Both the position numbers and the translations under genes were made by a program. From Callorhinchus milii (taxonomy: Eukaryota), in NCBI RefSeq assembly GCF_018977255.1, contig NW_024704742.1, positions 53,508,001 to 53,572,000 of the forward strand: DNA of 64,000 nt, read 5' to 3'. How positions within the stretch are numbered: position 1 is the stretch's first letter; each line of letters opens with the position of its first letter. Under the pieces are notes generated by a model, which worked only from the letters and a program-made list of their open reading frames with translations, was not told the DNA's origin and searched no databases. Positions 1 to 64,000 of this stretch are shown here, in pieces.

Positions 1-324
1 GTGAAATAAGCCTCTAAAACTTGTGTTGAATCATGTGGAATCAACAATAAAATACATGTCCAATAGGTACAATATCTACTTTATATCACTCTATATGTCC
101 TTACATTATGATGCTGCTTATGGACTCATTGGTATTAACAATGATCAGAGAATTACCCCCAACTGGTCTTCAGACAGATGTAGTAAAACTGATAAAGGAT
201 ACATTGCTTCCAAGTATGAATATACACAAATTCTACAAAAATTCTGGAAAGATAGTATCTTTAATATATGTTTAAAGAGACCAACATGATGCAGAGTCTA
301 CTTAATTATTTAGATTTCAATCTG

Positions 325-583
325 GCTCGTTGGTAGCCTCCAAAGTTTGTGCATTCAAGCCCCACAACAGGAGTTAATACTCACATTGTTGAGTTAAGGC
401 TGAATGTGAACTCCATTATTGGAGTTGCCATCCATCAGCTGAGATGTTAAACCAAAGTTGTTTTGCTTACTTGGGTGGATGTTAAAGATCCCTTAGCACT
501 ATTCAAAAAGAGAAAGGAGTTTCTCGCAGGGTCCAAGGGAATAGTCCTCCAGATAACATCAATTATTCACTTTATGGTTGTTT
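325..583 (+). mobile_element. Old DeuSINE-type tRNA-derived SINE, 5' part, interrupted by a younger SINE (remainder at ~985-1025)
   Basis: Deu-domain-like GAGATGTTAAACC...GGTGGATGTTAAAGATCCCTTAGCACTATTC...GGAGTTTCTC; stops at ATGGTTGTTTG and resumes as TGCAAATTGGCT after the insert. Confidence 0.7.
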
Positions 584-587
584 GAGT

Positions 588-980
588 GGAATCCTATAGA
601 TTAGTGGTTAGAGCATTCGCCTCGCAACAACAGGACCTAGATTTGTTTCCTGGGCAGGGTGAAACCTTAACAATTTTCCTTACCCCAAATGCCTCTGTTT
701 ATTAGTTGGAAGTACGAACCAAGTTTTTAGTTGATTGGTGGATCACTTTTCCGGGGTTAATAATCAATCCCTTCATCAAAAAAATTAAAATAATAATAAT
801 TTGGTCACTTCAATCCACAACTGTTTGTGGGACACTGCTGTGCGCAATTGGCTGACACATTTCGCCCACAAAATATACAGATAGTTCACTTCACAGTATA
901 TTCTGTGAAGCGCGTTGAGACGTTTCGAAGACGTGATAGCACTATACCAAATGCAAAAAATGCAAAGATTATTGTTATTG
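588..980 (+). mobile_element. Young tRNA-headed SINE, long form, with L2-like tail
   Basis: Head GGAATCCTATAGATTAGTGGTTAGAGC; body CTGTTTGTGGGACACTGCTGTGCGCAATTGGCTG; tail GAAGCGCGTTGAGACG...AAATGCAAAGATTATT; aligns by eye with the 19466-19837 copy. Confidence 0.85.
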
Positions 981-1305
981 CAAGATTTTGTTGGGTGCAA
1001 ATTGGCTTTTGTATTATTCTACAGAATTTCTCAGGGCAAACACCACTGTCCTCCGGGAATCTGGGATGCTGTCCTGCATGAGGGCCACTATACAATTGCA
1101 AGTTGTTGTTTTTGTACCCTGACTTGCTCTAATTATTTCATAGTAAAGCTGGTTGCTACTATTGATTGCCTTTGATACCTGCAACCACTTAGATAATGCC
1201 TGAGTGCATTATTTGGCTTCACTCAAGTCCTTCAGGAGAGGACGTAGGAAGAAAACTGGAAGGAAAAGTCCTTTAATTCACTTAGTGCTTGATGTTTATA
1301 CAGAA

Positions 1306-1336
1306 AGAGAGAGAGAGAGAGAGAGATAGAGAGAGA
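1306..1336. repeat. (GA)n microsatellite
   Basis: Run of AG dinucleotides with one interruption. Confidence 0.95.
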
Positions 1337-2002
1337 TGGGGACAAAATAAAGCTGTTGAAAGGTTAGTATATTTGAAACTGATGAAATGCAATACATTAG
1401 TTAATGTACTGCTGTAATAACATAATCCTCTCAGAGGAACAACAAAACTATATTAGTCTAAAAGAAATGGGAAAACATTAACTGACAAATTGGGACATAA
1501 ACATTGCAAAAAAATGCATTAATGTTTCTTGCAGTCTGCCAGGAAGATGTGAAATGTGACTGTGACTAAAATGTAATATCTACATTTTATAGATTTAAAA
1601 TAAGACCAAATAAATTGTCCAGTTTGTTTTTTTAAAAATCTAATTTATGTTTGTTTTATTTGAATTTCCTTTGACTACACTTGGAAAGACAATAAATCAA
1701 GCTTGTGTGTGGAATATCTGGATTTGATGTTTTTTATAATGTGTGAAGAAAGCTAAAATGTTAACTTTATAATTGTTACAAAGAGCAAATATTATGGCCT
1801 TTTTTTTCCCTTCAATTTTCTCCCGTCTTCTCCTCCTCTCTTGAAGGAGTTTGACTTTTTTCCCTTTACACAGTGTGTGGTTTAACTGTCACCCTCCAAT
1901 ACCTTACCCAAGTTATTCTTCATGTGTTAGCCTGGGGGGGTGAGAATTATCCGGCTATAATTATTATTATTATTCAACCCTTTCTTGTTCTTATAGTAAC
2001 AC

Positions 2003-2406
2003 TAATCCTTCCATTTGATAAAGTGCTTTTCACATCAGTAGGGCAACTCAAAATGCTTCACAGGAAATACTCTAAAATGTAATGAGGATATTTTGTAAAT
2101 GAACGGAGCAGCCAATCTGTACACAGAAATGTCCCACAAACAGCCATGAAGTGAATAACGCACTTTATCAGGGGCATTGTTAGCCTGTACGCCAGGAAAA
2201 ACTTGCTTTTATTTCAATTCATTGGATCCACCTCAACAGGCATCCGGGACTGTCATTTAACATCCTGTCATAAGAACGACATCTGCAACAGCAATGTAGT
2301 GCTCCCCAAGCACTGCACTGGAGTGTAAGTCTAGACTATGAATTCATAATCCTAAGTGGGGCTTGAATCAATAATCTTTTGATCCTAAGGCAGAGTTCTT
2401 CTAACC
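2003..2406 (-). mobile_element. Old DeuSINE-type SINE, near full length, diverged
   Basis: + strand shows GCAGCCAATCTGTACACAGAAATGTCCCACAAACAGCCATGAAGTGAAT and head-derived GTGGGGCTTGAATC. Confidence 0.75.
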
Positions 2407-3214
2407 TCCACCCTTATGAACCTTTGAAATGTTAGAAGCGTTGAGCAACAGACACAAGGGAGAACACATTTTGTTGCCTACATTCCAGTTGTTGAAGCCA
2501 ATTGAAATGCCCAAGTTGCTGCCCTGACTGCTCCTTCTGTCTGTGTAGCTTAGTGCTGCACAGAGCTGTATATATACCCACAAGGCCAGCAGGATTGCTC
2601 ACAGGATTGAATGCCTTAAACACATTAAAAACATCAGCAATGACAAATATCAATTTGTTTCAGCAATGCCTCTTCTGGTCTGCGTTTTTCTACAACTGTT
2701 TCCAACAAAAGTGACAGCTGAATATCAGCCTATGTAATCCTCTCCAATTCCTCATCTCCTCCAATATTGCTCATTTTCTCACTTCTTCTACCCCAGTATT
2801 AATTAATTTTCCAGCCACTGTGCCCTGCATTACCACAAACTCTTTGCTTAATTCCCTTCTTGCTTTTGGTCAACATCCCTAACTTCCCTTGTCTCTGTGC
2901 TTGGTGCTCATTAACTTCACTGTTAAGTACTTGAAGATGTTTATTTGACATGAAAGGTGCTAGACAAGTCGAGATGTTAAGCCTTCAATCAGGATGTTCC
3001 AGTGGCCCCAAACTTCTCATGCTATTAGCCTTAAAAACAATGTATTAAAATTTACGATTGTGTAGAGATGTGGCAAATTCTTACCTTCAGCCTTAATACG
3101 GAAGCTGGTTTTCTGCAATTCTTAAAAAGAACGAAGGCTAAGACCATGTGAACTTCTTACGTTCAGTCTGGTTCTGAGACTACTCTTTTCCGTGTTGATG
3201 TAGAAGAATCCCTC

Positions 3215-3495
3215 CGCTCAGCGGACACTGGTTTGCTTCATGTCCACCACCCCACCCGCCAACCATCACGGTTGGATGTTAGGCGTATCTGCCCCTACTC
3301 CCTGGAACTTCATCCTGAAGTCCCTTTGCCTCGCCTCTCCCTCGCCTCCTTCACGGTCCGTCTCAAGACCTTGATCGTGGCTTTTGGCCATCTTCCCCTC
3401 CCTTGGCCACACCCCCAGCTCAGGTGCAAGCCCTAAACTTTCAGCATCTTGGGACATCCTTCTGATGTGAAAGACGCTATATAAAATGTAAATGT
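3215..3495 (+). mobile_element. L2 LINE 3' fragment
   Basis: ORF2 end like SLASFTVRLKTL and tail TTGGGACATCCTTCTGATGTGAAAGACGCTATATAAA. Confidence 0.75.
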
Positions 3496-4454
3496 GCATG
3501 TATTGTAAAGTCGTGTGACTTTTCACCAAGATTTTAGAGTTTTAGAATTTTGATCTTGGAATGTTCTACTTCTGGCTCAGACCAATATATGGCTATTTTA
3601 TCATGTCATTGAGAAAAATGTTACATCAATGCACAGATATATTTCTGCTTGTTTTCTAAAGTGACACCCACCCAATCTGGACTTTGCTGATCCATGTGGC
3701 AGTGCTGCCTCATTAAGGATCTTTGAAAATGTTACGTGTTTGTTTTTCATGAATAATTACTGCAGCGATTATAGCAAAATACTACACAGCACTCAATAAA
3801 AACATGGCAAAACCTTTAAGTTAATTAACATCCTGCCTGTGTTTTCCAGCTGCCTACCCCAGCTTAATGAAAATAAAGCAACACTATGCACTCTCGTCTT
3901 TCATCTGCTAATCACCTGACATTTATCAAAGCCACACTGTGGTTTTTAATCTATGCCGCCCTCTCGAAAGCATGTAATAGTTTACAGTCTGACTGTGTCA
4001 TCTGTCACAAGAAAGCACCTCAAGTGGCAGGCTTTGCCACAGTGTTAACTTTATGTCAAACAGATCTGCTTTGGGAAAAGAACATGTCTACACAGAGTAT
4101 AACATTCTAAACTGTGACCTAATCCTGCAAGAGAGTCTCTGCCCACAGAAGTATAAGGAGAGATTTTCAGCATCAACATTGTAGAAATTAAGCAGTGTAT
4201 TTATTTATTTTTTCCATGTTAACCATTAAGTTTGTACCAAGGATGAAACACAAAATTGTGTAGCACACAACTTTCTAATTCTTAAATAGCATTACCTTTG
4301 CCTGCCCCTGGAGTTACCTGTCCTTACTGCTAAGTTCCTAGCCTCCATCCTAATGCACAAAGTGTTCATTTTAAGCCTTAATTTGAATTAATTTTGCTTC
4401 TATTTTAAAACTGCTATTCTGTTCCAAAACCAAGACAAACTCCCATTATATATC

Positions 4455-4560
4455 TTGTTTCACCCACAAAATATACAGTCAATTCATTTTACAGTATATT
4501 CTGTGAAGCGCTTAAGGCGATAAGACACTGTATCAAATGCAAGGATTATTATTATTATTG
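4455..4560 (+). mobile_element. Young SINE 3' fragment
   Basis: CACCCACAAAATATACAGTCAATTCA...AAATGCAAGGATTATTATT. Confidence 0.8.
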
Positions 4561-5305
4561 TTCAGAGAATATGAAACTTTGGGGTACTAGTCTATTGCCC
4601 TAGTATGCATCACATCACATAATAATAATAATCATAATCATAATAATAATAGTTCTTGCATTTGATTCAGCACCTTTCACATCAGGAATACATTTAATCT
4701 CAAAACGTGATGATAAAAGTGATGTTATATAAAGTGTAGTGTATTTTGTAGATGAACGTGGCGGCAAAAATGTAAACACCTTTTTAAGCACAAATTTTCA
4801 TGGTCAATACATGGAATGGTGATAGACGTGTTTAAAAAGGTTTAATGTCTCATCCTTTGGTTGATCAGTTTTATCTGAGAGATTGTTGGCCAGGACATTG
4901 GGAGAAACTTCTCTTCTCGAATAGTCCACCTGAAATGCATTAAGATGGGGGCAAATTCAGCCATAGTTATAACTCCTGGGTCTCACTAAAATGGAGAAAA
5001 TATATATTTTTGTGACAAAAGAAATGCCAGCAGAATCTCAAAGGATATGTTTAAGACAACAAGAAACAAATCATCAAAGTGATCCAGAGTGCAGTTCCAG
5101 AGGTGACCAACATAGGTTAAAAAGATGATCACAAGTGGTGTAGCCATGCTCCAATAATCAAAATGGTGTGATAATTAATTAAATATGTTGTGGAATTGCT
5201 TTGAAACATTGCAGTGATCTTTCCATTCCTAAAGGAGGGAATTTCCCATTAACTTTGGCACAATGGGTGTGCCTGAAAATTTCCAAGCTCCATTAATGTT
5301 CCTGT

Positions 5306-5594
5306 TAATAATAATAATAATAATAATCCTTGCATTTGATATAACGCCTTATCTCATCTTTGAAACGTCTCAAAGCGCTTTACAGATTATACTGTAAAGT
5401 AAATTGACTGTATATTTGTGGGCAAAACGCGGCGGCCAACTGCGCACAGCAGTGTCCCACAAACAGTCGTGGATTGAAGTGACCAATTTATTATTGTTTT
5501 TTTTCTTGAGGGATTATTATCATACGTGTGGAGTAAGGAAACTTACCCAAGTTTCGCCCTGCCGGGAATTGAACCGGGGTTTCTCGCTTGCGAG
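5306..5594 (-). mobile_element. Young tRNA-headed SINE, short form, head partly truncated
   Basis: (AAT)n tail at 5306; body as in 32935 copy; B-box reverse complement GGAATTGAACC; A box missing. Confidence 0.9.
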
Positions 5595-5973
5595 ATCAAG
5601 GAGATAGGCAATTCAACTAAAATAAAATACAGACTTAACTCAATCAGTATGTTGTGAAGCAGTGCTCAAACATTGGTGACAATATTGGTCGAATAAAAGA
5701 TCGGCCCCATTTAGCTAATCGATATCCAAGATGCCACCAACGTTTTGGAAATAGCCATTAATCAAACTCTTGTGCCTATATTTTGGAAGAGAGTCAATCC
5801 CACATCCCACTTTATAGGATGAGATGGAAAACTGCAATATTGTATATCTGATTAGTTTTGCACCACTAACTCAATCATTAAGTAGACAATTGTTGAAAAG
5901 GAGGATTCCCAAAAGTTTCATTAAAATACATATTTGACAAAGAGCAGGAAGAACAATTGCCTTAAGGGCAGGA

Positions 5974-7181
5974 GTCGGCCACTCCATCCTCATACACCGC
6001 CTCTCCGCTTTACTCAATCTTCACGGACCTGCCCTTCCCTGGTTCGATTCCTATCTCTCTCACCGTCTCCACTTTGTTGCCTCTAACGGTTTCTCCTCCA
6101 GGCCCCGCACTGTCAGATCTGGCGTCCCCCAGGGCTCTGTCCTTAGCCCTCTCCTCTTTAACAACTACATGCTCCCCCTTGGTGACATCATCCACAGACA
6201 TGGGGTCAATTTCCACATGTATGCGGATGACACCCAACTCTATTTTTCTGCCTCCACCCTCAACTCCAGGACCACTGCTATCCTGACAGACTGTCTGTCG
6301 GACATCAAGTCCTGGATTAGGGTAAATTTCCTACAATTGAATGTGAACAAGACTGAGGCCCTCCTGATTGGCTCACGCCAGCGCCTCAGCACCTCAGGCT
6401 CTGCAGCATCAACCTCCATGGTTGCTCACTACAACTCACCAAGCCAGTCAGGAACCGAGGTGTCTTGTTCAACTCCCAACTGTCTTTTCTCCACCGCATT
6501 CAAGCCATGGCCCGCTCTGCCTTCCCTCACCTCCGTAACATCGCCCGACTCTGCCACTACTTCACCCCTCAGACCGCTGAAACTTTTGTTCATGCCTTCA
6601 TCACCTCCAGGCTCGACTATGCAAATGCCCTGCTTGTCGGCCTTCCCAACTCCTCCCTCCACAGGCTGCAGATAATCCAGAACTCTGCAGCCCATGTTCT
6701 CTCCCACATCAAACTCCGTCACCCCATCTCCCCCACTCCACTGACTCCCTATCCTTCAGAAGATCCAGTTCAAGATCCTGGTCCTCACATACAAAGCTTT
6801 GCATGGCTTTGCCCCACCCTACCTCTGCGACCTCCTAACCCCCTACCAACCCGCCCGTTCCCTCCTCTCAGCCGGCTCTGGCCTGCTCCACATCCCACGA
6901 CCCACCTGCCCCACCATTGGCGGGAGAGCCTTCAGTCACTCTGCCCCCAACTTCTGGAATTCCATCCCCCAGTCACTCCGCCTCACCCCCTCCTTAGCCT
7001 CCTTCAAGTCCCACCTCAAGACTCTCCTCTTCGACCATGCCATCGGCCACCCCCCTTCCCCTCCCCTCCCTTCCCCCTCCAACCCCAGTTCGGGTCTGAA
7101 ATGCTGTACTCTGTCCAGCGCCTTGGGACGTCCACCCGACGTGAAATGCGCTATAGAAATGTAATCTTGTTGTTGTTGTTG
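5974..7181 (+). mobile_element. 5'-truncated L2-clade LINE, RT C-terminal region, frameshifted
   Basis: [73 protein letters not shown] across frames; 3' end GCGCCTTGGGACGTCC...GTGAAATGCGCTATAGAAAT plus (GTT)n. Confidence 0.95.
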
Positions 7182-7917
7182 ATAATAACAGTTGATATTT
7201 CCTTAAATTGTAATGGTCAAAGTTCCGTATTCCTAAATGCTTGTTTCTGGTTTTTAGGTATATGTATTCTAAAAGTCAATTCACAGTAAAAGAAAACAAT
7301 TCAGAACAAATGAATGTCAAAACATAGGAAGAGTTCAATGAACCTGTGAAATAATGTGATACTTCCTTGAGAGTGAACAAATGGGACATGAAAAACACGT
7401 CTCTCAAACTCAGCACCGCTTAAACCGCTTTGATCTCTGAAGAGGTTCAAACATAGAAATTGGTTCATCTAAGGCACAAATATGACCCACTTGTAGAATA
7501 CTACAATTAATTTAAAATACATATGTGAATGTAGGTGGACCAAAATTCAGAGGTGTGTTCAATTTTATTTCCAATGGGTGAAATCCATAAAACTTACCAC
7601 TTTGTTGTTTAATGAGTGTTTAGAGCCATTTGGGCATCTGAAATTCTATAACAAGATACCTACACTAAAGAAACTATGTTTCACAGGTTTTTTATATGGT
7701 ACATGAATAATAAATCTGCTTAACTTAAACAAATCAAGCAGTTAAAAGACCTATTTCCAATATAACTGACCTTAACTACACTCAGTTGTTATTAGGAAAG
7801 TGAAACACTCTTAAAAAATAAATAAATAAAGAGGAACATATATTGCTACTTGCGCTGTCTCGCTTTATTTTCAGTGAGATTCAGAGATGAGTTTGTGCTG
7901 GATTCACAAATTTAACT

Positions 7918-8480
7918 TTTTGGGGGGTTTGCCAGGAGTCTGACCCATGCAGATCTCCATCACATTGCTTAAGAGTTCGACACATGTGTGCCTCCTACAC
8001 ATGGAAATGTTCCTGTGTCTGAGATGGAATGCGGACTCTCCCAGAGGGACTCACCCTGCTTACCTAATTCCAGATACCATTAGCCACAAGTTGACAAGAG
8101 TCAAGGCTTGCGGACTCTTAAGTGTGTGTAGGGGTACTGTTGGAGCTTAATCAACTAAAACCACATAGCTTGTGATTGATAGCACTGTTTGGCCAGCTTC
8201 CCATTGCTTGTCGAGCTAGGACTATCCCACCTGTTAGGACTTTGGCTTGCAGAGTTAACAGGAGCTGTAGGAGAAGAATTCTTGCTCCCAAGTCTGTCCC
8301 TCCAAGACCTGGCAGTGAGCCAAGCTGGATGATCTATCATCATTGGTGAGCTGGAGTACTGTGGACCTACCTGGCTCAGGGACCAGACTACTGAGACTGC
8401 CGCAGGATTGACTCAATTATGACATTCCAATTGCAAAGCACGTTACCTAGTTCAGCTCGAAGCAGGCACTGCTTCCCCTA
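7918..8480 (-). repeat. Unclassified interspersed repeat (family X), longest copy
   Basis: Shares GGAATGC..ACTCTC..GAGGGAC..CCTGCTTACCTAATTC, GGGGTACTG.TGGAG..TAA.CA.CTAAAACCAC and TTTGGCTT.CAG.GTTAACAGG with several other loci in the window; strand inferred from the A-rich end. Confidence 0.8.
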
Positions 8481-8496
8481 AAGAAGTATAAAGCAC

Positions 8497-8850
8497 CAAA
8501 CAAGAACAACTACAAATTGCATTTATATAGCACCCTTAATGCAGCTGGGGTCTTGGAGCACTTAACATTGGTGGAGCGCGATGCCGAGCCGGGAAGAAAG
8601 GGGAAATGATCATAGGCACGTTCAATGAGGAAGGTATTCAAATGCAATCTGTAGGTTGGGGCAAGAAGGGATCAAGGTTGAAGGATTGAGAAAGAGAGTT
8701 CCAAACTTTTAGGGCATAGTGGTTGAAGGCATCGCCGCTGACGTTGGAGAGGAAGGGACGTTGGATGTATAGAATGTTGTAGCCAGCTGAGCAAAGGAAG
8801 CGGGTAGTTGATTGGGGTGTAAGTAGGTGGAAGAGGGAGGGAGATGCTAA
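8497..8850 (-). mobile_element. L2 LINE 3' fragment
   Basis: (AAC)-rich tail, TTGCATTTATATAGCACC; minus ORF ...DAFNHYALKVWNSLSQS. Confidence 0.8.
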
Positions 8851-8904
8851 GGCATAAATTAATCTATAAGTAAGTAAGCAAACAAGCAAGCAAGTAGGTA
8901 AGTA

Positions 8905-9690
8905 AGCAAGAACATAAGAATTGCTAGACGAAAAAAGACCGAGGTGCATCTAGTTCACCTTCCACCTTCCTGATGGTCGCATGTCCCAAACTACCCATTT
9001 TCTAAAAGAAAACTGTCTTTTTCTATTTTCTAAATACAAAACTGTCTAATGTTTGAAGGAATCAACATTTCCTGCTTCAACCGTCTCCCTAGGGAGCCTG
9101 TTCCGTCGGTTCACTATTCCCTCACTGAAATAATGTTTCCAAAGATTCGTTCTGAATTTACCCCCTTTCAATCGCTGGCCGTGTCCACTGGTTTTACTAT
9201 TCTGGACTAGTTGAAACAGCCTGTCATGATCGACATGGTCTAGCCCCTTTAGAATCTTAAAGTCAGCAATCATATCACCTTTTCCAGTGTGAACATGCCC
9301 AATTTACTTAGTTGCTCCTCATAGTCCAGTCCCACCTTTCCCTCAATCATTCTGGTAGACCTCCTCTATAACCTCTCGATTTCTCCCATTTCCTTTATGT
9401 ACTGTGGCGACCTGAACTGTACACAGTACTCTAATTATGGTTTCACCAATGATTTATACAGTGGCAGGATTACCCACTATTTTGGCTTGCTAATTGATCT
9501 TTCGATACATCCCAACATCGGGTTTGCTTTACTCACTACCACAGAGCATTGTTGTAAGAGTTTCAATTTATTGTCAATCAAGATCCCCCAGGTCCTTTTT
9601 ATTTTCCTTACATATTATTTTCCTTCCATTCAAATAATAGTACCCTTCCTGGATTTTTTGCAAGCAAACAAGAGTGTCCACATATGCTAT
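8905..9690 (-). mobile_element. CR1-clade LINE 3' fragment (ORF2 C-terminus and 3' UTR)
   Basis: Minus ORF FKILKGLDHV...TSGHGQRLKGGKFRTNLWKHYFSEGIVNRRNRLPRETVEAGNVDSFK is a typical CR1 ORF2 end; YCVQFRSP motif upstream; TTCTTATGTT-type tail. Confidence 0.9.
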
Positions 9691-10123
9691 AATTCTTGCC
9701 TGCTATAAGACCATTTTGATTTTGTCTTCAAATTTAACAACACGTAGATTTATGGAAAATTTGTAGACTTAGTCTTAATTTGGAATCTGCTTCTCCATAG
9801 GTCTTCAAAGAAATCGACTTCATCCCCTACTCACTTGCTGAGTTCCCATACCCTTATGAGCATGTGGGCTGGAATTATTTTGGGGGTGCTGGTGAGGAAA
9901 TTAAGTCAAATGGCGTACAGTAACCAAATACAGCCTTGAAGCATTAGGGACTAAAATTATATATAACACAACTGCAATTAGTCACAAAACAAAGTTACTG
10001 TACAATAACCATGGATAATATTTGTTTCAATATACTGTATATGACACATAAAAAAAATCTGTTTCAAATTAATATTTTCGAAAAAAGAAAGCAATTTCCA
10101 AAAAGGTACCTTGAACACACCAT

Positions 10124-10320
10124 TGGGGAGAAATTTTACCTGTGTATAGACTTACTCTTTTTTTGTAGCATTTCAGAGCATTCAGGATTTGGCAACTTTT
10201 TAAATTCAGTCTTAATTTTGAAGTCTTTTTTGTAGCTCTTAAACAAACTTAAAAGAAACCAGCTTCAAAACAAATTGAAGAATTTGCCAAATTCTGGATA
10301 CCCTACACAGATTTCTCTAA
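10124..10320. mobile_element. Palindromic MITE-like relic, same family as 20191-20420
   Basis: GGGGAGAAATTTTACCTG...TTTGGCAA...TTCAGTCTTAA.TTTGAA...TGTAGCTCTTAAA aligns with 20191-20360. Confidence 0.6.
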
Positions 10321-10624
10321 TACAGATTTTATACTACTGGAAGCAATGCTACACCAATATTAAAAATAGAGAAATGGGGCATGAACTTACCAGCAATAGT
10401 CTTCAGCGCTATTAAAGAACAAAAGGCTTTTCAATTACTTTAAATGCAATGCTTTAAAAAGATGGTGGTTCATTTTGTCCCGCAACTGATTTATAATACG
10501 TTTCCAATGGCACAATTTTCACAGCAAAATGAGGCAAAAATCACAATGAGAACTAGGTTTTATGATTTCCCTTTGCACCTTGAAGATATCTTATTAATCA
10601 CTAGAAAATGCAAGACGATCTGGA

Positions 10625-10960
10625 CCAGTTAGCTCAACTGAGTTGGCAGCACGTTTACCTTTGGGTCGCAAAGTTATGGGTTTGAGCCGCATGGAACTTT
10701 AAGCTCATATTCTTATTGACACTCCAGTGCAAGTGTAGGTGGAATACTACATTGTTGGAGATCCTGCCCTTGGATGAGACATTGAACCTCTTCAGGAGGA
10801 TATAAAAGATCTCATGGCTCTATTCAACAAGGGAAAGCAGTTTCTTCCCTTGTCTTGGCTAATAAATTCCCAGATAAATCAATTCTTCACTTCACGGCTA
10901 TTTGTTTAATTAAGGAATCGTAGAAATCTTTCAAAATTGACCTCAGCATCTTCTACCCAA
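10625..10960 (+). mobile_element. Old DeuSINE-type SINE
   Basis: TAGCTCAACTGAGTTGG head, GGATGAGACATTGAACC, TAAAAGATCTCATGGCTCTATTC. Confidence 0.7.
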
Positions 10961-11254
10961 ACAAAACTTCTGCACATTTTTATTACACATTTTGCTTTCT
11001 TAGTTCCACTTTCAAAATTCAAGCAATTGACATTTCCATAAATGCTAAATTATTCTGCTTAACGTGCAGTATCATACAACATATGCAGTGTGTGCTTAGC
11101 TCCATTCTGTATACACGTAGTTTTGAAAAGTTCCTTATAAATAAATTGATATAACTATTAAGGGTAAATAAGAGAACATTAACAATTGAAAATATATTTA
11201 AACTTTTAAGTATCACATTAGTTTTCACTGAAGGCAAAGGGATTCTTCTCACTC

Positions 11255-11645
11255 ACTCCTGTTAACCCTGTAAGCCAAAGCCCCAATGGGAAGAATGGTT
11301 AACAACAACAACAAATCACACGTGTATAGCACCCTTCACGTCGGAAAGACGTCCCAGGGCGCTGGTCAATCAGGAGTTTTGGACCCCTGCTTTCAATGGT
11401 AAGCTATTTGGTTTTGGCTAGTTTCCCTCCAGTAATACTCAAACGTATTCTCTTGGGTCCCCAAACTTTGAATCCTGCCAACCTGAGAATATTACTTTCC
11501 AGAATTATGTAAGCAAAATGTATTCCTCAGAAGAGAGTCCACGTTCTATTCCAAACTCAGGAATTTCCATAAGTAAGAATGAAACTCTCCCACCTGTTTG
11601 GATACTCTTAAGCATGGTGATTGGTTTCCACATGTGCCTGACACC
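11255..11645 (+). repeat. Family X repeat interrupted by a short L2 tail (11301-11375, minus)
   Basis: CCTGTTAACCCTGTAAGCCAAAGCCC ... TTGGATACTCTTAAGCATGGTGATTGGTTTCCACATGTGCCTGAC; insert AACAACAAC...TTCACGTCGGAAAGACGTCCCAGGGCGCTGG. Confidence 0.7.
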
Positions 11646-12559
11646 ACCCGATCAAACATACATTAGTTTTATATATAAAGACATGGTGCTAAATTCTTAA
11701 AAGGTACAAATAGAGGAGAATAAAGAATTCAAACTTAATTTGCTGCTTTTTCTAGTTACATCATGTTATCCATATTCACAGGCTGATTTAATTAAAATAT
11801 TGAAGGGCTGAATGACATCCTTTGGAGTGCTATATAATATGAATATTTCGTTTGTTTGCAAGTTAAATACACTGACATTTGAGAGACCCCACTGAGAATT
11901 GCTACAGCTTTGACAGGAATGTTCACTGACTGTTCTAAAAGGCTAAGTAATTATTTCTCAGTGGAACCTGAATGGAAATGGGTGTAAAGAGGGTCACTAC
12001 ATTTCAATGATATTGTGACAAAAATGAGTACTAGGTATGAATCTCTATTTTGCAAAACAGCAGGTTATACATGCAATCATTGAAACTTTGTGAGCAAGTG
12101 GAAATTTATCTGTGTAATTATATCATTAAAGCTGCTTCTTTCTTCCAAGTTTTTAGATATATTTACCACACCAGACTGACTATTTTCAATGCCACTTGTC
12201 ATATTTTGAGTCCCATATGAGATTTGTAAATAGGATATTCATTAACTTCCCATATTAATAGGAACATTAATCAACTCAGATTAGCATTGCAAACAACTAT
12301 TGAATGTATAATAAAAAGCTCATCTTTAATTAATTTTGATGCAGGTTCGACTGGATCAAAACCTTCATTCTGAAATTAAGAATGCCCATAAATAGAATGT
12401 GGAAACCTAACTAATAGTGCAGATCTTATACAATTTCACTGACACTGATAGTCACTTAAAAATAATAGCACTTGGTTTCATCTCTTTTGGTCAACAGGGT
12501 GTCTGAGATGTGTAAACCCATCATCAGGCCTAAGAATATTTAAACCAGACTGAAAGTTA

Positions 12560-12694
12560 CACATATGTACAGTCAATTCACTTTACGGTATGTTCTGTGA
12601 AGCGCTTTGGGACGTCTAGAAGACGTGAAAAGCGTTCTATCAAATGCAAGGATTATTATTATTATTATTGTTATTATTATTGTTATTATTATTA
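12560..12694 (+). mobile_element. Young SINE 3' fragment with expanded (ATT)n tail
   Basis: CAGTCAATTCACTTTAC...GAAGCGCTTTGGGACGTC...AAATGCAAGG(ATT)n. Confidence 0.85.
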
Positions 12695-12704
12695 TGTGTA
12701 CCAC

Positions 12705-12890
12705 CTACACTTGGGAATTTCCCTTTGTCTGGAATGGAATATGCAATTTCTCTGTGGAGGGATGTACCCTGCTTACCCAGTTTCTGCAGATGATTTGATA
12801 CAGGTTGTCAAGGACCCCAGAGTGTGTGTTGGAGTCCTGCTGGTTGTTAAGCAGCTAAAACTGCATAGCCTGTCATGGAAGATATTGGCT
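12705..12890 (-). repeat. Family X repeat fragment
   Basis: GGAATGGAATATGC...CCCTGCTTACCC...GGACCCCAGAGTGTGTGTTGGAG...CAGCTAAAACTGCATAGCC. Confidence 0.7.
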
Positions 12891-14089
12891 GACAACTTTC
12901 TTGCTGCTTCTCCTGCTAGTACCACCCTATCTGTTAGAGTTTTGGATCACTTTTAAATCTCAGCACTGTATCGACTTGGCAAAATATCTCAATTCACTTC
13001 ATAGAATGATACTGTAAAATTTAATTTAGTAAAGTTTGTAGGTGCACATGGCAGCCAATTTGCATACAGTAATGTCCCATAAAAAGCCATGAAGTGATTG
13101 ACCTTTTTTTTATCTGAAGGACTGTTGGTCACTTCATGTATGACTTCCTCTGTATGACAGCCACATGTTAATTGTGACATGTGATGTGATAATTGTCATA
13201 TTGATAGGAGGTCCCGCATCCATGTTCTAGTTGGTCATTTTCTTATAAGAACTTCTACTTGTTAACTTCCTAGTTATCCACAACAGATAAACTGCTTGTA
13301 AGAAGTGCCTAAACAAGTCAATTTCCCACGAGGTAGAATATCTGGTGTCTTAAGGTGGTGAACTTAAGAGCTAATCACTGACTGAACCATTATTATCGAA
13401 CCAGACAGCTTGTGTGGCAGAAAAGCCTCATTCATACGTATGAATCAATAGATTAATAAGAAACTATTCACTCCACAAACATGAATTGTTCCAAATTGAT
13501 AATACTTTCCTTATTCATTGGTAAGCAAATTTTCCTTCAGCAAACTGTAAATACGCAATTGTTGACTCTTTCACCTCTGGGTCAGAAGGTATGGTTCAAC
13601 TCCCACATTGGGATTTTGAGCTCACACTACTGGCGGACACTCCTGCATATTGTTGCATTGTCGGATGTGATGTTCTTTGGATGATACATTAAAGATGAAA
13701 TCCAAAAAAGAGCCATCTGATGGTATTCCTTAAAGCACTTCTTAAATAAATTCAGTTATTCTTTAAGGAACACTGCAAATTTTACCCCATATCATGTTGG
13801 ATATAGAGTGGAAAATTTATTTGAAACCCATTTAAAAAGGCACTAAAATATTTTTTCATCTGAAATCTTGGTGATTTTCTTTGTTTTTGTGTTTCATAGT
13901 CATTGCAGTTGTGAAAGTTTATGTTTGAGAGTTTAAAAGAAGAAAATCTCCAAGAGCTAAATTATTTCTGTGTGATTTTCAATGATTTACAGTAATCTGG
14001 TCTGAGCTTTAGTGTCATGTAATCCAATAGATCTTTTGAATCTGACATGTTTGGTAATGGAAGGACTTACATAGTTATAGAGTCATACC

Positions 14090-14390
14090 ATCTTAAACTG
14101 TCTCAGGACGCTTCACAGGTAATTAATGTCCAGGGCGTTTGTTTTCAAGGCAGCCACTTGTGTTAGCAAGTTACTACAAACAGCCATGAAGTGAATGACA
14201 AATTTGAAAGATTCTTGACTAAGACACTGGGAGAAATTCCTTCCTCTTTTTGAATAGTGCCACTGAATCTTTAACGTCCACCTGAAAAATAAGCAGACAT
14301 AGGACCTTTGTTTAATATCGAATCCAAAGGTCAATTCTGACACCATGTCCTTTCACATGGCTTCCCTAGAGTGCTGGCCTAGCTGATATA
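14090..14390 (-). mobile_element. Old DeuSINE-type SINE
   Basis: AAACAGCCATGAAGTGAATGAC...GAATAGTGCCACTGAATCTTTAACGTCCACCTGA. Confidence 0.75.
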
Positions 14391-15454
14391 AATGTGATAG
14401 GTACTCTGGTAGACTTATATCAGCTTGTGCATCCCCACAAGCTATGCCAATCTAAGCCTGGAAATGTGAACTCAACTGCAACACAATTTTTTTTTGGTGT
14501 GTATGAGACAGAAAAAAAGTGGGAAACATGCAGTTTTTGAAGCAGTATCTAGGCCATGCATAATTTTGCATAATTTTCCCAGTGCTTTCGAAGGCTATTA
14601 AAAATTTATGATTGATGACTTTTTGTTCCCATTTCCACAAGTGTATGTTCATCACTATGAGTAAATTAGGGCAGCCTTATGTTATTTACATTGTCACCTC
14701 AGCTAAAGAAAAACCAAACACAACAAAGCAATCACTAGATGTTGTAGTTTTTAGAAATCTAAAGATAAACTAGCATTAAATTAAATAAATAGTACCACAT
14801 TAGCAATCATTTATTCTCTAAATGTTAAAAAGCTCAATATTTGAGAATGTTTCTTGCGAGAATTTAAAGATTGTTGACCACCACATAACGTTCATCTATT
14901 GAGACACACAATCATTTTCAATTTTTTTGGTTGTCTTTCATCCCAAAGCATTGTTCACTGTTTGGATCTGAAAGATTTTAAGGCATTAAAGCCTTCATGG
15001 TTCTAATTAACAAGGAACTCAGTATAAAACAATCTTTCCTTAATTGAACTGCAGATCTCAGCATCTCTGATGAAACCAGTGATTCAAGGTTTGCCATGCA
15101 TCCAATGATAGAGGAGGTGTATTCCTTCACTGAATTTACAGTACAGTAGTGAGCTGATTGTAAAATTGGGTAAGCACTTTTCAACTTAGTTTAAACACTG
15201 CTATAAGCAAAAGGATAATTTGCACAAATAACACTAAGTTAAGGATTCCTATGTTCCTAAATTAAGGTTGTTTTCCAGGTAAATATTGTTCCAACTGTTT
15301 GCGAATCTTTGAATTCAAAATACTGGTTCTCACTTTCAAATCTCTCCATGGTTTTACCCCAACCTACTTCTGTGATCTCCGAAAATCCTACCAACCCGGC
15401 AGCTCCCTTCACTCAGAAAACAGTTGCTTGCTTAATGTCCCTCACACTGTCCAC

Positions 15455-15642
15455 CATGCTTTTACTGTAAAGCATAATGATTGTGTATTTGTAGGCATTA
15501 TGTGAATGACAAATTTGATTTGTAGGATTGTTGGCCAGGACACCTTAAGAAACTCCATTCTCTTTTCAAGTAGTGCTATGGATTCTTTAACATTCACCCG
15601 AACAAGCAGAATGTTAATGTCTCATCAGAAGGACGGCACCTC
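15455..15642 (-). mobile_element. Old DeuSINE-type SINE, split by the L2 at 15643-16393 (resumes 16394-16445)
   Basis: GGATTGTTGGCCAGGACACC...TCTCATCAGAAGGACGGCACCTCC, then CCTCCCAGTATTGTATTGGAGTG after the L2. Confidence 0.7.
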
Positions 15643-16393
15643 CAACAACAACAAGAACTTGCATTTATATAGTGCCCTCCACGCAGGGCCGCATCTTAGA
15701 GCGCTTAAGAGTGACGGAACCTGACTCTGAGCTGGGGGTGGGGAGATGGGGGGAGGTGGTCATAAGCAAGGTCGAAAAGGAAGGTTTTCAGACAAGACTT
15801 GAAAAAGGGGAGGGTGGGGGCAAGGTGAGGCATTGAGGGAGAGTGTTCAGGGTGTTCCAGAGTTTCGGGGCGTAGTGGTTGAAAGCGCGACTTCCAGTGG
15901 TGGAGTGGAGGGTGCGAGGGATAAGCTAGTGCTGATTGGCTAATGCCAATCGAGTGAAGGCGCCTGGATGGTGGATTGGGCAGTGAGGAGGTTGGAGAGG
16001 TAGGGAAGTGCCGGGGGGTGAAGGGATTTGAACACGAGTGTGAGGATCTTGAAGTCGATCCGTTCGGTGATGGGATGCCAGTGGAGCCTGGCCAGAACAA
16101 CAACAAAAACAACTTGGATTTATATAGCGCCCTCCATGCCGGACGGCTTCTCAGAGCGCTTAACTGGTGAGATGTGGGTATGGAGTTTGTTCCGGGTCAG
16201 TAATGCAGGCGGCAGAGTTCTGAATGAGCTGGATTTTTTGAATAGTGGAGCTGAGGAGACCGGCGAGGAGTGCTTTTGAGTATTCCAGGCAGGAGGTGAC
16301 AAACACATGCACGAGGGTTTTGGCTGCATTTGAGGTACCGTACGGTCAGAGGTGGCCAATAAAGCGGAGGTGGAGGAAGGTGGTCTTGGAGAG
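15643..16393 (-). mobile_element. 5'-truncated L2 LINE carrying a second nested L2 tail (~16098-16162)
   Basis: Minus ORF ...PFFKSCLKTFLFDLAY; two (AAC)n TTG.ATTTATATAG tails at 15643 and 16098. Confidence 0.9.
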
Positions 16394-16445
16394 CAGAGCC
16401 TCCCAGTATTGTATTGGAGTGCAACCTTATGAACCCCTATGAGCT

Positions 16446-16735
16446 TCAACAAAAACAACAAACTTACATTGGTAAAGCGCCTTTCACGTCGGCAGGATGT
16501 CCCAAGGCACTGTACAATCAGTGTTTCAGACGCAAGCTGGGGGTAGGGATTGGGAAGGATAGAAGGCAGAGGGTGGGAGGAGGATGATCAAAGGCACAGT
16601 CGAAGAGGAGGGTCTTGCGATGGGTCTTGAAGGAAGCAAGGGAGGGGGAGAGGCGTCTGGACTCAGGATGGAGTTCCAGAGAGTGGGGTCAGAGTGGCTG
16701 AAGCCTTGCTCGCCAATTCCCTTCATGCATCTTGA
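16446..16735 (-). mobile_element. L2 LINE 3' fragment
   Basis: AAAGCGCCTTTCACGTCGGCAGGATGTCCCAAGGCAC tail; minus ORF GFSHSDPTLWNSI. Confidence 0.85.
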
Positions 16736-16966
16736 ACCAACAACCTTCCAATTCAGAGGCATGATTGAATAACGTATTGGTTCAAATGGCTAGTAATTAT
16801 GAATGCACGGGACTTGGCACCTTTTCAGCAAAGATCAACAAGTGCATTTTCCCTCGAAGAATATAAAAGTGACATTGTAGACCGTTTGGAAGTTGCCACT
16901 GTGTCAGAATTTGCCTAACGTTAAATAATCTAATTGCCTGGAGTTTCCTGGTTTCCTTGCCAGTGT

Positions 16967-17246
16967 CTCTCCAAGACCACTTTCCTCCACCTCCGCTTTA
17001 TTGCCCACCTCTGACCGTACGTTACCTCAAATGCAGCCAAAACCCTCGTGCATGTGTTTGTCACCTCCTGCCTGGAATACTCAAAGGCACTCCTCGCCGG
17101 TCTCCCCAGCTCCACTATTCAAAAAATCCAGCTCATTTAGAGCTCTGCCGCCAGCATTACTGACCCGGAACAAACTCCATACCCACATCTCACCAGTTAA
17201 GCGCTCTGAGACGCCGTCCGGCATGGAGGGCGCTATATAAATCCAA
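16967..17246 (+). repeat. Inverted copy (280 bp) of 16114-16393, chimeric L2 piece
   Basis: Hand alignment: 9 mismatches, no indels over 280 bp; ORF track gives near-identical peptides on opposite strands. Confidence 0.95.
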
Positions 17247-18220
17247 TGGTAGACATGAATAGTTAAGTATTTAATCACCTTTAAATAAGGGGCTCTTGTT
17301 GCTATTGACAATGTGGACTTTGGATACTAATTTATTTTCCCTCTATGGCCAATTGAATATCAATACCTTAATTTAGATTTTTTTTACATTAGGTAACATG
17401 GCAACAGGGAAAATCGTGAGGTAAAAGGGATAGATATCTTATGAAACTGACCCTGATGATTGCTCAGAATGCAGAAAGACTTTTGCTATATAAATGAATT
17501 CTCCCAGAGGAAAAGCGGGAATATTTATGACAGAACAAGAGGTAATGAAACAATATGACCAGCTGATGGTTCTGTAGATATATTATTCACTATACAGAAT
17601 CTTTGGATTATATGGTGCTGTACTGCTTGTTCCTTCAAAGCTTACAAAATGCCATATATCTGGGGTTACATAAATAAATAATAATACTTGTATTTGATTT
17701 GGTGCCTTTACTTGTTGAAATGTCTTAAGCCATATCGAACAATAGTAACCCTTGCATTTGCATTCAAAATGCACAATGAGATATGTGGAAGTATAGTGTC
17801 TTTTATAATGTAATCAAGAGTGACGACAGCAAATCAGTAATGAGATGAATAACAGATGCATTTGTTTTATTTTGTGAAGGAATGAAGAAGGATTATTGGC
17901 TACGACACTGCGGGAATTCTTTGCTTTTGTTTGATTTATTATATACGATTTTAAAACCCAACCGAGCAACAACAATAGTCAGATGGGACCTTGGCTTAGC
18001 ATCTCATCTAATGGCTTAACACTTTTTTTTTGTCATGTTCGGTGGTATTTTCAACAAATAAAAATCAGAATGAAAATCTTTCTGTAGAAAGTCCCTCTTT
18101 TGGCAACAATTTCTCTCTACAAAAACTATTGCTTGTATCAGAGAGTGCAACCCTGACATTGGGCAAATTAGGGTCTAAATTCATTATTTGTAATGAGCTC
18201 TATTCATTCTTAGCTTTAAG

Positions 18221-18465
18221 AGGCTTCAGCATGGTTCAGTTAGAAACCCTCTTGCATCTGAGCCAGAAAGTTGTGGTTCAAGCCCCACATTGGGACTTTG
18301 AACTGATGATCTAAGCTGGACCATCAGTATAGCGCTGGGGGGGTACTGCATTTACAGCGGTCCTATCCTTCAGACAAGATGTTAAACTGAGGACTCATCT
18401 GGCTGTTCAGGTGGACTTTAAATATCCAATGGCATTGTTCAAAGATAGAAGGCAATTTCTTGCTA
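18221..18465 (+). mobile_element. Old DeuSINE-type SINE, 5' two thirds
   Basis: TGGTTCAGTTAG (A-box-like), GGTTCAAGCCCCAC (B box), AGATGTTAAACTGAGG, CAGGTGGACTTTAAATATCC. Confidence 0.8.
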
Positions 18466-19465
18466 ATATACAGCGCATGAAATATACAGTGCATCCTTGT
18501 GTGTAAACAAAGTTTTTAAAAAACGTACCGAAGTAATTAAAATAATCCATACATTTGATATAGCGCCCTTCACATCAGGTGGATGTCTCAATGTACTTCA
18601 CAAGATATACAGTAAAATGGAATGTCTGTGTATGTTGTGGGTGAACTAGAGAGCATATAAAGCCATATAAAGCCATAACCATTCTTGTGAACTGCTGCTG
18701 TCTAGTTTGTCAGTAAATATTTTCTATTAACAGTGACACTTACAAGTCTGACTGCTATGTCCCTCTCCACACATTCATTTTTCTGAATGATTTCCAAGGT
18801 GCTCTCAAGTAGATATAACATTCTAAGTACAAATTGAAATTATGATATGAATGAAAAACCTAATAAAACACTATCATAAAATAGAATATAATGAAATTGA
18901 ACCTCTAGACAGAAGATGTTTGCACAGCAACCAAAATAAAATCAGGTATATTAAATTAAATCATATAACATTTAAAGCAAATGGAGCTGGTTGCTCAATG
19001 GCACATGGAAACCGATAAAATAATATATTGCATGAAAAGATCTACATTTGATTTCTGCAGCTTGTTATTAAACTCCAAAAAATATCGATATCAATAAAGT
19101 CAAATGCAGTCTCAGCTTCAGTAATCTAGCAATATTCTGGAACACAGTATCTGCCTTTATAAAATGAAATGTAACATTAAAAATTCCCACAAGATAATGC
19201 TATGGTGATGAAGTTGCACATTCTATGCAGGATGAGAATTACGATAAGGCCATCTGAGAGCTGTAAATCAAATGTTGTTGATGCTTTCTTAACGATAAAG
19301 TTCATAAAGGAAACAGAAAGTATTTGTTACATAATTCGCTTGTTATTGATTCAGAAGTGAAACCGTATGCCATAGACAATTTTAATAGGTACCATGTGAG
19401 CAATGTCATGAAGCACAGACTGCAGCTTTGCAGAAATAGACAAGGGATTTGCGGCTGGGTGTAGT

Positions 19466-19837
19466 ATAATGATAATAACAATAATAGTCCTTCATTTGAT
19501 ATAGCGCCTTATCACATCTTCAAGAGTCTCAAAGCGCTTCACAGAATATACTGTAAAGTGAATTGACTGTATATTTGTGGGCGAACGCGGCAGCCAATTG
19601 CGCACAGCAGTGTCCCACAAACAGTTGTGGATTAAGTGAACAATTTTTTTTAAAAAGGATTTATTTCCCCAGGAAAGGTGATCTGACAATCGACTAATGA
19701 CCAGGTTCCTACTTACTGCTAGGTAAACAGAGGCATGTGGAGTAAGGAAACTTGCCCAATGTTTCGCCCTGGCAGGAATCGAACCCATGTCTCGCTTGCG
19801 AGGCGAATGCTCTAACCACTGAGCTACACAGGACTCC
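19466..19837 (-). mobile_element. Young tRNA-headed SINE, long form, full length
   Basis: Minus strand GGAGTCCTGTGTAGCTCAGTGGTTAGAGC (A box, 19816-19826) and GGTTCGATTCC (B box, 19775-19785); CORE-like TTGGGCAAGTTTCCTTACTCCACATGCCTCTGTTTACC; L2-like tail. Confidence 0.95.
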
Positions 19838-20190
19838 ACTATAGGAGCTTCTACTGAGTATAACTAAGCTTAACTAACACATTCACTGCAAAATAATATT
19901 AACTGACCTGTACAGAGGGACTGCATTCCACTGCTGCTGAAATAGGAAAAATGCAAGGCAAACAGCGCTCAGTACAAACTGATTGACAGTACAAAAGTCC
20001 AGAAAGATCAATAATCATCAAAGGTACTGATAAGAGTTTCAAAAATAAAAGAGAATACAAAACTCCGAAGAGGAACAATGATCAAATTTGGAGACAGCAG
20101 ATGTTTTAAATGGATTTGTGAAGTAGCTTTCATAATTGAACACTAAGACTCAGCAGAGAATGAATGATAAATAAACACGAATAGCCCTCA

Positions 20191-20420
20191 TGGGGAGACA
20201 TTCCACCTGAGTCTAGATTGATTCTAATTCTTTTTAGCGTTTTAGAGGATCCAAAATTTGGCAAATTGTTGTTCAGTCTTAACTTTGAAATTGGTTTTCT
20301 GTAGCTCTTAAAAGAAACTCACAGAAAAATAGATTGAATTTAAGGATTTCTCAAATTCCTTAGATGTTCTGAACAGCTACATAAATTGAGTAATTCTAGA
20401 TCCAAGTGGAGTTTCTCCCA
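20191..20420. mobile_element. MITE-like non-autonomous DNA transposon with imperfect terminal inverted repeats
   Basis: GGGAGACATTCCACCTGAGTCTAGA (20193-20217) vs TCTAGATCCAAGTGGAGTTTCTCCC (20395-20419): 20/25 inverted matches, weaker symmetry continuing inward; no clear TSD. Confidence 0.7.
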
Positions 20421-20560
20421 ACCCAAATAGGATACACCTTGGGATGCTAAAGAAAATGTGAGAGGAAGTTGATGAGACTCTGGTTAATATTATTAGACGC
20501 TTTCTAAACACCGGAGCTGTACCTGAGATAGGACAGGAGGGATAACAAATGTTATGTTAC
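20421..20560 (+). mobile_element. CR1 internal ORF2 fragment
   Basis: Translates PNRIHLGMLKKM*EEVDETLVNIIRRFLNTGAVPE, resembling the CR1 PDxIHPxxLKE...TGxVPxDW region. Confidence 0.55.
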
Positions 20561-20564
20561 TTAA

Positions 20565-20774
20565 ATAGAATAACATAGAGTAATATGGCATGGAAACAGA
20601 CCATTTGGTTCAACCAGTCCTCGCTGGTCCATATACTCAACAACAACAAGAATACTTGCACTTAATGTAGCCCCGTTCACATACTCCATATGAGCCTCAC
20701 CCTATCCTATTCCCTTCTCCTATACCTCTTTATTCCCTTCTCCCTCATGTGTGCATCAAGTTTCCCCTTGAATA
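20565..20774 (-). mobile_element. CR1 3' end, split by the L2 at 20775-22731 (resumes 22739-22870)
   Basis: CATAGAG...GGAAACAGACCATTTGGTTCAACC CR1-type terminus; sequence is continuous across the TTGAATA duplication. Confidence 0.7.
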
Positions 20775-22731
20775 GTTTTCTACTCCAGGATAATCCTGGA
20801 GGCGAAGAACAACCCTAAGCTTCTGTTTTCTACCACATCCTGACTCCTCCGTCTCCCCCACCACCCCGTGCAAGTCATCTCCTCTATCCTTCACTGCGAG
20901 GAGATGCTGGATTTCCTTGAATCCAAAATCAAGGGAATCCGCTCTGCGGTCACTCCCCCTCCAACTTCCACCCACCCCCCACCCCCTCCCTCCCACACTC
21001 CGACTCCTACTCATCCTCCCCTGCACACCTTTGTACCCGTTTCCCCACCCTCTGTCACCAAACTCATCCTGTCCCTGAAACCCACCACCTGCTCCCTTGA
21101 CCCCATCCCAAGTCTACTCCTTATCTCTCAGCTCCACCTCCTTGCCCCACATATCACAGATATCATCAACCTGTCCATCTCCTCTGGCTCTGTTCCCATT
21201 CCCCTAAAAACTGCCATCATCACTCCCACTTTGAAAAAACCCTCCCTTGATGCGTCGCAGCTATCAAGCTACCGGCCCATCTCCAACCTCCCCTTCCTGT
21301 CCAAGGTCCTTGAAAGAGTTGTCGCCTCCCAGCTGCGCTCTTTCCTCTCCACCCATTCATTATTCGAACCCCTTCAGTCGGGTTTCCGTGCTGCCCATAG
21401 CACAGAAACCGCCCTGGTCAAGGTCACCAATGACATCTTGACCATCTGCGACCAGGGCTCCCTCTGCCTCCTCGTCCTCCTCGACCTATCGGCAGCATTC
21501 GATACGGTCGACCACTCTATCCTCCTCCACCGCTTGTCCTCCCACCTCAACCTTCAAGGCCCTGTCCTTGAGTGGTTTAGGTCGTACCTCTCCCACCGTC
21601 TTCATTTTGTTTCCACAAACGGCTTTTCCTCCACCCCCGCACTGTCTCGTGCGGTGTCCCTCAGGGCTCTGTCCTCGGTCCCCTCCTCTTCACCCTCTAT
21701 ATGCTCCCCCTTGGTGACATCATCTGCAGACATGGGGTTAACATCCACATGTATGCGGATGACACCCAACTCTACCTTTCCTCCTCTACCCTCAACTCCA
21801 CGACCACCGATGTCCTGTCCGACATCGAGTCCTGGACGAGAGACAACTTTCTTCAGCTCAACGTGCGTAAAACCAAGGCCCTCCTGATTGGCTCACGTCA
21901 GCGCCTCCACACCTCAGGCGCTGACAGCATCAGCATCCAAGGCTGCACTCTCCACCTCTCAAAGCCGTCAGGAACCTCGGCGTTCTGTTCGACCCTGAGT
22001 TGTCCTTTCTTCCCCACATCCGCACCACAACTGGCACCGCCTTCCATCACCTCCGGAACATTGCCAGACTACGGCACTACCTCACCCCTCACGCTGCTGA
22101 AACTCTGGTCCACGCCTTCATCACCTCAAGGCTGGACTATGGGAACTCTCTCCTCGCCGGCCTTCCCGGCACCTCCCTCCACAAGCTGCAGGTCATTCAG
22201 AACACTGCAGCTCGTGTACTGTCCCGCACCAGGCTTCGTGACCACATCACACCCACCCTCGCTCGCCTCCACTGGCTCCCCATCCCCCAGAGGATCGAAT
22301 TCAAGATCCTCATCCTCGCCTACAAGGCCATTCACGGCCTTGCTTCCTCCTACCTCTCCGACCAACTATCCCCCTATCTACCTGTCCGTACCCTCCGTTC
22401 CTCTGGCTCCGGTCTGCTCCACATCACCTGCCCCAACTGCCCTACCATCAGTGGCCGAGCCTTCAGCCTCTCAGCCCCTAGGCTCTGGAACTCTATCCCT
22501 CAGTGCCTTCGCCGCCTCCTCCCTTTCCTCCTTCAAGGCCGGTCTCAAGACCTTTCTCTTTGACCGTGCCTTCAGCTCCCCTCTCAACTCTCTACCCCTC
22601 CTCGCTCCCTCCCTTCCCTCCCCTCACCATTTCCTCCCTGCTCGGGTCCTGACCCAACTGTCCAGCGCTTTGGGACGTCCTCCCAACGTGAAAGGCGCTC
22701 TATGAATGGAATCTTGTTGTTGTTGTTGTTG
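20775..22731 (+). mobile_element. 5'-truncated L2-clade LINE, most of the RT domain, frameshifted (ORF2 pseudogene)
   Basis: [80 protein letters not shown]; (GTT)n tail; 7-bp TSD TTGAATA at 20768-20774 and 22732-22738. Confidence 0.97.
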
Positions 22732-23089
22732 TTGAATACATTGATGTGTTTTCTTCAATGACATTTTCCGGCAGTGAGTTGCACTATCTCAACACTTTCT
22801 ACATTTAGAAATTCCTACTTAGTTCCCTATTAAACCTACTACTGGTTATCTTTTACTTATGCCCCTTAAACGGAGTGGGATATGAACTTGTACATTATAG
22901 ACCAGTTAGTTGAATAACCGTATTGGGGGCAGCATCTAGAGAGAACCAACGCTATACGAAGTGGTGTAACATGGAATTAGAAGCAATAGATCATGTCTCA
23001 CAAATTAATTAACATTTATTGAGGGGATCATTAAATTAATGGACGTGGATGTAATTGGTATTGTAATGTAGCTGGGATTTCAACATTTC

Positions 23090-23305
23090 CAGAGTTTCAC
23101 CTGGTTTCATCTTGGCCAACAATCCCCCAAATAAAATCGGTCACTCACTTCCACGGTTTGTGGGACATTACTGTTCACAAATTAACTGCAGCAATCTCCT
23201 ACAACATACACAGTCATAACACTTTATATCCCATGAAGCACTTTGCGATATCTTGATGACATGATAAAGCATTATATCAAATGCAAGGGTTATTATAATA
23301 ATTAT
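23090..23305 (+). mobile_element. Old DeuSINE-type SINE, 3' half
   Basis: TTGGCCAACAATCCCC...TTTGTGGGACATTACTG...ATCAAATGCAAGGGTTATTA. Confidence 0.75.
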
Positions 23306-24129
23306 TGTAATTGTTTAGAGTATCAAAAGGCATTTGCCAACAGGGAGGCGTGGCAATGAATGTGGGTGATGGCTGAAGTTATGGGAGGTGGAGTTTTGAA
23401 TCAGTTGGACTTTGTGAATGGTGAAGCATGGAGACAGGCCAGGAGTACATGGAGAAATCGAGTTCCAAAAGTGGATAAGGGTTTCAGCAATGTTGGGTAG
23501 GAGGTATGGTCAGAGGCGAGCCATTTAATATATCCTGGCACAAATTACAGTACAGTTTAATTCTATATTGAAACAAAATATTGAAAATCTTTGAAGTACA
23601 AAGACAAACAAATCTAAAGGATTTACAGTGAGAAATTTCACTTACTGCTTGGTGCAGTCATTTCAATATGAACAATCTTAATGAAATCTTTCCATTACAG
23701 TTGTAAATAGGGGTCTAATTTGTGATAATTGCACTGGGCAATAGAAACTAGGTTATAACCATTGTAGCTAAAACCTTTTAATTTGAAGATTCACAAACTG
23801 TCAAATCTCGAATGCTTAAAAGAAGATCGACCCCAAATTAATCCAAATTGGACGTTATTGTCAAAGATGCTACACGAAGAAGCATGATGGACTGAATGGC
23901 CTTCTTCTGTGCTGTAAATTTCTTTGGTTCTGTGGCTCTAACAGGATTTCAACTCTTTAGATTTGCACAACATTAATTGTAGATTCCTGCTAGAGATTTC
24001 AAAACAAATCTCATTTTGAGGCGGAGTTTGGAGTTTCTGAATTGATCATGAGTTGTGATTTGTGTAGTCCGTACTGAGACTATTACTTGCTTAAAAAGCT
24101 TTGTGTGCAAATTAGATTTAAAAATGCAC

Positions 24130-24325
24130 TCGAGTTCCAGAGAATATTAGGTGCCGGTTGCCAAGACCCAAGATTTGAGGACCTCAGAGTGTGCGTTAGG
24201 GTACTGCTGGAGTCCAACCAGCTAAAACTACATAACCTGCCATTGAATGCACTGTATGGCAAGAGTTCCTGCTGTTTGTCCAGCTAGGAGCACTCTACCC
24301 ATTCGGGCTTTGGCTTACAGGGTTA
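24130..24325 (-). repeat. Family X repeat fragment abutting an L2
   Basis: GGGTACTGCTGGAGTCCAACCAGCTAAAACTAC...GGGCTTTGGCTTACAGGGTTAAC. Confidence 0.75.
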
Positions 24326-25218
24326 ACATATATGCAGATGACACTCAACTCTATATCACTGCCTCCACCATCGATTCCAGGACCACTGCTGTTCTGACCG
24401 TCTTCCTGTCAGACATCAAGTCCTGGATGACAACAAAATTCTCCAGTTGAATGTCAACAAGAGAGAACTTGGCTCCTGTCAGTGCTTTCTTATTTCAGGT
24501 GCTGACAGCATCAATTTACATGGATGCACTCTTCACCTCACAGAGCTAGTGCTGAACCTTGGTGTCTTATTTAACACTCAAATGTCCTTTAACTCCAACA
24601 TCTGTGCTTTGCCCCTTTCAGCTTTCTCCCACCTCTGCAACATTGCCCACCTCCAGCACCATCTTTACCCTTGGCCACTGAGACCCTTATCCGTGCATTC
24701 AGCACATCTGGGCTTTACTACGTCAACTCTCTACTTACTAGATTTCCCAAATCTTCCCTCCACAAGCTGCAGCTCATGTCCTCGCCCACACTAGGCTCTG
24801 AGAACCTATCTCCCCCATCCTTGCCCAGCTCTGCTGGCTCCCCATCCCCAGAGGATTGAGTTCAAAATCATCATCCTCACTTTTAAATACCTCTATGGTT
24901 TTGATCCATCCTATCTCTGCAACCTGCTTAAATGCTACCAACCCGCCCACTCCCTCAACTCAGCAGGCACCGAGCTGCTTCAAAACCTCCACCTTGGTCT
25001 GCCCATCATCGGCTATTGGGCTTTGAAGCCTATCTATTACTACTCTCTATAATTCCATTGCATAATTCTATAACTCCATAACTTTGCCCTGCACTTCCCT
25101 CATCTTCTTCCTCTTTCACTGTACCAGCTCAGGTGCAAAACTCAACTAACCAGCACATTGGGCCGTCCTCCTGTTAGTGAAAGACACTATATAAATGCAA
25201 TTTGTTGTTGTTGTTGTT
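24326..25218 (+). mobile_element. Older 5'-truncated L2 LINE, degenerate RT C-terminus
   Basis: [26 protein letters not shown]; tail GTGAAAGACACTATATAAATGCAATT(GTT)n. Confidence 0.9.
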
Positions 25219-25749
25219 ACAACGTTATAAGTTATTCAAATTGCAATTGTCGTTTATTGTTCTCCAGATTCTAATCAAAGCCTTTACCTATCATGAAAAC
25301 TATTCCTAATTCACATGAGAAAACTCAAATTGTTTGCAGACTTATAGAACTAAAAGTCTGCAATTCGTTGTCTTGCCTGGTACTATGTTAATGAGGCTGG
25401 ACAAATAATGTATTAATGCAGTGTCAGCTTCCAATTCCACTTGATGAGCAGGACCTCAGTGTTTCCAGTTTCAGCAATACACAGATTAATGGGTAGTTAC
25501 TGGTGTATGTCATTGCAGATTGCTTCTTGGGAAACCCCAAGTCAGTGAAAGACCGAGAACATATTTATAATTCATCATTTGAGCATCTTTTGTTATGTAC
25601 AAATTATACAAGCTGTGTTTTATCCTTGCTTTGGCTGGCGTCACATTGGGGTGAGTTGAATCCAGAGGTAAGAAGTTTGAAATAATAGATAATAGATGAA
25701 AGATGTCTCATAGATACAATAATAAATACATTTAAATCAAAGTAAATGA

Positions 25750-26285
25750 CAGGCTTCTTTCTGCTTATCCAGCTAGGACCATCCTACCCACTGAGGCTTT
25801 GGATTGCAGGGTTAATAGGCGCCACTTCCTCCTGAAACTTTGGAACACTCTCCCTCAATCCCTCCCGTTTACTCCCCTCTTCTCCTTTTTCAAGTCCTGC
25901 CTGAAAACCTTCCTCTCTGAACGTGCCATGTCCACCTCCCACCACTCCCCCCCAGCTCAGAGTCAGGCTCCGCCACTGTTAAGTGCTCTGAGACGCTACC
26001 CTGCATGGAGGGTGCTATATAAGTACAAGTTGTTGGTGTTATTGTTATTGAATTGTAAGGATCCCGACCCCATGTGACTGATCTGCTCCATTAAGTACTC
26101 CATTAAGTACATTAAGACAACATGGTTGGTCTGTCAGCAGCAGTGGATTGGACTACTGCAGATCATTTGGCTCAGGAAACTGATTATGGAAATCATCAGA
26201 GGAGCAATTGATTCTGATATTCAATGCCAGGCACATCATCTTGGAGCCAGCTCTGCTGCAGAAAGACTCTGTTTACCTTCCCCGC
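25750..26285 (-). repeat. Family X repeat interrupted by L2 3' fragment (25819-26050, +)
   Basis: TCCAGCTAGGACCATCCTACCC...GCAGGGTTAATAGG, then L2 LWNTLPQSL...FKSCLKTFL and tail, then TGGCTCAGGAAAC family-X sequence. Confidence 0.7.
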
Positions 26286-27184
26286 AAGATAGTCATTAGT
26301 TTATCATTCGACATATGACAAGGGCAGGTTTTCAACACTCTGAGACACTACCAGCATGAGGGAATGCTATATAAATGCAAGTTGTTGTTGCTGTTGGACA
26401 TCAAGAATTCTTTGTGAGCCTCTTGGTAAGCTCAGTTTAAATGGTGAGCTCTAGCTGATCAAGCAGAAAGATTATTTTACATTTTCAATTGTCAATCTTT
26501 AATTTAAATTTTTGATTGAAATACATGACAACAGAGCTTCAACATTTCTCATTGTCTTTAGCAAAAGATCATTGCCATATTTAAGATTGTGCAGAATTTT
26601 AGAAATTCCTTCCTTACAATATATTGTAGAATACTCAGGGATACATTTGAATTTGACTTGATGTACAAGTCTCACCAGACAATTTGGGCAGGTGAAATGT
26701 CAAGTTTGATATTGGCAATCAAATTAGGAGAGTTGGTGAAACTTAAACCCTCACTTCAAGTATGTTGAAAAACAGTTAGATATCACTTTTCTTCAGGTTG
26801 TACTCACTTGTTTTCCATGTTATTTTCTCACTTTTAACTTGAGTTTGCAAATGGTGAGTGAATGTTACCACTTTGAAGCTTTGAAGACTTTGCGGATTTA
26901 TTTCTTGGTATTTCAGAAATGACTTCAATGCCAATGGCTGGGCTGCTTCCTTATCATGCAGCTAGCTTCTTGTTTCATTAAGTAGCGTGAAATCTCCAGA
27001 TGTAATGACAAGCTCTCTGTTTATGCACTATACTTAAATGTGAAGCAAAATGTATTTTCCACACAAGGCTCCACTCATCCATTATCCCCCAGCTTTGACA
27101 AGTTCCATTGGCTCTCAGTCCCTCAGCAATGTACATTTATGATCCTTGTCTCACGCTTTGAATCTCCCCATGGTTTTGCCCCAC

Positions 27185-27320
27185 TCCATGAACGCATTTC
27201 TTGTCCTTGGGAAGAGTACGTGTGTCTTTTATGTTTACTTCCAACATGCAGTACCCTGCGTTCATTCATATTGAATATCATTTGCCATTGATCATCTGAG
27301 ATGCACATCTTATCAAGTCC
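27185..27320 (-). mobile_element. CR1 internal ORF2 fragment
   Basis: Minus ORF WQMIFNMNERRVLHVGSKH resembles CR1 WQMxFNxxKCKVMHxG. Confidence 0.65.
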
Positions 27321-28159
27321 TCTTAATATGAAAGTTTGGTGTCGCCTAAGAGTTTAATTACAAAGAAGTGAGTTTGTTTTGAAATAATTCAAATCAGGTA
27401 AAATAATTTGCTCTTCCAAAATTCCAGGCAATGTTGTTTTGACATCTTTTTTATTACTAAAATAATCATGATGCTGTTATAACAGTCAGGTTAATCACTT
27501 ATTTCACAGAAGTGGATGTACTGAGTCTTGTAAGAATCCCCCTTCAGCTCCCAATCTCAGCTCTGGTGCCCAGCGAGATTTGTCATGTGCTTTGGGACAT
27601 CATCGCGGTGTGAAGGGTGCTATATAAGCATAAATAAGTGTAAAATTGTGCAAGACAAGTGATATGCTTGCCATGTTTCTACTCAGTAAATAGGTCTATA
27701 AACAGGATGATCTTGCCAACTGAACAGTTGTGATCTAGTCACTCAATGAGACCTGTTCTTCTGAAATAGATAAATGTGTATCTTCATAAAAGACTCTTGT
27801 AAAAGTGCTACACTATTTTGTCAATGGGTGTTTCTTTTTAAATGGATTACTTGTGATTTATGTGTAGTAAATGTATTTCATTTCCAGTACTTACTTGTAA
27901 ACTAATCTTTCTCTTTAAAATTAACGGTGCCTGAAGTGCATGCTGTTAATCATTGAATAAATGAGAGTTGGCTCAAACCATTAATTATAACTACAATCTG
28001 CGCAATATTAAATGCAGCTCAATCTTTGGAGGTGTGCTTGGTAGTAAGGAACTGAATAAGTATAAATGATAAGGGGTGGTGTATTACAACACTAAAACCC
28101 TTCTGAGAGTAATCCATTTTTGTTTCTGAGTGTGATGTGTTAACCTACAAAATAGTATA

Positions 28160-28605
28160 CAACAACAACTTGCACTTATATAGCACCCTCCATGTAGGAT
28201 AGCATCTCAGAGACCTTAACAGTGTCGATGCCTGACTCTGAGCCGGAGGGTGGGAGGTGGCCGTAAGCACGGTCGACGAAGAAGATTTTCAGGCGGGACT
28301 TGAAAAAGGGGAGAGAGGGGGCAAGATGGAGGGATTGAGGGAGAGTGTTCCAGAGGTTTTCGGTGTAGTGGCTGAAAGCACGACCGCCAATGGTGGGGTG
28401 GAAGGTGCGAGGGACGAGCAGGAGGCCCGTGCCAGTTGAGCGGAAGTACCGGATGGTGGACTGAGGTTGTCGGAGAGGTAGGGAGGTGCCAGAGAGTGTG
28501 AGGATCTTGAAGTCGATCAGTTCTGTAATATGGAGCCAGTGGAGTCTGACCAGAACTGGTGAGATGTGGGTACGGAGTTTAGTCTGGGGGCAGAGTTCTG
28601 AATGA
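28160..28605 (-). mobile_element. L2 LINE 3' fragment
   Basis: (AAC)n TTGCACTTATATAGCACC tail; same subfamily as 15643 and 41115 copies. Confidence 0.88.
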
Positions 28606-28875
28606 TGATAAGCATTTCACATCAGGAGGCTGGGTATGTAGTGGCTGGGTACCTCATTACGGCATATTTGCACACAGTGATGTCCCACAAACAGCTAGGA
28701 AGTGAATGACCAATTTGATTTTGGGGATTGTTGGCCATGACATCTGGAGAAACTCCCTTCTCTCTTCAAGCAGCATCTTGAGATCTTCAACATCCATCTG
28801 AAAAGGGACCTAGGTTTATCATTTCATCTGAAGGATGGAATCTTCGACAATGCAGCTCAGCACTGCATTGAGTAT
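28606..28875 (-). mobile_element. Old DeuSINE-type SINE
   Basis: GTCCCACAAACAGCTAGGAAGTGAATGACC...GATCTTCAACATCCATCTGA. Confidence 0.7.
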
Positions 28876-29640
28876 ACATCCTGTGATACGCTTTGAGATG
28901 TTCTTCTAATGTGAAAAGTGCTATGTCAATTGGAAGGATTATTATTTTTATTATTATTAATGTACACTGTTCATCAGAAGATCATGTCTTAATAACCTCT
29001 ACACACTTCCAGCGGGATTCACTACATAATATACACCTATTTATTGTAGAATGTCTTTTTTCCAATGACACCACTCTGAATGCAAAAATGCAGGTTGATG
29101 TTTCAAGCTGGTGTTGGTATTGTAATTTATTTCTTACTGCAACCTTTGTCCACTAACATATTGAAAATGGAGACAAAAAGGATTCACTTTATGAATTCAC
29201 AAAATAGAAGCATGTGAAGATAAAAATAGAAGCCTCTTCATCTGTTTAAATGCTGTAAAGTATCCTTTGTGCTTCAGACAAATCAAAGTTTCTTTTCCTA
29301 TTTATCCAATGCTCTGAAGTGGAATGATATATATTTCCTGCAATGTAAATTGCTGAGCAGTTTAGCCTCGTTCATCTTAAATTATTTTAAAAAAAGGTTC
29401 TCTATCTCTTTCATTGCTCCTTTTTCTTTCCATAAGAAAGGTAAGGCTATCATTGAGCTAAACTTCATTACTAGTAATTAATTTCTGTGTCTGATAATAT
29501 CAACGTACCTAAGGCACAAAAATGTGTGAAAATTATACTAATCCCTTGGTAGCTGTCCTTATTCTTTGGAACTCACTTTCTGAAATTGGATATCTTTAAT
29601 CTAAGGAGCTGAATGAATTTGATGAAGTCGGGCTGAGAAA

Positions 29641-29820
29641 TGATTTACTGTCAGATTTACTTGAGAGATTTTACTTTTAAATGTTCTCATTGACAGGTGG
29701 CGTGACAGTGTTAAAATATTTTCACCATTATAATCATGGCAAGTATGTCCCCGGTGCCATAAAATTTAATTAAACAGAGCTCTTGTAAATTGAGAATTCA
29801 GATCAGCAGAGGGCAGTGTT
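29641..29820. promoter_or_regulatory. Candidate developmental enhancer / CTCF site (motif cluster in non-repetitive DNA)
   Basis: TGATTTAC (29641) overlapping CTGTCA, TGACAG at 29691 and 29703, CCATAAAA at 29757, TTAATTAA, CTCF-like CAGCAGAGGGCAG at 29804-29816; motif evidence only. Confidence 0.35.
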
Positions 29821-30356
29821 CATTCAGAAACCGGTTGCCTTGGTCTCCTCCAAGTATTCAAAGGAGATGTTTTCATGTTCCAAAATACACAACCACAATG
29901 GCAATATCTGAAAGAGGTGCACACAAAATATTTATGAAATATGTTTCAGAGCATTAACCTAATGTTGCTGTCATAAAAGAGAAAGTAACCTCACCTTTGA
30001 AAGTCATACTTTTGCTCTTCTGCTGAATATGGTCAAAGTGAAGCTCATATTTCTTTTTCTGAACTTTTACTGGATGAAATAAATCAATTCTACAGAACAG
30101 ATCTTACGTTATCAGTGCAGGATAATCTCACCTAGCTTCACTGATATAGCTGTTTTTCATCTGATATTATGTTTTGCATTGTATATTGTATGGTATGTAA
30201 TGAATACTACTGGGAATTGAATTGATCAACCCAATATCCATTCTCCATACTCAGTGCTGGTTGTGAACATTAAAATAACAAATAATCTTTACATTTGAGA
30301 TAACGTTTTTCACATTGGAAGTACATTTTAAAAGGTTTCACAGCATATACCGTAAA

Positions 30357-31510
30357 CAACAACAACAAGATTCCATTTATAAAGCGCCTTTCACGTCAGG
30401 AGGACGTCCCAAGGCGCTGCACAGTTGGATCATGACCCGAGCAGGGGGGAAATGGTCAGGGTGAGGGGAGGGAAGGGAGGGAGTGAGGAGGGGGAAATGG
30501 TCAGGGTGAGGGGAGGGAAGGGAGGGAGCGAGGAGGGGGAAGAGAGTCGAGAGGGGAGCTCAAGGCTCGGTCAAAGAGAAAGGTTTTGAGACCGGCCTTG
30601 AAGGAGGAAAGGGAGGAGGCGGCGAAGGCACTGGGGGATAGAGTTCCAGAGCCTAGGGGCTGAGAGGCTGAAGGCCCAACCACCGATGGTAGGGCGATTG
30701 GGGCGGGGGACGTGGAGCAGACCGGAGCCGGAGGAACGGAGGGTACGGGCGGGTAGGTAGGGGGATAGTAGGTCGGAGAGGTAGGAGGGATCAAGGCCGT
30801 GAATGGCCTTGTAGGTGAGGATGAGGATCTTGAAATCAATCCTCTGGGGGATGGGGAGCCAGTGGAGGAGAGCGAGGGTGGGAGTGATGTGGTCCCGAAG
30901 CCTGGTGCGGGACAGTACACGAGCTGCAGAGTTCTGAATGACCTGCAGCTTGTGGAGGGAGGTGGCGGGAAGGCCGGCGAGGAGAGAGTTCCCATAGTCC
31001 AGCCTTGAGGTGACAAAGGCGTGGACCAGGGTTTCAGCAGCGTGAGGGGTGAGGTAGTGCCGTAGTCTGGTGATGTTCCGGAGGTGATGGAAGGCGGTGC
31101 CAGTTGTGGTGCGGATGTGAGGGAGAAAGGGCAGATCAGGGTCGAACAGAACGCCGAGGTTCCTGACGGCTTTGAGAGGTGGAGAGTGCAGCCTTGGATG
31201 CTGATGATGTCGGCGCCTGAGGTGCGGAGGCGCTCACGTGAGCCAATCAGGAGGGCCTCGGTTTTTCGCACGTTGAGCTGAAGAAAGTTGTCTCTCGTCC
31301 AGGACTCGATGTCGGACAGGCAGCTGTCAGGGCATCGGTGGTCGTGGAGTTGAGAGTAGAGGAGGAAAGGTAGAGTTGGGTGTCATCCGCAAACATGTGG
31401 AAGTTAACTCCATGTCTGCGGATGATGTCACCGAGGGGGAGCATATAGAGGGTGAAGAGGAGGGGACCGAGGACAGAGCCCTGAGGGACACCACATGAGA
31501 CAGTACGGGG
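30357..31510 (-). mobile_element. 5'-truncated L2 LINE, same young subfamily as 20775-22731
   Basis: [32 protein letters not shown]; (AAC)n tail; 5-bp TSD GTAAA at 30352-30356 and 31511-31515 inside a SINE tail. Confidence 0.96.
30443..30535. repeat. ~46-bp G-rich tandem duplication in the L2 3' region
   Basis: GGGGGAAATGGTCAGGGTGAGGGGAGGGAAGGGAGGGAG.GAGGA twice. Confidence 0.9.
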
Positions 31511-32789
31511 GTAAAGTGCAGTGACTGTATTTTGTGGGCGAATGCAATTTGTTGCCTGTTACCTATTCAGCACTAGCTTTTTGAGACTGGTATTACTTTT
31601 TTGATAAGACACATGCACGTGTGTGTATGCATGAGGGGGTGTGGGGGGAGAGACACAAGACAATAGGCACCTGGTTAGAAATACTTGGCAAAATAACCAC
31701 GCAGCAGAGGAGAATCTTATAGATAGTAACACTAAGTTCTAATTATGTCCCACAAGGAAGCCTGTCCCTTCAGCATGAGTTAGCTGTTAGTCAAAAGGCA
31801 GGGCTGTGAAGGCAATTAATAATAACTGCCAACAAAAATAAATGCTGACTGTGGAGATCTTCTCTGGTGCTGCTCTTGAAAGATTATGGGGAGAACAGAA
31901 GGCAATTCAAAGCAAGTCTCTGAGCAAGTCAGCTTCTTATGTCAGATTATATGTCATCCGTGATAAGACTCTATATCAAATGCAAGGATTATTATTATTA
32001 TCTATTTTGTGAGTTTACTGTATTCCCCTTAATCTTCAGTCTTTGGAAGATACAAAATAAATGACAGTTGTTATTTGATCAATAGCCTACAATCCAACAG
32101 AATCCTTGTTCCATGAATGTTCAGGAAATATTAAGTGAGTGCAAGGCTGTTCATAGTACCATAAAAGTGATGTACTGGATTTCACTTGCCAATCAAATAC
32201 AGTCACTACATTTTACAGTAAAATCCTGTGCAGGCCTTTGAGATGTTCTTACGAAGTGAAAGGCACCTTATCAAATGCAAGGATTATTATTTTTGTACAT
32301 CATTCACTGGAGGTGAAACAATTCTCATGATCTTAGCCTTAAGGGCTTTGTCTAAAAATGTAGGATGTGCCAAAATTTGGAAATGTTTTAAATTTCAAAG
32401 ATGGAAATAATCTATTGAAATGAGGTAACACCTCAAAGTGAATCACACAGCTTGTGCACTGATGAAGAATAAGCTTAATGCGACAATGAATGTGCTTTAC
32501 AGGAAACATTGATCACTGACACTGAATTCTGAACTTGGTTTACTGCAGATTTTAAAACGACCTGTGCAAAAGAGGTTTTCAATTCAAGGGTTAAGAATCT
32601 GAGAATGTCCATTGCACTTGGTTTGCTATCATTTCCTTTGCATAATAGGCACTGATTTCAAATAGTCAGTAGCCTCAGTAAATGTGTGTTATCTTTGTTG
32701 GAATCAGGGAAGCTATTGTTAAAGGTCTTAAACCACATGCCTCTGTGTTTGCATCATTTTGAAGAAAATTAACCAAAAAACGTGATTGA

Positions 32790-33420
32790 AAAGAGAATTG
32801 AACATTATATGCAAAAATTTTCGAATTTGAAATAATAAATCCAGATCAATACTTTACAAAGCACCAAGGCAGCAAAACAAGAGGACATAGGTCTACAGTT
32901 GTAAAGGATAATTTCAGGACAGATACCAGATATTGGAGTCCTGTAGCTCAGTGGTTAGAGAACTTACCTTGCAAGCGAGACACCTGGGTTCAATTCCAGG
33001 CAGGGCAAAACCTTGGGCAAATTTCCTTACACCACACGCCTAATAATAATCCATCCAAAACAAAACAATAATAATAAATTGGTCATTTTTAATCCACAAC
33101 TGTTTGTGGGACACTGCTGTGTGCAATTGGCTACCGCGTTTCGCCCACAAATATACGGTCAATTCACTTTACAGCATATTCTGTGAAGCGCTTTGAGACG
33201 TCTAGAAGACATGAAAAGGCCTGTATCAAATGCAAGGATTATTATTATTATTATTATATTATAGGACTGGAACAGATTGCCAAGAAGGGTGGTTAAGGCT
33301 AGGATACTGGGCTTGTTCAAAAAGCAGCTTGATGGTGTGATGGTAGGGTGGGTATTCTGAAGGAATGAGATCAGATGGGCTAAAGGGCCTTCTTCATCCA
33401 AGCCAATCTTGTGATCTTGT
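32790..33420 (+). mobile_element. CR1 3' fragment interrupted by the SINE at 32935-33262
   Basis: TRGH...FRTD before the SINE, WNRLPRRVVKA..LGLFKKQLD after it, terminus ATGGGCTAAAGGGCCTTCTTC...CTTGTGATCTTGT. Confidence 0.75.
32935..33262 (+). mobile_element. Young tRNA-headed SINE, short form, full length
   Basis: GGAGTCCTGTAGCTCAGTGGTTAGAG, GGTTCAATTCC, CCTTGGGCAAATTTCCTTAC, tail AAATGCAAGG(ATT)n. Confidence 0.95.
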
Positions 33421-33782
33421 ACTTTGTTTCTGATTTGAAGCTTGGTGGCCCCAGCATTTACAACAAAGTCTCACTAAAATACAATTGGCTGCATCACAAA
33501 CAGTGTTAAAGGAAGGTATGGAAAATGGTTCTAGTTTGTCAGGTTGCCATTGTTGTCACTTCCATCACACTATACATGCTCTTTTGTGCAGTAAGCACTG
33601 CTGATATAATTTCCCTTGAAAAGTAACTGTAGCGGGCTGTCCTGCATATTAATACCCATGCGTGACCCATAGGACATTGTGCTAATGGTGTTTCCTGTGT
33701 ATAGAGTACTCTTCACAAGGCATAGGAAATGATGTTGGAGGTGACTTGACAATCTAGAAGTTGGCCATTTCTTTATGTGGGA

Positions 33783-34022
33783 AGCTTTTTTGGGAGTCAA
33801 CTGAGTGTCTGACACATGCAGAAACCCATCACCATGCTTGAGAGTATCCAAACCAGTTACACATGGAAATCCCAGAGATAGATTATTAGAATGGAATGCA
33901 CACTCTCTCCCTGAAGGGACCCATCCTGCTTATCTAATGCCAGAAAGTATTAGGCGTAGGTTGGCAAGAGCCAAGGCTTGGGGACCCCAGAGTGTGCGTT
34001 GGGGTACTGCTGGAGTCTAATC
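33783..34022 (-). repeat. Family X repeat, end portion
   Basis: TCTGACACATGCAGAAACCCATCACCATGCTTGAGAGTATCCAAACC...GGGGTACTGCTGGAGTCTAATC. Confidence 0.8.
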
Positions 34023-36199
34023 TTGATTATCCGTGCCCCAATTATCCACAGTAGAAATGTAGGCACTCCCTCTCTGTAGTCACTTCCCATGTTTGCCACA
34101 AACCCACCTCACTGCTTGATCTTGTACTTTGCAAATGGGTTGGAGGAAGCCTCTCCCCTGCATCTGCAGGAGCTCAGATCCATAAAGGAAGACTTGACTA
34201 GTCAGTGCCAGAATCCAGGTGTATTCTGTTTCTGGAAATAGACCCATCAAATAAGTATAGCAGTGCTGCAGTGAAGTATTCTAGAAGGAGGATTGGCTTT
34301 ACTTAAGGTGTGCAGGAGTATAGTTGGTTCACGTTTCCTAAGCTAGGATTCTTTTAGGCTCATTTAGTTTGGGGAAGCAAGATGAGAGAGGCAGCTGCTA
34401 TTGGATACAAATTGGAATAGTAGTTGCAAAGCTAACTGATTCAAATACTGACTATATTAGACAGATAGCACTCTGGCAGCATGTTCCTGGGAACCAGATG
34501 ACCTGGGAGAAGAACAATGCCTCAGGCTTTAAGGCTCTCTAGGTTGGTAGTGACTGAACTACTACTGCTGATGAAGAATGACATACTGGGAAGGTCAAAA
34601 GTGAGCACAGCTTGGCATCTAGCAGTGAATATCACAATATCTCATTGCAATATCTCCTTTCATGTTCAAATGGTGAACATTTCTGGAGCCAGGTAATAGG
34701 CTACCTGCTGGAATATCAACAAAATCACCAATGCTCTACATGCTAAAGCTATGTGTTGTAAACATGACTAGGCTATACAGTGCTGTATCAGTTTTAAAAT
34801 CTAGCTACTTTTCTGTGTGCTCAGCTATAATTGAATCTATCCATGTAGCCCTTAGGGCTCCCTCCAGAAATGCCTTTGGATCCTCCAAGAAGAAAGAGAT
34901 TTAACTCATTGAATTATGCAATTGCTTTGGGACCATCAAGGCAATAGAATACATGTAAATGTCAGATATCTGGGGGAAAGGTTCATTATTTGTTCTCTGA
35001 CATTCACCAGCGCTAATATGTCTGAGCTGAAAGCAAGTCAAACATAATGGCTTCTGGATCATTTGAGATATCTATCAGTTTCCCTCAGTCGCTTCCTCAC
35101 CGACAACATTTTGCAATTCTTTATTGCCGTTCTTATTGCTAAATGCCTCAAAGTACCCCAGAGATGGAGTGGGAGCCCAGGCACAGAGATAAATTAAATT
35201 CAGTTTCCCATTTAATTTATTAATTTGTTGAGTCCTGTTACAGAAACATGTGCTTAACATTTTCATTGCTTCTTTAATAGGTTTGATTTAGGTTCAGTTT
35301 GTTTAATTTTATGTGTTCCTTTTATTGTTTTAGAAATGCTATTTTCCCATTTTATCAGTCAACAAACCCTTAGGGAAATTCATGGCAATTTGTGAGTCAT
35401 TTCATTGCTGTTCACAAATTGGCTGTTGTGTTCACCTACAAAATACACAATCCCTAAATGTTACCGTAGATCCAGGGAAACACTTTGAGATGTTCTCCCA
35501 ACATGAAAGGTGCTATATCAAATGTAAGCATTATTATTCAATGTACATTATTTGTGGAAGGAGGTTACAAAATGTTTTGGTTTACAATGGATTGTGCAGT
35601 ATTTCCAATGAGTTTGTCCAGTGTGGTGTTTCTGCTCATAATATCCCATAGGATATTACAACTCTGTAGAATAGCTGCAGTGCTATGTGTTCTTCACAAG
35701 AGGATGCAGAAGGTCCAACACTCAGCAAGTCACTGCAAGCTGCTCAAGATTCTCTACCAGCCAATGCATGAAGGCTTTATGAGAGCCCATAGCTGGCAAT
35801 GTCAGGAGGTGATATTATTTGCTTCCAATCTGGCCACTCCTTGAAATATATCAGCTGCTATCAGACATTGATCTAAAAGAGAACTCTCATTGGGGTTCTC
35901 AAATGATTTCCACCTTCCACCTTCCCCCATGAATCCAGTCCAGGGTTACTGCCACATCAAGGGGAAATCTTAATGATGCAGTGCAGAAGCAAATTCTGCA
36001 TCACTCCCAAAACATTTGTTCCCAGTAGCATTTTCTCACACATTTCCTGTAAGCTAACATTTTAACATTGTGGAGGGAAGGAGAATGGAGACCTGTTCAC
36101 CACCATCTGCTCATCAGGAATATATGGAGCACACTGGGCGTCCTCTGAGTTATCTGCAGCTCTTTGGCAGTCTCTGCTGAATGACTGCAACTACAGAAT

Positions 36200-36742
36200 T
36201 GGATTGAACCTGGCTCCAAGGTGACAAAGGAATGTCAGAATTGAGTCAGCCCTCTGTTGTAGGCTCGGTAGTCTGGTTCCTGAGCCAGTCATGCCCATAG
36301 CACTCCAGGGCACTGTTAAATGACAGTCCAGCCAATCTGGCTTATTGGTAGGACTTGGAAGTCAGTGACTGATGGCAGGGATTCTTCCTGCTCAGTTCCT
36401 GCCAAACCTGCAAACCCAAACCATAAATCCTAGGGTGGTCCTAGCTGGATAAGCAGTGAGAAAGCTTGCCAAACAGTTCTTTCAATGTCAAATTATATGG
36501 TTTTAGCTGGTTAGACTGTAGTAGTGGTAGCCCAATGCACACTCTGGGTCCCTAAAGGGCTCTTGCCAGATTGAGCTTGATACTTTCTGGGATTAGGTAA
36601 GCAGGAATGTGTCCCTCCAGGGAGACGATGTACATTCCAGTCCAACATTTGGGAATTTCTGTATGCATGAAACTTTCAGTTTGGTTTGGATACTCTTAAT
36701 CATGTTTGTTGGATTCTGCATGTGTCAGACAAACCAAAAAAG
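36200..36742 (+). repeat. Family X repeat, near full length, opposite orientation to 7918-8480
   Basis: AATTGAGTCA, GTAGTCTGGTTCCTGAGCCAG, GGTTTTAGCTGGTTAGAC, ATTAGGTAAGCAGG, TTCTGCATGTGTCAGACAAACCAAAAAA. Confidence 0.8.
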
Positions 36743-37671
36743 TCTAACCGAAAAATGTTCACGTGGGGGTAAGAATATTCTGGTTTCTTCATAGTCGGTA
36801 AAACAGAATTGAGGCAATCATAGGAGAAACAAATTACATGTATCCGCTTAAATACAGTAAATACAGTTAAATACAGTTTCCATGGTGGGGAAAGGGAGGT
36901 ATGAACTTTCAGCTTCAAAGTACATCCTGTGAAACAGCACAGAAGTGCTTTAATCAATGATTTTGCCTCATTGTGCTCTGAGGCACGTAATACCACAATA
37001 ATGTGGACATTTTTTCACTTGCAAACAAATATTAAACCTTACTTTACTTTTATGCTCTACAGATATGGTAGACACAGAAAAAACAAACGTGGTTCAATTC
37101 CAGTCTGATAAATAAAACAACAGTAACAACAACTTGCACTTGAACAGCACCTTCCACATAAGAAAAAACAACAGAAGTTCTTCACAAAGATGATGGAAAA
37201 AGCTAAGGAAGGAGGTGTTGTTTCAGGTAAGTAACCCAAGGCATGATCAATGAGATAATTGTTTACAAGATACGTTTTTAAGACTGTTTTGAAGATAAGG
37301 AGAAAAGCACAAAGTGCAGAATTTTAGAAGAGAGTTCCAGTGAGCGGGTGCTTAGTGGCAGAGAATAATCCCTTTGTATATGTTTACGGGGTCATTCAAT
37401 CCATTGCCAATGTCCTTCATAGAGGAATCCTCCCTCATAGAGGAATTGACAAAGAAAGCACTTGATGTGCCATCTCTTGCCATTCTTGGATTCTTAGTAA
37501 GGAAGCCTTCTTCTACCTCCAAAAGTCTTTCTTTCATTGTGTATCATTGCCTCTGTAAGAGTCTGATGAGGTGCTGGGGTATTTTTATTTGATTATCCTC
37601 TGATGTTTACTGCACTACACTACATTACTGTTCGAGCTTGCTAGCAGGTGGATTGAAGAGACTGTAAAATA

Positions 37672-37994
37672 AATAATAATAATAATAATCCTTGCATTTG
37701 ATATAGCGCTTTTCACGTCGGGAGGACGTCCCAAAGCGCTTCACAGAACACACTGTAAAGTGAATTGACTGTATATTTGTGGGCGAACGCGGCAGCCAAT
37801 TGCACACAGCAATGTCCCACAAACAGTCGTAGATTGAAAAATGACCAATTTAATTATTGTTTTTGGTTTTTTGGAGGGATTATTATTAGGCGTGTGGAGT
37901 AAGGAAACTTGCCCAAGGTTTCGCCCTGCCTGGAATTGAACTCAGGTCTCTCACTTGCAAAGCGAGTGCTCTAACCACTGAGCTACAGGACTCC
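37672..37994 (-). mobile_element. Young tRNA-headed SINE, short form, full length, tail closest to young L2
   Basis: Head GGAGTCCTGTAGCTCAGTGGTTAGAGC; tail GCGCTTTGGGACGTCCTCCCGACGTGAAAAGCGCTATATCAAATGCAAGG(ATT)n. Confidence 0.95.
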
Positions 37995-38074
37995 TGTATC
38001 AAAGAATCAAAGAATGGTGTTCACATGGCATCTTTTCACCAGGATCCAGTAATAAATAATTAGTTCAGATAAAG

Positions 38075-38230
38075 ACCTCCATCTGTGACATTCCATTCCA
38101 AACACAGGAATATTCCCATGCATAGGTGGGATATATATTTGGAACTCTCAGTCTGGTTTGGATAATCTTAACCAAGGTGATGCATTTCTGCATGTGTCAG
38201 ATCACAATAAAATAAATAAAATAAATAAAA
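38075..38230 (+). repeat. Family X end fragment followed by an A-rich (AATAA-type) tail
   Basis: CATTCCATTCCAAACACAGGAATATTCCCATG...TTTCTGCATGTGTCAGATCACAATAAAATAAATAAAATAAATAAAA. Confidence 0.7.
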
Positions 38231-38867
38231 CTTATTAGAGTTCATGGCAGTACACATGCTTTACTAAAATGGCATGATGGGCTGAATTGCTAACTCCTGT
38301 TCTTATGAGTCGATGACAGATGCCCAGCATAAAAATCAATACAGTATAATATGCATTTATACAGCATGTTTCACCTTGCGAGGACTTCTCAAAGCACTTA
38401 AATCTAATATTATGCACCATAACACACCATTGAAAAGAATGTTCAAAGAACTTGCAGCCACTTGTCTCTAGTCTGAATCCTAGAGGGGACTCTACCTTAT
38501 GGTTCATGATAACGCAGTGTTCATACCAGGTTTTGCTATGTAATGGACCAACCCATTTTCTAACACTATAATTGTTCTCCATGTAGATCGAGACATCCAT
38601 TTCTGCAGGAAAGGTTTGGTTCAATACTGGTCAAGTCTGACAGCAGCTGTAATCTATCTATGCTTACTTTTAATGGGTTTAGAATTGAACTGTAGTAAGT
38701 CAATTTTTTTCAGTATATTGAGTGGGTGCTTTGGTAAGTTATTTGTTACTTTTCATTCAGTGCGCCGAGATAAATATGTTTTGACAGTTATTTTTTTCAG
38801 AACAAAATGCTGTCTGTCGTTGTTGACTCAATGCTGTAGTCTAGAGTGACATTTTAGTGCTGGATTG

Positions 38868-39160
38868 TTGTAGGTACCGTCCTTCAGATGAGACGTTACA
38901 CCAAGGTCCCATCTGCCTATTCAAATGGACATTAAAGATCCAATGACAATAATTGAAAAGAAAAGAGTTTCTCCCGTGTCCTGGCCAACAACCCCACAGA
39001 TAAAATTGGGCATTCACTTCATGGCTATTTGTGGGACATTGCTATCTGTATATCAGCTGCTGATTTTACTTACAAATAGACAGTGTATACTTTACAGTGT
39101 GTCCTGTGAAGTTCTTTGAGACATCCTCCTGATCTAATCCAATGCAAGTTTATTATTATC
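38868..39160 (+). mobile_element. Old DeuSINE-type SINE, Deu domain and tail
   Basis: CCGTCCTTCAGATGAGACGTTACACCAAGG...TGGACATTAAAGATCC...GTCCTGGCCAAC...TTTGTGGGACATTGCT. Confidence 0.85.
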
Positions 39161-39634
39161 ATGCTACATCTTCTTCAGGAGTGTTGAATAAATTTACAAT
39201 GCACTTTAGTTACAGATTAAATACAGTAATTATTTTGTAGTAGAACCTCTCTTAAGATCCAATGTATCAAATACAAGGATTATTACTATTAATAGTAGTT
39301 AAACAACCATCATCTAACAAGTGCTTAATGCTGCAGTCTTTATAGGTTTCAGCTGAAAAACCTGCTTTTATGAAATTGTGTTTTAACAGTCCCAGCTCAA
39401 TAAAAGTAGGCCATCCCCTTGAATTGAAAGCAAACAAGTTCATGTATAGCCAATGTTTGTACTCACTGGGACGAGTCACTAAAGAAGCAGTTGATCAGAC
39501 ACTTGTGCCATAAGTTAACATTTCATAACAAAATCATGTACGTTTTCTTCTTGCTTTACAAATATCAACGCTGCACGAGGAGGCAATTAATAGATGTTTA
39601 AAAACAAAATTCTGATGCCCATACACCAAAATAA

Positions 39635-39895
39635 AAATAATACTTCTTGCATCTGGTATAGCTTCTTTCATGTCTGGGAAGACATCCAAAGCACTTCACA
39701 GGAGTTACTGCAAAATGAATGACTGTGTATTTTGTAGGTGAACACAAAACCAATAAGCACACAGCAAGGTCCCACAACCGAACAGCCAATTTTATCTGGG
39801 GGACTATCGGCCGGGAGACTGCGAGAAACTCCTTTTACTTTGCGAATAGTGCCATGGGATCCTTTTTGACTGTCTTAACAGGCAGACAGGACATC
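39635..39895 (-). mobile_element. Old DeuSINE-type SINE
   Basis: GCACACAGCAAGGTCCCACAA...GCGAATAGTGCCATGGGATC. Confidence 0.8.
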
Positions 39896-41114
39896 TAACC
39901 AAAACAAATTGTATATCTCACATTTGTCCCAGACATATAAAACATCTTTATTTTTCCCTTTTTCCATTTTATTCCTAACCTACATTTTTTTACTTCATCT
40001 ACTAGCCTGCTGTTATCTGTCTGTTTTTCTCATAATGACATATTTCTTTACACATTATTCAGCCACAATTTTCTCTGTTTGGGAGTTATTTTGTTACTTG
40101 TTTAAATTTGGCAATTGGTTTGTACTCAGTTATTTTGCTCTGTTTTAGTGAATTTGACACTCATCAATAAATGGAATGAAATTTTAAATTCGAAAAGAAA
40201 ATTGAATTCTATACAGAGAAGTGAATTACACATTCATGACAGTTATATACAGTAACAAATTAGCTCAAATAATTTTGAGTAAACAGAGCAAAACTATTCC
40301 TCTTTGCGTTGATTTATTTTTGATATCTTCTTTTGAGTATTGGTTGTTTATTCGTGTTTTTTGTTCTTTTTTCCCCAATTCGTGCCCCACTTAATGTTTA
40401 TTCTTCTGTGTGTCATTCTCATTCCTCATCTAAATCTATGTTTCACTGTTTCTCCTTTTATCTCTTTCACCCAGATTCTATTCTTCTGCTCCCTCCTCCT
40501 ATGACCTTCCAGGCTCTGACCTTCTCTCTGCCCAGATCTAACATTACAATCTCCCAGCTATGCTCTCATTATTTTCTACCCCTGCTCAACTCAGGCAATT
40601 TCCTGGCTCTGTCCTTCTCTAGATCCAGATTCTATTCCCATTATCCTGTCAATTCAATGATACAGATGCCCGCACACTGCTGCTTGACTATTCTATATTG
40701 CACTCACTCCCAGTTACAACAGCTTTACTTTTCAGAGATTATATGGGTTGTAATTATGGGAGACAAATGTTTAAAGAGATAATGTCAGTTTGGGGTTATT
40801 TTGCAGTGGTTCAATTGCCCCTCTGAGAATCTGGTGAGGAGTTTCCTTTTTGCTTAGAAACGTCCAGGTTGGGGAAGCCAGTGCTCAACCAAACACAGAT
40901 TAAAAACTCAGTTAGTGAGATTAATGCCTAGCAACTATACGGAGCTATCTGAGACTGGAGCACAGAGTGATCCAACTTGACCAATGACAAGCAAATTATT
41001 GGAATCTGGGCATACTCGGGTGCCTCCAGAAGACTTGATAACCAGCTCCCTGCTTTTTCATGCAAATTATGTCACAAGACAGTTACAGCCTTGTCAATCT
41101 CTTGCACAGTGACT

Positions 41115-41443
41115 GCTGGTCACCTCCCTACCTCTCCGATCTCCTCACTGCCCAATCCACCACACGGCGCCTCTGCTCGACTGGTACCGGCATCCTGCTC
41201 GCCCCCTGCACCATTGGAGGTCGTGTTTTCAGTCACTACGCCCCGAAACTCTGGAACGGTCTCCGTCAATCCCTCCACCTTGCTCCCTTTCTCCCCTTTT
41301 TCAAATCCTGCCTGAAAACCTTCCTTTTCGACCGTGTTTACAGCCACCTCCCCACCCCGCTTGGAGTACTGTTAAGCGCTCTGAGACACTACCCTGCATG
41401 GAGGGTGCTATATAAGTGCAAGTTGTTGTTGTTTGTTGTTGTT
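41115..41443 (+). mobile_element. L2 LINE 3' fragment
   Basis: PPYLSDLL...GGRVFSHYAPKLWNGL...[12 protein letters not shown]; tail AAGTGCAA(GTT)n. Confidence 0.9.
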
Positions 41444-41754
41444 GATCTTGTTCTTTAAATTAACCATGGGCCAGTGGTGTTCAGAGACAGAGCCCTGGTG
41501 GGAGTATGCTCTTGGTTTTCAGACGCTTCTAAGACTTGTTTTTATTGCCCTTTTTACTCATTTTAATGCAATAAAAAAAACCTACATGCAAACCAAGGCA
41601 CATATAACTTCTGATTATTTAACTATTATGTGATTTTCTTTTGAAAATAAGTGCTGAAATCTAGTGAAACGAAATATGGTCTTCAACTAATCGTTTTCAT
41701 CATCGTTTAATGTAAACCTCGTGCACAAGTGACCAATGACCAATAGATAATTAA

Positions 41755-41897
41755 TTGGGGAGGACAAGTTTGCAGGGCTATGGGGTGGGTGCGGGGGAGT
41801 GGGATTGAATTGGATAACTCTTTTAAAAGAGCCGGCATACACAGACACGATGGGCTGAACGGCCTCCTTCTGTGCTTTTTAATTCTATGATTCTATG
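41755..41897 (+). mobile_element. CR1 3' terminus
   Basis: GCAGGGCTATGGGG...GAGCCGGCATACAGACACGATGGGCTGAACGGCCTCCTTCTGTGC...TTCTATGATTCTATG. Confidence 0.85.
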
Positions 41898-42722
41898 ACG
41901 AGGTAGCGGCTGGAAAACAAGTATCTGGTCTAATGGGAGCCCAGTGGAGAGCAGGGATTGTCCAATTGGATCCCCAATAAAAGTGGTGACCATCGAATAG
42001 CAGTACAACATGGATCTAAAACTGTCCAATGAGAGCGTGCCTGGGCCCCCATGTTCCTCCAGTCGCGGTCTGCGCATTCCCTAAATTAGGGGGGTTACAG
42101 AGCCCCTCCAAGCTCTAGTCAAATTCAGCCTATGAATTCAACGCTGGTCTTAAAGTAATCCTAAAAAATGGAATTTACAGTTAAATGATGATGCTTTTGA
42201 TTCCACCTGTTAAGAAGGGCCAAATAAGTTTTTTATGCTAATAATGTTGATTTTTCATTGTTTACTTTCACCTCCAAAAATGGTCTCCAGAAACTTGCTA
42301 GGATTTTGAAACCGATTGGCTTATTTGAATCTCCAAATTCTGTCATCAACTCCATTAACATCATGACGGAATTTCAGGCCCATTAAGTTTAATCTTGCAG
42401 ATGATAAAAAGCCCTTGTAAACGGCTGTATAGAGACAGGTTAGATAAAATTAATTTGGGTTTTATCAAAAATGTCACAACGTCAAAAGGGTTTGATTATT
42501 TTAAGTTCATTATCTTTTTTCATCCTGTGCAAAAATTATAGTACAGTGTTTTTTGCTTTTATTGCTTGCTTCATTGACAAATTGTGTTTTACTCCACTTC
42601 ATTAATCTTCTTCAGGTAAGCATTAAAATACAATCCATGATTGCCTAAGTCTTTCCCACTGCATGCTCAATTTGCATCTGGTCAATAATACATTAGTCTT
42701 CCAAGAGAGTTGCTTGCAGTTA

Positions 42723-43480
42723 ATGACAACAAGAAGTTGCATTAATATAGCACCTTTCATGCTGGATAGGGTCTTGGAGGGTTGCGCAGTGGCAAGGTTG
42801 GATTCTGAAGCAAGGGAGAAGGAGAACAGGAGTGATAAAAAGGATGGTTGAAGAGGTATTTCTTAAAGAGGGATTTAAAGATAGATAAAGAGGGGGCAAG
42901 GCAGAGGAATTGAGGCAGGCAGTTCCAGAGGTTATGAGCCTAGCGGCTGAAGGGATAGGTAAAGTGATTGGAGGATCCGCAGCAGGCCTGTGCCAGCTGA
43001 GTGAAGAGGATGGGCAGATGATCGGGTGTGAACAATCAGAGAGATAGGAATCTGTTTGGGCATAAAGGGATTTGTATGTGAGTGTGATGATCTTTGAGAC
43101 AGGGAGCTAGTGGAACTTGGGGGTGATGAGCGGGCACAGTTTGGTACAGGCAAGGGTCTAGGTGGATTAATTGAACTTTGTAGATGGTGGACCTGAGGAG
43201 ACCAGTGAAAAGTGTATTTGAGAAGTTGAGCCAGGAGGTAACAAAGATGTGGATGAGTGTTTCAGTGACATTTGTTTTGAGGTTGGGTCAGAAGTTGGTA
43301 ATGGTGCAGAGTTAGAGGAAAACAGTTTTGGTCAAGGACCGAAGATGCCAAGATTGGGTACTAGTTTAGTAAGTTTGAGAGAGAGACTGAAGAGGTTGAG
43401 GATATCGAAGCCGTAGGTGAGAAGGCACTTATAGGAGTCAATGAATGATGGCATCTGTCATGTCTATATTTAGCTGCAGG
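42723..43480 (-). mobile_element. Old degenerate L2 LINE
   Basis: AACAAGAAGTTGCATTAATATAGCACC tail; GTTCCAGAGG, GGCTGAAGG, GAGCCAGGAGGT blocks colinear with younger L2 copies. Confidence 0.7.
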
Positions 43481-44173
43481 TTCATCCAAAGCATATCAAA
43501 TGCAAGGATTATAATTATTATTCTGGGCATTACCTCTCACGTATGAAAATATGAAAAGAAAAAGTCAAAGGGAGAAACGTAATAGAGATTTATTTGGGAA
43601 GAATGGTGCACAGCCTGTCAGATGGGATTAAAACAGAGTAACCCACCGTTCAATGGAAAAAATGGAAAATAATTGTTATGACCATATTATGCTGAGATGT
43701 GGTGACAACACATAACCTATATGTGTAAAAATAACTATCTCTAAACAACACGGGTCCGCACACCAAAACAGATGTTGTAACTGGTGTAAGATATAAACAC
43801 CCCCTGCAACCATCTTTGATAGAACTCAGTTCAGAGGAATAGTTGCTGTCTAAGCCCATTGTCAGTGATGTGAGCATGTTTTGATGCCAACAAGAATGAT
43901 ATCTGGAAGCTAAGGGAGACAGACATGATCAGGTCCTTAAAATGACAAGAGCCATAAATGATGCAGATTCAAACAGATTATTTGTCAGACAGTGAGAACA
44001 GAACTAAAGTTAAAATTTAAAAAAAGGTGACAGTTGGAGCAGAGTTGATTGGGCATTTAAAAAGGACTTAGATAAGCAGATGTGGAGGAAGAATTTTAGA
44101 GGCTGCAGAAAAAAAGCAGAGAATTGGAATTAGGATACATAGCTTCATTAGAGGAACAAACACCAACACTAAT

Positions 44174-44279
44174 ACAATAAAAACAGACGTTGCTAGGAAC
44201 ACTCAGTTGGTCAGGCAGGATCTATGGCGAGAGGAAAGTGAGTTAACGTTTCAGGCTGATGACCTTTTGTCAGAACTGA
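44174..44279 (-). mobile_element. 106-bp Penelope-like terminal-repeat mini-element with 12-bp TSD
   Basis: ACCAACACTAAT at 44162-44173 and 44280-44291 flanks the insert; minus strand TCAGTTCTGACAAAAGGTCATCAGCCTGAAACGTTAACTC...CCTGCCTGACCAACTGAGTGTTCCTAGCAACGTCTGTTTTTATT. Confidence 0.75.
44241..44277 (-). ncRNA. Minimal type I hammerhead ribozyme motif, probably inactivated
   Basis: AGUU (stem I) CUGACAA A AGGU-caUCa-GCCU (stem II) GAAA CG UU AACU (stem I'); core CUGANGA reads CUGACAA. Confidence 0.7.
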
Positions 44280-44414
44280 ACCAACACTAATGTAATGGAT
44301 CAAATGGCCTCTTACTATGTCATCAATTTATTTAATCCTATGTGACTGAAGGCTAGACTTTCTTTCAATCTCAAAACGTATTCGTTATGTGGAATATAGT
44401 GGGATAATCTGTGA

Positions 44415-44580
44415 CATAGGAACATAAGAACAGGAGTCGGCCATTCAGCCCTTCGAGCCTTTTTCGGCATTCAATTAGATCATGGCTAATCTGTACCTCA
44501 ACTATTCCTGTCAATTCCAATTTTCCTAATATCCATTGAAACCCTGACATTTGTTGATCTGAAAAAATATTCAATTAAAT
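44415..44580 (-). mobile_element. CR1 3' terminus
   Basis: CATAGGAACATAAGAACAGGAGTCGGCCATTCAGCCCTTCGAGCC. Confidence 0.85.
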
Positions 44581-44657
44581 CTGCAATGAAGGGTGGAATT
44601 TCAGGCAATTCCACCCAGACTGGATCAGAACATCCTTGTGATTATCTACTCATAGCA

Positions 44658-44948
44658 GGATGAAACCTTAGGCAAATTTCCATACTGCATATGCTTTGTT
44701 TACCTAGCAGTAAGTTGGAACCCGGATGTTAGTTGATTGGCGGATCACTTTTCTGAAGATAATAATAATCACTTTAAAAAAATTGTCACTCAATCCACAA
44801 TTGTTTGTGGAACACTGCTGTGCACAATTGCATCCCATGTTTCACCCACAAAATATACAATCAATTCACTTTACAGAATATTCTATGAAGCGCTTTGAGA
44901 CGTCTTGAAGAAATGATAAGACTCTATATCAAATGCAAGAATTATTAT
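44658..44948 (+). mobile_element. Young SINE, long form, 5'-truncated
   Basis: GAAACCTTAGGCAAATTTCC...TGTTTACCTAGCAGTAAG...TTAGTTGATTGGCGGATCAC...AAATGCAAGAATTATT. Confidence 0.9.
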
Positions 44949-45130
44949 TCAAGACTGAGATCGATAGATTTTTAAAAACTGAAGGGTTTAAGGGTTATGG
45001 GGATAGGATGGGTAAATGGAATTAGGTTAGAAGATCAGCAATGATCTTATTAAATGGCAGGGCAGGCTCAAGGGGCCGAATGGCCTACTCTTATTTCTTA
45101 TGTTCTAATATTCTTATGTTCTTATATTCT
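44949..45130 (+). mobile_element. CR1 3' terminus
   Basis: TTCAAGACTGAGATCGATAGATTTT...GGCTCAAGGGGCCGAATGGCCTACTC...(TTCTTATG)n. Confidence 0.88.
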
Positions 45131-46589
45131 TATTCTTATTATTATCACAATGGCTTCCTCCAGAACCTTTACAAATTGCTTATCTGTAATTTTTTTCCAG
45201 CCCAAAAGAAAATTATGTTTTCAAAAATGGACAAATGGAGATTTTCAGGCTATTTTCATTCTGCTAAAGACAGACAGGGTATACTGTAAAGTCCTGGCAG
45301 TGAACCCCCTCAGTCCCCACCCCACTTCTACCAACATTAATTCTTCCCCCGAGAGCTGTCAATTGATCATTGTTATAAGTTAAAAGAAAAATAACAAGAA
45401 ATAGATACTGAACAAATTTTAATTTGGGTTTTCACACAGAGTATGCACACAGTCGCACTACTTAACAGTATACCCTGTGAAGTGCTTTGAGACTTCTCAA
45501 TGATGTGATAAGGTGCGATATCAAACACAAGGATGATTATTATCATTATTAATAAAGTCAATAACAGCATTAATAGCAAGACATTGCAATTATCGGTTAC
45601 TGAATATAAAGGATTATCAGAATGCTGATCAGCAGAAGCTATGGTGACAATCCTGCCAAAACATTTGGCTGTTCTATGCTATAATGCTATCATTACAGCT
45701 CTGGTGTGATTCCAGTGTTGACTGTAATAGTGAAAAGTTGATAATGGGAAGATAATGCAGCAGTTAATGGAGTAGCAATTTATACACCATTTCATTAGAG
45801 GAAGCACATTGTATGCCAGCAGCATTTATAGATTCCACCGATGAGTAATCAACTGAGAAAATTAGAAAAACATTGTATAAAACCAATCAGTGTCTGACGC
45901 TTCAGGCAGAGTTAAGCAATTTTCCTCAGCACTGATGAAGGGAAGACTGAAATGAGCCAAAATAAGCTGGTTTCATGTGGTGTTAAGCTCTTTATTTCAG
46001 TTTAACAACTTTCTGCCTTGTTCTCCTTATTTGTTTGCCATATTCTCCAGCATTTATCTGTATTCCACACAGGTGATTGTAATTATTTTCTGGCTCAAGT
46101 CAGATTCTTGAAATATTCTTTCTTATTTACATATTCTTTGAATCTATTGATGTGCCTTAGGACTTTAGGACATGATAATACGACTGATAAAGCGGTTAAA
46201 GGCAGTGGCAACACTAAATCATAACCAGAGTTAAAGAGAGAAATACCATAAACAATTTATTTGATTTTAAGCTTATTGGGGTGAAAATTGCAATGGATGA
46301 TGTGTTAATTATCACTGATAATCAGACCCCTGCTCAGTATTAGCTTTGATGAATACTGCCAATTGCTAACATCATTGCTCTGGATGTTTCCTTGTTGACT
46401 GAAACGGTGAAGGGTCAATAATGGGAAAAAATGTAGTTTCTCAATTCTGTCACAATGATTGGGCTGAAATTCAACTGTGGCAGTTACTGCATGTTTGGCT
46501 CTTGCACTGAGAGAAGGATATTGGTTCAAATTTGATTTTAATTTCTTGATATACATGTGAAACATGTTAGCTTTGTTCAATTGTTTACA

Positions 46590-47030
46590 GATAGAAACGT
46601 CCCTGTGTCTGGATAGAATGCATACTCTCTCCCTGGAGGGACACAACCTGCTTACCTAATTCTGGAATGTATTGGGTGCAGGTTAGCAAAGCCCAAGACC
46701 TGCATTGGGGTACTGCTGGAGTTTAACCAACTAAAACCACATGGCTTGCCATTGAACACTGTCTTCCTGCTGCTTGTCCAGTTAGGACGACCATACTCTT
46801 TAAGGTTTCGGTTTACAGGATTAACAGGATCTGAGTGGGAAGCTTCCCTGCTCTCAGTGACTGATCTGAACCCTCCAAATCCAAGTCGGATGATGTAGTC
46901 TGTCTGATCTGTCATTAGCAGTGCCCTGGAGTATCATGGACGTGCCTTGACTCCCAGACTACTGAGACTTCCACAAAGGATTGATTTGATTCCAACGTTC
47001 TCAACAGTAGGTACCAGACGCTGCCTGCAA
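46590..47030 (-). repeat. Family X repeat
   Basis: GAATGCATACTCTCTCCCTGGAGGGACAC.ACCTGCTTACCTAATTC...CAACTAAAACCACATGGCTTG...CCAGACTACTGAGACT. Confidence 0.8.
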
Positions 47031-48814
47031 GTTTCCTAGTACTATTTAACACTTTCACGATAAAACCACGGGAATTTTGACCATTTGATTTTTGAATATC
47101 TACACAATATCTTTAAAAATCTAGCCACTTTATCGAGGGAAAATAGAATATGCAATCTATGTGAAGTGATGACACAGAAGGAGGTAGCATCCTCTGGAGG
47201 TGAGATAAGAAATAAGGAAAAAAATTAAGCGAAACCTTCACTGAAGCCTTGCTGCTTCACATCAGTCTATGATGTGAATCCATAAACAGGAAAGATTACA
47301 AAGATCAAAAGGATTTACTTTCTTTGAAATGTTTGCCACTTGTAACCTTTTATCTTAGCACAACTCATGCACATAATTGACAATCAGTAAATTCCACAGG
47401 AACAGAGCAATACAATATTTTGCATTGAAAATATATGGCCTACTAGTTTTCTATACAGCGGCCTGTTTGTTGGCTCATGTGGTTGGGTGTGTTTTGTACT
47501 TTTCTCTCCTTCCAGGCATAAAGAGAATGCCTATTTCAACAACAGTACAGCTTGTGGGAACTGTAACTAGGCAGGTGTCTGAGAAATTGATCCTGGTAAT
47601 GCTGAAATTACAGAAAGGCCCAGAGGATTTTTGCCGAAGCCTCAAGGGACATCCTCCTCATGCAAGGGATACAGTTGCAGGTGGTGACATTGGCTTTGAG
47701 CAAATGAACTCTAACTTGAACTTGCTTGTCAGACAAATTGTTCCAATACAACTGTCATTGAGGTTATTGGAGCACACAAAATTCTCTAAATCATGCCTTA
47801 GATCAACATACAAAAAGGCAATTCTGCATCCATTAGAAAGAAAGTTTGATTTTTCTTTTCAATCTGAAAGCACTTGATTTTTTAATGTCGAAGGCTTTGA
47901 TTTTATGAGATCTGAACTTGTACGATGACAAGCACTCCATCAAGTTCTCTTCATATTGCTCTAGGACAGCAAGTTGAAATCAAAATGTCTAGACTTGTGA
48001 TGGTGACAAGCAGAATCCCTTGTCCAATCAGTCAAATGTCAGGTTTTGAGTGATCCAGATGACTGAGCACCGTAAACAATTTGATTTCAAGTTTATTCTG
48101 TCCGGAGAGACACAAAAGCAGGCGCTGTTGATACTAGAGTTATTGCTGTATTTTCTAGTCAGTGCATTGTGCTTAGTCAAATAAATTAACCAAAAAAACA
48201 AGTTTGTTGTTTCATTAGAAAACTGGATTAAGAAAAATTAAGTGAAATAAACGAAAATTATCACTTTTTCTGAGGAGAGGCTCAGAAACCTGAACTTATT
48301 CACAAAAAGATGAAGGGTGGAAATCTTTAAAATGCTAAGAGGCTATATGAAATAGTTTTACACAAGGTAGTTGACTTAGAAAGTGATATTGTCCTGGAAT
48401 ATACAGTGCAGGGCTCCAATTACAAAGCAGGGCAAGCAGTTAGAAAGTATGCTCCACTTAGAATACTACTAATTGGCTAATTCTCACATCTGGTTGTATC
48501 ATCTTCATGTTGGATTGTGAACTTATAATTTAGTGCAGTTTTATGGAAGCATTGCATTGTTCATGGTGCCATATTTCAGATGAGAACTCTTACAATACAA
48601 TGTCCACATAAGCTAGTGTTGAATCTTATGACGTGTGATTTTTGTCCCCTTTAACAAAAATGTCACTGAAATTTAATCGTCAGTAGGCCTGGGGACAACA
48701 TTCTTCTAATATCTAGGGCTAAAAATGCCTTGAGGGCATGATGTAACCAAATTTTATGTGCTTGTGATAAATATTACTAGTTATGCATAAAGTATAAGAA
48801 ACCCTTTCATTTAA

Positions 48815-49030
48815 TATGGATAAAGAAAGTCCTTCTTAAATGCTTCCTTGTCTCCATCACCCTTCCTGGTAACCTATGTTGAGATGTCCTCCTGATGTGA
48901 ATGGTACTATACAAATCTAACATGTAACGTATACCTGTTAACTACGCTCTATGTAAAGGAATACTTCCTGGTGTCAGTCTTTAAATTACCCTTCACAAAT
49001 CTTTAGCAATACCCTTTTATACTACTACAA
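48815..49030 (-). mobile_element. CR1 3' fragment, degenerate
   Basis: CTTCTTAAATGCTTCC...CCATCACCCTTCCTGG, CTTCCTGGTGTCAGTCTTTAAATTACCCTTCAC resembles 59260-59390. Confidence 0.55.
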
Positions 49031-50059
49031 TGACATATCTTGTCTTACTCAACACCAACTGCATAATCCAGGTACTCATGTAAGGGGTCTTGGCAAATAG
49101 ACATGCCCATCGTGAAGCAAATTTCACTTTATGTGTGCTCAGGAACAAATCAGTGGAGTCACTCCCTGTTCCCACAAATCCACCTTGCTGCGTGGGTTCC
49201 GGACTTCACGAATAGACCAAAGAAAAGTCCTCCTCTGCAGGCCCTGAAGCTTGTAACCTTGAAGAAAAACTGTTTGGACATAAAAGTCTTACACATTCTT
49301 CAGCTACATTTGGCCTTACTGTTATTGAAAAGAGACAAGGACAACCAGAATGCTGTTCAGCCCTTCTCAGTGCAGTCATGAAAGATAGTCCAATCAAATG
49401 TTAGTTTTCACCCAACCCCCTAAATACTGATATGTATCAACAAGTGATCAACTAGATTGAAGGCCTAATGGAAATTGATGAACACAACATAGGTGGGTTT
49501 CCCCTTATGACATCTCATACAAAGCACAATCTGCCCCAGACACTTCTCACAATTTTCAACTAAGGATTTGTAGAAAGTTACGCATTTTAAAATGTGTGCA
49601 TTGTAGGATATTGGGACCTGCTAAATTGCAGCACAGATTAATGCTTTACTATATTTTGTGTGTAATACATTTCAGTTCCAATATTAGGTATGTTTAATGA
49701 TCACCATTGGCAGATTTCTTAGTATTTGCAGCAATGCATTTGGAGCCTTTTCAGGGAACTGTTAATTACCATTATCAGTGAGAGCTTCTATTATAGCTAC
49801 AAGGAATTAATGTGCACAAAATGATACCTAAATTGTACCTATTGAACCTCTGAATTGTTGGCAAGTGAAATGAAGCACAAGCAATAAATAATTAGGATCA
49901 AGCACATGCTTTTGAAAACAATCCAAATGAGATTCTGATGGAATGAAGGATCATTAATTGATTTAATAGCTTATATTTCTGACAGAATAACAAAAACAAA
50001 AAAAGGAGCACTTTCAATACATATTATATCACAGGAAAGGTTCTTCACTTTAGTTTGTA

Positions 50060-50470
50060 ATAATAAAATAATCATTGCAATATATATAGCACCCTGTCAC
50101 ATTACCTCAAAGTAATTTACAGGATTTACTGTAAAGTATAGTGACTGTACATTTGTAGGTGAATGCAACAGCCAATTTGCAGACAGCAAATAGCCATGAA
50201 GTGAATGAGCAATTTTATCTGGGGGATTGTTGGCCAGGACACCAGGAGAAACTCCTACTTTCTCAATAGTACTATAGGATCTTTAATACCCATCTTAACA
50301 GACAGAACAGACCTTGTTTCAATATTTTATCCGAAGGAAGGCATTTCTGACAATGCTGTTGTCCCCCAGTATTGCACGTAAGTGTCAGAATAAACTATGA
50401 GCGCAAAGTTTCAAATAGGAGTTGAACCTATAATCTTCTGACTCAGAGGCGAGATTGCTCCTAACTTAGG
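50060..50470 (-). mobile_element. Old DeuSINE-type SINE, full length
   Basis: Tail, GCCAATTTGC...AGCCATGAAGTGAATG, GTTGGCCAGGACACC, GGATCTTTAA, head GTTGAACC...CTTCTGACTCAGAGGCGAGA. Confidence 0.85.
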
Positions 50471-51719
50471 CAGATTTATACCTTTTATTAGTTATACATA
50501 GCAATCCTTGCACTTTGATATCAAGCCTTATCACTTTGTCTGACTGTCTTAAAATGCTTCATGACAGTGTATTTATATCAGTCTGCATTATCTCTTACTT
50601 AAGCTAAACTGCTGCTTTCCTCACATTACTAACAATAAACCACAAATATAAAATTCAACATGTTATTGAGCTTTGCTTTTGAAATTGTGATCTTAATTCC
50701 CATCTCTGCTTATCTTGCTGCATCTGGTAGGCACATAAATAGTTAAAGTCAGCCTGATGTCTGACACAAAGAATATGCAATGACTCAATTCACAAAAGTG
50801 CATGCACTTTTTCCCAGAATGGGATATCCTATCTGTTGGCCCGGCAGAGAGCTAATGAAATTCATCACACACATGGTTGGCAAAGTGGAGTGTCAGCCAC
50901 TGATGAGACCTAAATCAATAACTAAAGCAGTGTGCGTGAAATGGCTGTATTATTGGGACTCCACCAGAAGTCATTTCTGGCTTGTAAAATCTGTGAAACA
51001 GAGCAAGAGGCAATGTTCAAAACCAGCAGCACAGGAGGAGCTAATGAAGATTGCCTCTTACCTACAATTATATGTGGTGACCAGGGACATACGTAGCTGT
51101 CAAAACTTAATTTATGTTTCAGTGCTGTGCGTACACTCTGATAACACTAATCTTCTACACTTTAACAGGCACAAACCTGAGAGCTCTATGTTAGCACAAT
51201 TGAGGATAAGTATTGTATAAATTGGCAAAATTATGAAGTACAGCAAGCAATATCTATACAGCAGGACTGAAACTGTACTAATACTGGAACTTACTTTAGT
51301 ACTCGCTGGCAGATTAGACTGTATTACAAAAACATTTCACAATAACTTGGGGGATGGTTAGTATTCTCCAGATGATGAAAGGGTGAAAAGGGTGTTCATT
51401 CCTAACCTTATCATAAAGGGAAGGACACAAAAGGACCACATTTTCAGTCCTTGTAGTAATTATTACATCATTATATAAAATAATAATATTTGATATAACA
51501 CTTTCATGTCAAGAGCACATATCAAAGTACTTCACAAGGTATGCCATAAAGTGTAAAAATTGTACTTTGTAGGCAAACCAATTTGCACATAGCAATATCC
51601 CACAAACAGCCATTAATTGAATGAATATGTTTAATGTTTATTCGTATCACAATTACTCAAGTAATACTTAGATGAGGCATTATGCGATGGCAATCTTGGC
51701 TTGTTTTGTTTAATAATAA

Positions 51720-52085
51720 CCCTTGCTTCACAGAGTTTTCTGAAGTCATTTTGTATTTGTAGGCAAATGTGGCAGTCAATTTGTGTACAACAATGTCCCA
51801 CAAACAGGTGTGAAGTGAATGACCATTTCTTTTAAACTGTTGGTTAGGACAACAGGAAAAACTTCCTTCTCTTTTCATGGAGTATATCATGGGATCTTTA
51901 ACATCCACCTCAACAGGCAAATGGGACCTCAGTTTAAATTTTCATGCAAAGGACTGCGACTCCAACGCTTCCCCCAGCACTGTAATAGAGAGCCAGCCTA
52001 TTCTCTGAGCTCAAAGTCCTGACGTGGGGCTTGAACTCATTACATCCAACCCAGTGTGACAGTGCTACCAACTGAGCCAAGCTGC
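51720..52085 (-). mobile_element. Old DeuSINE-type SINE, near full length
   Basis: CATGGGATCTTTAACATCCACCT...CCTCAGTTTAA...GTGGGGCTTGAAC...TGCTACCAACTGAGCCA. Confidence 0.85.
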
Positions 52086-52605
52086 CACCTGATTTAATTT
52101 CAAATCTCTCGTAACATCTGTACAGCAAACTGTCCTGTATGTTAGCTGCCAAATTGCAGTACACAAAGAGCAGAGAGCTGTACAAATCAATCACCTCTCA
52201 TCAAACACCTACATTGTTGCAATACAGACATAAGTACTGGCTGTGTTTCCAGAAGCAATGTCCTGATCTCAATGAGTAGGATAGCATCTGATTGTTGCAC
52301 AAGGGCTGTTGAGAGCTACTATCAATCTTGCACACTTCATCCCAGGAATTGAGTTCAGCTCCTATTTCCCAGCCCCATCTCTTTCATTTTGTTTTAAACT
52401 AGTTGTGCAATCTGCACAGTCCTTTCCTTAGACGCATGAGGCATAGAAAATGCCCATTCCAACATTTCATGATGAATCTGAAATGACTATGTACTGTGGC
52501 TATGTACTATGTACCTATTTAAACATGCTATCATCATTCAATCAACATGCTATGTTGATTGAATGTTGATATGTTGATAACAAACATGCTATCAACATAT
52601 CAACA

Positions 52606-52714
52606 TTCACCCATTAAATATACAGTAAATTCACTTTACAGTATATTCTGTGAAGCGCTTTAGACATCTTGAAGATGTGATAAGGCGCTATATCAAATGC
52701 AAGGATTATTATTA
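52606..52714 (+). mobile_element. Young SINE 3' fragment with hairpin-rich 5' junction
   Basis: TTCACCCATTAAATATACAGTAAATTCAC...GATAAGGCGCTATATCAAATGCAAGGATTATT. Confidence 0.88.
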
Positions 52715-53459
52715 TGACTCCTAAAGCAGGGAAGTACTGTTGAGATTGTGCCCATTCTTCAAGTGAATGTTAATGTGAAGAGAGTTTCCCCTTGGCCAAC
52801 AATCGTTCAGATGCAATGGTTATTCTTTTAGCTGATTAACCTCTGGCAGTACCCCCAATGCATTCTCTGGGTTATCCAAGACAGGAGATGGACTTCTGAG
52901 TTTAAAGTTCTGATGTGGGGCTTGAAGCCACAACCTTCTGACTCACAGGTGAGAGTGTTATCAACAGGGCCAAGCTAACACCTAGCAACATGAATAAGGG
53001 CAGGGAGGAGTGGAGGTGGGGTGATAAGTGCTAGAAGGTTGGGGAAGTATCCTCTGGAGATGAGAAGGTTGAGGACTGATTTAATTTTCGTAAACAGATT
53101 ATCTGTTCTTGCTAACATCTGTATTCTATGCAAGCCTTCTGATTGCTTGCTGCAAAACACCGAGAAGCCTTCCTTCACTGGGTTGTGTGTCTTCCATCTT
53201 TTTGGCACCCCACTTTACAATGAGTTCCTTGCTGATTAGGTGGAGGAGCATTTCCTTGGCCTCTGAGTTCTGCTCTTCGTTGAAGCAACCACCTCTACTC
53301 CTTATAGAACTGTAGAAATGTACAGAAAGCTATTTGGCCCATCACATCTGTGCTAGCAATTCATTCGGTCTCATTTACTTGCCTTTTTTCATACTTTATT
53401 TCTTTTTCCTATAAATGATTTCTTATAGAAATTATTTTCTTTCTCCTCATGGTGCTGTT

Positions 53460-53765
53460 TATCAGCCTGGCTCAATTGGTAACACTCTTGCTTCTGACTC
53501 AAAAAGGTTGACTGACACGCCAGAACAGGGCTAGGGTTCTGCATTTTCGGAGGGGCCATACTTTGGATGAGACCTGAAACCAAGATCCAGACTGCCTGTT
53601 CAGGTGGATGTTAAACATTCTAATAGTACAATATGAAAAAAGAGGGGAGTTTATCCTGGTGTCCTAGCCAACAATACCCAGATTAAAATAAAATTGGTCA
53701 TCACTTTTTGGCTGTTTGTGGGACACTGCTGTGAACAAATTGGCTGCTGTGTTCATCTACAAACC
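53460..53765 (+). mobile_element. Old DeuSINE-type SINE with internal deletion
   Basis: TGGCTCAATTGGTAACACTCTTG head, GGATGAGACC, CAGGTGGATGTTAAA, GGCTGTTTGTGGGACACTGC. Confidence 0.8.
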
Positions 53766-55261
53766 CCGATGCTCTAACCCTGCCAAATCACTGGAAAATT
53801 TGATCCCTCCATCTCTGAGATCCCTCTGTCTCTGAAATGATTTGTGCTATTTCAGAGGCTGCAGTTCTCATGAGAGATCATTTATTCAGGCATTAAAACC
53901 AAGGACACTCAATGACCTTCATTTGAAAGGTTTATTCAACCACCAATCTTGTCTAGTTTGACTGAGCCTCCACGTTCCTTTGCAACCTTTCTCCTATTTT
54001 CCATAGCAGCATTGTGACTGCATTCATGTGAGAACTAAGTACTGACTGTATGTTCATTTCAAAGTGTTTTCAATCCCCTTCCTTTGTACATATATTTAAA
54101 AGGATAATCTTGTTGCAATTGTAGGTTTCTTCCCAGCAAATTAAGTATTCCATAATTCAATATTTTACGTCCCATCAATATTTTGACATCTGTAAACCAA
54201 AATGATTTCAACATCAATAAATTGAATTAACATTGATGCACAGAATACTGCTAATGATATTTGATAAATGTTATAAGATTCTCCTTCCACATTCACTAAA
54301 AGATGCACATTTCATATTGAAATTCAATCTTGCAGGAATGTTAATTTCTAAAGAAAGCGGAATCTTAAATCCAGGTAAGAGAAAAATAGTGAATAGTTTA
54401 ATTAAAAACTCATCCCAAAAGAATAACAAACAAATAGACTGTATTCATAGAATGGCTTGCTTTACTTACATGTCCAGAACTTATTTACCCTTCAAATGAC
54501 CTAATTAAACCTAAATGCATTCAATGAATGAAAATTCCCAATTGTCATAAAACCAGCCAGACAGCCTGTTTAAAAGTGATTAAATAGCAATGTCACTTTT
54601 CTAACTAATGTTTCTCATCATTTCTATTTTCAAAGGTTGCTGCTGTCCCTTTTTCTTGAAAAGGAAGTAATATCTAAATGGTTCCAAATGCATTTGTTAG
54701 CCATTGCTACAAAACATCTTAATTCAGCAATATTTAAACTTAACTGCAAATAAGCATATATATGTACCTTCTAAGTTTCACCTTTTTTATTTTGCTTGAT
54801 AGAATTAATATAACAAAGAATTAATTTTAGGCATTCGCTTAACAATGGAAGTTTTTCATGAATGTCTCTAAATGAAGTTTGACTGCATAATACCCAACAG
54901 TTAATGACAGCAAGTGAATTGAAAGCAAGAGTGTTGAAATATCTATCACATTTCCTGAGGAATTATTTCTTCAATTCCTCTTTACAGCACTTTTCATTTG
55001 CGACTTCTTCTGCTCAGCTCTTCTGTTTACCCACTCCGCTTGCTATCTCAGGCTTCCTGTTCTGGGCATTCCCCATCCCTCGGCCCCATCATTATTGGCC
55101 AAGGCTTCAGCAACTACACTCCTAACGTCTGGACCTCTCCACTCTACCTCTCCATTTCGTTCCATCTCTATCTGTATTTAAATTATATCTAAAAAATTAT
55201 CTCTTCAATCTGCCTACAGTCACCTTCCCCTCCTCCCTTTGCTCAGCGTCCGACCCTGTCT

Positions 55262-56055
55262 TTGTGAGACATTATCCTATAGCTTGTCTAACGGACATCA
55301 AGGTCTGGATGAGTGCAAATTTTCTGCAGCTGAACGTCAGCAAGATGGAAGCCATACTCTTTGGCTCCCATCAATGTCTCCTTTCCTGCACTCCTCAACC
55401 TCCCCTGGCTCTCTCTCAGACCCACTGAACCATAGCGCAATCTAGGTGTCAGTTCGATCCGCAGCTTTCCTTTCTCCCCCACATCCGTTCCCTTACCAGG
55501 ACCACTTTTTTCCATCTCCATCACGTTGCCCGCCTCCGTCTGTACCTCACACCCACAGCAGCCAAAACCCTTGTCCACGCCTTTGTCACTTTCCGGCTGG
55601 ACTATCCCAATGCCCTCCTCGCTGCTCTCCCCAGCTCCACCATACACAAAATTCAATTAATTCATAACTCTGCCACTCAGATATTCATCCACACAAAATT
55701 CCCATCACACCAGTCCTTGCTAGGCTCCACTGGCTCCCAATTATCAAACGGATCGACTTTAAGATCCTGTCACTCATTTTCAAATTCTTTCATGCCCTCA
55801 TACCTCCCTACCTATCCGATTTGCTTACCCCCCCATTCCACCACCTGCTGCCTCCGCTCGTGCAGCTCCGGCTTCCTGTTCATCCCTCCCCCCTCCACTC
55901 CACTATCGGTGGCCATGCTTTCAGCCACTATGCCCCGCAGCTCTAGAACTCTCTCCCTCAATTCCTCCTCCTTGCTCCCTCTCTTCCCACTTTCAAATCC
56001 CACCTAAGGACCTTCCTTTTTGATTGTGCTTACGGTCACCTCCCCCTTCCCTCAG
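55262..56055 (+). mobile_element. 5'-truncated degenerate L2 LINE
   Basis: ACLTDIKVWMSANFLQLN, TLVHAFVT, LHWLP, FKSHLRTFLFD across frames. Confidence 0.88.
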
Positions 56056-56057
56056 AA

Positions 56058-56165
56058 GTCAATATACAGTCAATTTACTTTACAGTATAATCTGTGAAGT
56101 GCTTTGAGATGTCTTGAAGACATGATAATGCGCTATATTAAATGCAAGGATTATTATTATTATTA
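56058..56165 (+). mobile_element. Young SINE 3' fragment
   Basis: AATATACAGTCAATTTAC...AAATGCAAGG(ATT)n. Confidence 0.85.
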
Positions 56166-57482
56166 CACAGAACTTTATCACATAGCAACATCTCAAAGCA
56201 CTTCATAGTAATTACCTAAGTATGTTTTTCTAGGCAAACAAAGCAGTTATGTGTGCCAACAAAATTCTACAAACATCCAGGAGGTGAATAATTAATTAAT
56301 TTGGAGGCTGGTTGGTGAGGACACTGGGAGAAGCTCCATTCTCTTTTCAAGTAATGTTATACATTCACGTGTAAAGGCAAATAGGATTTCACTTTATCTA
56401 ATCCAATTTGCATTTATATAGTGCCTTTCAAGTCAGGAGGACATCTGAAAGCATGTTTCAGTGTTAACTGGGAACCTGAGCCCAGGATGGGGTGGGAACT
56501 GAAGAAATTGGGATTGGGAAAGATGACCAAAAAGATTAAAAAGCTAAGTCTTTAAGCAGGCTTTGAGGGGTGAGTTGGAGAGACTCCAGGGTGGAGTTCC
56601 AGGAAGTGGGGGGAAGAATGGCTGAAAGGTCTCCTGCTGATGTTGAGTCAGACAGGGCAGGGAACATGAAGCAGGTTTGTGTTCACTGAATTTAACATCT
56701 CATCCAAAAAACATCTCTAGCAATGTATTGTTTGAACCTACAATTGTCTAACCCAGATTGGGCAGTTCAGTCATTTGAGCCAAACTGAGATAGAGAGAAG
56801 ACTTTTTGATTGTGAGTATCTTCCTGATTGTTAAAGTTTTGCCCTTGGAGCCAAAAAAAAACAGTATTGATGACACTCAGAGAAATGGCTTCACACTATA
56901 TGAACTATCCTGAAAATTCAACATGATTGTCAGGAAATAGGTCTGTACAAAAGAATGTACAGTTTTTGCAAAAGTACAATACAAATTTACATTTATATAG
57001 CACCATTCACATCGAGAGTGTCCCAAAGTGCTTAACACTATTGGTCACATGAGCTAGGAGACCGAGAAGGGGGAAAGAGAATGGGGAGATGGAGTACGGG
57101 GGGAGAAGATGGAAAGTGTGGTGAAAGAAATAGGTCTTGAGATAGTAAAGGAATGAGGTAAAGGAAGGAGTGAAAAGGTTACTAAAACAAAAAAAATTAA
57201 AAAATTTAATTTATAGATTTTTACAGAGATATTTCTGTAAAGATACACTTATCGTAACTCAAACGTGATTCTACCAAACACTAAAAAGGAAAGTCAATAA
57301 TGAAACGCTTAAATAGCATTTGAATTAAGAGATCTATCAATATAGAGCATGAAGCAATAACAAATACAACATGTCAACAATCCATATGGTGAAATATCAA
57401 AAAAAGCATGAATTGGAGCTAAGAGAGCACAATACGTTTTGCAAATATTAACCTGTGAAACATGGAGAAGGAGCAGCTTTAC

Positions 57483-57765
57483 TATAATAATTCTTACATT
57501 TGATATAGCACATTGTCACGTCATCGAGATGTCTCAAAGCGCTTCACAGAATATAATGTAAAGTGATGTTACTGTGTACTTTGTGGGAGAATGTGGATAC
57601 CAATTTGCCCATAGCAATGTCCCACAAACAGCCTTGAATGAGAAACCAATTGGGAGAGTTTGGGCCAGGACAATAGGAGAGACTCTCTTCTCTTTTCGAA
57701 TAGTGCCATGGGATCATTAACGTCCATCTGGACAAGAAGCCGGGACTTCAGTTTAACATCTCATT
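57483..57765 (-). mobile_element. Old DeuSINE-type SINE
   Basis: GTCTCAAAGCGCTTCACAG, AATGTCCCACAAACAGCC, TTCGAATAGTGCCATGGGATC. Confidence 0.85.
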
Positions 57766-59139
57766 ATTGGTAAGGGAGAAAGTAACAGCTGTTTAGAGCC
57801 ATTACAGAGCACATATAATATTATTCTGCAGTGGTGAGATTACACAGGCTTCAATTAGTGTCATTTCAGGTTACAGTTTAACTCCCATTAGGAAGTTTTT
57901 TTTTGTTCTCTTTGTAACTGGTACATATTATAATCAATTACATACATCGCAGGGTGACTTTAAGGTTGTAACTTAATGCTGAGGCTGAAAGTTCAGGTTT
58001 GCTTTTTTTTGTTCACAATATCATCTAAAGCCCCAAAGGCAATTTGAAACATTTATCACTCCACACCATCTATCATTGTATATGTCGTTGTCACGGTCTT
58101 GGAACAAAACCTCTCCATCTCTGCAGCTCCGTTAATTACTATCTTGGAAATGTTAGTGAACGAGAACTCAGAAAGCTCTAATTTCAAGACCAGCTCTCTT
58201 GTGTGTACATGTTATTAAGGTGATTTCTTTGCTCGAGGTACCATTAAAGTATTCACAATTGCCCAAACTACTGGTGGCCCTTTGTTTGTCTTTTCAGAGT
58301 CTACTCAGCCCTTAACTCAACTAGTTAAAGTAAGAATTGAATTTTCCGATCTCTGCAATACATACATCTTTTACTATTAATATATCCATCTGGTTGTGAA
58401 CTCTACAGAAAACGTGTTGGCTACATGAGCAGGAGTACACATCAATGTAAAACATGGTGCTGAAAAAAGCAGGAGGTGAATCAGAAATCTATTTTGTGAA
58501 AAAAAGGAAAGAAATTGAAGAGTCATTGTTAAAATATACTGAAATATCCAATAATGCAACAAAAAAATACATTTAGCGAAGTGTGTAAAAAAAGAAATTG
58601 GAGTTTTAACTTTAGTTTAAAAAAAAGGAGGGAAATGCGTTTTTGTTCCTTGATGTGAATTCAGTGACAATGTTTATATTTTGAAAGATGAACAGTGCAT
58701 GTTTGCTGAAAGGATTCTTTCAGGATTTCTGCTGAAATAACAAGAACAACTTGCATTTAGATAGTGCCCTCATGCAGGGTAACGTTCCAGGGAGCTTGTG
58801 CTATGACACAAACGAGCTATGTGTAAACTCCTAGCTGCACATCAGAGGGTAGATCTTAGTGAAGATTTTTTTGTGTTTGTGGCTAGATGTACTTGAAGCA
58901 CTCCGAGACGCTACTCCATGTAAAGGACACCATATAAATGCAAGTTGTTGTTGGTGTATTCTATCAACTTAGAATTTAAAAGGCACAGGATTTCGCAAAT
59001 GGTTTATTTTTCTCTAAGTCAGTTTTCTGTAAGTTTTTTAAGAATGCGTCAGACAAAAGATAACATGAATGGATCCAGGGAAAGGGTAGGGAATTGAGAC
59101 ATAACTGCAGTATAGGAGGTAGAACAAACATATTACACT

Positions 59140-59725
59140 AGATTACAAGATTGGTCTGGGTGAAGAAGGCCCTTTGGCCTTTCCAATCTCATCATTCCAA
59201 ATAAACAACCCTACTGTCCCCTCCCTCACCCCTCCCATCACCGTTGCATCAAACTGCTTCTTAAATGCATTCACTGTCCTGGCTTTTACTATCTTTCCTG
59301 ACAACCTGTTCCGGTCATTGATTATGCTCTGCATAAAGAAAAACTTCCCGGTATCTGTCATGAAATTGCCCTTTACAATTCTAATCTAGGTCCTCTTGTG
59401 CTGGTCCCATTATACATCCTAAATTATTGATCTGGGTTTAGTTTTTCAATCTCATTTAAAATTCGATACAGCTCTATGAGGTCCCTTCTGAGTTGTCTTT
59501 ACTCAAGACTGAAGAGCCCTAGAAGAGCCTTTGTCTAGTCGCTGCTCCTAGCTCATTCCTCTAACATTGGGGATCATCCTCATTGCTTTCCTGCACCTCC
59601 TCTGGGGCCTCGACAGTCCCTTTATGTTGCAGTGACCAGAACTGTATGCGGATACAGTCTGAACAGAGGATACAGCCAACAACAGAGCATTGTACAGCCT
59701 AAGAATCATGTCTGGGGATCTCAAC
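59140..59725 (-). mobile_element. CR1-clade LINE 3' fragment
   Basis: Minus ORFs TDTGKFFFMQSIINDRNRLSGKIVKARTVNAFKKQFD and DMILRLYNALL. Confidence 0.85.
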
Positions 59726-61102
59726 CTGTTTGCTTTGTTTATTGTTGACTTATACTGTTTTGACACAGTGAGTGACAAGTAACACCCCTGAATCATATAT
59801 TGCATGGGCTGAGACTTTTCCTACTGTGCTGTATTTTATATGATTAATCCCAGCAAATGCTGCTGAATGAAATATACATTGACACCAGCAAAAAATTGCA
59901 AAATGGTGCAAAAATTAAACTTTACAGCAACAGATTACTGAAGAATCTCTTCAGAGACATTCCTTGCTAGTAAGTCAATGCTACCATTCATAGAAAGTCA
60001 AAGACATGTGTAAAATTTGATATCTGAGAGAGAATAATGTTTCACAAACACTGCTGGCTTTTACGAAAGAGATTGATGACCTCCAATAAAAGACAACATA
60101 AATGTGAAACAAAGTTATCAAAGGTCTAACAATCAGTACAGCAGCCTGAAGACACAAAGCAAGTTTATGGAACCTGTGCAGTTTTCAGATCCCCAGGGTA
60201 ATAATGTTCCACTAATTAGCTCAATGTTGTTTTAAGTCATTGGTATAACACATTTATTGCCCTATTAAACTTGTTTGGATTTGCGAATTTACAATAATAA
60301 AATCACACAAATTGAGCACAACACAAATGTTGTCATAAGAATTACCTTAAGTCAAGAAGTCCCACCTTATAGACATGACATTCCTTTCTTTTGCACATCT
60401 CAAAGTCCTCCCATTGAGCAGCAAGAAGGATTTGTCTCCCTATGCTCCTGCAAGAAGACCTGTGTTATGAGGATATGATTTTGACACCTAACTGATGATG
60501 ATGGGTCTTGAACTGTCTGCATTGTCCTGACTATGCAGAAAATAAATGCTGAATGTGTCACTGAGGTGTTGCCATTTGAATTAAAATATGCTCTGATTTC
60601 AGGTGGCATAATTAGCCATACCATAAATCATTGCTCACTTAGGGATTGTAAATTAACCTGCATTTAGCTTCCTGCTCTTTTAAAACCTCCAGAGTGATCA
60701 TCTGAATCGAAGGAGAGTGTAAATTTTTTATGTTGTAGCTTAATCATCACATTATTTTGCACATTTCACATTTTAATCCTGTTGTATTTTAGCTGTTTCT
60801 ATATCCACAAATACTAGCATTAAGGGATACAATTTTCGTCCTGTTAGTAATGTTACCGACCTCAGTGTATGATGTTTATTATTCTGTGTAATATATAATA
60901 TAATCCTTGCATTTGATATAATAACAGTAACTTATAATGAGAAAAAACATTTTTATTTATTTCTGAATTGTAATTGATAGCCATTCAAAAACCTTAACAA
61001 AATAGCTTCTTAGAAAAACACTGAGTAGATGCTTTCTCTCTTGCTGTGGAAATGTATGATGCTTTTTTTCCTGTCAGATATCATAACCTATTAGTTTTGT
61101 CT

Positions 61103-61377
61103 CTAGACGTCTCTTCCAGATGTTTCAAACCGCTTCACAGAATATGCTGTAAAGCGAATTAACTGTATTATTTGTGGGCGAAACGCGGCAGCCAATTGCG
61201 CACAACAGTGTCCCACAAGCAGTCGTGGATTGAAAATGACCAATTTATTATTGTTTTGTTTTGGAGGGATTATTATTAGACGTGTGGAGTAAGGAAAGTG
61301 CCCAAGGTTTCGCCCTGCCTGGAATTGAACCCAGGTGTCTCACTTGCAAGGCAAGTGCCCTAACCACTGAGCTACAA
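61103..61377 (-). mobile_element. Young tRNA-headed SINE, short form, tail end lost
   Basis: GGAATTGAACCCAGG, CTAACCACTGAGCTACA; body as in the 37672 copy. Confidence 0.9.
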
Positions 61378-62844
61378 ATATTACAGGCCCTCCCTCAAAA
61401 TTACACTATAGAAAGAAGGCAAGGAAAAATATTGGTTTACAATGGAATATTTGGATGTGAAGCAATAAAAACATGTGTTAGTGCTATAACAGTACTTTAC
61501 ACCATGATTACTTGTATACGCAGAAACCCGAACCTACTTTATATTCTTTCAGCTAAGACAATGTTGTTGTAAATCTGTCCTGCACTGTATTCCCGTGGCT
61601 CATCACTGAACTCAGACCATTTGAGTAGGCAGCAGCAGTCTTCCACTGATTTTGTCTCACCTGAACATGTAATGTGTTTAATGCCAACTCTATTTTGCCC
61701 AGATTACAATTAGCCATCAGAAGATACCCAGGAATCTCTGGATCATTGAGGTCAACCTATGCTTCATCAGTAACTCTGACTCTCTCTTGCACAAACCTGA
61801 CATGCAGTACCTTGTCATTGTTTACATGCTATCCTAGCTTAAAATGTTTGTGCAAGAGCCCAAATCTGGAGCCTATTGTCTGCAGCCTTTCTCTCAATCT
61901 CTGATAAACGTATTGCCATGTTTGAAGAGATGATCCAGGTAATCCTGAGTTCAGTTTAATCTTTAACTGGCATTTGTCCCTTCCCGACCCGCTGAACTGT
62001 TGGCTGCCCCCCGGTGATGTTCTTGTGTTAGCATGGACATGATGCAGAACAGTGGAGTAAGAATAGGCAAACAACTGTATGTGAGATGACTTTAGAATGA
62101 GTGGCTCAAGAGGTAATTTGGATTCATCTAAAAATCTAAACAATAACATATTGTTAACAGATACTCCTCAGGAATAACAAATTTAATAAAGTTTGAATGG
62201 CTCAGTTTAATCCCTCTAATAATAATAATAATCCCTGCATTTGATATAGCGCTTTTCATATCTCTTAGACATCTCAAAGCGTCTCTAATTCCACAACTAC
62301 CATAACATGCTTTTGGGACCATCTTTATGTTGAATTTAAAGCTAACATTGCTCCTGAAATAGATTGTGTTGGACAGCAGTTCATGTGGATCTGTGTGACA
62401 TGCCTATGGTCAGCCGAGGAATCCTTAGTTGTGACTCACTACTCTTATCAGGAAATCTGGTTAGAAATTGTCATGTTTTATTTCAAACATAGCTTTAACT
62501 CTCAGATATGCAGATTTATTGAAAACTATTTCAACCATTAATCAAATGTCTTGAAACATATCCTTTATTGTGAAGATCTTTTGATGTGAATCTTTCCAAA
62601 GTGAAAGACTCTATGTAAAGAGTATTATTATCTGCCATTGGTTAGACTGTTTACCTAATGTGTCCCTTTGAATAACATTGATCACATTAAATCTGTTGTC
62701 ATTATTTAATATATGCTGCAACATTTTGTTTTTAAATAATGTAATAATAATAATTCTTCCATTTGATGTAATACCTTTCACATCAGGAGGATGTCTCAGA
62801 GATCTTCACAAGATATCCTGTAAAGTGTAACTGTAATTAAAAAT

Positions 62845-63274
62845 TCCGCTATCGGCATACTCACCCGCGCTACACTGCGTACCCTTATCACGCCAATTCT
62901 TGCCAGGCTCCACTGGCTCCCTATCACAGAATGGATTGACTTCAAGATCCCTGTACTCATCTACAAATCCCTTCACGAACCCCCCTACCTCTCCAACCTC
63001 CTTCCTTCCCACTCCACTATCCACTGCCTCTGCTCAGCCAGGTCCAGCCTTCTGTTTTTCCGCCACTATGCCCCGAAACATTGGAACTCTCTCCCTCAAT
63101 GCCTCTACCTTGCCCATTCCTTCCCCATTTTAAGATCAAGCCTGAAGATCTTCCTCTTCGACCTTGCCTACAGTCACCTTTTATTTTCCCCCAGCTCAGT
63201 GTCAGTCTCCATCTTTGTTGGCCGCTCCGAGACTCTATCCTGAAGTACGTTATATAAATGCAAGATGTTGTTGT
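62845..63274 (+). mobile_element. L2 LINE 3' fragment
   Basis: [21 protein letters not shown]; tail TATATAAATGCAAGATGTTGTTG. Confidence 0.85.
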
Positions 63275-64000
63275 CATGACTGTGTGTTTTGGGGGCATTA
63301 AGTAGTTGAATTGACTTCGTAACAGAGCTTATCCATTTCAATATAGGTTTAAAATTATTCCAAAAGGCATAATATACATTACACAGGTTTCAAAATGTTT
63401 TCCACACTTATGGCATTCTTTAATGTGTAGGTTACATTAAATACTTTCTATACCATTGCCTGAGTTCCTAATACGGTATGTCTTCATCTTTAAAATTACA
63501 AAGTTAAAAGCGACTTTGCTGCTTTTCCTGTGCTAATAGTACTGTAGTCATGACTCCTCTGGGCATGTGACTAGTAACCAGTTGCAGTCAAGGAACAGCT
63601 CAGACTTTAACAGGGATCAGAAACTGCTGAAACATATCCCAGAGGTGCGCAGCTGAACCTTGCTCTTCTACACTTGTCAGTTTAGAGACTGAATGCGCAC
63701 TTTCGCCACTGCTAATGAGACATCATATGATACAGTCAAGTTCTTGTGGTGCTAGACTCAGAACAAATTCTGCAGATTGTGAATCACACCAGCTAAGCTA
63801 CAAGTTACATTTACAAGAAGTGAATGTCCTACTAAAGTGTTTTTCTATCAGAATATAAAATGCAACCCGTTTTGTTTGTAGGATAGTTATAATAAAAATT
63901 GATGGTAGCTAAACCTAGATTTCATTTAGTTTCGAACATTAATATAAATAATATGCTTCAGCACAGACTTTTTCCTCCGTCATGTGAGTGTTCCACAGCA

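Follow-up and report, generated by a model that had tools for sequence, protein, structure and literature searches.

A probable solo copy of a Penelope-like element 3'-terminal module, carrying a decayed minimal hammerhead ribozyme, in Callorhinchus milii

The 106-bp insert described here lies in a 64-kb stretch of Callorhinchus milii DNA (64,000 nucleotides; this whole stretch is referred to as the window) and very probably represents the 3'-terminal module of a Penelope-like element (PLE), present as a solo copy that is fixed, old and inactive; the PLE lineage concerned is an abundant one in the genome. It is a clear example of a kind of sequence that has already been described, the minimal-hammerhead module of PLEs, and not a new kind of element. 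There is no sign of a host function for the window copy, which is a dead relic. The original prediction was of a protein-free, hammerhead-bearing piece of a PLE that had inserted as a discrete unit, and this is borne out by the shared ends of the family to which the insert belongs, by the target-site duplication and by the linkage of the module to PLE reading frames. The coordinates of the features are collected in Table 1.

Table 1. Features of the insert and of the repeat that it interrupts (positions in the window)
Feature	Position	Strand	Basis
Older dispersed repeat split by the insertion	44020-44340 (right end, near 44340, approximate)	+	Left part repeated in the genome; paralogues cross the site
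Left copy of the target-site duplication, ACCAACACTAAT	44162-44173	.	Same as 44280-44291; single in the host-repeat paralogues
Insert: probable short, tail-less form of a PLE 3'-terminal module, decayed	44174-44279	-	Family matches; linkage to PLE frames
Segment downstream of the ribozyme to the 'short' 3' end of the family	44174-44240	-	Best-conserved part of the family; 97-98% among top matches
Minimal type I hammerhead relic	44241-44277	-	Sole descriptor match in the window with position 8 free
Helix I, AGUU / AACU	44277-44274 / 44244-44241	-	Parse of the insert
Core box CUGACAA, with the G8-to-A change	44273-44267	-	Parse; one unpaired A after the box
Helix II, AGGU / GCCU	44265-44262 / 44256-44253	-	Parse
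GAAA	44252-44249	-	Parse
ACGU, without a loop III	44249-44246	-	Parse
Predicted cleavage site, after U 44245	44245	-	Parse; cleavage-site nucleotide U (GUU)
Right copy of the target-site duplication	44280-44291	.	12/12 identical to 44162-44173

The sequence ACCAACACTAAT occurs on both sides of the 106-bp insert and is identical at 12/12 positions. Three of the five bases next to it also agree, and the duplication may extend to 17 bp with two mismatches. On its own a 12-bp direct repeat is weak evidence; six such repeats spaced 60-200 bp apart are present in the window, against 0.8 in Markov simulations. The repeat gains weight because it abuts the shared ends of a genome-wide family and because paralogues of the host repeat show the unoccupied site. 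A query with the left flank gave 91 candidates in the genome and 40 matches at 71-100% identity, the window's own place included, and the right flank used as the sole genome query matched only itself. Seven host-repeat paralogues were fetched: the 12-mer runs into sequence resembling the right flank clearly in five and partly in one, and one diverges. The paralogues L090-L093, L095 and L096 are uninterrupted across the insertion site. As the paralogues carry the 12-mer once, as unoccupied sites, it was single before the insertion. The insert is thus a true insertion into an older repeat, bracketed by a 12-bp duplication as originally proposed. The window copy has no inverted partner, a BLAST search of the insert against the window gave no further copies, and nothing classifiable was seen in the open frames around the host repeat, for which the original label of CR1 is thus a putative one. 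To the right of the insert lie two other very abundant repeats (window ~44403-44550 and 44680-44980), with huge summed contig depth in 4/4 runs; the repeat at ~44680-44980 is common to most of the 30 family loci fetched.

The window copy matches the majority of 29 other copies at 94/105 positions (89.5%). Contigs of a related species on the locus differ at 51/485 positions of the unique flank; one spans the right junction, covering 37 letters of the insert and 81 of the flank, and two from the left flank run 29 letters into the insert, just under the tool's 31-letter rule. The insertion is older than the split of the two species, since the relative carries it as well. An empty orthologous site, one of the checks put forward with the original prediction, was not found; the one relative examined carries the insertion. 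The contigs of a run guessed to be RNA (X13) differ from the unit at 17-20 of ~100 letters; these differences mark other copies of the family, so the contigs are uninformative on the window locus.

On the minus strand the parse of the insert agrees with the minimal type I hammerhead layout, with a CUGACAA box, that had been predicted. The window motif reads GAAA-CG-UU, which is the GAAA box, the palindromic pair and then U and H, as in minimal hammerheads. We searched with a minimal-hammerhead descriptor of our own implementation, which follows the published description in outline. With position 8 left free, the motif in the insert is its sole match on the two strands of the 64-kb window, and 20 shuffled versions of the window gave no match; the strict CUGANGA core is matched nowhere in the window. 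Infernal searches with the Rfam hammerhead models, a further check put forward at the outset, came back negative: there was no match in the insert region at E values up to 10, none in the window at the gathering score and none in 20 family loci at E values up to 10, some of these having intact cores. The Rfam hammerhead models are built on a motif with a helix III hairpin. The window copy has lost one helix II pair, and its G8 has changed to A. G8 is essential in hammerheads. A G8C change is reported by Frangieh et al. 2024 (PMC11167929) to abolish cleavage in a PLE hammerhead. As G8 is lost, the hammerhead in the window is predicted to be an inactive relic.

No Rfam match to a tRNA-, 7SL- or 5S-derived head with an internal pol III promoter was obtained within the unit. 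Elsewhere in the window there are four tRNA-like Rfam matches above the gathering score (37921-37992 and 61316-61376 on the minus strand, 32937-33008 on the plus strand and 19770-19828 on the minus strand), which have a common head sequence and are probably the heads of a tRNA-derived SINE family and not tRNA genes. A similar tRNA-like head adjoins an inverted hammerhead piece at another locus (L070).

The insert as a query gave 1967 first-look candidates in the 991-Mb assembly and 46 scored family matches with 83-100% identity, nearly all of them over positions 1-104 and with common ends, so that the copy number asked for by the original prediction is high. A query anchored on the last 62 bases gave 1370 candidates, with 44 matches listed. 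All counts of family copies are lower bounds from small samples. Two samples were taken: 30 copies with flanks, biased to copies that span the whole query, and 20 copies for which the last 62 bases were the only anchor. Repbase or Dfam may already list the family.

Across 55 aligned copies the core box is CUGACGA in 13, CUGAUGA in five and CUGACAA in 17. As CUGAUGA and CUGACAA are reciprocal products of CpG decay, the ancestral box is CUGACGA, and the suggestion that the CUGACAA of the window derives from it in this way is upheld. Both core boxes named in the original prediction occur in the family, CUGANGA in 19/55 copies and GAAA in 50/55; ACGUU is present in 37/55, and all core boxes are intact in 15/55. 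In the same alignment 86.1% of the cells pair in the named hammerhead structure, compared with at most 48.3% when the partners are slid, and double-sided changes are seen at 7/11 hammerhead pairs. The covariation score was reached by 0/500 shuffles, a count that is not a probability as the sequences are related. The pair that closes helix II, 10.1-11.1, is A-U in 48 copies, G-C in five and G-U in two, and is never unpaired. Applied to 279 kb of fetched loci, the descriptor gave 16 matches, and none in shuffles; all 16, and the window copy, need a one-base offset between A9 and helix II. These data imply that the ancestral motif of the family was a minimal hammerhead with an intact CUGANGA box, and we infer that it would have cleaved. 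Published minimal hammerheads cleave poorly in vitro.

The family has two fixed 3' ends ~35 bp apart. In the two samples together 24/50 copies stop at the short end, which is the type of the window copy, and 26/50 carry the tail of ~35 bp (15/30 in the first sample and 11/20 in the second). Head-to-head inverted partners were found at 8/30 and 9/20 loci, respectively, and an inverted piece of the tail lies upstream of the head at 4/20 loci of the second sample. Duplications of 7-9 bp abut some of the other short copies (L009, L017, L030, L022 and L011); in most of the other family copies a target-site duplication is undetectable.

The inverted partners resemble the terminal inverted repeats of a DNA transposon, and the long pairs give sub-threshold matches to microRNA hairpin models; taken with the absence of the strict core from the window copy, this might suggest that there is no retroelement end here at all, and that the insert is either a string that resembles a hammerhead by chance or an arm of a hairpin-forming DNA transposon (MITE). 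We consider this extremely unlikely. Solo copies far outnumber inverted pairs, the pairs are joined at positions that vary from one to another and the duplications vary in length from 7 to 12 bp. Further points against it are the covariation in helix II, the absence of descriptor matches from the shuffles and the association of the module with RT and GIY-YIG frames that is described below. Close to one inverted pair of the family (~150 bp away) there is a match to the mir-128 precursor with 70.9 bits against a gathering score of 49 (L080, positions 61-142; G000:C23), likely a genuine microRNA gene near which a pair of PLE stubs has inserted.

No two neighbouring copies on the same strand were found among the ~90 matches listed (46 and 44 for the two queries); all close pairs are inverted. 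Copies without a head-to-tail neighbour could not give a dimeric ribozyme in cis. The tandem arrays that had been thought worth seeking were not seen among these matches, and of the two identities first offered, a solo Penelope repeat or a retrozyme-like element, the former fits and the latter does not. As a non-LTR retrozyme monomer, the insert would derive from a tandem element that was transcribed, cut by its hammerheads, circularized and copied back. In favour of this, the hammerhead of the insert is of type I and its helix III region is palindromic, and the animal non-LTR retrozymes of Cervera and de la Pena 2020 (PMC7229834) and of the Li et al. 2026 preprint are likewise protein-free type I hammerhead repeats, related to PLE pLTRs and found as monomers scattered over the chromosomes; the preprint places them near PLE pLTRs and reports that vertebrates, one cartilaginous fish among them, have them as monomers, dimers and multimers. 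Retrozymes as described there, however, are tandem units each with a hammerhead, and none were found in the insert family. Moreover, the insert spans both sides of the cleavage site and its fixed ends lie at other points, which is not what a circle made by cutting and ligation and then opened at random would give, and the two alternative 3' ends ~35 bp apart fit the reverse-transcription starts of PLEs. We therefore regard a retrozyme origin as highly unlikely and return to the PLE module.

There is no PLE reading frame in the 64-kb window, as had been noted. A whole-genome search with the Pfam GIY-YIG model gave only two matches, both from a PLE family without the module of the window. The model fails on the GIY-YIG part of an intact 825-aa PLE and on that of a further locus (L068), and the search thus understates the PLE content of the genome. 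PLE frames from this search supplied a protein query, which led to the other PLE families of the genome; the module is present in 4/30 of the loci returned by it. At L068 a degenerate frame aligns to RT and to the GIY-YIG motif of an intact PLE, and the tailed module comes after it in the orientation of the frame; close to its end the frame has suffered an internal deletion, and an inverted partner lies on the 5' side. At L065 the order is RT, GIY-YIG, frame end, 3' UTR and then a module of the window subtype, 92% identical to a short copy. The L068 protein as a query gave 1511 candidates and 144 genome matches, many of them truncated at the 5' end. We traced eight PLE 3' ends downstream (L117-L124): the module, in matching orientation, is reached from seven of them, whereas another element interrupts the eighth. 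A further copy of the family, L004, extends into a PLE 3' UTR. The module is thus placed beyond the frame, with several hundred bases of 3' UTR in between, and the linkage to GIY-YIG and RT frames for which the original prediction had called is established by L068, L065 and seven of the eight traced ends.

The other PLE families of the genome differ from this arrangement. The intact 825-aa PLE belongs to another family that forms tandem arrays with a period of 2994 bp and in which a similarly designed hammerhead marks the 5' edge of the frame; partial tandems, or pseudo-LTRs, are present in this family (L069) and none were seen for the lineage of the module among ~90 matches. The frame is apparently intact on small contigs (L069, G000:C1063:1500-9500; also C888, C235, C1308 and others), has an RVT_1 match and a GIY-YIG-like motif by eye, and the minimal hammerhead at the 5' edge of each frame has a helix I of 8 bp, a helix II of 6 bp and a GUC cleavage site. 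Fragments of a third PLE family are clustered over ~100 kb at G000:C1:120.03-120.13 Mb (L031, L033, L035, L040-L046, L059 and L062); in the 10 kb read there were no copies of the module and no descriptor matches. Two single loci may be added. At L105 (G000:C2:51518840-51519100) the PLE tail follows directly on the GIY-YIG region without the 3' UTR and the hammerhead module, by either an internal deletion or a template jump. At L119 (G000:C4:58467810-58468210) a PLE 3' UTR is interrupted by sequence resembling the start of a LINE endonuclease frame, which explains the 913-aa open frame there.

The 5' end of the module is sharp. In the first sample similarity is lost just upstream of hammerhead helix I in 25/30 copies and extends further upstream in five. 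The second sample has 10/20 copies that start within ~9 nt of the hammerhead head, two that extend upstream and eight that start inside the unit, six of these eight adjoining an inverted copy. Random 5' truncation does not account for this edge, and our best guess is a start site or an RNA-processing site. Only one of the 20 copies (L073) begins within ~2 nt of the predicted cleavage site, so the ends lend no support to cleavage in vivo. A point ~95 nt upstream of the head was considered as a second 5' boundary and is not relied on, as it is common to only three copies (L015, L021 and L029); L004 and L065 continue past it, and L075 and L088 are limited by the stretch that was fetched.

This discrete 5' end, with so few copies reaching upstream of it, is what would be expected if the family were a self-sustaining, non-autonomous mini-retroelement, in which master copies of ~104 nt are transcribed from the 5' edge of the hammerhead and use PLE enzymes in trans, as a SINE uses those of a LINE. 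The window subtype, with A-U at 10.1-11.1 and an AUC loop, also differs at many positions from the modules on the PLE frames sampled with the L068 protein, although this contrast may reflect the choice of queries. There is a precedent in the Chlamys elements, putatively non-autonomous PLE derivatives described in the relevant part of Craig et al. 2021 (PMC8557442). On the other hand, a full-length source of the window subtype exists, because L065 has this subtype behind RT and GIY-YIG and L004 reaches a PLE 3' UTR, and the start site at the hammerhead edge is itself only putative. We regard such a mini-retroelement as possible though on balance unlikely; it refines the solo PLE module as the best explanation and does not displace it. 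More specifically, and only as a tentative and rather doubtful suggestion, the sharp edge, seen in about half of the unbiased sample, could be a transcription start or a site of RNA 5' processing, and the resulting hammerhead-headed RNAs of ~104 nt could be a protein-free lineage of PLE parasites. If so, a minimal hammerhead and a reverse-transcription entry site would be the whole cis-requirement of PLE retrotransposition, and priming on both DNA strands would have left its trace in the head-to-head palindromes. The one loose end of some interest is that the 5' end is fixed at the edge of the ribozyme.

Returning to the solo PLE module, its insertion can be pictured by analogy with the PLE of Anolis in vitro. 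The module would run from the 5' edge of the minimal hammerhead to the start of PLE reverse transcription, ~68 nt past the predicted cut. A PLE endonuclease would have nicked an A/T-rich target inside the older repeat; reverse transcription would then have proceeded from the internal 'short' site of the template, taken as a start by analogy with Frangieh et al. 2024, as far as the 5' end of the RNA, a short way upstream of the hammerhead, and repair would have left the 12-bp duplication. The ribozyme would have been carried along uncut, with G8 later changing to A through CpG decay, and the head-to-head pairs at other loci would fit priming on both strands. The template RNA may have come from either a full-length PLE or a short master copy. 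The earlier statement that the insert moved as its own unit holds for the insertion product; the source RNA lies beyond that result.

Among short dispersed retroposons that carry a hammerhead, the insert can be compared with the schistosome Sm-alpha and Sj-alpha elements, which PMC6765202, in its treatment of them, describes as SINE-like; their hammerhead is canonical and is preceded by a promoter, whereas the search for a promoter or a tRNA-like head in the insert unit gave nothing. The cleavage site of the insert family is GUU, in contrast to the commoner GUC. The minimal hammerheads of PLE pseudo-LTRs, as set out in the main text of Cervera and de la Pena 2014 (PMC4209133), are of type I and lack helix III, and have a palindromic 15.2-16.2 pair, an unpaired base after A9 and a short helix I, all of which are seen in the insert family, where helix I is 4 bp. 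According to the same text they occur massively as single dispersed copies 'probably related to truncated PLEs', with occasional close pairs on opposite strands and few copies in full PLEs, and the insert family is distributed in the same way. Two differences concern helix II: G10.1-C11.1 is highly conserved there, whereas the window subtype has A-U (with G-C in a sister subtype on PLE copies of the L068 type), and helix II is 5 bp in the insert family compared with 7-8 bp in Schistosoma. The host group is absent from that main text; the supplements of published work may list the host group or the family.

The family also agrees with the anatomy of PLE insertions as presented in the pertinent parts of Craig et al. 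2021 (PMC8557442) and Frangieh et al. 2024 (PMC11167929). The former describes heavy 5' truncation of PLEs, an inverted and 5'-truncated copy by the 5' end, a tail of 30-40 bp at either end and, in Chlamys, 3' ends common to the putatively non-autonomous derivatives and the autonomous families. The latter shows that the Anolis PLE enzyme cuts both strands at A/T-rich sites and starts reverse transcription at two adjacent internal positions, the interval between them being the tail, and that the hammerhead is dispensable for insertion in vitro, uncut RNA being the main template. The insert family has two fixed 3' ends ~35 bp apart, with about half of the copies tailed and the tail sometimes at the other end, inverted 5'-truncated partners, an A/T-rich target and a hammerhead that lies shortly upstream of the putative reverse-transcription start and was integrated uncut. 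It differs in the place of the hammerhead, which overlaps the start of the frame in the Anolis PLE and in the insert family belongs to a module after the frame and 3' UTR, with no tandem seen, and in the hot spot of 5' ends at the hammerhead head, a feature outside the PLE descriptions in those parts of the two papers. The family is a clean natural record of PLE insertion, with its two start sites ~35 bp apart, its head-to-head copies and its uncut ribozyme; it could be mined for the minimal RNA that the PLE enzyme needs, and its features agree, in a distant host, with the in vitro picture obtained for one lizard element.
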